64,000 nt of DNA from Macrostomum lignano (GCA_002269645.1 NIVC01000811.1:62001-126000), one strand, 5' to 3'. Shown: positions 1-64,000, counted from the stretch's first letter. The notes: generated by a model not told the origin, from the letters alone. Numbers and translations: made by a program.

Positions 1-2
1 CG

Positions 3-113
3 GTCAAGTCGACGGCCCTGCGCTGGCTGCTGCTGCTGCTGCTGGCAGCGGCTGCTGTCGGCCTCGCCTGCCTCGCCTGCTGCTGGGCCAGCCTGCCTCC
101 GAGAGGCTCCTGA
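3..113 (+). CDS. Possible 3' end of an upstream gene: hydrophobic C-terminal tail (partial)
   Basis: Frame 3 reads VKSTALRWLLLLLLAAAAVGLACLACCWASLPPRGS* (TGA 111-113) with GC-rich codons like the other genes here. No domain is recognisable and the window edge truncates it. Confidence 0.35.
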   Translation, partial: VKSTALRWLLLLLLAAAAVGLACLACCWASLPPRGS

Positions 114-210
114 CCTCACCTGACCTTTGCCTGGCTTTTGTTGGCCTCTGGGGCTCGTCTGTGACCTGGCATGACCTTTGACTGGCGTGACTGACTGACT
201 GATTGGTTGA

Positions 211-414
211 TTGGGCTTGACCTCATATGACCCTTGACTGGCTCATGTTAATTGGGCTTGACCTCATATGACCCTTGACTGGCTCATGTTAATTGGGCTT
301 GACCTCATATGACCTTTGACTTGCTCATGTTAATTGGGCTTGACCTCATATGACCCTTGACTGGCTCATGTTAATTGGGCTTGACCTCATTTGACCTTTG
401 ACTGGCTCATGTTT
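211..414. repeat. 41-bp tandem repeat, ~5 copies
   Basis: Unit TTGGGCTTGACCTCATATGACCCTTGACTGGCTCATGTTAA at 211, 252, 293, 334, 375. Confidence 0.9.
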
Positions 415-2373
415 ATTGAGCTCTGGAGCTCCCCCTCGACCTCAAATGACCTCTCCCTACCAACAGTAGTTCACATGCGAAGCTCATGATCTGAATTGAT
501 CTTGACCTGATTTGACCCTGTCTCTGTCCGACCCCTGACCATCTGTGACCCGCCGCAGCCCCCACAGTGTATTCGAGACTGCAGCGACATTCCACTGCTT
601 AACTTTGGTTTTTACTCAATATTTCTGCAGAAATGTCGCTTTTGAACCAAACCGACAGGTTTTTATCTGTAAAAATTAATTATGATGCACTTTTTAGAAA
701 TATTTTACTGACCTTATTGATATTATTATTTCAATATTTCAAGCTTCTGTTCAAAGAGCCAGTTAAAATTATCAATCATATTTATTTCATTCTCTTCGAT
801 TGGCTCCATTTCTGCTGAAACAGAAATCATTTCATTCGCTTTTTGTCAGCAATTTCTGCTGTGCAAAAATTATTTCGGAAGCTAAAATGCGGTACATACT
901 ACTGCCTTGTTGTTTTAAATCCGAGTTTCTGACCGTGTTTTTAATTAGTAACTTTTTGTGTGCTTTTTGTTTAACCTTGCTAATCTCGATAAACAACACC
1001 AGAAGATTCAGTGCGCACACATTCAAACAAAATTTTGATTTTTACGAAGTACTTGTAGTTGTAATGGATGTCCAAATCCCCAAGGATGTTGAGCTTCTCC
1101 ATCACACACAAAATATACAGCCTCTCTGTTGCTATGGTAACTGAAGCCACAACGAACATGAAATTTGCTTTTACAGGCTTTGTTAGTCACTTGCTATGGA
1201 AGTTACTGATTCAATAGGCTGGTTGCTAAGGTAACCAATAAAGTGTCTCTGCAGTGCTTCTGATTGACGAACTTGAAAGACTTACGGCACAAGTTTTACC
1301 AAAGCTTGCAGTCACACACAAACATGTCGTGCATTGGCGAGATGGGAAGTTTTCAGATTTTTAACACTGAGTGACTGAGTGTCGACTGTCGGGAAATTCT
1401 GTCTTAAAATGTTTGTTCGTGTAATTCTCTATCGCCCTCGGCTGTTTTTCAGTCCCCTCCCTGAGCCTTGTTTTGTTTCTCCCTCTCTCTGTACGTACAT
1501 GGCTAGCGTTCTTCTCTACCCTCAACTATCGATCGGTTAGCACCCCCTCCCCCCAGTCGGCCCTCCTTGGGCTCTTGCGTGTTGAACCCATTTGATTTCT
1601 TATCTCTTCCACTTCCCCTCCCGCCGCCTCTGAAATAAATAATATGCGCTGCACAGAGGTCTGAATCTTAATTCTGGTCCTTTCCTTTTCTATACTAGCA
1701 TCTTCAAATCGAGGTAAGATAAGTATCTTAAGATAAGATAAGTATTTAAGATACTTAAGATAAGTAAGATTTCACAACAATCGAGATCAACCTCGTTCGC
1801 TGCACTATTAAAAAGCTTAGATCGACTAGTTTATCAGCTCATTTTATCTGCATTCGTCTGCTCGTCTTCGGGGGTCCGCTGAGCTTATTCGCTTCGTCAG
1901 CTCTGAGTTTTGGTCATCCATTTTCAGTCTTCTCAGCAGGATATGCGTCTGCTCGGATCTGGTCTCTTCATTTGTCTTGTTTCGCTGGATTTCGTGCTGG
2001 ACGGTCTCAGCTTCTCTTCGTGGTCAAGGCTTCAGACTCCGCGTTCACTCAGGACTCAGGACTCAGGACGGACTGGGCAGCAACCTGAAGAAGAAATCGA
2101 TTCCTCCTAAAGCTAAGTTTTCGTTTGGAGCTGTTTTCATTTTACTGTGCTGTTCAAGTTTCAAATCATTTATTGATGCCTTTCTACTCATTGCATTTGC
2201 TAAATTACATTCGCTTTTGCTAAAACACCCGTATAGATGTTCACTCTGCCATTTTGCTTGCGGGTTCCTCATACAGATAAACTTCCCTTTGCTGTGCATG
2301 GGTCCTATTGCACTCCCCTCTGAACTCTCTATTTCTTGCTGTGTGGTTGCTGCTCGTTGCTGCTCGTTGCTGC

Positions 2374-2792
2374 TAGGGAATACGAAATCCCGAGTTTTGC
2401 CAATCCCGGGATTCTTGGGATATCCCGGACTTTGCCAATCCCCGGAACCCGGGATTAAAAAAGTTTCCAATCTTTGTTGGTGCAATTTTTGTTTACGAAG
2501 CCATGTAATCTGATTTTAAAGGGTAATTTCAGTAATAAAGTAAAACATAATATCAATAAAATATTTTGATAACAAGAAACTGCCAGTGAGCTCTGAATTG
2601 GAGTGTGATGTACGGTCTACGGACTGGCGTATTAGACGTGCTTTTTTACATGCCAGTATCAGCTCAGGAAAATCACACTTGATTGTGATTAGGGGTCCGG
2701 GATTTACCGGGATCCCGGCTTTTTGTTAGTGTTCGGGATCCCGGGATTATGGGTCCGGGATCCCGGTAAACACGGGATTGGAATTCACACTT
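2374..2792. mobile_element. Degenerate non-autonomous TIR element (hAT-like MITE)
   Basis: Left end TAGGGAATACGAAATCCCG, right end (rc) AAGTGTGAATTCCAATCCCG. ATCCCGG/CCGGGAT motifs cluster near both ends. No convincing TSD. Confidence 0.4.
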
Positions 2793-3344
2793 TGCAGAAG
2801 TGAATATTTTTCGTCTTGTAGTTAGCACTTAACAGTTTTGAGAGAATTTTTGCATCCTGAGAATGAAGTTATAGAATGAAGGACAGTAGAAATATCAATC
2901 AACTGTATCAAGCACTACTAGTCACTAGACTAAGGGTCTAGTCTAGACTCTAACTGTCTAAGTGGCGATGGCTTAACTGTCTAAGAAGCGATGGCCTGGA
3001 CACTGGGCCCACTGGCCCGGGCCCCGCCGCAGGGCGCAGGCGCAGCTAAGGAAAGGAAAGGGGGCAGAAAAAGGGGGGTGGGGACTGAGTTCTAAGTCTG
3101 AGCCTCTGTGTATGTGAGGTGGTCTGTGTTGGGGGCAGAGAGAGGCACTAGCGCAGCGTATACACACACAACACAGTCCTTAATCCGAGGGGAGAGTGGT
3201 AGTAGTGGTAGTGGTATGTATAAGCTAGCTATAAGCTATGTATAATCAATGCAGTATAAGCTAGAAATAGAAAGTAGAAACCCAAATGATGCTCAAAATA
3301 GTTTATAAATTTGTTTGCTTGAGGTTTGTCGCTCTTAATGAGCT

Positions 3345-3620
3345 CTTAAAGTCGTACGGGGCTGCTTCAACTTGGCTGGCAAGCAAATAACCTCCCACTC
3401 GGCATGATGCATGTTCCAGTCCCCGCAGACGATGGTTGGCGTGTCGGTGAGTAGCATACTCTGATGTCAGGTATGAAACCGGCGGAGAAGAATGTTGAAG
3501 GTTTTCAACATTCAACCGGTGTTGAAGATCCGAATGGTGTGGTTGGTCGGGTATTCCTTTCCTTTTCTATTCTAAGCATCTTCAAATCATGCCACAAGTT
3601 GTCGAATAGTTATTTTTTCA
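3345..3620 (-). mobile_element. Non-LTR retrotransposon (LINE) AP-endonuclease remnant
   Basis: Minus strand reads TPTIVCGDWNMHHAEW, matching the GDFNAHHxxW motif of LINE APE domains. Upstream TIRIFN fragment is broken by stops and frameshifts. Confidence 0.55.
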
Positions 3621-4264
3621 ACACTAAAAATCTCAAGCATTTCATCTTCTGGACTTCCGAAGTCCTAATGAAGCCAGCGGGTGTTCTTGTCCAGCTAATT
3701 CTTAATCTAATACCACCGGAGACGGGCCAGCAAAATCCGAACCTGCTGCTTTAAATTATATTCTTTAAAATTTTCCGGCTTTGAACGCGTTTGTTGGAAT
3801 GATTAAAACAAAAAGATCAAGCTTTAGAAACAGACTTGCAGTATCGATTTAATGACTTTAGAAAACGGTGAAAACGGTTTTTTCAGTGAAAATTCTGTCC
3901 ATCAGTAGGCTGGATCACGTGACGCTCTGTTGCTGCATTCGCTATGGAGAGCAGCCTCCCTCTCTGCGGCTCTGTGCCATTGTTCTCACGAAGCCCCAAG
4001 CTGCGCCCCTCACCCTGTGCAGCCTCTGCTCGCACTGAGCCAGTTGAATAGAGAGCTTCTATAAGCACATCATTGTTGGCGTGGAAAGATGCAGAATGCT
4101 CAAACCAAACTGCACTGCTGCTAAGGGTGATGAAGCGTTTTTCAAAGTGCTGGCAAGTCTCGAATTATTGAGCTGCAGCAGAGTAATTACCGCTTCACTC
4201 AGCCGGTGTTGCACGCACCGCAAGGCATCATCAGCACCCGCAACACCAGCACACAAAAGGCCCG

Positions 4265-7200
4265 ATGGCTGAGGACGCCGAGCTGCAGGCAGCCACCGAG
4301 CTGACACGCAGCGGCTGGGACGTCAACGCGACCGACTCTGACGGCTGCTCGGCCCTGCACAACGCAGTGCAGCTCGGGAACTGCCGGGCTTCCGAGCGCC
4401 TCATCCAAGCAGCTGCTGACGTCGACCTGCAGATCAGCGCCGGCTCCAGCCCGCTGCACATGGCGGTTCAGCGAGACCATCTCCAGCTGGCGGAGCTGCT
4501 GCTGAGGTCGCAGGCCGATCCCAACCTGCTGGCTGGAGACGGCCAGACGGCCATTCAGATGGCCATCCGAGCTGGCAACGACGACCTGCTGCGGCTGCTG
4601 CTGGCGGCCGGTGCTGACGCGAACTGGCCGACCGGTGAGCCGCCGCTGCTCACCGCCATCTGTCTGGGACGGGCTGAGGCCGCGAGGCTGCTGGTCTCGG
4701 CCGGTGCCGACGCGAGCGTCCGAGCCCGGACAGTGTCCGAGGTCACTGCGCAGGTGCTTCAGACAGAAGAGGCGGAGCAGCTGAAGGAGAGTTTGCCGAT
4801 GCCTGCGATTCTCGCTGCAGCTAGCCTGGGACAGCGGGAGATTCTGGTCCACCTGCTGGCATGTGGAGCCGACTGCGACACGAGAGACGGCAAGGGGGCG
4901 ACCGTTTTGCACCATACGGCTCGCAAGGACGTGGAGATGCTGGCGATCGCTCTGTCCGTTCAGCAGGAGATCGACTGTCTGAATGACAAAGGCTCATCTG
5001 CCCTCCACTTTGCTGAATCGGAAGAAGCAGTAAATCAGCTTCTTTTGTTAGGAGCTGACATCGAAAGTAGAAACATCTTCGGCAATTCGCCACTTGTTGT
5101 GGATGCCAGCGATGGTTGCCTAAATGTAGTGGCAAAGCTGATCAACTGTGGAGCAAGCATCGATCTGCAGACCAAGTATGGCTGGTCACCACTGAATGCT
5201 GCCGCATTCAATGGCCACTTGGAAGTTGTGGCCAAGCTGATCGACTGTGGAGCAAGCATCGATCTGCAGAACAATAATGGCTGGTCACCACTGAACAGTG
5301 CCGCAGACAAAGGCCACTTGCAATTAGTGGCCAAGCTGATCGACTGTGGAGCAAGCATCGATCTGCAGAACAATGGGGGCTGGTCACCACTGAACAATGC
5401 CGCATATGAAGGCCACTTGGAAGTTGTGGCCAAGCTGATCGACTGTGGAGCAAGCATCGATCTGCAGCAAAATGATGGCGGGTCACCACTGAATGTTTCC
5501 GCACAGAATGGCCACTTGGAAGTAGTGGCCAAGCTGATCGACTGTGGAGCAAGCATTGATCTGCAGAACAAAAATGGCGACTCACCACTGTACATTTCCG
5601 CATTCAATGGTCACTTGCAAGTAGTGGCCAAGCTGATCGACTGTGGAGCAAGCATCGATCTGCAGAGCAAGTATGGCTGGTCACCACTGAACATTGCCGC
5701 ACAGAATGGCCACTTGGAAGTAGTGTCCAAGCTGATCGACTGTGGAGCAAGCATCGATCTGCAGCAAAATGATGGCGGGTCACCACTGTACATTGCCGCA
5801 CAGAATGGCCACTTGGAAGTAGTGTCCAAGCTGATCGACTGTGGAGCAAGCATCGATCTGCAGCAAAATGATGGCGTGTCACCACTGAATGTTGCCGCAC
5901 AGAATGGCCACTTGGAAGTAGTGGCCAAGCTGATCGACTGTGAAGCAAGCATCAATCTGCAGAAGAAGAATGGCGTGTCACCACTGCTCGTTGCATCCTT
6001 TCAAGGTCACTTGGAAGTAGTGTCCAAGCTGATCGACTGTGGAGCAAGAATCGATCTGCAGCAAAATGATGCCCGGTCACCACTGTACAGTGCCACATTC
6101 AATGGCCACTTGCAAGTTGTGGCCAAGCTGATCGACTGTGGAGCAAGAATCGATCTGCAGGACAATGATGGCTGGTCACCACTGTACAGTGCCGCAGAGA
6201 AAGACCACTTGCAATTAGTGGCCAAGCTGATCGACTGTGGAGCAAGCATCGATCTGCAGAACAAGAATGGCGACTCACCGCTGAATATTGCAGCATTCCA
6301 AGGGCACATACAAGTAGTGGCCAAGCTGATCGACTGTGGAGCAAGCATCAATCTGCAGAACAATAATGGCTGGTCACCACTGAACAGTGCCGCAGACAAA
6401 GGCCACTTGCAAGTAGTGGCCAAGCTGATCGACTGTGGAGCAAGCATCGATCTGCAGCAAAATGATGGCGGGTCACCACTGAATGTTTCCGCACAGAATG
6501 GCCACTTGGAAGTAGTGGCCAAGCTGATCGACTGTGGAGCAAGCATTGATCTGCAGAACAAAAATGGCGACTCACCACTGTACATTTCCGCATTCAATGG
6601 TCACTTGCAAGTAGTGGCCAAGCTGATCGACTGTGGAGCAAGCATCGATCTGCAGAGCAAGTATGGCTGGTCACCACTGAACATTGCCGCACAGAATGGC
6701 CACTTGGAAGTAGTGTCCAAGCTGATCGACTGTGGAGCAAGCATCGATCTGCAGCAAAATGATGGCGGGTCACCACTGTACATTGCCGCACAGAATGGCC
6801 ACTTGGAAGTAGTGTCCAAGCTGATCGACTGTGGAGCAAGCATCGATCTGCAGCAAAATGATGGCGTGTCACCACTGAATGTTGCCGCACAGAATGGCCA
6901 CTTGGAAGTAGTGGCCAAGCTGATCGACTGTGAAGCAAGCATCAATCTGCAGAAGAAGAATGGCTATTCACCACTGAACATTGCCGCACAGAATGGCCAC
7001 TTGGAAGTAGTGGCCAAGCTGATCGAATGTGAAGCGAGTACCGATCTGCAGAACAATGCTGGCTGGTCACCACTTAACAGTGCCGCATTAAATAACCACT
7101 TGCTAGTAGTGGCCAAGCTGATCGACTGTGGAGCAAGCATCGATCTGCAGAACAATAATGGCTGGTCACCACTGAACAGTGCCGCAGACAAAGGCCACTT

Positions 7201-8486
7201 GCAAGTAGTGGCCAAGCTGATCGACTGTGGAGCAAGCATCGATCTGCAGAACAATAATGGCTGGTCACCACTGAACAGTGCCGCAGACAAAGGCCACTTG
7301 CAATTAGTGGCCAAGCTGATCGACTGTGGAGCAAGCATCGATCTGCAGAACAATGATGGCTGGTCACCACTGAATGTTGCCGCACAGAATGGCCACTTGC
7401 AAGTAGTGGCCAAGCTGATCGACTGTGGAGCAAGCATCGATCTGCAGCAAAATGATGGCTGGTCACCACTGAACATTGCCGCACAGAATGGTCACTTGCA
7501 AGTCGTGGCCAAGCTGATCGACTGTGGAGCAAGCATCGATCTGCAGAACAAGTATGGCTGGTCACCACTGAACATTGCCGCACAGAATGGCCACTTGCAA
7601 GTTGTGGCCAAGCTGATCGACTGTGGAGCAAGCATCGATCTACAGAACAATGAAGGCTGGTCACCACTGTACAGTGCCGTAGTAAGAGGTCACTTGCAAG
7701 TTGTGGCCAAGCTGATCGACTGTGGAGCAAGCATCGATCTGCAGAACAATAATGGCAACTCACCACTTAATGCGGCGGCCCAGAAGGGACATTTTGATGT
7801 TGCCAATAAGCTTATTTGCTGTGGAGCAAATATGCATTTGCAGGATAATTTTGGATTCGCACCACTACACAATGCGGTGCAAGAAGGACACTTGAAAGTG
7901 GTGACCATTTTAGTTGAAAGTGGTGCAGGCATTGGTCTGGAAATTGACAGTTCTGGCGAGTTCATGCCCGAGTCTAAGAATGATTTGTGTTTTCCTGATG
8001 CTTCAGCTGAAGCAGCTCTCTCGGTGAACAATCCAGTGCACCTCGCCGCGGAATTCGACCATCCTGATGTTCTCCAATGTTTAATTAATAATTATAAGAA
8101 CGTGAATAAACTAAGTCGTGTGACCCCACTGCATGTTTCTTGCCTGTGCAATCTTGCTTATATTGCGAAGCAGCTGTTGCGTTCCAGAGCTGATGCAGAA
8201 CTCCGTGATGAAGATGGCTTAACAGCGGCAGACATTGCTGCAATTCGTGGCTCACCTGAGCTTTATTCGGTATTTTGCGACTTATCAAATGATGAGAAAC
8301 CGTCTGAACCTGTATCATTGCTGAATGTGGCTTCTCAGCAGTTACTGACGCACATTCACCTGGTTTGCTGCTTTGGAAATGCAGAGTTCGTGCAAGGCCT
8401 CTGCAGCAAAATGGTCGGAATTCGCGATCCAATTCGCGTGCCTGTTTTAGACTTCAAGTAAGTTTAGTAACCTACTCCAAACTTAG

Positions 8487-8574
<88 letters not shown>

Positions 8575-10722
8575 CAGTCAGTCAACTTCATTCCCACAGC
8601 GAGTCCGAGTTCTCAAAGCGGCTCCACGAGTCCCTCAGCAGCTCAGGATTCACCCGCATCAACGCGGCTGTTCAGAGCGGCACTGCGGCTGCCTTGGAAA
8701 AGATTCTGAGACAGAGTCTGGGCAGCCAATGCTTTTTGGTCGGCAGCTTCGCCGATGGCTGGGGCAACTGCCTCACAGGAATCTGCGGTCGGACTGATGC
8801 GGACTCCGACATGGATGTCACTGAGTTTCAGACGGGATTGCAGCTGCACATTGCGGGAAGTGGAGTACACGACGAAATGGAGAGAAAAGTAACGTGCAAA
8901 GAAGTCGAGTTCAGTGACGGTCACATCAAGCACCAAATAGACTGTGAGTTCTTGTCTGACTTCATAAAAAGGTACAACTTATGTTAAGTTGTTGATTTAA
9001 AAGTTTGCATGCCACTCCCATCCAACTCATTCAACTGCAGCCTCCAAGCCGAACGTCGCCACCTCTGGCATGACTTTGAGGCCTTCAGTCGACATTGTGA
9101 GAGCCATCCCCTGCTGCTTTTATCCTGAATTCGAAATTTTCCGACCCGGCTACAAGTCGTGCATTCCCGAGGACATTTTATCGGCCATTCGATCTGACAC
9201 CCAGTGCCACGCGGTCGCGGCAGCTCCTCCAGGTCTCGAGGGCCAGTGCATGCGATTTAGCACTACACTCATGGAGAGGGCGCTCATGCACAGTCTCACT
9301 ACACTTCAAGGTCAGCTCTTCGTCATGCTCAAGTACATCATCAAACGAGTGATTGTGAAGCGAGTCAAGGGTCTGAAGACCTACCACGCAAAGAACTTGC
9401 TCCTCTACATGCTGGACAGGACACCGGATGACGAGTGGCGACCGCACAATCTGATCAAGCTGGTGAGACAGTCGCTGCAGCTGCTGCTCGACTCTCTCAC
9501 TGACTCAAACAGCAGTGAGCAGCAGTGCATGCAGCACTTCTTCATGAGAGACGCCGCCATCTACTTGCGCAAGGACCACGAGGGAAAGACGAAGATCAAA
9601 GAAGTTGTGAGTCAAGTGATGGAGGAGCTGCCGCATCTGATGTCGGAGTTTGAGCAGACATTGATGAAGAACTCACCGAGTGTGATCGAATTTCACCCGT
9701 TTCTCATTATGCCGTTAACTGATGAGCTCAGCATTCCTGAATCAGACACAGAGTTCGAGTATCACCAGATCTATGATGCAGTGAAGAGAGCTTTAGAGAT
9801 GCTGAGCAAAGAGATTTCGAGCAGTGATGAAGCGAGTCACGTGCAGCAGCTCGGCTCGCTGCTCAATCGGATTCCAGACTGCGCCAGAACTGCCAGAGAG
9901 AGTCTGAGAGCTCTGATGGGGCTCAGAGAAGGAAAACCGATAGGCTCAGTTGTTGATGCTGCGAGTTCCACCGATGTGAGCAGCGGAATCGCTTGTCCGC
10001 AAAGTGAGGCTGATTCCATGTTCCACTTTAGCGTTGAAGAAGGCAGTGCAGAATACCTCACAGCGAGGCGTGACTTCGTGTGGAAGAGTCTGCTGGAGTC
10101 GGACTCAGCATGGAAGTTCATGTTCGATCCCGACCGAAAGCTGAATTTCCCATTCCTGCCCGACCACATGAGACACATTAAACTGGCATTCCCGTGGCGG
10201 GTGCCCTACAGGAGCTGCGACTGTGTCTTCATCAACTTTCACGCTCTGTACAAGGCGCTCCAACTCGAGGCGAGGAAGCTGAGCGGAGATGATGAAGGAG
10301 TCAACACGTTGCTAGGAGACTTTGGTTCCACCAGACTGGACACTCAGGAGCTGCTGATGATGCTGCATTACTGCAGCGATGAGGCGAAGCTGGTTGAGAT
10401 CATTCACAGCAACAGACAGATGATTGTGGACACTGGACTGGCTGGGCCCGTGCTGAGGATCCTGGATGAGAGGGTGAGTTCTCGCGATTTCTGTCCTGCT
10501 TGACTTTCTCGAATTTCGTCTTGCGCTGAGAAGCCGATGTGAAAATCGAAATTGCAGCCGGCACTGCGCCAGCGATGCGTTCGAGCGACTTGGGCGAAGG
10601 TGGAGGAGCTGAGCAGCCAGAGAGAGCTCTCATCGGCCGAGGAGCGGCTGCGGGTGGAGCTGAGGATGTGGAGAGCGAGGCATTTCCTGTGGGAGAAGGA
10701 GGGGATCGAGTCTGATGATTGA
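4265..10722 (+). CDS. Ankyrin-repeat protein fused to a C-terminal cGAS/Mab-21-like nucleotidyltransferase (cGLR-like), ~2044 aa, 4 exons
   Basis: join(4265..8457, 8600..8943, 9041..10473, 10558..10722) = 6135 nt. All junctions are GT-AG with matching phases (2, 1, 0). NTase motifs: VGS (GS 8742-8747), SDMDV (D8808, D8814), SVDIVRAIPC (D9091). Mab-21 C-lobe motifs: KTYHAKNLLLYMLD, EWRPHNL, QHFF. Exon 4 (PALRQ...ESDD*) is less certain than exons 1-3. Confidence 0.88.
5075..7930 (+). repeat. Coding array of ~29 ankyrin repeats (99-bp / 33-aa unit), ~27 nearly identical in framework
   Basis: Consensus xxGxSPLxxAAxxGHLxVVAKLIDCGASIDLQx. Framework DNA GCCAAGCTGATCGACTGTGGAGCAAGCATCGATCTGCAG recurs every 99 bp. 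Confidence 0.97.
8487..8574. repeat. (GATA)n microsatellite in intron 1 of the ankyrin-cGLR gene
   Basis: Direct read. Confidence 0.97.
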
Positions 10723-11219
10723 CAGGTGAGTGACTGAGGCTGATGATTGACAGGTGAGGGACTGAGGCTGATGATTGACAGGTGAGTGACTGAGGCTGAT
10801 GATTGACAGGTGAGTGACTGAGGCTGGTGAGTGACTGAGGCTGGTGAGTGACTGAGGCTGGTGAGTGACTGAGGCTGATGACTGACAGGTGAGTGACTGA
10901 GGCTGATGATTGACAGGTGAGTGACTGAGGCTGATGATTGACAGGTGAGTGACTGAGGCTGATGATTGACAGGTGAGTGACTGAGGCTGATAATTGACAG
11001 GTGAGTGACTGAGGCTGATGATTGACAGGTGAGTGACTGAGGCTGATGATTGACAGGTGAGTGACTGAGGCTGGTGAGTGACTGAGGCTGGTGAGTGACA
11101 GGTGAGTGACTGAGGCTGATGACTGACAGGTGAGTGACTGAGGCTGATGACTAACAGGTGAGTGACTGAGGCTGATAAGTGACAGGTGAGAGACTGAGGC
11201 TGATGATTGACAGATGAGT
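10713..11219. repeat. 28-bp minisatellite overlapping the cGLR stop codon
   Basis: Unit GATGATTGACAGGTGAGTGACTGAGGCT, with shorter variant units interspersed. Confidence 0.93.
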
Positions 11220-11347
11220 GAATGAAGCAAATTTTTCAGCCTCCCCATTTCCCATTGCAGGCCCAGCCGCACCGCAGCTCAAGGATGTCCGGCTTTGCAG
11301 AATTTTCATCGACTTTTGTGCGCCGCGTCTTTTGCCCGTTTTGCCGA

Positions 11348-11652
11348 GCTGACTGACCCTCAGCTGACTGACCCTCAGCTGACTGACCCCCAGCTGACTG
11401 ACCCTCAGCTGACTGACCCCCAGCTGACTGACCCCAAACTGACTGACCCTCAGCTGACTGACCCCCAGCTGACTGACCCCCAGCTGACTGACCCCCAGCT
11501 GACTGACCCCAGCTGACTGACCCCAGCTGACTGACCTCAGCTGACTGACCCCCAGCTGACTGACCTCAGCCGACTGACCCCCAGCTGACTGACCTCAGCT
11601 GACTGACCCCCAGCTGACTGACCCCAGCTGACTGGCCTCAGCTGACTGACCC
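11348..11652. repeat. 15-bp tandem repeat
   Basis: Unit CAGCTGACTGACCC(C/T), with 13-14-bp variants. Confidence 0.93.
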
Positions 11653-11822
11653 CGCACAGGAACGTACTGCATTGCAGCTTTAAGCCTCAGTGGGGCAGCT
11701 GCAGTACCGCTAAGCTGAAATGCAGTGCAAAATGCAGTGTGCCATGGCTCAGCGATAAGATTTTGTGAGCCTCACCACTTGCTGCAGCTGCCATTCCGCC
11801 TCCATGTCTGTCTTGTGAAGGC

Positions 11823-12020
11823 AGATTCCAAATCCCAGATTCCAAATCCCACATCCCAAATCCCAGATCCCAAATCCTAGATTCCAAATCCCAGATTCCT
11901 AATCCCAGATCCCAAATCCCAGATCCCATATCCCAGACTCCAAATCCCAGATTCCAAATCCCAGATCCCGCATCCCAGATCACAAATCCCAGATCGCAAA
12001 TCCCAGATCCCATATCCCAG
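11823..12020. repeat. 14-bp tandem repeat
   Basis: Unit CCCAGAT(T/C)CCAAAT. Confidence 0.9.
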
Positions 12021-12499
12021 AAGCAGTCAGTTGAAATCTCAGCTTCAGTGCTGACGCTACTCATGCCTTCTGTAATGCTGGCTCAGCAGCTCTCAGACTT
12101 TATTTTGGTCAGTTCTGCTTTTGCTGACTTGATTTTCCTGTCAGTTGCTTCCGTGCTGCAAATTGCTGCTTTTTTGAGCTGTGCTCAAATTCTTCCTGTT
12201 CTCTCATGTGCCGCCGTTTTTAACTGTTTTGTTTTACTTGTTTCAGTGTTTGTTTAAATGTCCATTTCAAATTTGTTAAAATGCTGTGTCAGGCTCTGCC
12301 ACTCCCATTGCTACTCAAAGTAGAGCAGGCTGATTCTGTGCTCTAATGGCTCAGGCATCTCAACTGACCTCAGGCCACGGCTGTCAGCATTTCATTGTTT
12401 ATTGCTGAGCAGCTGGGACTCAGGCTGGGATCTCCCCAGATCCTCAGGGCTGGTGCAATCCACTGGGGTCCTCGCGATTCTTCCCAACGTCTGTCTCTT

Positions 12500-14965
12500 T
12501 GGTTTCTGTGGTGTTCTCCCTGATCCCTGTGATCTCCCTGATCCCCGTGTTCAGCTCCCTAATCCCTGTGTTCTCCCTTATCCCTGTGTTCTCCCTGATC
12601 CCTGATCCCCGTGTTCAGCTCCCTAATCCCTGTGTTCTCCCAGATCCCTGTGTTCTCCCTGATCCCTGTGATCTCCCTAATCCCTGTGTTCTCCCTGATC
12701 CCTGTGATCTCCCTGATCCCTGTGATCTCCCTGATCCCTGTGTTCTCCCTGATCCCTGTGATATCCCTGATCCCTGTGTTCTCCCTGATCCCTGTGATCT
12801 CCCTGATCCCTGTGATCTCCCTGATCCCCGTGTTCTCCCTGATCCCTGTGATATCCCTGATCCCTGTGTTCTCCCTAATCCCTGTGTTCTCCCTAATCCC
12901 TGTGTTCTCCCTGATCCCTGTGTTCTCCCTAATCCCTGTGTTCTCCCTGATCCCTGTGATCTCCCTGATCCCCGTGTTCAGCTCCCTAATCCCTGTGTTC
13001 TCCCTAATCCCTGTGTTCTCCCTGATCCCTGTGATCTCCCTGATCCCTGTGTTCCCCCTGATCCCTGTGTTCTCCCTGATCCCTGTGATCTCCCTGATCC
13101 CTGTGTTCTCCCTGATCCCTGTGATATCCCTGATCCCTGTGTTCTCCCTGATTCCTGCTGTGTTCTCCCTGATCCCTGTGATCTCCCTGATCCCTGTGTT
13201 CTCCCTGATCCCTGTGTTCTCCCTGATCCCTGTGTTCTCCCTGATCCCTGTGATATCCCTGTGTTCTCCCTGATCCCTGTGATATCCCTGTGTTCTCCCT
13301 GATCCCTGTGATATCCCTGTGTTCTCCCTGATCCCTGTGTTCTCCCTGATCCCTGTGTTCTCCCTAATCCCTGTGTTCTCCCTGATCCCTGTGATCTCCC
13401 TGATCCCTGTGTTCTCCCTGATCCCTGTGTTCTCCCTGATCCCTGTGTTCTCCCTGATCCCTGTGATATCCCTGATCCCTGTGTTCTCCCTGATCCCTGT
13501 GTTTTCCCTGATCCCTGTGATATCCCTGATCCCTGTGTTCTCCCTAATCCCTGTGATATCCCTGATCCCTGTGATATCCCTGATCCCTGTGTTCTCCCTG
13601 ATCCCTGTGTTCTCCCTGATCCCTGTGTTCTCCCTGATTCCTGCTGTGTTCTCCCTGATCCCTGTGATCTCCCTGATCCCTGTGTTCTCCCTGATCCCTG
13701 TGTTCTCCCTGATCCCTGTGTTCTCCCTGATTCCTGCTGTGTTCTCCCTGATCCCTGTGATCTCCCTGATCCCTGTGTTCTCCCTGATCCCTGTGATATC
13801 CCTGATCCCTGTGTTCTCCCTAATCCCTGTGATATCCTTGATCCCTGTGATATCCCTGATCCCCGTGTTCTCCCGGATCCCTGTGATATCCCTGATCCCT
13901 GTGTTCTCCCTAATCCCTGTGTTCTCCCTAATCCCTGTGTTCTCCCTGATCCCTGTGTTCTCCCTAATCCCTGTGTTCTCCCTGATCCCTGTGATCTCCC
14001 TGATCCCCGTGTTCAGCTCCCTAATCCCTGTGTTCTCCCTAATCCCTGTGTTCTCCCTGATCCCTGTGATCTCCCTGATCCCTGTGTTCCCCCTGATCCC
14101 TGTGATATCCCTGATCCCTGTGTTCTCCCTGATCCCTGTGTTCTCCCTGATCCCTGTGATATCCCTGATCCCTGTGTTCTCCCTGATCCTTGTGTTCTCC
14201 CTGATCCCTGTGATCTCCCTGATCCCTGTGTTCTCCCTGATCCCTGTGTTCTCCCTGATCCCTGTGATATCCCTGTGTTCTCCCTGATCCCTGTGATATC
14301 CCTGTGTTCTCCCTGATCCCTGTGATATCCCTGTGTTCTCCCTGATCCCTGTGTTCTCCCTGATCCCTGTGTTCTCCCTAATCCCTGTGTTCTCCCTGAT
14401 CCCTGTGATCTCCCTGATCCCTGTGTTCTCCCTGATCCCTGTGTTCTCCCTGATCCCTGTGTTCTCCCTGATCCCTGTGATATCCCTGATCCCTGTGTTC
14501 TCCCTGATCCCTGTGTTTTCCCTGATCCCTGTGTTCTCCCTGATCCCTGTGATATCCCTGATCCCTGTGTTCTCCCTAATCCCTGTGATATCCCTGATCC
14601 CTGTGATATCCCTGATCCCTGTGTTCTCCCTGATCCCTGTGTTCTCCCTGATCCCTGTGTTCTCCCTGATTCCTGCTGTGTTCTCCCTGATCCCTGTGAT
14701 ATCCCTGATCCCTGTGATCTCCCTGATCCCTGTGTTCTCCCTGATCCCTGTGTTCTCCCTGATTCCTGCTGTGTTCTCCCTGATCCCTGTGATATCCCTG
14801 ATCCCTGTGTTCTCCCTAATCCCTGTGATATCCTTGATCCCTGTGATATCCCTGATCCCCGTGTTCTCCCGGATCCCTGAAATCTCCCTGATCCCTGTGT
14901 TCTCCCTGATCCCTGAAATCTCCCTGATTGCCGTGTTCTCCCTGATCCCTGTGTTCTCCCTGACC
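12500..14965. repeat. 18-bp minisatellite, ~2.5 kb, with ~1014-bp higher-order duplication
   Basis: Unit GATCCCTGTG(TT/AT)CTCCCT. A distinctive variant block at ~13252 recurs at ~14266. Confidence 0.96.
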
Positions 14966-15165
14966 CTCCCTCCTGACAAAGCTGTCAGCTGTTCCTGACC
15001 CTCCTGACAATGCTGTCAGCTGTCCCTGACCCTCCTGACAAGGCTGTCAGCTGTCCCTGACCCCCCTGACAATGCTGTCAGCTGTCCCTGACCCTCCTGA
15101 CAAGGCTGTCAGCTGTCCCTGACAATGCTGTCAGCTGTCCCTGACCCATCTGACAATGCTGTTAA
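14966..15165. repeat. ~31-bp tandem repeat
   Basis: Unit CCTGACAA(T/G)GCTGTCAGCTGTCCCTGACCCT. Confidence 0.88.
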
Positions 15166-15425
15166 GCTGGAGTTTCCATCACGCAGAGCTGCAGTCCGAG
15201 CTCCTTGTGAATTCTGTGAGCCAATTGACCTTTTCTCTGCCGTGAGCCACGGCTGGTGACAACTGTTGAATTTGTACTTTTAACTTCTCTCTGAGACTTC
15301 TCTGCCTGCGATGCCCCTCAGTTTTGCTCATTTTGCTCCGCATGGCAACCGACTTTATTGTCCCTGGAGACCGTTGTCAAGGCCTGCTGTGTATTTGCTG
15401 AGAATTCTATCCGTACCCATAGCCT

Positions 15426-15627
15426 GCACACCTCAATGCTGCCAACACTGCTGCCTTGTATGCTTAAAACACCTCAATGCTGACTCACTGCTGTCAACAT
15501 TGCTGCCTTGTATGCTTAAAACACCTCAATGCTGACTCACTGCTGTCAACATTGCTGCCTTGTATGCTTAAAACACCTCAATGCTGACTCACTGCTGTCA
15601 ACATTGCTGCCTTGTATGCTTAAAACA
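15426..15627. repeat. 52-bp tandem repeat, ~3.5 copies
   Basis: Unit CACCTCAATGCTGACTCACTGCTGTCAACATTGCTGCCTTGTATGCTTAAAA. Confidence 0.9.
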
Positions 15628-16099
15628 TTTCACTTGTCACATTTGTCTCCGTGACGGCACATCAATAAAAGTGGATATTGAAGCCATCTCAGTGTTTATA
15701 AACAAATTTCAATTAACCAAAAGCTGTTCAAGCCTTAATTTTTTTATTTTTTGTTAAACTTTTAGTAAACAACAAAAACTTAAACAGCAAGGTGCAAAAT
15801 AAACCATAAAGATGTCAAATTTAAATGATTGATAATTAACATTAATTGGAGAGCAGCTGACAAATCACCGATCAGTTTTCATGGTTTGGAATTTGGAGAA
15901 TTGAAATAATGACAGTTTTGAGTCCTCAGTCTGAAAGCTTAAATATTCGATGAAATTCGAAATGGCGCTCAGGTGATACGGATCAATTGTTTAATTAATT
16001 CGTTCTAACTAATAAAACTACTTGATTAATATGCTGTCTAATTTCACTACTGCATAAATAGTTTTATTCAGAACTGCAGAAAATAAAAAATATCCACCA

Positions 16100-16581
16100 A
16101 CCTCAGTGACACTCCAGCTCAGTCAGTGACACCCCAGCTCAGTCAGTGACACTCCAGCTCAGTCAGTGACACCCCAGCTCCGTCAATGACACCCCAGCTC
16201 AGTCAGTGACACCCCAGCTCAATCAGTGACACCCCAGCTCAGTCAGTGACACCCCAGCTCGGTCAGTGACACCCCAGCTCAGTCAGTGACACCCCAGCTC
16301 AATGAGTGACACCCCAGCTCAGTCAGTGACACCCCAGCTCGGTCAGTGACACCCCAGCTCAGTCAGTGACACCCCGCTCAGCCAGTGACACCCCAGCTCG
16401 GTCAGTGACACCCCAGCTCAGTCAGTGACACCCCAGCTCAGTCAGTGACACCCCAGCTCAGCCAGTGACACCCCAGCTCAGTCAGTGACACCCCAGCTCA
16501 GTCAGTGACACCCCAGCTCAGTCAGTGACACCCCCAGTTCAGTCAGTGACACCCCAGCTCAGTCAGTGACACCCCAGCTCA
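16100..16581. repeat. 20-bp minisatellite starting at the transketolase stop codon
   Basis: Unit CAGTGACACCCCAGCTCAGT, ~24 copies. Confidence 0.95.
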
Positions 16582-16981
16582 GGCCAGCATCTCCAGCGCC
16601 GCCCGCACGATGGCCTCCGAGTCGATGCCGAACATCGCCAGCAGCTCCTGCGACTTGCCGCTGCGAGGCACCGCGCCCACGGCCAGGCGGCGGACGGGAA
16701 CTCCGGGCAGAGAGGCCGCCACCGCCTCGCCCAGGCCGCCCTCGGGGTAGTGGTCCTCCACGGTCAGCACCCGGTTGCCGGTGGCGGCGGCGCTCTGGCG
16801 GAGCAGCTCGGCGTCGATGGGCTTGACGGTGAACGGGTCGACGACTCGGACTGCGATGCCCCTCTTGGCGAGCTGGTCGGCTGCGGCCAGCGCCTCCGTG
16901 ATGGTGACGCCCGCGCCAACGATGGTGAGCTGAAGGAGGAGGGAGATGGTTGGCTCTGCGTGTCTGTCTGTCTGTCTGTCC

Positions 16982-17047
<66 letters not shown>

Positions 17048-17124
17048 GTGTCTGTCTGTCTGTCTGTCTGACTGCCTGTCTGTCTCTCTGTCTGTCTGTG
17101 TCTGTGTGTCTGTCTGTGTCTGTG

Positions 17125-17155
<31 letters not shown>

Positions 17156-17298
17156 GTGTCTGTTAGTCTCTCTGTCTGTCTGTGTCTGTCTGTCTGTCTG
17201 TCTGTCTGTGTCTGTCTGTCTTAGTGTCTGTTTTAGTGTCTGTCTGTCTGCCTTTCTGTCTGTCTGTCTATCTGTCTGTGTCTGTCTGTCTGTCTGTG

Positions 17299-17363
<65 letters not shown>

Positions 17364-17524
17364 GACTGTCTGTCTGTCTCTCTGTCTGTCTATCTGTCTG
17401 TATGTCTGTCTGTCTGTCTGTCTGTGTCTGTCTGTCTTAGTGTCTGTTTTAGTGTCTGTCTGTCTGCCTTTCTGTCTGTCTGTCTATCTGTCTGTGTCTG
17501 TCTGTCTGTCTGTGTGTCTGTCTG

Positions 17525-17569
<45 letters not shown>

Positions 17570-17576
17570 GTCTGTG

Positions 17577-17611
<35 letters not shown>

Positions 17612-17632
17612 GTCTGTCTGTGTGTCTGTCTG

Positions 17633-17681
<49 letters not shown>

Positions 17682-17688
17682 GTCTGTG

Positions 17689-17731
<43 letters not shown>

Positions 17732-17742
17732 GTGTCTGTCTG

Positions 17743-17795
<53 letters not shown>

Positions 17796-17802
17796 GTCTG
17801 TG

Positions 17803-17833
<31 letters not shown>

Positions 17834-17878
17834 GTCTGTCTGTCTTAGTGTCTGTTTTAGTGTCTGTCTGTCTGCCTT

Positions 17879-17911
<33 letters not shown>

Positions 17912-20900
17912 GTGTCTGTCTGTCTGTGTGTCTGTCTGTCTGACTGTCTGTCTGTCTCTCTGTCTGTCTGTGTCGGTGTGTCTGTCTGTGTCTGTGTGTC
18001 TGTCTGTCTGTCTTAGTGTCTGCCTGCCTGCCTGTCTGTCTGTCTGTCCGTCACCAGCTCAGCAGCCCCGCAGACCTTATCCGCCTCGGACTGGCGCACC
18101 AGATGCCCCTTGCCCACGGCAAAGGCGGTGTCATCTCCGTACAGGACGGGCTGGTTCGGCCTGCCGGTGCGGATGAAGCAGATGCCGCTGGTGTTGGCCG
18201 CCAGCTCCACGGCCCGCTCGGCGCTGACAGCATCAGACGGGTAGAAGACGGTGGAGCCGGGCAGAGAGCGGAACATGGCGAGGTCCTCCAGGGCCATCTG
18301 GCTCGGCCCGTCCTCGCCGATGCTGACGCCGGCGTGGCTGCCAGCGAAGTTCGCGTCGGTCTGGCTGATGGCCGCCATGCGCAGCTGGTCGAAGGTGCGC
18401 GTCAGGAAGGCGGCGAAGGTCGAGACGAAGACGACCCGGCGACGGCGAGCGGCTATGCCGACGGCGACACCGACCATGTTCTGCTCGGCGATGAAGCACT
18501 CGATGAAGCGGTCGGGGAAGGCCTGCGGTTTTTGAGGTGGGGATCAGCATGATCTGGGGATTTTTATCCCTAAGACTGCGAGTTCTATTAGTGAGGCTTC
18601 AGTCTCCCAAATCCCATCAGCTGAGTTTTCAGTCTATCAAATCCCATCAGTGAGGCTTCAGTCTCCCAAATCCCAAAAGTGAGGCTTCAGTCTCCCAAAT
18701 CCCATCAGCTGAGTTTTCAGTCTATCAAATCCCATCAGTGAGGCTTCAGTCTCCCAAATCCCAAAAGTGAGGCTTCAGTCTCCCGAATCCCATCAGCTGA
18801 AGCTTCAGTCTCCCAATCCAATCAGTGAGGCTTCAGTCTCCCAAATCCCATCAGCAGAGGCTTCAGTCTCCTAAATCCCATCAGCTGAGGTTTCAGTCTC
18901 CCAAATCCCATCAGCAGAGGCTTCAGTCTCCCAAATCCCATCAGCTGAGGTTTCAGTCTCCCAAATCCCATCAGTGAGGCTTCAGTCTCCCAAACCCCAT
19001 CAGTGAGGCTTCAGTCTCCCAAATCCCATTAACTGAGGCTTCAGTCTCCCAAATCCCATCAGCTGAGGCTTCAGTCTTCAAATCCCATCAGTGAGCTCCC
19101 AAATCCCATCAGTGAGGCTTCAGTCTCCCAAATCCCATCAGCTGAGGCTTCAGTCTTCAAATCCCATCAGTGAGCTCCCAAATCCCATCAGTGAGGCTTC
19201 AGTCTCCCAAATCCCATCAGTGAGGCTTCAGTCTCCCAAATCCCATCAGTGAGGCTTTCAGTCTCCCATATCCCAAAAGTGAGGCTTCAGTCTCCCAAAT
19301 CCCATCAGCAGAGTCTTCAGTCTCCCTAATGCCGCCCCAGCTCACCTGGGCGAACTTCAAGCTGAAGGTGGAATTCTTGGTGTCGCCGTCCAGAGCCACC
19401 ACCCGCCGGCTCGCCTCCCCCAGCTTCACCAGCGCGTTGCCGTAGGCCAGGCGGGTCGCCACCTGCTCGCCCAGCTTGTAGCCGGGAGGCCGCGACAGCC
19501 GCAGCGCGGCTTCCTCGCCGCCGGCGTCCAGCGGGGCGGGGGCGGACTCGGTGGGCATCGCCGGACAGAGGCCAGGGGCCGGGCCGGACAGCGCGTCCCG
19601 GATGTTGGCGAGGGCGGAGTCCGTCTTGGCGCCCAGCGGCTTGCCGTGGTAGTCCAGCTGGTCCTCGACTCCGATGAAGCCCTTACCCTGGGGTGGGATT
19701 CAAGTGGGAAATTTATTGGTGGGATTCAAGTGGGATATTTATGGATGGGATTCAAGTGGGATTCAGGTGCGATTCAGGCGGAATATACCTGCCGCATACC
19801 TTGAAGGTCACAGCCACAATGCAGCTGGGCTTGTCCTTAACCCTGGAAGCCTCATCAAAGCCAGCCACCAGCTGCTCAACGTTGTGCCCGTCAAGCACGA
19901 TGGCGTGCCAGCCGAAGGCCTCCATGCGGGCTTTGTACACCTCGGCGGAGTGCTGCAGCGGCGTCGGGTCCGACTGGCCCAGCCGGTTCACGTCCAGGAT
20001 GGCGACCAGGTTGTCCAGGCGGTAGTGCGCGGCGAAGGCGGCCGCCTCCCAGATGCTGCCCTCGGCTGATTCACCGTCGCCAATGACGCAGAAGACCCGG
20101 TAGCTGAGCTTGTCCATGTGCTTGCCGGCGTGGGCCATGCCCGCCGCGAAGCTCAGGCCCTGCGGGATGCCGGATATCGATTAGCGATAATGGGCGATAC
20201 TGATGGATATCGATTAGCGATAATGAGCGATACTGATGGATATCGATTAGCGAAATGGGCGATACTGATGGATATCGATTAGCGATAATGAGCGATATTG
20301 ATGGATATTGATTAGCGATAATGGCCGATACTGATGGATATCGATTAGCGATAATGGGGGATACTGATGGATATCGATTAGCGATAATGAGCGATACTGA
20401 TGGATATCGATTAGCGATAATGAGCGATACTGATGGATATCGATATCGATTAGCGTTAATGAGCGATACTGATGGATATCGATTAGCGATAATGGCCGAT
20501 ACTGATGAATATCGATTAGCGATAATGGCCGATACTGATGAATATCGATTAGCGATAATGGGAAATAATGACGGGTATCGATTTGCAGTAATTTTTTATA
20601 CTGATGTATATCGATAAGCAATAATGGACAATACTGATGGATATCGATTAGCGATAATAGCTGATACTTGTGGATATGCATTATTGATAATGAAACACTG
20701 GCTAATCGATGATTCGATAATGTCGAAAGATTAAATCGAAGATTAAACCACCCACCTGACCAAGCGATCCAGTGGCCACATCAACAAAGCTCAGTCTCGG
20801 AGTTGGATGACCCTCCAAATCGCTGCTAATCTTGCGCAGGTTTAACAGCTCGCTAGCTGGGAACAGGCCAGCTTCTGCCCAGGCAGCATAGAGGATTGGA

Positions 20901-23900
20901 GCAGCATGGCCCTGGATTGTGTGGCAGACAAATGCACAAAAATATGGTCAACACTTTTTAGTCTAATGGGACAAGCCTAAGTAATGACACTTATGTACTA
21001 AACCTACCTTGGACAGAATAAACCGATCATTAGTATAGAGTTTTGGCTCCTTCACAGAATACTTCATGGTGTGGAAGAACAGTACAGACATAATCTCTGC
21101 CATTGAAGCGCATGATGTTGGGTGTCTGAAAATAGGAATAATCATAAAATAGAAAGTAAATAAAATAAAAACAGTTATAATAACGAATAATATTCAAGCA
21201 GTGGTGCAAAATACTATTTAAAAACTCTTTAACATTCTGTTAAAAAATATAGGATTTTTAAATCAGTGATCCATTACTTCTTATTATTGAAAGTACTATT
21301 TTGTTAGAGTTCTACTGTAGCTGTAGCTGCATGAAATTATGAGTAGATATGGTAATGGGAACAAATATTTCATATATATAGTAATATTAGCCAATTTATA
21401 TCTAAGTCTTAAAAGACAGAAGATCATTTGAGCTCTTAATTTCATAGGTGGAATAAAAAATAAATGAATATTGCTATTTACAAAGCTTTGTCAGGGAATT
21501 CCTACAGTTGGAAACTCAAGCAACAAAGTTTGTTGCTACTATCTCTAACTATAAAAATCAAAACTCTGTGTGTCTGTGTGTGTGTCTGTGTGTGGACAAT
21601 TTTGATCGCTATGGACTCCCAAACCGCTCAACCAAATTACACCAAACTTTACACCCACCCTAAACTTGCTACGGAGAATGTCTTAGGCTACCTTTTAATT
21701 TCCTAAATTTGAGTCTTCCTACCTAAAAGTGCAAAAAACTGCTCAAAATGCGCAATTTTTTCACTAAATCCTCCATAGCGCCGCTCCACTTCTACCGATT
21801 CTCTTCAAATTTGACACAGACAATTTTCAACTATTTTGGCACAATCATGTAAAATTTCGAGTCTGAAAGTTAATCCTGAACGGCGCTGTGCACTTTTAAA
21901 GTTTGGCTGTTTTTTTCAGCGAGGCAGCCACCCCAACCTCCGCCCGCCTGCCTCTCTTTCCCGATCTGGGCCCAGATGTGTAAAAGGGTTTCAAAATTGA
22001 CTAACTTTCAGCTGCCATAAGTTTGCTCCAAATAAAGCGATTGACTTCAAACTTGACACAATTCTTCATTGACTTATTCTCTGTCTAAATGTAAAGTTTC
22101 AACTCTCTAACTCAACAGAACAGAAACTGTAAACATGTAAAGTTTGTCTGCTTTTTCTGTTGTTTGTGCCACTCACTCACTCATTCCCCCAGAGCCAGAC
22201 GAAGGGTCAGGCGATAGGGCTCAATGTACATAGCGAGTGTACAGTGTTTTGGAATAGCTTTTTAATAGCCCTCTCTGTACCCCCGGAGAGGCGTGGAGAG
22301 GAGAGACAGTTTAGCGAGAGATTCAAACCACTGTCCTCTGTACTGTATGGACATAGACAGTCTGCAGCAGTTTAACAGTGGATTGCAAATCAAGAGTCAA
22401 GACAATGTGGGATGGTTTGTAAAAATAGCGAAAAACTAATGAATAACTGTTTACAATGCAATCCTACTAAATTAGTTAGTTACACCATGAAGCTTTTAAC
22501 ATTAAGATTCGCATAAGGTAACTTTAAAATTTAAATGGCTCCTAAGAAATGCGTATTTCCTTGGTTGTTAGACTGCTGTAGAGTTCCAGCTGTGGTGGTG
22601 GAGCTGGAGTTACACAAATTCCTCTCAGGGCTGCTAATTGGCCAGAAAGATGCCGTGATTAAAGCATGAGAAATGATAACAATGATAGTACTATGTCCCA
22701 CAAACTGGCTTTCAAAGCAGGGATCGGCAGATTTTTACCTGAACGGGCCAGATAAAGAATCCAGCTCATGGCTGTGGGCCAGATGAGAGTGAAAAGGAAA
22801 AGGAATAGACTATTAGAAAGGGAGGAGGGGCGAGAGGGGGATAAGAGAAAAGATAGAAGATATCAGGAGAGACGAGGGGGTGAGGAGAGAGCAGAGAATA
22901 TGGGAGGAAGAAGCGAGAGAAGGGGAGAGAGGAGGGAGAGGAAAGAGTAGAGGTGAGAAGAGGGAGAGAGAAGAATGGAGAGAGGAGATAAGAGATGAGA
23001 GAGTTGAAAAAGAAGACAGGAGAAAGGAGAGATGATAGAGTAAAAGGAAGAGGAGGAGAGAGGAAAGAGATTATATTGCAGAGATGAGGGAGATGAAAGG
23101 AAAGATGAGAGAGTAGAGATGGGAGATGAAGGAAGAGAGAGCAGAATACAGAGAGACAAGAGAAGAGAATAGAGGGGAGAGAGTATACAAGAGGGAAGAG
23201 AAGAGAGGAGTAGGAAAGAGAGGAGTCAGAAGAGGAGAAAGAAAGAGTACACAGGAGATAGGAGAGTAGAGACGATAGAAGAGAGAGGGGAATGAGAGAG
23301 CAAAGATGAGTGTGAACAAAGGATATATGAGAGGAGAGAGGAGAATGGAGAGAGAAGAGAGAAGACAAGAGAGGGAGAGAGTATAGAAGAGGGAAGAGAA
23401 GAGGCGAGAAGAAAGAAGAAAGGAAAGAGAGTCCTGAGTCAAAAGATGGGAAAGAGAAGAATACAAGAGGAGAGAGGTGAGAGAACATATGAGAGTAAAA
23501 ACGACAGATGACAGAAGGGAGATGAGATAGCGGAAACGAGAGTCAACAGACGAGAGATGAGAGAGTAGAGAGAAAAGAGGAGAGATAAGAAATAAGCGAT
23601 GAGAGGTGGAGACAAGGGAGAGATGAGAAGTGAGTGAGGAGAGAGGAGGGGAGGGGAGAGAATCTGAGTGAGGAGAGAGGAGGGGAGGGGAGAGAATCTG
23701 AGTGAGGAGAGAGGATGGGAGGGGAGAGAATCTGAGTGAGGAGAGAGGATGGGAGGGGAGAGAATCGAGAGGCCAGGGGAAATTGGTGTAAAGGAGAAGA
23801 TAGGAGAGGAAAGAGGGGAGAGATTAGAGAGAAGAGAGATGAGAGGAGAGAGAGAAAGGGGGAGAGGAGAGAGAGCAGATAGAAATGAGAAAAGAGAAGA

Positions 23901-26900
23901 CAGAGAAGATAAAAGAAAAGAAATGAGAGATAAGAGAGGAAAGAAGAGAAAACTGAGAGGTGAGGCAAGAGACGATAGAAGAGATGAGAGGAGAGAGTGG
24001 ACAGAGGAGAGGAGAGAGTTGAGAGAAGAGAGGAAAAAGGAGAGAGGAGAGATGAGGGAAGTGTTGAGAGAGAGTACAGTAAAGAGTGAGAAGAGGGGAG
24101 AGGGAACAGAGAGTAGAGAGCAGAGAGAAGAGAGAGCAGAGAAGAGAGAGTAGAGAGCAGAAAGAAATGAGAATAGATAAAAGAGGAGAAAGGAGATTTT
24201 TGAGATCAAAGACCAGAAAGAAGAGAGGAGGAGAGAGAAAATAATAGAGGGGAGAGGGAAGAGATGAGAGAAGAGGGGAGAGAGGAGAGAGGAGAGGTGA
24301 GAGACGAGAGAGAAGATAGGAAACAGAAGAGAAGATAGAAGTTTCAAAGGATACAAGGGACATAGGGAGAAGCAGAGGTAGAGGCCAGAGTTTGCTTGAC
24401 ATTCTGGGCAGCACCCCAGCTAATAATTTCAATATTTGCCATAAATCCTAATTTTACATGAATGTACTCTATTTTATTTTTAGCTCTATCCTAAATTACT
24501 AACTATTAATAAGTTTTTGTTTAAGTATGACTATGTTATACTAGTGTATGTCTTATATTACCAAATTATACTAAATTGCATACACTGCTTTGCTTATACT
24601 AACATATAATAAAATAATAATCAGTGTATAAGAAAAGGTCTTAAAAATCTAGAATATTCATAACTAAACAAATAGATACTTGTGTTAGCAATTTAACCAG
24701 ACAAATAGCAAAATGGCTATTTGTCTAGTCATTGGTCAAATAACAACTGCTCATTTATTATTCTAACTTGAATTTTCAAATGTTTAATTTAATTTCTATA
24801 TCTATTTTAAATAGTTTTTATTGGTTATATACAAAATAAAAATAAAAATAGCTTAAAGTGTATAATTAGTATATAGATTTTTCAAAGACTAATAATAGGC
24901 CTAGTACTACTAAACTATGGAACTTTTTTTATTAAGCCTATAGTCTATAGAAAATAGGTAAAAGTCTATAAGAAAAAAATAGATAACTACTAATACTAAA
25001 AGAAAAATTGGTTATAATCATACATGAGCAACCTCCAAAATTCGGTCGGCCGTGCGACTTAGTTTTAACAAAAATGCGACGTAGTTTTTGGCCAAAAATG
25101 CGACTTACATGTAAAAAACCCTAAAGCAAAATTAACGCAACTTTGGGTAAACGGCAGGAGTAACTATGACTGTCCTTTTAAGCCAAAATGCCTCGTCAGC
25201 TACTTAGTACAACTACTTGGGTATTTTTTCAGGTGGGCCTTTTCGCGACTTCCTTTGTTGGCCACCAAATCAGTCGGCCGGATCGGCCGACTCGGCCGAC
25301 TGTTGCGCGTGTATGGTTATAATACTAAAAAAACTCTACTTTAAAGCAATTAGTATCATTTAATGATTATTAATAGGCCTTGCTAGTTTTTAATTTTATA
25401 ATTAAAAATTTAAAAAAAATTATTTATGCTTGTGGTGGCTAGACTGTATGCAACCAGCAGCACTAATGCAGCCACACCAGAAAATCCCCCAACCTCTATC
25501 TAGCTGAGGTGGGGTGGCTGCGCACCAAGCTAGCCAGCTCACTAAGCTGGGGGGGGGGTTGGCATAGCCTATCATGCCACACCACCTTTTTGCACTTCCC
25601 TAGGCCCTTCAATCTCACGCTATTGTATAAATATAAATATACCCACAAAGCAGCACAAACTCTTCACTGCCATTCCATCTATTGAAATAAAAGGCCTTTC
25701 ACCTCATGCTATACTTATAAGTCATAAGGGCATAGGCCAGCAGACCAATGTAAAAACTAATATTGTTGGTAACTGGTCATTTCACCCATAAACCATTTTG
25801 GCCATGGACATTTTGCCCCCAGATCATTTCGCCCACAGACCATTTTGTCCACAGACCGTTTTGGCCATGGACCATTTTGTCTCCAATTCAGACTATGCAG
25901 AGTTGAAATGAACAAAGTCATGAGCTGAGAGTATGCGAGATGAGACGAAAGTGCCAAAGAGCATTGACAACCAATGATACAATTTATTATAAGCAAGGTT
26001 CAATAGTAACCATTCCCACTTTCAGGGCTAAAACACCAACAATCTGACCTATACTAAATATATACTAAAATCATGATAGAGCAGAGATCTGCAAAGAGCA
26101 TGAGCCGCAGACCATGAGCATATGCACTCCACTAGTATCACAAGTTCCTCGGTCTTGACATTTCTGTCCGGTGCTTCTACCATTACTTTTGCTAAGTAAC
26201 TGGTTTGTTTTTGCATTAACATCTGCTCCGACATGGACTCAGCTTGCCTAAGGTTTCTCTGTACTTTTGTACAACATTTTTTATAGTTTTAATTTTATCC
26301 TTTTATTTTTTCTGGTAATTTACCTTGCTTCTCTTGCATAAATGAAGCCAAAGATTGAAATGACTTACATGTACAGTAGTTTTTTTACTTTACTTGATCA
26401 CAGTTTTACACTTTGTGCTTTGATTATCAATTTTGATGACAAATCTTAATTATTCTTTTAGTATTTTTGGCCTTACCCTGCCTTGTAACCAAAACCTTTT
26501 CAGCTCCTTCTTGATTGAAATGACTTTTATATAGCATTTTTTACTTTTATACTTTATCCCAGTTTTATATTTTGTGCTTTAATTGAAACCAAGAAACCCT
26601 TTCTCATTCTCTGATTATACAAATTGGCTTTAATTGTTGCACATTTGAAAGGAATGACTTTAAAAAATCTTGTAATAATTCAAAATCGTAATAAACAAAA
26701 TTGCAATAATGCAATAACACAATTGTTGCGGCAACAATTTAGATCATATTTTATTACAAATTAAAACAAAAAATTAGCATTGAAAAAAAGAAAATAAAGA
26801 TATATGTATTTCTGTATCTCTAAATACATAATGACCATTTTGGCCAAAAAGCCCATTGCCAAACTGGTTTATGGGCGAAACGGGTTATGGGCAAAATGGT

Positions 26901-27310
26901 CTCAGGGGGAAATGTCCATGGCTGAAACAGTTTGGGGGCAAAACAACCAGAATTCATATTGTTAATAGACTTTATTATTAACCTATTAACCTTTAAATAA
27001 ATATGCTCTATTTATTGATACACAACCTTTATACAAAGCTATATAATATTAGTAGCAATGTATTTTAATCAATTGTCAAATAGAAAACTTATAAAAAACA
27101 TGTTATCAACTTAACAAGATCAATATTTAGTTTGTTAAATCAAAGCTATTTTTAAGCATTACAATTCGTAGCAGAACATTTTTATTATATTCATAGACAT
27201 AAATCAATATATATCACTCACCCACTATTAGAAGCATTGGTTGCATTGACACTATGAATGCGTAGCCTATTGGCCATAACTTTAAGCTTGTTCACCGTTT
27301 CAGAGTCCAT
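16579..27310 (-). CDS. tkt: Transketolase (metazoan type), 620 aa, 7 exons
   Basis: complement(join(16579..16929, 18076..18522, 19346..19687, 19800..20159, 20756..20911, 21008..21125, 27222..27310)) = 1863 nt, all GT-AG and in phase. Motifs: [20 protein letters not shown]...SGHPTSC, DRFILSKGHAAP, GHPTP, ATGSLGQG, ThDP motif GDGESAEG...[21 protein letters not shown]. Confidence 0.97.
16958..18050. repeat. (CTGT)n-type microsatellite filling tkt intron 6
   Basis: Direct read, with an internal TTAGTGTCTG variant. Confidence 0.97.
18588..19325. repeat. ~30-bp minisatellite filling tkt intron 5
   Basis: Unit GAGGCTTCAGTCTCCCAAATCCCATCAG(T/CT). Confidence 0.93.
20170..20700. repeat. 33-bp minisatellite filling tkt intron 3
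   Basis: Unit GATACTGATGGATATCGATTAGCGATAATG(G/A)GC. Confidence 0.92.
21541..22478 (+). mobile_element. Probable non-autonomous Helitron/Helentron-like element in tkt intron 1
   Basis: Starts ATCTCTAACTATAAAAATC, followed by a TGTGTGTCTG microsatellite and CAAACCGCTCAACCAAATTACACCAAACTTT, with recurring TTCAAA(T/C)TTGACACA. This organisation is typical of such elements. The 3' boundary is a guess. Confidence 0.4.
22718..24406. mobile_element. hAT/Charlie (MER58-like) termini enclosing a 1.6-kb purine-rich tract
   Basis: Left CAGGGATCGGCAGATTTTT...GGGCCAGAT, right GGCCAGAGTTTGCTTGACATTCTG. The 8-bp flanks do not match. Confidence 0.35.
22770..24375. repeat. Cryptic GA-rich low-complexity tract (polypurine strand)
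   Basis: Almost exclusively G/A on the + strand. Includes a ~30-bp local repeat AATCTGAGTGAGGAGAGAGGA...GGGGAGAG. Confidence 0.95.
25019..25315. mobile_element. 297-bp MITE (hAT- or P-like) with perfect 8-bp TSD, carrying a 28S rRNA fragment
   Basis: TIRs CATACATGAGCAAC / CATACACGCGCAAC (12/14). TSD GTTATAAT at 25011-25018 and 25316-25323. Subterminal TCGGCCG repeats. Confidence 0.85.
25145..25208 (+). pseudogene. Degenerate 28S (LSU) rRNA fragment, helix 69-71 region; not a functional rRNA gene
   Basis: GGGTAAACGGCAGGAGTAACTATGACTGTCCTTTTAAGCCAAAATGCCTCGTCAGCTACTTAGT versus the eukaryotic 28S consensus GGGTAAACGGCGGGAGTAACTATGACTCTCTTAAGGTAGCCAAATGCCTCGTCATCTAATTAGT. Confidence 0.88.
25768..26955. 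mobile_element. ~1.19-kb non-autonomous TIR element with 8-bp TSD (superfamily uncertain: Merlin/Mutator-like)
   Basis: TSD ATATTGTT at 25760-25767 and 26956-26963. Long imperfect inverted termini are built from TTTCGCCC(A)/CCATTTTG subrepeats and both contain GCCATGGACATTT. Confidence 0.72.
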
Positions 27311-28575
27311 GTTAAGAGTCGAAGAGTAAAAAATAATGTCGAATCTGTACTGCACAGTAAGTACCTATAGACTGTAAGGTAAGTCGGCCAGTGGATACAA
27401 GCAGGAGAGTGTTGAGGCAATTGTGGTGGTGGTGCAGTGTGAGGTGTACCTACCTAATATATTCGCAGCCGTGATAAAACATTGCTATTTGAACTTTATT
27501 TTTTTACTGAGTTGTTTTGTATTTTTATTCAGCTTTTCATTCAACATGTTCATTTTTCTCATAAGCCAAAGTTTTCACAGCAATAATTTCTTTCGTATCG
27601 AAAATATTTTCTATTTTTTGTTATAATAATTTGAGTTTTTAGCTTGATAAATGCAATAAATAGAATATTTACAATTATCGTTAGATGTTTTGCATTGCCC
27701 TCCCTCTGTGCTTAGCCAAAACAATTCACAGACGATAGTACGCGAACCGCAGCTTGTCTGCATTTTCAAAAGGATGCAATAGCTTAAAAAATACATGTAC
27801 ATGGTCATTCCAAGAAAGCCTAGCTATCGCTTGAGGTTGCGCAAAATTTGCTTAGTATTTAAAAGACTTCCAAAAATCGGAATCGATGCACCTAGTATCA
27901 CAGGCTTTTGTATAATGTTGTAATAGCTATAATAGTTTTAAAGGAATTTCGAAACTATCAACAATCAACAATATTTTACAACAACAAAAAACATTGTTTT
28001 TGCGCTGTCTAAAAAGTGCAAACTAAGAGAGCGCACATCAAGGCTTGGATGCAAAAAAGAGCAAACTCGGGGCACCCCGCGTTTGCGAGCAGGCAGTCGG
28101 CGAAATACGGAATACAACACGGAATTCACTCTAACTCGCCAAATTCTCGCTATATAAGGATGGTTCCAGCAGCGCCAAAGCAGCGCCTCCTGCGCTATGG
28201 CTGTTGGCTTGATGATTTGGCCAGCGGGTGCAGCAGGATAGGTATAGTTTAGATATACTTATACATCTTTATGTATGCATCTTCAGCACAGTGCATTCAA
28301 GGGTCTAAGAAAGTTCGTAATTTAATTCGAAGTTAAGTAGAAGTCAGTCGAACGAATAACAGAACTAATCGTCAGATTTTTTACTCCTGTTGCACTATTG
28401 AGAATCAAAACGTGAAATTTATCTTGGAATTTCTTTAAGCTTCATCAAATCAAGCCGAAATTTTCTTGCGTAGCAGCAACTTAATTGTAGAAACGCGGTT
28501 ACCGTCGATCTCACGCGGTATCACTTTAAATGTCGAGTTGTCATTGACGACAGAACACATTCCTCCTCCAGTCAA

Positions 28576-31500
28576 TCAGTGGTTTCTCGGCCGGTGCATG
28601 TACTCCTTGAAATCGTACAGGCAGCCGATTGAGTGAAAATAGAAGAACACGTGCAGCGGTAGAGTGACAATGGCCAGAGACAAGTTCACTGGATCGTCGT
28701 TTCTGTAGCCAAGGATGAGGCTGAAAGCGCTACCGTAGATGAACCACTCGGCCGCGTTGCAAATTATCAAAAGCCACGCGCCGATGTCGGCCAGCCGCGG
28801 ATGAAGATTGCGAATTCGGCCGGCCAGGATTCGATCAACTAACGACACCTGTGTTATAGTCATAGAAAACTAAAGCAGCTAGAGGGACGCTGCAAATGAG
28901 ATTTCAACTTAGTCCCAAAGTGAAAGCGATGCATCAGAGAGTGGCGTTTGTACCATCAGATCCGGCGAAATCCCCCGATAAGTGCTGCTCTGACACATCG
29001 CTTTCATTATGGGGCTTTAAGTTGACATAAGACCCCAATTTATCCCATCATATCCTAATTCTGGCAGATAATTCTTGATAATTCTACACTCACTGCAAGA
29101 AAGAAACGTTGCAAATACTCGTAGAACTTCTAGCGGTGCTCGGAGCCTGGTTTTGAAGGCGATTAACGAATCGGTGAACATGTTCGATCAAGACTGTTTC
29201 GAATTAAGACAGAGGGCTATGAGAATCAAATTTAATCCAATATTATTTAGGGACAATTTTAGGGACTATTAAGATTAGGATTTAGGTTTGGTTAAGTTAG
29301 GAAATTAAGAACGTGCAATGTTATCAGAGCGTGGTGGAGTGTTGCAGTTGTGGACAGTTGCACTCCTACAAAAAGACACAAGCTTGATGACGGCATTGTA
29401 AAGGGCGAGTGCAGGCCGCCCTAAAAGTCTGTTTCCACTTTAAGGGGTCAATTGTGTCTTTTATGTCGGCCGGAGTTTCAACTGCATCCAATACTAAGAT
29501 ATTTCAGATGACGCACGAGCAGGAAGGTCCGTGGGAATCGGCCAGAATTGCGAGTCTGTGAGCGGCGCATTATCTTTCGATGGGAACATTTAAAGGGGTT
29601 GCGTGGGGGAAAACTTATTATAAATAGCGCGACAGTTTAACATATTTTTTTCACTCCCTTCTCTATCCAAATTACCTGCTTGCTGTTATCTTAAATTGTT
29701 ACCAACCTGCGCGTGCTTATCGCTTCCGCTGACCCGCGTGGATCAAAAGACTGAACACTACCATTACTTATTGATGTCTTCAACCTAAAATTAGGTTAAC
29801 TATTTATAAGCTAGGATGCAATAGTTGATAATAATAGAATTGAATTAGCATTAGTTATTAGTTGAATGATAGTGCCTCAGACTTATCCTATGTGCTTGAA
29901 GCTCGCTGAAATAATGCTTATATCATGCATGAAGATGAACAACAAAATATATATTTAAAGCTACCAGATTACTATACTCATTTATTCAATATTTACTCGC
30001 GAATGCATTTGCCTTAGTAAAAATGTTGACCAGCGGAAAGCTGAGAGAGTAGTTATTAATATTTATATGTACGTTTGCGGCCGACTAAAGAAACTTATAA
30101 GGTCATAGGGAGGGCAGCTGCCTCCTGGCACTGAGACCTCCTCCTGAGGGAGGTCACAAAGAGGGTCAGTTGTTTCATGGTAAAAAATGGAGATTCATGT
30201 GTTGACCTGCGGCGCTAAAACGGAGCCAAGCACCATGCAGAGGCGCCAATGTCTAAAGTGAGTTAGGAAAATGCTTGCACGCCATCCGAGACTGACTCAC
30301 CTGCAACACACTCTGTAAAATATTCAGCAGTGAAGTACCGCCTTCGATATATGGCACTCTGAACTGGCCCCCACCTACGACGAAGGCTCTCCAGAGGCGC
30401 TGAATTCTGTACAGCACCACACCGGACAGACCGCACCAGAGCATGACGCTATCCGCAGTGTGTCGGACTTCAGGCCCTCTGTCAGCCCTCTGAACCTGCA
30501 CGGAGCAGCATCGATTGACAGCCAACAGAAATAGGCATACTATAATGCCAATAGAATAGAACGGGACTTGTATTCGATTCACTGACGCATTCCAATCTTC
30601 AATGCTTTTTGTGCAGACCATAAAAAATTTGAATATCAGAGTGCCTACAGTGACGCTAATTAGAAACGCAAACATCAGGACCAGTTTGCAGCTGTATCTT
30701 CGAATTTGCTTTAAAAAATGTCCATTTACTTGGTAGTCTTCGCTGATGCTGCGTTTTATCTCGTCAACCGGCCTTCCGGAGAGCTGCTTTCTTAGAAAAA
30801 CTTTAACCCAACGGCCGGCGTTTGACATCACAGAGCAGGACAAAATCGCTCCCATGAGGAAGAATTCAGAGAGAAACGGGCCAAGACTCTCCACCAGCGA
30901 TTTTATTACATCCTTGACCGATGCCCGGTGTATTTTCGAGTCTGGGCACCAGTCGGAACGCTTCAAAACGAACACCTCGCCGATTTCGGATTTGGTGTGA
31001 AAGCACCAGCAAGATATATTGGCCGAAATGATCAAACTGAAAGCTAGAAAAGTCTGCTTCAGCTTCCAGAGCAGACAGACTTTGCTGTGAACGACAAAGA
31101 AGCGCACCTGGATCGGTACGAATGCCATTAGTAGGATGCATTTAACGGTTAAAGCGGCCAGAGCCGCTCCCGACGCGTGTCCACCAATCAGATGTTCGAC
31201 AAACTCCAATAAAACGCCGATCAATCCCAGAAACGAAAATACAATGAGTATTAATTCCAAAAATGTCGTAGGATAATTGGCCAAATGATGCGGCATCTTC
31301 AGACACCAGTGAACTGCTCCGATTTCCGGCAACCTGTTGTTGGGGTCATAGGGATTCACCAGTTCCGCTCGATCAATTGTCTTGTCCAGTATAACTCGGA
31401 ACGTCAGGTAGATGAAGGCGCCGATTCCGCCGAGTAACAGAAGACTCTCCATCCACAGGCTGAACATCTCAGCTGTACTCAACGATCCGTGGTGACTAGA

Positions 31501-32330
31501 ATTGTCCGACTTCTCGGAGGCGTCTTCGTGCTTGCTGGAATCTTCTTGGGCCTGGTTCAACGATGCGATGACAGACAAAGCAAATGTGAATAGGATGGTA
31601 AAGTAGCCCAGCAGCTTGTACAGCGGTGAGGGGTGCTGGGCGAGAACTGTCACTGGGCTTCTTTGGGCCACGTTGTTGGGTTCTTCTATCGCCTCCTGCT
31701 GCTCATCGGGGCTGTCAGACGGATTTACGAGTACGAGCGGACGCCGTTCTGGGTCCTGCGGTGCGCGTTGGATGAGTTGGTTTCAGCGAATGCTTTCAGT
31801 TTGAGTAGCTGCTTATAGCAATTGACTAGGGGCGAAGGGGAGGGAGCAAGGGGGCTCTGGTTCTGGCGCTTCTGGTGCTGGCGCCTCTGGTGCTGGCGCC
31901 TCTGGTGCTGGCGCCTCTGGTGCTGGCGCCTCTGGTGCTGGCGCCTCTGGTGCTGGCGCCTCTGGTGCTGGCGCCTCTGGTGCTGGCGCCTCTGGTGCTG
32001 GCGCCTCTGGTGCTGGCACCTCTGGTGCTGGCACCTCTGGTGCTGGCGCCTCTGGTGCTGGCGCCTCTGATGCTAGCGCCTCTGGTGCTAGCGCCTCTCA
32101 AAAATAAAATGACGCCTCCACTCCGATAAAACTGCGACTCTAATCAAAACGAAAAAGCATCCCTTTAAATCCTGTGAGCAGCTCTCTGGTTTGTAATCAG
32201 TGCGTTGCGTCAATCTGTAATTCTTCGTATTTTTCATAATACGTAACTTCATCACCATCAAAATCTAAAAAAACTTCAGATCCGATTGTTAATGAATATT
32301 TGTTTTACTCACGTGGCTGTCGTTCTGCAT
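28576..32330 (-). CDS. otop: Otopetrin-family proton channel (divergent), ~588 aa, 3 exons
   Basis: complement(join(28576..28869, 30301..31755, 32313..32330)). Exon 1 MQNDSH|GTGAGT joins in phase to DPERRP. Multi-TM protein with otopetrin motifs FVPIQVRFFVVHSK, ANISCW, GPFLSEF, LQSVLQ, ICNAAEW, PLHVFFYFHSIGCL. The exon 3 acceptor could alternatively lie a few codons further in, just before VSLVD. Confidence 0.85.
28904..29025. mobile_element. ~120-bp foldback/MITE hairpin (Kolobok-like ...CTTTAA end) in otopetrin intron 2
   Basis: Arms TCAACTT-AGTCCCAAAGTGAAAGCGATGCATCAGAG and (rc) TCAACTTAAAGCCCCATAATGAAAGCGATGTGTCAGAG. Confidence 0.65.
31850..32097. repeat. 15-bp tandem repeat in otopetrin intron 1
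   Basis: Unit CTGGTGCTGGCGCCT, ~16 copies. Confidence 0.95.
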
Positions 32331-32754
32331 TTTCTGCTCCTTTCTGCTGCTTTGTGCCCAGGGTTCTCTCCAAGGCTTTCTCTCTGTATAGTGATGAAGC
32401 TTTACTTTTCATTTTGTTGTGAAAATCGTGCCCTTTTTCTCTCTCGCCATACCCCAAGCATCTTAGTCTGCCCCAGTCCTCCAGTTGTCTATAAACGTGC
32501 GTACATTGATCACACCTACCTCCCACCTCACCCAGGGCGTACATTTTCACTTTAATGAGGCACGCATTGAATTATGAGGCATCCCCCCTCCCCCCCGAAC
32601 GGTAGTTGGCTAATTTCGAACTCTCTACCTTAACAAATGCGCTGCCCGCGGTAACCTGATTGTGCCCAATTTGTTAGTTTCCTGCTTTTCCCTGCTTCTC
32701 CCTTCGACAGGTCAGGCTGCAGGCGAGCGGTCCTGTGGATGGGCGCACAACAAC

Positions 32755-32773
32755 TGGTGCCAGTGACCAGAAT
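32755..32773 (+). other. Possible LTR-retrotransposon primer-binding site
   Basis: ...CACAACAAC followed by TGGTGCCAGTGACCAGAAT resembles the tRNA-complementary start of Gypsy internal regions (TGGTGCCGTGAC...). Lies upstream of the pol remnant on the same strand. Confidence 0.35.
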
Positions 32774-32784
32774 TCCAGATTTCT

Positions 32785-33295
32785 GGAGTAGTGAATTAGT
32801 GAACTAGTGAACTAGTGAATTAGTGAATTAGTGAATTAGTGAGTTAGTGAACTGGTGAATTAGTGAATTAGTGAATTAGTTAACTAGTGAATTGGTGAAT
32901 TAGTGAATTAGTGAACTGGTGAATTAGTGAATTAGTGAATTAGTGAATTAGTTAACTAGTGAATTAGCGATCGAATTAGTAAATTAGTGAATTAGTGAAT
33001 TAGTGAATTAGTGAATAAGTGAATTAGTGAATTAGTGAATTAGTGAATTAGTGAATTAGTGAATTAGTTAACTAGTGAATTAGTGAATTAGTGATCGAAT
33101 TAGTGAATTAGTGAATTAGTGAATTAGTTAACTACTGAATTAGTGAATTAGTGAATTAGTGAATTGGTTAACTAGTGAATTAGTTAACTAGTAAATTATT
33201 GAATAAGTGAATTAGTTAACTAGTAAATTATTGAATTAGTGAATTAGTTACCTAGTGAATTAGTTAACTATTGAATTTGTGAATTTGTGAATTTG
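32785..33295. repeat. 8-bp tandem repeat
   Basis: Unit TAGTGAAT with TAGTTAAC variants. Confidence 0.95.
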
Positions 33296-33299
33296 TTAA

Positions 33300-34240
33300 G
33301 CGCTTATAGCCAATTTAGAAGATCTTATCGGTGCTTTGACAGCAAGAATCCAGGAGCAGTTGAACATAGGTCTGCTTGTTTCACGTCTAAAAAGCAAGTA
33401 CGTGCCGACTCAAGATTTTGCTTTGTGGATGCAACAGTTTACCCCGCACTACGCGCTCAAGGACCACTGTACTCGTAGTACTGGCTGCTACAGTGGTCCT
33501 TGACTACGCTTTCCAGCCAGTGCGCCAGACTCTCGCATCGATGAAGCTGAGTCTGAGATGGCAAAAAACCATGGCCACACTGACTCTTTGTCTCGAAAAT
33601 ATCGAAACTCGAAACTCTGCTTCTTGAGCAAATTTTTTATTTCTGCAGCGCAATTTTAAATATTGCAATGCAATATTACCAGCGTATATCATAAATAGTT
33701 TCTTAACGGAGGTTGTCAAATTGTCAACCCCACCGCAGGTCATGCCCTGGCAGCAGAGTCAGGAGAGGTGTCCTGATCAGGCTCGAAGCGTAGGTTCTGG
33801 TCTTTCGATGTCCAGGGTCTGAAGTTCCAAAAATTATCTGGCCACCCAGCTTGTTTCAGAAGGTCTGTGAGCTGCATGACGGAGTCGCAGGTGGTCACCT
33901 ATGGATCGAAAAGACCCAGAAGAAGTTGAAGGCCAGGTTCTGGTGGCCTGGAATTTCAAGAAAGATTGCAGGAGGAGTACTGCAGGAGCTGTGTGCACTG
34001 TGCGCGGTAAAAACCAGGCCAGGTAGATCGAGCTCCGCTGCACCCCATTGTGTCAAGAGCATCATTAATTAGACCATCGCTGAAATCGAGGAATTAATTG
34101 ATCTAGGTTCGTTCTGATCATTCAAAGCTCGTTCACTAAGTGGCCAGCTGCCGTGGCGCTTTCAAATCAGCGTGCAAGCACGGTTGTGGCAGAGGCTATT
34201 TGCGACAATTGAATTGCGTAGTTTGGATGCACCAGTACCT
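33300..34240 (+). mobile_element. Degenerate Ty3/Gypsy pol remnant (RNase H end, integrase zinc finger and core)
   Basis: GKNHGHTDSLSR; LHDGVAGGHLWIEKTQKKLKARFWWPG...EYCRSCVHCA (HHCC); FTKWPAAVALSNQRASTV. Interrupted by stops and frameshifts. Confidence 0.85.
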
Positions 34241-34812
34241 GTGATCTCTGGGCACAGGCTCGCGAAGGCACATTCACATGTAAGACAAAATCTGCCAAAT
34301 TATCAGCGGAAGCAGAAAATCATACGAATCATATACGTAGGAATATAGTACTCTAATATTCACCGGCCCTGTAGCCGAACGAAGCGGCAAACTTTCACAG
34401 TTACATTTATATTATATGTAACAATTATATAGTCTTATTTCTGAGACAAGCGCTCCTGAGGAACTGGCTCACAACAATAGCTCGTATTTAAAAAGTTTTT
34501 GAAGTGAAGATTATAAATTTCTTTGAAAAGTTTAGATAATTAATGTTAAAAATGATGTTTCATTTTCTCCAGTGTTATGCAGGTGTTAAAAATATTATCG
34601 ATAAAAGTAATCCTCTGTCAACGATTATTTGAAAAGAGCTTTTTACAGAAGAAATTAATAACTCGTTGAAGTAAAGCATTGTAGTGAAATATATTAGTGT
34701 ACTAAGACTCATAAACTTATTTTGAAAAGGCCCTCATGACCAGTGCAATTATTGTCAGAAACTGCAAGTTAAGCTTAATAACTTGGCCGTGGTCGCAGTT
34801 AGTAACGTAAAG

Positions 34813-34962
34813 CAGGGGCGTGGATCCAGAAAAAAACTTTGTTAGGGGGCAAATTAAAGGCCGTAAAAAGTATAGGATAATAGACAAAAAAGTCGTCAAA
34901 ACACGGCAAATATATGTGGCAATTTTTTCGCCCCTAGCTGAAGGGTGCATTCCCTGCCACTG
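34813..34962. mobile_element. Small hAT-like MITE candidate
   Basis: Ends CAGGGGCGTGGATCCAG and (rc) CAGTGGCAGGGAATG. Flanks TAACGTAAAG and (T)TAACGCAAAG are similar. Confidence 0.35.
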
Positions 34963-36018
34963 TTAACGCAAAGCGGCCGGTAGCTCTGATCATCTGCAAA
35001 CATCGAACGTGGCGGAAAGTGATCGTTTTAACAAACGTTGGAACAAGTACTGTTTATTAGAAAATTACAGATACCTTTCGTACACTGTTAAGTTTTAGAT
35101 GTTATCTTTTTAATTTTACGGCAAAATTAAAAACAATTATTGTGAAGTATACCGTCCTATTTTTATTATCGCGATTGTGTATTATAACTTTGAACTTTAC
35201 TTTGTGCTTACATTTTATTATTGCACGTGAACTTAATGAAAACCAAGAGTCCAAGACACAAAGCAGCATAACACTTTTTGCTCTAAAAATATCTCGTCTG
35301 GCTAGCAATGCAGAAAGAAAAATATATAGAATGCATACTTGAAAAGCAAATTGTAAATTTACCTTGGCCATACGTAAAGTACATACTTTCATATATCATA
35401 GAATAATGGTGAACTACATAATATATCCATAGCTAATTTATGTAAGTTTTGTTAATCCTAGGCCCTAATAACTGGATTAATGGATTAGGAACACAATCTC
35501 TTTTGAAATCTTATTTTTCTTAGTAGTTACTATCAATAGTTACTTTGCTCTCAGATTTTTCACATTAAACAATTAATAAAAACAAAAAACCCATCATGAT
35601 ACAATTGCGATCGCTTTGCCATTTTTGCTATATCTTTTAGCCCCGAAAAATGTTTTATTTTTCAATAACAAAATTTATGCAAATATAAAAATTAGCAAAC
35701 TGTCACTGACTTAGATTTAAAATCTGATGGCTAGATTTGGTCCTACCATTAAAAAGGTATAATTATGTAAAATTTGGATAGTTAAAAAAATTTAATATAT
35801 GTATTGCATAGTGTCCCAAAATTACCATATTCTATTGACATTTAATTAAATATTAAAAATGTTATATTGAATAATAGAATGATAATCTTAAAAGCTGTTA
35901 AAAGCGAACTTCTTTTATTTTTTACAGAAACTTTTTAAAAATGAAAAATTTGATACCTTTCTAGAATACAAATCATGTCATTAGTCTCTTAAAATTTCAG
36001 TCCACATTTTTACTGATC

Positions 36019-46086
<10,068 letters not shown>

Positions 46087-46103
46087 AATTTGCTAGCGAG
46101 ATA

Positions 46104-47395
46104 ATGATAATAATGATAATTGATTACACCTGCCCTAATAGGCAGATGTGCAACCGACAGCCGCAGCTATTCCAAGGACTGGGGGGCCGCCACATACAGC
46201 CTTTGTTGACCTGTTACGGAAATCAAGAAATTTGTTTCAGGGTAACAAAGCATAGTGCCTGTGGCGCTAAAATGGTGCCTGTGGCGCTAAAATGGTGCCT
46301 GTGGCGCTAAAATGGTGCCTGTGGCGCTAAAATGGTGCCTGTGTCGCTAAAATGGTGCCTGTGGCGCTAAAATGGTGCCTGTGGCGCTAAAATGGTGCCT
46401 GTGGCGCTAAAATGGTGCCTGCGGCGCTAAAATGGTGCCTGTGGCGCTAAAATGGTGCCTGTGGCGCTAAAATGGTGCCTGTGGCGCTAAAATGGTGCCT
46501 GTGTCGCTAAAATGGTGCCTGCGGCGCTAAAATGGTGCCTGTGGCGCTAAAATGGTGCCTGTGGCGCTAAAATGGTGCCTGTGGCGCTAAAATGGTGCCT
46601 GCGGCGCTAAAATGGTGCCTGTGGCGCTAAAATGGTGACTGCGGCGCTAAAATGGTGCCTGTGGCGCTAAAATGGTGCCTGTGGCGCTAAAATGGTGCCT
46701 GTGGCGCTAAAATGGTGCCTGTGTCGCTAAAATGGTGCCTGTGGCGCTAAAATGGTGCCTGTGGCGCTAAAATGGTGCCTGTGGCGCTAAAATAGTGCCT
46801 GTGGCGCTAAAATGGTGCCTGTGGCACTAAAATGGTGCCTGTGGCGCTAAAATGGTGCCTGTGGCGCTAAAATGGTGCCTGTGGCGCTAAAATGGTGCCT
46901 GCGGCGCTAAAATGGTGCCTGTGGCGCTAAAATGGTGCCTGCGGCGCTAAAATGGTGCCTGTGGCGCTAAAATGGTGCCTGCGGCGCTAATATGGTGCCT
47001 GTGGCGCTAAAATGGTGCCTGTGGCGCTAAAATGAGTGCCTGCGGCGCTAAAATGGTGCCTGTGGCGCTAAAATGGTGCCTGTGGCGCTAAAATGGTGCC
47101 TGTGGCGCTAAAATGATCGCTTACAACACCGATTCTGAAAATAATGTACATGTAGGAATTCAGTCATGTACATGCACATGTACATTTATGGCTTTGTCCC
47201 CCCCCACCATAAAATCCATAGCGACGCCCCTGACCTCAGCTAATGCTGGCACCCATTTTACAGTTGGGTGAATTGAAGCAATAACGCAGAGTTAAATGTC
47301 TTGCTCAAAGACACAAATTTTTCCAGTGGTATCGGGATTCGAACCCCAACCTTTCAGTCGTGAATCCGATGCTCTTAACCACTAGGCTACAACCC
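46104..47395 (-). mobile_element. CORE-type tRNA SINE split by a ~1.04-kb insertion
   Basis: SINE 3' part at ~46104-46194 (ACACCTGCCCTAATAGGCAGATGTGCAACCGACAG) and 5' part at ~47233-47395 (CAGCTAATGCTGGCACCCATTTTACAG...GATTCGAACC...AACCACTAGGCTAC) match the intact copy at 61677. Confidence 0.8.
46255..47113. repeat. 20-bp minisatellite, ~43 copies
   Basis: Unit GTGGCGCTAAAATGGTGCCT. Confidence 0.97.
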
Positions 47396-49189
47396 CCCTC
47401 TGGAGCGAGGTCGGAAATTTTCCAGTTTTATATTCCTAATTTTAATTGTAGTTTAGTGAATGTTAAAAAATTTTTTTCAATTTCTGAGCCATGTCAATTT
47501 GGAAGCAAAAGGTTTGATTTTTTAAAAGTGCAATTTTTTTCAAATTTTTAGCGTAGCCTGTAAAGATTTCCTTTGTCTAGAATCTCGAGATTATTTCTAT
47601 CTTGCAGCATCGACATTTCGAGCCAAAGTGTACGAGTGAGCGTACGACCCTTTTAAGGTCTTCATTCAAAGTTTTTTTGTAAATTTTGGCTCATTGCATA
47701 TTAATTCTGTCATTTTACAATGCGTCCCCTAGGATGTTCAAAGTTTAACGAATTTGAGTACATATTCTGATCTAAGTATTGATTATTCGTTGGCTAAATT
47801 ATCCTTTTAGTGTATAACTATCAATTTCAAAAAATTAAGACTGCATTTTTCTTATTTCTTTTTGTTTTACAATTTATAACAAAAAGTGTACACACAGTAA
47901 ATTAAAATATCTAGTTTTATTTTTAATTTAGTATCAATCAGAATTATTATGTCATCAATCTAGTCATTTTTTTGCTTATGCTCCCTCCACAGTCGTCACC
48001 CTAGTTGAATTATTTTGTTAATCTGTTTTGATGGCAGATTAACAAGCAAAAGCTTTTTTCCGATTAGATTTTCACCACGGATATATCAATCATCATTGAT
48101 ACTATAATTATGAGTTTGACGCTTTTGTGATAAAGTTTTGTTCCGGCAAAGATTTTATTTTAATGCTTGTTTTAATTTTTTAGTTCTAAATCTTTGTCTT
48201 CTGTAGGCTGATTCCATGCACTTTTTTAGCACCTAAATATGCACGAAACATAGTAAATGTACATCCTTTGCACAGGGCGGCATGTAATTTTTACTTGTTT
48301 TGCGTAAAGTTTTGACAAATTCGTTTTCAAGATTAACGATAGAAACTTTGTTAATGAAACTTTTATTAATTTTGTTAATTTTATATTTTTAAACATCTTT
48401 TCAATCATGCTTTCTCTTTATTCTATAATTATTTGTTCTTTTCAAAAGCAAAAAAATCAACGATTCTTTTTATTTTGTTTGAGTTGCATTCCTACTCCAT
48501 ATCTCACTGCATAATAACAAATATAGCACTCCGTGGTCTCTTAGGAGCTACGATGCAATAGCTAGATAAAATCGTGCATTTTAAACCATGTAATTTTCTT
48601 CGTTTCTGCTTTAATATAGCAAATGTTTAAATTGAATTATTTTGCAATAAATTTTTATTTAGATAAATTAGCAATATAATTAAAAATTCGTCCTCTGCTA
48701 TAAGCGTTGCCGTTAAATAGAATTTGTTTTACTGTGCTCATTAGAAATACAATTAATCTTTTAAAAATAGGTTGTTTAACGCGTAAAACGTATTATAATT
48801 GCTGCTTGATTTAATTATTATAATATTTACTATTGACTTCTAGTTCATATATTGCTAATTTGCTTTGTTGTGATCTGCTGCATATATGCAAATATATTTA
48901 AATATTAAGCATTAGTAGCCGGTATATTGCCTCGCAAATTTATTTTGTTGTCATTAATTGGGTCGTAACTAAAAAAGTTACAAATTTAACAAATTCTGAG
49001 AGTAACTCGATTGTTTAATGAGTCACCTTTGGCAGTTGTGAGAGTCATTTGATTCAATGAGTCACATATGACCGATAAAAAGAGAGTCATACACATTGAT
49101 GAGGCACTCCAATGACCCTTACACTGAGAGTCATACCCATTGATAAGTCACTCCTATGACCCTTACACTGAGAGTCCTAAAAACATTAC

Positions 49190-49850
49190 CGAATCAGTCA
49201 GGTTCTCCGAATAGGCGTCAACCCATTGTGGTTGCCGCGGAACCATCTGGTGGAATCAGACTTTGTGTGCACTACAAGAAGTCAATCCTAAACCCTCAGC
49301 TGATGCAGAATTCGCATCCGACACCCAAAATTGAAGAGGTGTTTTTACAGTGGCGCGTTGTGGCAGTGATGAGCACGCCTTTCGGCAATTACATATATAA
49401 CCGACTATTACCGCCTCAGTAGCATACATACTCTTGGATCGCGAGAGAGATGTTCTTCAGAGGCTGGACAAGAAAAAGCTGAAGTTCAAGTTCAAGATGC
49501 GAGTGAAATTCCTGAGGTTCATGTTGGATGCCACCAACACGAACCTCCAACGCCACCAACAAGAGCATGCCACCATCTAAGAAGTCCGCTTTATCAAGAA
49601 TTTTGTGACATGACAGCGCCATTGGTTCGTCTGAAGCAGAAGGATGTGGCATTCTCGATGGAGACCAGTAGAGACAAGCGCATACCAGGAGAATGAAGAT
49701 ACAGCAATCAATTTATAGAGAACACCATATCATACGACCCCAAGCTGCCTTTTGAACTCTTTTGCCTTTTGAGCTAGATGCTTCACAAAATGTTCTTGGA
49801 GGTGTTCTATATCAAGAAGGCTTTGTTTTGTTCTCAAGCAAGGTCACTGT
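49190..49850 (+). mobile_element. Degenerate Ty3/Gypsy RT-RNase H remnant
   Basis: PIVVAAEPSGGIRLCVHYKK..LN...SHPTPKIEEVF; STPFGNYIYNRL; VLQRL; YDPKLP; LDASQNVLGGVLYQ. Many frameshifts. Confidence 0.82.
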
Positions 49851-50217
49851 CGCGAAATTTCAGCTTGCGCTAATAGAATTCACTTGCTCCCTTTTCATTT
49901 TCTTCCATTCCCTGTGTGCCTAGTCCATCTTCTATCTACCGTGCTCTATGTACTGTACACTCTTATCTTGTTTTCCGATTATCGATCGGTGAGTTTTCAG
50001 TCAGCCCCCCCCCTCGGTCTCGTTAGAGCTTTTTAGCCCTCGCCCTTCTTACCCATTTTCTTCTTATCTATTCTCTACCCCCCCCTCTCTCAACCACGCA
50101 AATAAATATACTGCTGGAGGAGCCTTTTCATCTTAACTTTGTTTTTCAAGTTGTTATTGTCAACGTATTCACTGGCCAGTGTTATTTCTTCAGTTATTTT
50201 TCTACAGTCACACACTG

Positions 50218-50632
50218 TAGCTGGCAGGACATATAATCCTGCTGCTGATTCTGCAGACACCCTGCACTATAGCTGGCAGGCCATATAATCCTGCTGCTGA
50301 TTCTGCAGACACCCTGCACTATAGCTGGCAGGCCATATAATCCTGCTGCTGATTCTGCAGACACCCTGCACTATAGCTGGCAGGCCATATAATCCTGCTG
50401 CTGATTCTGCAGACACCCTGCACTTATAGCTGGCAGGCCATATAATCCTGCTGCTGATTCTGCAGACACCCTGCACTAAAGCTGACAGGGCATATAATTC
50501 TGCTGCTGATTCTGCAGACACCCTGCACTAAAGCTGGCAGGGCATATAATTCTGCTGCTGATTCTGCAGACACCCTGCACTAAAGCTGGCAGGGCATATA
50601 ATTCTGCTGCTGATTCTGCAGACACCCTGCAC
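50218..50632. repeat. 52-bp tandem repeat, 8 copies
   Basis: Unit TAGCTGGCAGGCCATATAATCCTGCTGCTGATTCTGCAGACACCCTGCACTA. Confidence 0.95.
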
Positions 50633-50849
50633 TCGGCTTTTCGTCGACTGCCTACAGGCTGATGCCGGCGCCCTGGACACTGCCGGCAATGAGGCCTACG
50701 TTCGCGCCCAGGCCCTGAACCGCTCCCTCTGACATTGTCTTTGCCTCTCTTGACTCGCTTGACTGGCTGACAACGTATTTTGTTGTTGTTGTTGGGGAAA
50801 TCGCAGATGCTACAAGTCTCCATGTGGAAAATACGCTCGTAGCTCAGCC

Positions 50850-50970
50850 AGGAGACCCTCAAATCGCATTCTTCTGTTCTATCGATCGTCTAGCGACGAC
50901 AGGGTGGGAGAGTCTCCGGCAGAACTCATCATATTCGATCGGAAGTTGCCAGTTCCATTCCGAGTTCCAC
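50850..50970 (+). mobile_element. Gypsy integrase C-terminal remnant
   Basis: LATTG / GESPAELIIFDRKL resembles the TTGxSPAELLFGRKL integrase motif. Confidence 0.55.
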
Positions 50971-51577
50971 AGCACAACCAGACAGGTGAGCATGCAGGAC
51001 GAGGTCAATACATGTATCTCAATAACTCGCACGATTATTATTGCCGCCATTTCGGCGGGAGAAGCCGGAACGCGAGCAAGCTACGGACCAGGGACCCCTG
51101 CAAGTCGATCAGGACCAATCACAGTAAACAGTACATTCATAATTCATAACACAGTTATTCAGACTATGAATATAAATGACAATAAGCGATAAATAATAAT
51201 TTAGTATTTTCCTTTAATTTACCCGTATATGCCCGATTAAAGCAGTCTGAGCGATATTGGATCAATTTGATATTATTATTTGGAGGCAAGTTCGTCAGCC
51301 TTAATTAACCGCTTTTGTGTGCGAACTTCGGTTGTGGTCAATAAAAGTCATTCGGTGCAGTCTACCGATGGCTGCATTCTACAGATCTGCGGAGATCCGA
51401 CCCGACCCATTCATAGAAACACGATCGACTCGGGCTTATGGGATGTAGGAAAGTGAGTTTTCTGCTTCATTAACCTCGACGCTGATTGCAGGCTTGGCTG
51501 GGCCGATTGAGCGGCTGGGTGGGACTGGGGGGCATTGTATGGGTGGCCGGCTGCAGTGGACAGCTGAGCCTGTGCAG

Positions 51578-51611
51578 ACAGACAGACAGACAGACAGACA
51601 GACAGGCAGGC

Positions 51612-51677
<66 letters not shown>

Positions 51678-51690
51678 ACAGACAGGCAGA
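51578..51690. repeat. (CAGA/CAGG)n microsatellite
   Basis: Direct read. Confidence 0.95.
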
Positions 51691-52339
51691 CCTAACCAAG
51701 CAGGCACTCTGTGACCGGTATGTTATTAAAATTTAGCTACTTCCAAGTGCAACAAGAGATCCGGGAATCTCATCAGCCTGCAGTTCCTGAAATAGAACCG
51801 CGAGAGTGATGATGACGCCAGTGATGCTGATGAAAACTGCAGTCGGTGTTGCAATTTCATAACTAAGCTGCTAAAAATATGCAATTTGTGCGGGTAGGCA
51901 ACAAGCATTGTTGCTTTTCATGTCTAGTTCGTGTTCCACCCTCGACCCTACTCGTCTTGTCGAGAGAGCACGTTCAAACGCAACCTGAATAAAAAACGGG
52001 CGCTCCTCACTACTTTTCTGTGCTAAGCAAAAACTGTAACTGTCTACTTTGTATCTTTGGTAATGCTTACTTCACAGCTCCATCAATCAATACGCGAAAG
52101 AAGATTAGTTCCAACTGTTGTGCAGTAGTTTTTTGTTGCCAAGTTTTGCAAAACTTTTGCTTGTTGATTGCCACAAAACAGAGGAAGAGGAAAAGCCAGG
52201 TATTTCTGATACAATCGCTGAGCGCGACTAACAGAAGGTCTAAACGATACGTATTGACCTTTTCTGGAGTTTTCAGATTAATAATAACAAATTATTTGCG
52301 AATTTAATGCAAGGCTAGCTGTTGAGAATTTGAGTGCCG

Positions 52340-52675
52340 AGTGAGGTGGTGTTCCAATTAGGGAGGTGGATGTTCTAAGGAGTGAGGTGGATGGTGGATG
52401 TTCTATGGAGTGAGGTGGATGGTTGATGTTCTATGGAGTGAGGTGGATGGTTGATGTTCTATGGAGTGAGGTGGATGGTGGATGTTCTATGGAGTGAGGT
52501 GGATGGTTGATGTTCTATGGAGTGAGGTGGATGGTGGATGTTCTATGGAGTGAGGTGGATGGTGGATGTTCTATGGAGTGAGGTGGATGGTGGATGTTCT
52601 ATGGAATGAGGTGGATGGTGGATGTTCTATGGAGTGAGGTGGGTGAGAGGAAGTGAGGTGGGTGAGAGGCAGTGA
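52340..52675. repeat. 28-bp tandem repeat
   Basis: Unit GAGTGAGGTGGATGG(T/TT)GGATGTTCTATG. Confidence 0.92.
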
Positions 52676-52833
52676 AGATATTTGATAAAAATTTTGGTAA
52701 TCCAAGAAAGCCTTTTTTACAACTTTGCGCACCGGAGATTTTAATAAAAATCAGATCAAAGCCAAGCGGCAGGTTCACAAAGGCATGCTGCCGGTCCTTA
52801 TAATAATTCCCACTGCATCCATGACAGGAAATA

Positions 52834-54148
52834 CCCGATGAAAACGTGACTGTGGCCTAGAATCGTAAATGAAGCGTTTGCGTCGTACTTGAATCGCTTT
52901 TGAAGCGTTTTGGAGTTGCACTGGGGGACTGGAGGGAAAGTAATTCTGTGTGATTCAAAACCGACGAGATGTCACGGTACACGTCGTAAAAGACGCGTGT
53001 TTGAAGCGTTTCTGAATCACTTTGAAGCGTTTTGTGGAAATGCGTCAAAAACGATTCAGGTGACGCGTTTTAGCGGCGTTTCTGAATCGCTTTTGACTCA
53101 CACTTGAATCGTTTGATTACGGCTATTGCTGAAGCGTATCTGACGCGTTGTTAATAAATAAAAACTGCCACAATAATATTATCGAAAGCTAGCATTAATT
53201 TTTGATCTTCTTTTATACTGCAAAGGTGTTTTTGTAATAAACAAATAATATTATTAGGCTTTGCAATATAATCTTCACGCCTTGGCAACAAAAGGTATGA
53301 TATTTTCATTCAAACACATTGCGAGAAGAATCTACTGACCCATTTATTCGCTTATACAAATAAACAAAAATTTTCACATGTTTAATGCTTCTAAGGCAAG
53401 AAGTCTTTACACCTTTATTTAAAATGCATTAAATACAAAATTTTTAAAGTTGATTTGACAATTCTATAAAGATTTTTGTACTTTTAAGGTGAGACTTTTT
53501 TAATTTAAACTTTTTTATCGCAATTCTTCTAAGTTAAAGAATTGTTTCAAAATCTCTCAAAAGTCTACATTCTGCCATGAAAAATAAATGTTTTTTACTT
53601 ATTAAACAGGAAACAGCGTAAAAAACATGTTTAAATGTCAAAACCAAACCACCATTTTCTTCAGCTCGTATTTTAGTTGCGGGAGTTGCGAGTTTATTAC
53701 GTAAAAATTACGTGAAATTGTCAAGCGGGATAAGTAAAGAAACATTGCACCCAGTTTCACGGGTCTAATGGCAATATACTCCATCGCAACATTGTCGCCT
53801 CTCCATACTGCTCTAAAATACAAATAGTTGGCGGTTCTGAAGACACTAAAATACTATGCAGCAGCAGCACATGTATTATACTTTCATTCTAACACGCTGC
53901 AGAAACTTGCAAAAAAATTGAAACGCATCAGATACGCTTCAAAAACGATTCAGAAACGATTCTAGCAATCAGAAAAGCTTGTGCGACTCACTCACCCACT
54001 CCAGAAGAGTTTTAAAATCACAAGAATCGTTTCTGAATCACTTGAAGCGCATTTGAATCACTTGAAGCGTATTTGAATCACTTGACGCGTATTTGAATCA
54101 CTAAAACGATTCTAATACGATTCTTGTCACGGTAACGTTTTCATCGGA
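52834..54148. mobile_element. 1.3-kb non-autonomous TIR DNA transposon flanked by TA
   Basis: Left CCCGATGAAAACGTGACTGTGGCCTAGAATCGT, right (rc) TCCGATGAAAACGTTACCGTGACAAGAATCGT. TA on both sides. Many subterminal GAATC(A/G)CTT / GAAGCGT motifs in inverted orientation at the two ends. Confidence 0.8.
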
Positions 54149-54429
54149 TAGCCATTCTGGCCCAATATAAACACACCCCGATGCTTTTATTGGGAGAAAA
54201 AAGAGAGAGAGCTAATTGAGCAGACTGTCGGATTTAATAAAGCCTTTGTTAAGTAGGCCGCATCAAAATTTGGGAATATGAGCAACTTTATAGAGTAATA
54301 TAGTCGCATACAGACTGAGAACTATGGGTGCTCAGTAGACTTATGGTCTCAGAATGGATTAAATATAATTCTGAGGCTTGGGTTCACCGAAATAAACCCT
54401 CGGAAAATTTGAAGATTACGAACGTGTTG

Positions 54430-55960
54430 TGTCCCATCTAAATATCCCATCTAAATAGCCTATCTAAATATCCCATCTAAATATCCTACCTAAATAGCCC
54501 ATCTAAATATCCCATCTAGATATCCCATCTAAATATCCCATCTAAATATCCCATCTAGATATCCCATCTAAATATCCCACCTAAATATCCCATCTAAATA
54601 TCCCATCTAAATATCCCATCTAAATATCCCGTCTAAATATCCCATCTAAATATTCCATCTAGATATCCCATTGATGTATCCCGTCTAAATATCCCATCCA
54701 TATCCCATCAAAATATCCCATCTAAATATCCCATCTAAATATCCTATCTAAATATCCCATCTAAATATCCCACCTAAATATCCCATCTAAATATCCCACC
54801 TAAATATCCCATCTAGATATCCCATCTAAATATCCCATCTAAATATCCCATCTAAATATCCCATCTAAATATCGTATCTAAGTATCCCACCTAAATATCC
54901 CATCTAAATATCCCATCTAAATATCGTATCTAAATATCCCACCTAAATATCCCATTTAAATATCCCATCTAAATATCCCATCTAAATATCCCATCTAAAT
55001 ATCCCACCTAAATATCCCATCTAAATATCCCATCTAAATATCCCATCTAAATATCGTATCTAAATATCCCACCTAAATATCCCATTTAAATATCCCATCT
55101 AAATATCCCACCTAAATATCCCATCTAAATATCCCATCTAAATATCCCATCTAAATATCGTATCTAAATATCCCACCTAAATATCCCATTTAAATATCCC
55201 ATCTAGATATCCCATCTAAATATCCCATCTAAATATCCCACCTAAATATCCCATCTAAATATCCCACCTAAATATCCCATCTAGATATCCCATCTAAATA
55301 TCCCATCTAAATATCCCATCTAAATATCCCATCTAAATATCGTATCTAAGTATCCCACCTAAATATCCCATCTAAATATCCCATCTAAATATCGTATCTA
55401 AATATCCCACCTAAATATCCCATTTAAATATCCCATCTAAATATCCCATCTAAATATCCCATCTAAATATCCCACCTAAATATCCCATCTAAATATCCCA
55501 TCTAAATATCCCATCTAAATATCGTATCTAAATATCCCACCTAAATATCCCATTTAAATATCCCATCTAAATATCCCACCTAAATATCCCATCTAAATAT
55601 CCCATCTAAATATCCCATCTAAATATCGTATCTAAATATCCCACCTAAATATCCCATTTAAATATCCCATCTAGATATCCCATCTAAATATCCCATCTAA
55701 ATATCCCACCTAAATATCCCATCTAAATATCCCACCTAAATATCCCATCTAAATATCCCATTTAAATATCCCATCTAAATATCCCATCTAAATATCCCAT
55801 CTAGATATCCCATCTAAATATCCCATCTAAATATCCCATCTAAATATCCCATCTAAATATCCCATCTAAATATCCCATCTAAATATCCCATCTAGATATC
55901 CCATCTAGATATCCCATCTAAATATCGTATCTAAATATCCCAACTAAATATGCCATCCAT
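54430..55960. repeat. 13-bp minisatellite, ~1.5 kb
   Basis: Unit CCCATCTAAATAT. The rare AGTATCCC variant at ~54881 and ~55349 implies a 468-bp (36-unit) higher-order duplication. Confidence 0.96.
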
Positions 55961-56589
55961 ATCTCATAGAAATATCCCATTCATATATCAACAGTCTCTC
56001 ATTTCCCCAACAGATCCCATTATTAACTTCATCTAGTTTATTCTTGGCAAAGCTCACGCCCAGCCTCTTCTAGAAGAAGAAACACAGCTGCCGATAGCCG
56101 AGCACAATCAACACAAGATACGATAGGATACTCGTATAATGTGGATAAGTGATGATGATGATAATTCCTAAATCGTGATGTTTCCCTTTGGCTGGACATT
56201 GATGCTGATACGGAGAATGGCGGGCGGCTGTAAATATTTTCTGACATTGGCAGCTAAAAGCTTGAATTAATTTTGCAATTCCATATTTTCATTTCTTCTG
56301 ACTGGGAGAGACAGGCAGCAGAAGCAGAAAGGCAGCCAAGTACAAGTGCACTATTTATTATTATTCCCTAGCAGTGAATAACAATGGAACTCATAACTCC
56401 GTTATACTGACAATTAATTATTGAATAAGTAGGTGAAATTCATAGACTTACTGGCTTTACGTGGCTTAGACTTGGGTGCATTGTTGACTCAGGTGACAGC
56501 CTAGGAGCCTTGCTCTAATTATTTTTTTTCAGGTAAGGCCGTGTGCTTGGCAATCAGAAATTGGAGAACAACTGACAGATTGTAGGGCC

Positions 56590-57685
56590 CCAGCCCTGCA
56601 CAGTGCAGTTGAGGGACTGTCCCAGCCCTGCATAGTGAAGTTGACAGACTGTCCCAGCCCTGCATAGTGCAGTTGACAGACTGTCCCAGCCCTGCATAGT
56701 GCAGTTAAGGGACTCTCCCAGCTCTGCATAGTGCAGTTAAGGGACTGTCCCAGCCCTGCATAGTGCAGTTAAGGGACTGTCCCAGCCCTGCATAGTGCAG
56801 TTAAGGGACTGTCCCAGCTCTGCATAGTGCAGTTAAGGGACTGTCCCAGCCCTGCATAGTGCAGTTAAGGGACTGTCCCAGCCCTGCATAGTGCAGTTAA
56901 GGGACTGTCCCAGCCCTGCACAGTGCAGTTAAGGGACTGTCCCAGCCCTGCATAGTGCAGTTAAGGGACTGTCCCAGCCCTGCATAGTGCAGTTGACAGA
57001 CTGTCCCAGCCCTGCATAGTGCAGTTAAGGGACTGTCCCAGCCCTGCATAGTGCAGTTAAGGGACTGTCCCAGCCCTGCACAGTGCAGTTAAGGGACTGT
57101 CCCAGCCCTGCATAGTGCAGTTAAGGGACTGTCCCAGCCCTGCATAGTGCAGTTAAGGGACTGTCCCAGCCCTGCATAGTGCAGTTGACAGACTGTCCCA
57201 GCCCTGCATAGTGCAGTTGACAGACTGTCCCAGCCCTGCACAGTGCAGTTAAGGGACTGTCCCAGCCCTGCATAGTGCAGTTGACAGACTGTCCCAGCCC
57301 TGCACAGTGCAGTTAAGGGACTGTCCCAGCCCTGCATAGTGCAGTTGACAGACTGTCCCAGCCCTGCATAGTGCAGTTGACAGACTGTCCCAGCCCTGCA
57401 TAGTGCAGTTAAGGGACTGTCCCAGCCCTGCATAGTGCAGTTAAGGGACTGTCCCAGCCCTGCACAGTGCAGTTAAGGGACTGTCCCAGCCCTGCATAGT
57501 GCAGTTAAGGGACTGTCCCAGCCCTGCACAGTGCAGTTGACAGACTGTCCCAGCCATGCACAGTGCAGTTGACAGACTGTCCCAGCCCTGCACTGTGCAG
57601 TTGACAGACTGTCCCAGCCCTGCACAGTGCAGTTGACAGACTGTCCCAGCCCTGCACAGTGCAGTTGACAGACTGTCCCAGCTTT
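56590..57685. repeat. 32-bp minisatellite with two internal palindromes, ~34 copies
   Basis: Unit CAGCCCTGCA(T/C)AGTGCAGTT(AAGG/GACA)GACTGTCC. Confidence 0.96.
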
Positions 57686-57687
57686 AC

Positions 57688-57910
57688 AAAGCGCGGCGCA
57701 TCTGAAGGCTGCGTACGGCTGTTCAGTCCAAGGACTGGGGGGTCGCCACACACACCAATTACCCCAGCTAATGCTGGCACCCATTTTACAGTTGGGTGAG
57801 CTGGAGCAATGCAGAGTTATGTGTCTTGCTCAAGGACACAAAATGTTTCGGATGGGTCGAGATTCGAACCCCCGACCGTCCGACGCTCTAACCACTAGGA
57901 CACAAGCCCT
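57688..57910 (-). mobile_element. CORE-type tRNA SINE, 3'-truncated copy
   Basis: Reverse complement matches the 61677 copy: GCGCGGCGCATCTGAAGGCTGCGTACGGCTGTTCAGT...CAGCTAATGCTGGCACCCATTTTACAG...GATTCGAACC. Confidence 0.85.
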
Positions 57911-58439
57911 TCAGCCCTACAAAAAGCAGGTGAAGGAGGCATGCAGACGATTTTCATTTTGAGAAAAAACCGGACAATAATCTGCAGCGACTACCCATGC
58001 ACCAGCTGTAGGTGCTGTCATTTCCTTCATAAATAATTCGCACAGGCCAGAGTACTTTTGATGCAGTCAGCAAAATTAATATTTCCCAACTGAGAACCGG
58101 TTTCGTACACTCGCTCCTACTTGAGACTCGAGAGCTGTAGCAATCAGTACCTCACTGAAACACACTCTATTTAATAGAAATTTGTCATATTTGGTGAGAT
58201 TTTTAGAGAAAAAAATGTGTCGAGGGCCTCCCACATTTTCTAGAGACTCCTCCCTACATTCGGTTGAGAAATTTTCATTTTAGTTTATTAGAATTTCATC
58301 GACATAAAAGCAGCTGAAGGCAATGATTATTTTGACTGATTTTATATAAGTGATACCTTTTTGTAGTATGGGAGAGTGTGAATGGCATGGCTGAGGTATT
58401 GCTAATCACTGGAGTTGTTGGGGATATGAGTGTCTATGG

Positions 58440-59000
58440 GGTAGTGAGGTGGGTGAAGGAGTGAGGTGGGTGAAGGAGTGAGGTGGGTGAGGGAGTGAGG
58501 TGGGTGAGGGAGTGAGGTGGGTGAGGGAGTGAGGTGGGTGAGGGAGTGAGGTGGGTGATGGAGTGAGGTGGGTGAGGTGGGTGAAAGAGTGAGGTGGATG
58601 AGGTGGGTGAAAGAGTGAGGTGGGTGAAAGAGTGAAGTGGGTTAAAGAGTGAGGTGGGTAAGGTGGGTGAGGTGAGTGCAAGAGTGTGGTGGGTTAGGTG
58701 GGTGAGGTGGGTGAGGTGGGTGAGGTGGGTGCAAGGACTACTAGACTTGATATAACGAAGTGTTCCCAGTGGTCCTTGGGTGGGTGAAAGAGCGAGATGG
58801 GTGAGGTGGGTGAAAGAGTGAAGTGGGTGAAAGAGTGAGGTGGGTAAGGTGGGTGAGGTGAGTGCAAGAGTGTGGTGGGTTAGGTGGGTGAGGTGGGTGA
58901 GGTGGGTGCAAGGACTACTAGACTTGATATAACGAAGTGTTCCCAGTGGTCCTTGGGTGGGTGAAAGAGCGAGATGGGTGAGGTGGGTGAAAAAGTGAGG
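58440..59000. repeat. G-rich GTGAGGTGGGT repeat with a 177-bp internal duplication
   Basis: The unique segment GCAAGGACTACTAGACTTGATATAACGAAGTGTTCCCAGTGG occurs at ~58731 and ~58908. Confidence 0.9.
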
Positions 59001-59739
59001 TACGCTCGTAGGTGAGGTGTACAGTGTATTCCTGCTTCGCAAAATCATAACATCCAAAGCAGAAATGAGTAATTACGAGTACATGTAGAAATGACGGCCA
59101 CCAACTTTTCAATACTCAGCCAAAATAATTTTAGTAGAGGTTCTCTTTTTGCTTTCAAGAGACTGGGATCTGAAATAGAAGGTGACAAGCGTGCGGCGAA
59201 ATCATCGTTTGAGATTTTCTCTGACTAGGTCGGCTCGTCTCTTCTACATCAACCCCCCCCCTCTCTCTCACTCCTGCTGTCTATCGGGTGAAGTGGAAAT
59301 TCAACCGCCTCATCACCGGTTGCTCTTGAGACTGGGTTGGACCGGTTTTTTTCAAACACGATTCCGCATCCCAGTGCCCGCGTGTGTTTATCAATATAAG
59401 TTCGCAAGATTGAGTTTGTCTCCCAGTTGCCCGCCCAACTCATATATTTTCTCCATCGAGTAGCCGAATCAGCTGGGGTTGAACTGGGCTGGAGGCGAGA
59501 AGAGATTTACTTGGCAAAAAATATTTCGCGGCAGCCTTGATCTAGTCAATAAATCACTCTCGATGATAGCGCTGAGAAGCTGAGCGGTTCGCCTACGCAT
59601 AAGACCGCTGATACCACAAGCAGCTGGCATTAATGCGTAGGATTTGTCTAGACAGTTACTTGTGCTCTGGTAGCTGCTCTGACAGCGGTATTTTATAGAT
59701 TTATTGCAGCCCCGATCGGATGTGGCTGGGAACAGGGTG

Positions 59740-60200
59740 CGCTCGGAGTGAGGTTCGCGGGGAGTGGGGTTTATGCGGAGTGAGGTTGGCGGGGATTGGG
59801 GTGGGTGCTGAGTGAGGCTGGGGGGAGTGGGGTGGGTGCTGAGTGAGGTTGGGGGGAGTGGGGTGGGTGCTGAGTGAGGTTGGGGGGAGTGGGCTTGGTG
59901 CTGAGTGAGGTTGGGGGGAGTGGGGTTGTTGCGATGTGAGGTTAGCGGGGAGTGGGGTTTGTGCGGAGTGAGGTTGGCGGGGAGTGGGGTTGGTGCTGAG
60001 TGAGGTTAGCGGGGAGTGGGGTGGATGCCGACTGAGGTTGGCGTGGAGTGGGGTGGATGCGAAGTGAGATTGGCGGGGATTAGGGTTTCTGCAGAGTGAG
60101 GTTGTCGGGGAGTAGGGTGGGTGCCGGTGAGCTTGGCAAGGAGTGGGGTGGGTGCCGAGTAGGGTGACGGGGAGTATGGTGAGTTTTAAGTGAGATTGGC
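59740..60200. repeat. Degenerate ~32-bp G-rich tandem repeat
   Basis: Unit about GAGTGAGGTTGG(C/G)GGGGAGTGGGGTGGGTGCT. Confidence 0.88.
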
Positions 60201-60724
60201 GGGGAAGTTGTTTAACGATCGTTGCGAGCGCCTGATGCCAATGAGTTTAGTTTGACTATGACAAATTTCACTAACTTTGACTTATAGTATCGAGTGACTA
60301 ATGGCTTTTACATTTGGGATTGGACGAGAAAGTGGAGAAAATCCTGGGAGAGGGACTTTCTAGAAGTTAGAAAAATGAGACGACAGCAATTAGACTCGTG
60401 TTAAGCATTGATTTTTATGTGCTGGGGATAATTAGTTCAGTGAACGGGGAAAGGGGAGAAATATTCGACAAGGAAGTCCATGCGAGTGCAGGATGAATTC
60501 AGCACAGCCCGCGTCATCTTACACAGCCCTTCCTCTACCAACTCCATCAAAGAAAGGAATCTGGGATGGAAGCAGATTTAGTGCAGACACGGCTAAGGGC
60601 GATCTAAGAAGATTTATGACCAACGCCTTGGCTTGGCTTTCGGGCTGCGGAAATGTCTGGGGTCTCCCGATCCAATGCAGACCCATTTCTGCCACTGGAA
60701 CCCTTCTCTCTCCCCTCCTTGTGC

Positions 60725-61543
60725 TCTCCTCCCCTCTTCTCTTCTCTTCTCTCCTCTCCTCTCCTCTCCTCTCCTCTCCTCTCCTCTCCTCTCCTCTCCT
60801 CTCCTCTCCTCTCCTCTCCTCTCCTCTCCTCTCCTCTCCTCTCCTCTCCTCTCCTCTCCTCTCCTCTCCTCTCCTCTCCTCTCCTCTCCTCTCCTCTCCT
60901 CTTCTCTCCTCTCCTCTCCTCTCCTCTCCTCTCCTCTTCTCTCCTATCCTCTCCTCTCCTCTCCTCTCCTCTCCTCTTCTCTCCTATCCTCTCCTCTCCT
61001 CTCCTCTCCTCTCCTCTCCTCTCCTCTCCTCTCCTCTTCTCTCCTCTTCTCTCCTATCCTCTCCCCTCCTCTTCTCTCCTCTCCTCTTCTCTTCTCTTCT
61101 CTTCTCTCCTCTTCTCTTCTCTCCTCTCCTCTCCTCTCCTCTCCTCTCCTCTCCTCTCCTCTCCTCTCCTCTTCTCTCCTATCCTCTCCCCTCCTCTTCT
61201 CTCCTCTCCTCTTCTCTTCTCTTCTCTTCTCTTCTCTTCTCTCCTCTCCTCTCCTCTCCTCTCCTCTCCTCTCCTCTCCTCTCTCTCCTCTCCTCTCCTC
61301 TCCTCTCCTCTCCTCTCCTCTCCTCTCCTCTCCTCTCCTCTCCTCTCCTCTCCTCTCCTCTCCTCTCCTCTCCTCTCCTCTCCTCTCCTCTCCTCTCCTC
61401 TCCTCTCCTCTCCTCTTCTCTCCCCTCCTCTTCTCTCCTCTCCTCTCCTCTCCTCTCCTCTCCTCTCCTCTCCTCTCCTCTCCTCTCCTCTCCTCTCCTG
61501 TCCTCTCCTCTCCCCTCCTCTACTCTCCTCTCCTCTCTCTCTT
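60725..61543. repeat. (CTCCT)n microsatellite
   Basis: Direct read. Confidence 0.97.
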
Positions 61544-61676
61544 TACAGAAAATGTAATCTCTCAGATCTTGAGTAATATCTGATTTTTTGGAACACTTTT
61601 CAATGTCTGGGTAATCTATCTTCAACCTCTTTCACAGCGATTTTTAATCTATGCAAAGCTCAACGAAAGAACAAAG

Positions 61677-61967
61677 GGATGTAGCCTTGTGGTCAGAGCG
61701 TCGGACTGACAATTGAAAGGTCGGTGGTTCGATTCTCGACCTACTCGGAACAACTTGAGTCCCTGAGCAAGACACTTAACTCTGCATTGCTTCAGTTCAC
61801 CCAGCTGTAAAATGGGTGCCAGCATTAGCTGGGGTAATTGAGGGTGCGTGTGGCGACCCCCAAGTGCTTTGACTGAACAGCCGTACGCAGCCTTCAGATG
61901 CGCCGCGCAAATAGCTGCGGCTGAGCTGTCGGTTGCACATCTGCCTATTAGGGCAGGTGTAATAACA
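61677..61967 (+). mobile_element. Full-length CORE-type (MIR-like) tRNA-derived SINE with probable 7-bp TSD
   Basis: A box TAGCCTTGTGGTCAGAGCG and B box GGTTCGATTCTC. Central CTGAGCAAGACACTTAAC...TTCAGTTCACCCAGCTGTAAAATGGG resembles the MIR CORE. AACAAAG at 61670-61676 and 61968-61974. Confidence 0.85.
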
Positions 61968-62407
61968 AACAAAGCACTGAACAGGCGCGCACGAACGGCA
62001 CAATACAGAAAGTACAACCAATGTGAAGCTACGCTCGTAGATGCTAAAGTACAAATCATATCCCATAACTGGATAGTCATCAGTTGGGGTTTTTAAAGAC
62101 GTTTATATGTCTATGTCAATATTAATATTAGTATTATAATTACATGTATATAATTATTGCACTTTCAATTATAGACTTCTGTTTACTTTTACACCTTGAA
62201 TCATACCCAACATCTGCGGTGTTGGAATATTAGAAATGCTGGACATCCCCTCATCCTGCAGTTGGCCAAGTTCAAATATTGAATGTCGCCCAGCCGCGGT
62301 GTCAGGCTCGTCACGGGTTTAAAGTTCATTGGACATTGGCAAACCGTAGTGATTTGATTTTTCTAATGACAGGCTAGGAATGTCCCGCACCGGCTGACTG
62401 ATGGTCC

Positions 62408-62995
62408 TTTCTCTCTCTCACCTCTCTCACTCTCCCTCTCACTCTCACTCTCACTCTGCCTCTCACTCTCCCTCTCACTCTCCCTCTCACTCTCCCTCAC
62501 ACTCTCCCTCTCACTCTCCCTCTCACTCTCCCTCTCACTCTCCCTCACACTCTGCCTCTCACTCTCCCTCTCACTCTCCCTCTCACTCTCCCTCACACTC
62601 TCCCTCTCACTCTCCCTCTCAATCTTCCTCTCACTCTCCCTCTCAATCTCCCTCTCACCTCTCTCACACTCTCCCTCTCACTCTCCCTCTCAATCTTCCT
62701 CTCAATCTCCCTCTCACCTCTCTCTCACTATCCCTCTCACTCTCCCTCTCACCTCTCTCTCACTCTCCCTCTCAATCTCCCTCTCACCTCTCTCACACTC
62801 TCCCTCTCACTCTCCCTCTCAATCTTCCTCTCAATCTCCCTCTCACCTCTCTCTCACTATCCCTCTCAATCTCCCTCTCACCTCTCTCTCGCTCTCCCTC
62901 TCAATCTCCCTCTCACCTCTCTCTCACTCTCCCTCTCAATCTCCCTCTCGCTCTCCGTCTCACTCTCCCTCTCACTCTTACTCTCGCTGTCCTTC
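62408..62995. repeat. CTCTCA/CTCTCC polypyrimidine compound repeat
   Basis: Direct read. Confidence 0.95.
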
Positions 62996-63477
62996 TCTCT
63001 CCTTCGCATTTTCCCTTCCCTCTCATCCTTTTCTCCCCTGTTCTTTCTCGTCTTCTTTTTCTCCCCTCCTCTGTAAATTTCATCTCTGGGGCCCTCCTAC
63101 TACCATATAGCTCTGGGCCTGCGCATTAATACAATTATTAGCATAGAGACCAGCTTAAGCAAAAATATTCCCAATCTTCGGGAGTCAACTCTCTCGAATA
63201 CTTGATTTTGCGACATTGAATTAATTAAATCTAAGCCTCAATCTTCTCCTAAACTTCCAAAAAGTACTCATTGGCTAAACTGAACGACTTTGACTTGCAG
63301 ATTTTGTAAATTTCTGAAAGAGCATAGCCAATATGACCGGTACAGCTTTGAGTAACTTCTCTTACAGAGCTGAAGGTAAAGTAAGTACTGCTTCATCTAT
63401 CAGCGTAATAAGTTTCTCCGTAACAAGTACTGTGACATTAGCTTAGAATTGAGAATATTATTATTCTAAGGAAAGGC

Positions 63478-64000
63478 GCCACGAAGAAAGGCGCTATGGA
63501 GAGAGGCGCTATGGAGAGAGGCGCTGAGTAGAGAGGCGCTGAGGAGAGAGGCGCTGAGGAGAGAGGCGCTGAGGAGAGAGGCGCTGAGGAGAGAGGCGCT
63601 ATGGAGAAAGGCGCTGAGGAGAGAGGCGCTATGGAGAGAGGCGCTGAGGAGAGAGGCGCTGTGGAGAGAGGCGCTGAGGAGAGAGGCGCTGAGGAGAGAG
63701 GCGCTGAGGAGAGAGGCGCTGTGGAGAGAGGCGCTGTGGAGAGAGGCGCTATGGAGAGAGGCGCTGAGGAGAGAGGCGCTGTGGAGAGAGGCGCTGAGGA
63801 GAGAGGCGCTGAGGAGAGAGGCGCTGAGGAGAGAGGCGCTGAGGAGAGAGGCGCTGTGGAGAGAGGCGCTGTGGAGAGAGGCGCTATGGAGAGAGGCGCT
63901 GAGAAGAGAGGCGCTGTGGAGAGAGGCGCTGAGGAGAGAGGCGCTGAGGAGAGAGGCGCTGAGGAGAGAGGCGCTGAGGAGAGAGGCGCTGAGGAGAGAG
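63478..64000. repeat. 15-bp minisatellite running off the window end
   Basis: Unit AGGCGCT(GA/AT/GT)GGAGAG. Confidence 0.96.

Follow-up and report, generated by a model that had tools for sequence, protein, structure and literature searches.

The window, a 64,000-nucleotide stretch of the Macrostomum lignano genome (GCA_002269645.1 NIVC01000811.1:62001-126000), carries at 4265-10722 an intact gene in which, according to our splice model, four exons join to encode a product of 2,044 amino acids. An ORF scan recovers the three ORFs reported in the initial annotation, and its proposal that these splice into a single protein of that length through junctions 8457/8600, 8943/9041 and 10473/10558 is upheld: the joined exons total 6,135 nt, a multiple of three with a single stop at the end, and all three introns are canonical GT-AG and phase-compatible, with donors CAA|GTAAGT, ACT|GTGAGT and AGG|GTGAGT (introns 1 to 3), pyrimidine-rich acceptors ending in CAG, and lengths of 142, 97 and 84 nt. 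The features, numbered from the first nucleotide of the window, are as follows:

Exon 1, 4265-8457, + strand: start codon, all ~38 ankyrin repeats and a non-repeat linker (from the ORF, Pfam and the splice model)
Ankyrin tandem array, 5126-7798, + strand: 27 near-identical 33-aa (99-bp) units (TRF)
Block duplication within the array, 5426-6964, + strand: 5426-5974 identical to 6416-6964
Intron 1, 8458-8599, + strand: 142 nt, GTAAGT...CAG
Exon 2, 8600-8943, + strand: N-terminal spine helices of the nucleotidyltransferase (NTase), strand beta-1, GS loop and SDMDV Asp pair
Intron 2, 8944-9040, + strand: 97 nt, GTGAGT...CAG, following the 'GH....' strand
Exon 3, 9041-10473, + strand: SVDIV, RFSTTLME, KTYHAK, the Mab-21_C helix bundle and most of the C-terminal orphan domain
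C-terminal family-specific domain, 9739-10722, + strand: ~300 aa, mostly helical, interrupted by intron 3
Intron 3, 10474-10557, + strand: 84 nt, GTGAGT...CAG
Exon 4, 10558-10722, + strand: final 54 codons plus the stop (10720-10722)

The product begins MAEDAEL, similar to the Met start (MAEGAAG) of paralogue P0043. Read without splicing, the exon 1 frame meets a stop (TAA) at 8459-8461, within the donor GTAAGT itself; intron 1 holds a (GATA)22 microsatellite at 8487-8574, with a TAG in frame at 8565 and no in-frame ATG, and the position of intron 2 is kept in paralogue P0013. The gene's stop sits in unit one of a 28-bp minisatellite (10708-11225), which leaves slight doubt about the precise 3' end. 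Databases hold just two models of the gene, P0001 and P0002, both without the ankyrin part and ending four residues before the C-terminus of the window protein; P0001 starts exactly at the exon 2 acceptor.

The catalytic signature described in the initial annotation can be read directly from the sequence: GS at 8742-8747, within exon 2; then, after a spacer of 20 residues, the two metal-binding Asp codons of SDMDV at 8808-8810 and 8814-8816 (residues 70/71 and 72/73); and a third catalytic Asp in SVDIV (codon 9091-9093). Written as LVGS-X20-DMDV-X57-VDI, this fits the cGLR motif of Li et al. (h[QT]GS-X8-20-[DE]h[DE]h-X50-90-h[DE]h, with a looser form of G[S/G] plus the triad; PMC9980059), V replacing Q/T before GS and the spacer being as long as the published motif allows. 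Further along, RFSTTLME (9253-9276) aligns with RLSFSHIE of cGAS and KTYHAK (9376-9393) with SSYHVK, and Mab-21_C (PF20266) matches exon 3 at 31.9 bits (cut-off 24.1), with a helix bundle at ~9319-9564. Because PF03281, the Pfam model of the Mab-21 NTase lobe, gives no match on the window protein, assignment of the N-lobe rests on motif pattern and structure, and its first half (spine, GS, DxD) was aligned by none of the sequence methods used.

An AlphaFold2 model of the enzyme (pLDDT 82.7, pTM 0.83), built from P0001 as a database copy 99% identical to the window gene, has a strand at 44-47, the GS and then a strand at 70-76; its best Foldseek matches are Sp-cGLR1 (8gjy), cGAS, MAB21L1 and MB21D2, all at probability 1.0, across alignments of 350-400 columns and with target-normalised TM of 0.5-0.57. 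Searched against the PDB, an ankyrin-free profile matched only cGAS (2e-5) and Sp-cGLR1, whilst hhalign against cGAS (98.5%, E=3.8e-15) paired SVDIV with SVDIT, RFSTTLME with RLSFSHIE and TYHAK with SYHVK, in a region of clear homology that starts at the third Asp and takes in the helix bundle. The earlier call of a Mab-21/cGAS fold is thereby borne out, and with AlphaFold plus Foldseek, the PDB profile search and hhalign all grouping it with cGAS and the cGLRs, the enzyme is, by prediction, a cGAS/Mab-21-fold nucleotidyltransferase. Among 13 paralogues there is no variation at G49, S50, G54, W55, G56, S70, D71 or D73, and conservation of the third Asp is at least 90%. Opposite the cGAS insert 'SKTccenkeekcC', hhalign leaves a gap, such that the zinc thumb (taken as H(X5)CC(X6)C between the RLSFS and SYHVK motifs of cGAS) is absent; the enzyme core is acidic, with a pI of 6.1, and the whole protein has a pI of 5.0 and a net charge of -87. 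Li et al. note that nucleic-acid-sensing cGLRs have a high pI (PMC9980059). A reading of the enzyme as cGAS proper, the vertebrate DNA sensor, was rejected, there being neither a zinc thumb nor a high pI.

Following the catalytic core is a domain conserved among the paralogues (LPDCAR..RE.L.AL, DSAWKF, NFDAL, D.QEL), which AlphaFold2 predicts with a pLDDT of 81.8 and a pTM of 0.81. Neither Pfam nor PADLOC gives a match to it, and the best Foldseek values are E=0.5 (PDB) and E=1.1 (BFVD), with no fold relative; as modelled, a conserved domain of ~300 amino acids without a detectable fold relative appears to be a new observation.

The search for paralogues suggested by the initial annotation brings the family to 65 proteins, counting the window protein. 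Outside M. lignano the family was found in three unassigned environmental fragments alone; the GS..GWG..DxD motif is kept in 56 of the 62 that cover the N-lobe. ANK-cGLR is a recognised, minor architecture in Li et al. 2023 (PMC9980059), whose Table S2 includes M. lignano proteins with Ank_2 matches, and whose Table S3 (rows 89-93) gives five M. lignano relatives cloned for a biochemical screen. None of these five is marked 'active' (there are 15 actives in the screen); their constructs begin NTase-proximal, without the ankyrin array, and the ligands tested were nucleic acids (PMC9980059). One family member, P0018 (E=2e-77 to the window protein), is the same sequence as PAA57558.1 over the region that the cGLR screen table of Li et al. 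gives for it, which also places the family among the cGLRs by curation. The novelty claimed in the initial annotation stands insofar as no ANK-cGLR is characterised, but the architecture itself had already been listed by Li et al. (PMC9980059); the window gene is a further member of an expanded M. lignano ANK-cGLR family, catalogued in 2023 and uncharacterised, and what is new here is the repeat variability, the C-terminal domain, the acidic thumb-less core and the finding of the family only in M. lignano and three environmental fragments. Most flatworms are reportedly without cGLRs; according to Li et al. 2023 (PMC9980059) TLRs, too, have been lost in the phylum, and a planarian has neither cGAS nor STING (PMC13563047).

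It could be argued that the Mab-21 domain is not a messenger synthase at all, and is either an inert or structural module or an NTase of some other chemistry, modifying for instance a protein or an RNA bound to the ankyrins. We consider this improbable, if well worth weighing: the five screened relatives carry no 'active' mark, V rather than Q/T precedes GS, PF03281 is unmatched, MAB21L1 and MB21D2 rank among the top structural matches, and literature searches found nothing on STING in Macrostomum. However, GS, DxD and the third Asp persist in dozens of paralogues diverged to 35-45% identity, a pattern arguing that catalysis is under selection; R, S, E, Y and K, which align with the nucleotide pocket of cGAS, are invariant; and the negative result of the screen is weak, because the ankyrin part and any non-nucleic-acid ligand were left out.

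Turning to the putative sensor, the '>30 ankyrin repeats' of the initial annotation come to ~38 on our count, all within exon 1, where Pfam gives Ank_2 at E=1.7e-269 and Ank at E=3.6e-202 with 28 Ank stretches; against the PDB the ankyrin profile matches ankyrin-1, NOMPC and DARPins. For the tandem array TRF reports a period of 99, 26.7 copies and 87% matches, the reading frame is unbroken throughout, and at the protein level the 27 units comprise 20 distinct sequences. Per-position entropy separates invariant scaffold positions of the 33-aa unit from hypervariable ones (16, 18, 20, 25, 28 and 29), with four of these six most variable positions being among the six randomised in designed ankyrin binders, the DARPins (hypergeometric P ~0.005). 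Among units, pN/pS is 1.76 at the hypervariable positions, a figure that is partly circular as the sites were picked for their variability, versus 0.56 at the others. Judged at the level of sequence, variation among the 27 repeats appears to lie mainly at canonical binding-surface positions, a pattern newly seen here. The initial annotation had overlooked the 99-bp array and its 87% identity, along with the 549-nt duplication and the ~300 residues after the core.

That the 27 repeats are so nearly identical speaks for unequal crossing-over, a process that can rapidly reshuffle an ankyrin binding surface. The duplicated block (549 nt, perfect identity, at an offset of 990 nt or 10 units) must have arisen by duplication very recently or else be an artefact of assembly, and a perfect copy exactly 10 units off, in an array otherwise ~87% identical, means that the repeat number itself may be artefactual: the array could have been inflated or mis-ordered by assembly, with the true protein shorter or otherwise ordered. 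M. lignano is a hidden polyploid whose genome is difficult (PMC10468722), and most paralogues have far shorter arrays, both of which lend some weight to this suggestion; we nevertheless doubt it, given the 20 distinct units, the intact frame, and the long N-terminal regions found elsewhere in the family (~2,090 residues upstream of the NTase in P0137 and ~950 in P0043).

Whether the ankyrin and NTase parts belong to one gene or two is a separate matter. In an operon the ankyrin ORF would stop at 8459-8461 and the NTase mRNA would be trans-spliced at 8600; the gap of 138-142 nt between the ORFs fits the usual operon spacing in M. lignano, the in-frame stop coincides with the donor of intron 1, and P0001 and P0002 begin precisely at the 8600 acceptor with the ankyrin part absent. 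Junction 1 is predicted from sequence, and the start of these two models would also look like a trans-spliced 5' end. However, the spliced leader of M. lignano finishes with an ATG (PMC8629364), and placed on the 8600 acceptor this gives an out-of-frame ORF of only 66 codons; the first Met of the NTase frame is residue 71, past the GS loop, such that a stand-alone product would lose the spine helices, beta-1 and GS. Between 8440 and 8600 we found no AATAAA or ATTAAA signal, and the cis-splice 8457/8600 is phase-compatible. Amongst the paralogues, the NCBI models P0010, P0013 and P0043 each have a Met start with ankyrin and NTase parts together, and at least 150 residues lie upstream of the NTase in 48 of the 65 family proteins (window protein counted); P0043 is colinear with the window protein from the final repeats through the linker and NTase to the tail (37% identity, E=2e-139), and has a homologous intron of ~94 nt a few aligned residues from intron 1. 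The operon is, on this showing, very unlikely. The separate-genes outcome by which the initial annotation might have fallen was thus examined by sequence and, with no usable start in exon 2, a spliced-leader ATG out of frame and fused paralogues, the one-gene reading is well supported and survives a rival built on an operon with trans-splicing.

Synthesising these observations, we favour, with a probability of roughly 0.6, a one-gene ANK-cGLR that acts as a regulated messenger synthase and takes an ankyrin-captured ligand as its input. The enzyme would be regulated and would synthesise a nucleotide second messenger (a cyclic dinucleotide is probable), and its activating input would be something other than nucleic acid on the enzyme core; we suggest that the concave side of the ankyrin solenoid, to which almost every inter-repeat difference is expected to map, may capture a ligand, with a protein or some other macromolecule the likeliest candidate. 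The C-terminal domain may serve in oligomerisation, or in hand-off to a downstream partner. A scheme in which the ankyrins would sense a ligand and gate the enzyme is compatible with both the surface variability and the acidic, thumb-less core. An acidic core, the lack of a zinc thumb and the five screened relatives not marked active all speak for a non-nucleic-acid input; that those relatives lie outside the 15 actives, with no activity known in the family, speaks against messenger synthesis.

Beyond this, and with the odds clearly against it, we speculate that M. lignano may have diversified an intracellular receptor repertoire from ANK-cGLRs that recognise pathogen proteins directly. Near-identical ankyrin units, varying at the binding surface, would be reshuffled by unequal crossing-over; ligand binding would switch on the cGAS-like enzyme, and either a receptor other than STING or the family's own C-terminal domain might relay the signal. 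If true, it would provide the first demonstration of a cGLR sensing a protein ligand, coupling NLR- or VLR-like recognition to nucleotide signalling.

The initial annotation also raised an RNase L-like scheme, in which the ankyrins bind a nucleotide messenger (their own enzyme's or another's) and so relay or amplify a signal, but its sole precedent is the binding of 2-5A by the ankyrin repeats of RNase L, the sequence itself gives no pointer to it, a profile search of the PDB turned up nothing specific to RNase L over and above generic ankyrin similarity, and 27 surface-variable, near-identical units better fit an extended macromolecular interface than the few specialised repeats that RNase L needs, all of which makes it highly improbable. 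In our favoured reading of a ligand-gated synthase, RNase L is still of use as a comparison, since it too joins ankyrins at the N-terminus to an immune enzyme and offers a possible model for ankyrin-gating; its ankyrins, however, receive a messenger and its effector is a nuclease, whereas the window enzyme would make the messenger, and it has nine repeats against ~38.

With human and mouse cGAS, Sp-cGLR1 (8gjy) and Drosophila cGLR1 the window protein shares the bilobed Mab-21/cGAS fold and the GS plus DxD pattern, and with cGAS the third catalytic Asp, RxSxS/T..E and YHxK also align; yet identity in structural alignments is 11-15% at a target-normalised TM of ~0.5, the acidic core (pI 6.1) is without a zinc thumb, and ~1,400 residues are added upstream and ~300 downstream. 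MAB21L1 and MB21D2, both in the top Foldseek matches, have the same fold and, to our knowledge, no known product; they differ in that the window family retains the acidic triad, Mab21L1/2/3 having no predicted functional active site according to the Figure 1 legend of Li et al. (PMC9980059).

PADLOC matched no CD-NTase model, returning only a chance-level LmuA (E=0.031). The CD-NTases of CBASS belong to the same enzyme superfamily and follow the same signalling logic, but the relatives found for the window enzyme are animal cGLRs. Fungal NLR-like (STAND) proteins are said, in work by Paoletti and Saupe and by Dyrka et al., to carry ANK, TPR or WD repeats that are highly conserved internally, whose surface-focused variation has reportedly been read as repeat shuffling for new specificities. 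Here too, repeats are near-identical in DNA and vary at binding-surface positions; the output domain, however, is a cGLR, and because NACHT and NB-ARC have no Pfam match anywhere in the 2,044 residues, both this likeness and the 'NLR-like logic' of the initial annotation hold as analogy only.

Closest to the window protein are the ANK-cGLRs of Li et al. (Stylophora pistillata; M. lignano PAA86972.1, PAA45980.1, PAA68676.1, PAA58690.1 and PAA68216.1; PMC9980059), which have the same N-terminal ankyrin repeats and C-terminal cGLR. In the parts of that paper considered here, no function, ligand or product is given for these fusions, and repeat hypervariability and the C-terminal domain do not figure in the discussion (PMC9980059). 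The M. lignano members share with the window protein its species, clade and GS[FY]x[DE]GWG...SD[IV]D motif; it is 35-45% identical to the relatives retrieved, and its array (~38 repeats, 27 of them near-identical) is much longer.

The window is eukaryotic DNA, and the three forward-strand ORFs that the initial annotation had joined into one protein are present at 4265-8461, 8694-8987 and 9070-10503. Spliced as listed below, they give a single frame of 6,135 nt with one stop, at its end, and a product of 2,044 aa; the three introns (142, 97 and 84 nt) all have GTAAGT or GTGAGT donors and pyrimidine-rich acceptors ending in CAG. Reading from the sequence, we put the probability that the ankyrin and nucleotidyltransferase (NTase) parts belong to a single fused gene at roughly 0.85-0.9. 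The motif coordinates of that annotation are exact (GS at 8742-8747, the two Asp of SDMDV at 8808 and 8814, and the Asp of SVDIV at 9091), as is its 20-residue spacer between GS and DxD, and Pfam bears out both domain assignments, with overwhelming ankyrin content in exon 1 (Ank_2, E=1.7e-269) and a Mab-21_C match in exon 3 (31.9 bits; cut-off 24.1).

Exons of the studied gene and neighbouring features of the window
4265-8457, forward strand: exon 1, ankyrin array
8600-8943, forward strand: exon 2, with the GS and SDMDV motifs
9041-10473, forward strand: exon 3, with the SVDIV motif
10558-10722, forward strand: exon 4, ending in the stop codon
30253-31671, reverse strand: otopetrin-like exon (Pfam 25.9 bits, just below cut-off)
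43548-44852, forward strand: immunoglobulin and fibronectin-III exon

The last two are ordinary animal gene fragments, which we reject as functional partners, and there is no second gene for a cGAS-like receptor (cGLR) or for an ankyrin protein within the window. The database protein P0001 (UniProt A0A1I8IHJ4), with 99% identity, is a 5'-truncated model of the window gene: it starts with the first complete codon past the exon-2 acceptor and, like a second database model, P0002, ends four residues short of the stop in the window. Six residues, LTTLQG (at about 9295-9312), nearly invariant across the family and present in the window protein, are missing from P0001; the gap could be allelic, mark a homeologue or stem from an error in the gene model. 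Tandem repeats are frequent in and around the gene: a perfect (GATA)22 microsatellite sits at 8487-8574 within intron 1, placing stop codons in all frames between the ankyrin and NTase exons, whilst the gene's own stop codon falls within a 28-bp minisatellite (10708-11225), in its first repeat; the repeats of this minisatellite hold GTGAGT donor-like motifs. Minisatellites of 15, 14 and 18 bp follow (region 10708-13500), and these arrays generate long spurious ORFs, such as that at 12559-14979 on the reverse strand (806 aa).

Searching the PDB by sequence alone, with the C-terminal 664 aa as query, gave nothing above chance level. An AlphaFold2 model of the NTase (pLDDT 82.7, pTM 0.83), built from P0001, 99% identical but without LTTLQG, and an alignment of 25 paralogues, recovered the cGAS fold: the top 50 Foldseek matches were Sp-cGLR1 (8gjy), human and mouse cGAS, MAB21L1 and MB21D2 (probability 1.0, E about 1e-6, 350-400 columns, target-normalised TM 0.5-0.57, identity 11-15%). 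In the predicted topology GS follows strand 44-47, DMDV starts strand 70-76 and VDI lies inside strand 130-139, which is the classical Pol-beta layout. An ankyrin-free profile of 13 paralogues, run against the whole PDB, matched only cGAS (E=2e-5) and Sp-cGLR1. For hhalign, the target was an alignment of cGAS and cGLRs assembled from sequences in Table S3 of Li et al. 2023 (bioRxiv 10.1101/2023.02.22.529553, PMC9980059; later in Cell). The match had 98.5% probability (E=3.8e-15), pairing SVDIV with SVDIT, RFSTTLME with RLSFSHIE and TYHAK with SYHVK, with a gap opposite the zinc-thumb insert of cGAS, which the window NTase lacks. The Asp of SVDIT is D319, the third catalytic Asp of human cGAS, and by cGAS structures we assign the aligned R, S, E, Y and K residues to the cGAS nucleotide pocket.

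Residues G49, S50, D71, D73, R187, S189, T190, E194, Y230 and K233 are invariant in 13 of 13 paralogues, and D133 is conserved in at least 90% of them. That paralogues with only 35-45% identity keep the triad and pocket suggests to us selection on catalysis; the rival reading, that the Mab-21 domain is inert or acts by some other chemistry, is unlikely. Also family-invariant are C141, C171 and H172, with C140 (at about 9112-9117 and 9205-9210), between the third catalytic Asp and RxSTT; the pattern may represent a metal site other than the cGAS zinc thumb. At pI 6.1 the enzyme core is acidic; the full-length protein has a pI of 5.0 and a net charge of -87. Some 300 residues past the cGAS-like core (9739-10722) are likewise conserved in the family and, modelled alone, give a reasonably confident prediction (pLDDT 81.8, pTM 0.81). 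Foldseek matched it to nothing in the PDB (best E=0.5) or among the BFVD viral models (best E=1.1), and neither Pfam nor PADLOC gave a match.

The ankyrin array includes 27 units of 99 bp with 87% identity (5126-7798). Among the 27, 13 of the 33 unit positions do not vary, the majority of the rest hold two or three residues, and positions 16, 18, 20, 25, 28 and 29 each hold five to seven. In the register of the designed-ankyrin consensus (DxxGxTPLHLAAxxGH...), four of these six correspond to positions randomised in DARPins (there also six in number), and the other two adjoin randomised positions on the beta-turn and first helix; the probability of such overlap by chance is about 0.005. Pairwise pN/pS is 1.76 at the six positions against 0.56 elsewhere, the six having been picked because they vary. 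A 549-nt stretch (5426-5974) recurs perfectly at 6416-6964, offset by exactly ten units, and reflects either unequal exchange in the very recent past or a fault of the assembly. Standing as it does within an array otherwise 87% identical, the copy lends something to the suspicion that the repeat count is inflated, which we consider unlikely and which would in any case be compatible with the main model.

A different division of the locus, one that has to be weighed seriously in M. lignano, would make it two genes: an ankyrin ORF, followed by an NTase mRNA begun by spliced-leader (SL) trans-splicing, as in an operon. The ankyrin ORF, left unspliced, does end in a TAA within the donor, the acceptor lies only 142 nt further on, and database NTase models begin exactly there. 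The 35-nt SL of M. lignano has an ATG at its end (PMC8629364); placed on the 8600 acceptor, however, this ATG opens an out-of-frame ORF of 66 codons. The NTase frame has an in-frame TAG at 8565, and its first Met is residue 71, beyond the spine helices, strand beta-1 and the GS loop; neither AATAAA nor ATTAAA is found in 8440-8600, whereas the cis-splice keeps phase. The NCBI models of three paralogues, P0010, P0013 (871 aa) and P0043, begin at Met and hold both parts, and P0043 (1,575 aa, NTase from residue 957) is colinear with the window protein over the last repeats, linker, NTase and tail (37% identity, E=2e-139), and has an intron of ~94 nt that falls, in the alignment, only a few residues away from intron 1; intron 2 is also kept in P0013. 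The operon model is therefore rejected on reading frame and start codon, and we would give it very little weight; the initial annotation had named separate genes as a finding that would tell against it, and frame, start codon and paralogues together favour one gene.

With the C-terminal 647 residues as query, 30 proteins were retrieved; every one with a named source is from M. lignano, a free-living flatworm, and two are short JGI metagenome fragments. A profile with ankyrin columns (857 positions), searched against 1.84 billion proteins, gave 668,245 matches, mostly ankyrin proteins, from which ~35 NTase-bearing representatives were drawn; ten of ten further representatives checked are also from M. 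lignano. The ankyrin-free profile found M. lignano only, apart from three short fragments of environmental origin. One of these, deposited under a Kangiellaceae bacterium MAG, belongs to this animal cGLR family with 49% identity and is almost certainly eukaryotic sequence that was wrongly binned with a bacterium. Contigs carrying family fragments include JAZBNS010000776.1 (1,065 nt) and JGI Ga0450782_029656 (1,745 nt), and that two JGI metagenome contigs hold such fragments indicates that related animals are present in environmental samples. The NTase core is present in 64 of the database proteins fetched. With the window protein included the set numbers 65, and in 48 of these at least 150 residues precede the core; the signature GS[FYV]x[DE]GWG...[DE]x[DE] is kept in 56 of the 62 members covering the N-lobe. 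As far as these sequences go, the family appears to be a large lineage-restricted expansion, with counts inflated by alleles and homeologues because M. lignano is, as described in one report, a hidden polyploid (PMC10468722). Several M. lignano members have unusual architectures: P0147 (1,409 aa, named 'Delta-like protein') has a partial NTase core at its start (profile positions 75-360), P0031 (1,346 aa), with two NTase stretches, may be a tandem cGLR, P0029 bears the name 'LisH domain-containing', and in P0137 (3,379 aa) ~2,090 residues precede the NTase; merging of gene models may account for some of these. At the P0043 locus, a called gene ~2 kb downstream (11152-12109 of that locus) has a 2,303-residue product extending past the locus end, with no Pfam match on record.

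We propose, as the most likely working model on present sequence evidence, a cGLR gated by its ligand: the ankyrin solenoid would bind a macromolecule, binding would relieve or induce a conformational state of the NTase, and the C-terminal domain might serve in assembly or hand-off. Variation on the ankyrin surface argues that recognition is sited in the array. Five M. lignano proteins were cloned for the published 140-enzyme screen (Table S3, rows 89-93), as constructs that begin NTase-proximally and all carry the GS..GWG..SD.D signature (PMC9980059); one, PAA57558.1, has the sequence of the family member P0018 over the region shown. The Note column of that table marks actives (e.g. '01, Pd-cGLR') and is blank for these rows, so that the isolated enzyme parts, offered nucleic-acid ligands, fall outside the 15 actives (PMC9980059). 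Taken together with the acidic core and the missing zinc thumb, this argues against direct nucleic-acid sensing; that the ankyrins instead bind a messenger, as in RNase L, we hold to be the most improbable alternative of all.

The published definition of a cGLR combines the motif h[QT]GS-X8-20-[DE]h[DE]h-X50-90-h[DE]h with homology in both lobes and AlphaFold similarity; 87% of cGLRs stand alone, TPR or ankyrin modules occur in some (Fig. 1C, S2A), and most platyhelminths have none besides Mab21-like proteins (PMC9980059). Table S2 of the same survey lists Ank_2 in M. lignano PAA68676.1, PAA86972.1, PAA45980.1, PAA58690.1 and PAA68216.1. The initial annotation has the anatomy right and its proposed function is a reasonable one, but the novelty was overrated. 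Our literature searches found no characterised fusion of ankyrins with a cGLR (ANK-cGLR), but both architecture and flatworm clade were already catalogued (Li et al. 2023), and the window gene is a new, extreme paralogue of that functionally uncharacterised clade. New here are the pattern of variation in the array, the C-terminal domain without a fold match and the family-invariant Cys/His residues. Literature searches for STING in Macrostomum found nothing, and a 2026 study of the planarian Schmidtea found neither cGAS nor STING (PMC13563047). Several active cGLRs answer to some ligand other than DNA or RNA (PMC9980059), and ANK-cGLR fusions are natural candidates for sensing something else than nucleic acid, since the part fused to the enzyme is a scaffold for protein binding; as RNAi and transgenesis are available in M. 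lignano, a laboratory model, the idea is open to experiment. The window gene is an extreme case, with a very long array whose units differ mainly at the binding face, an acidic core without zinc thumb and an extra conserved domain that matches no known fold, and its value is that of a well-defined, good candidate for a cGLR sensing something other than nucleic acid, rather than of a new class.
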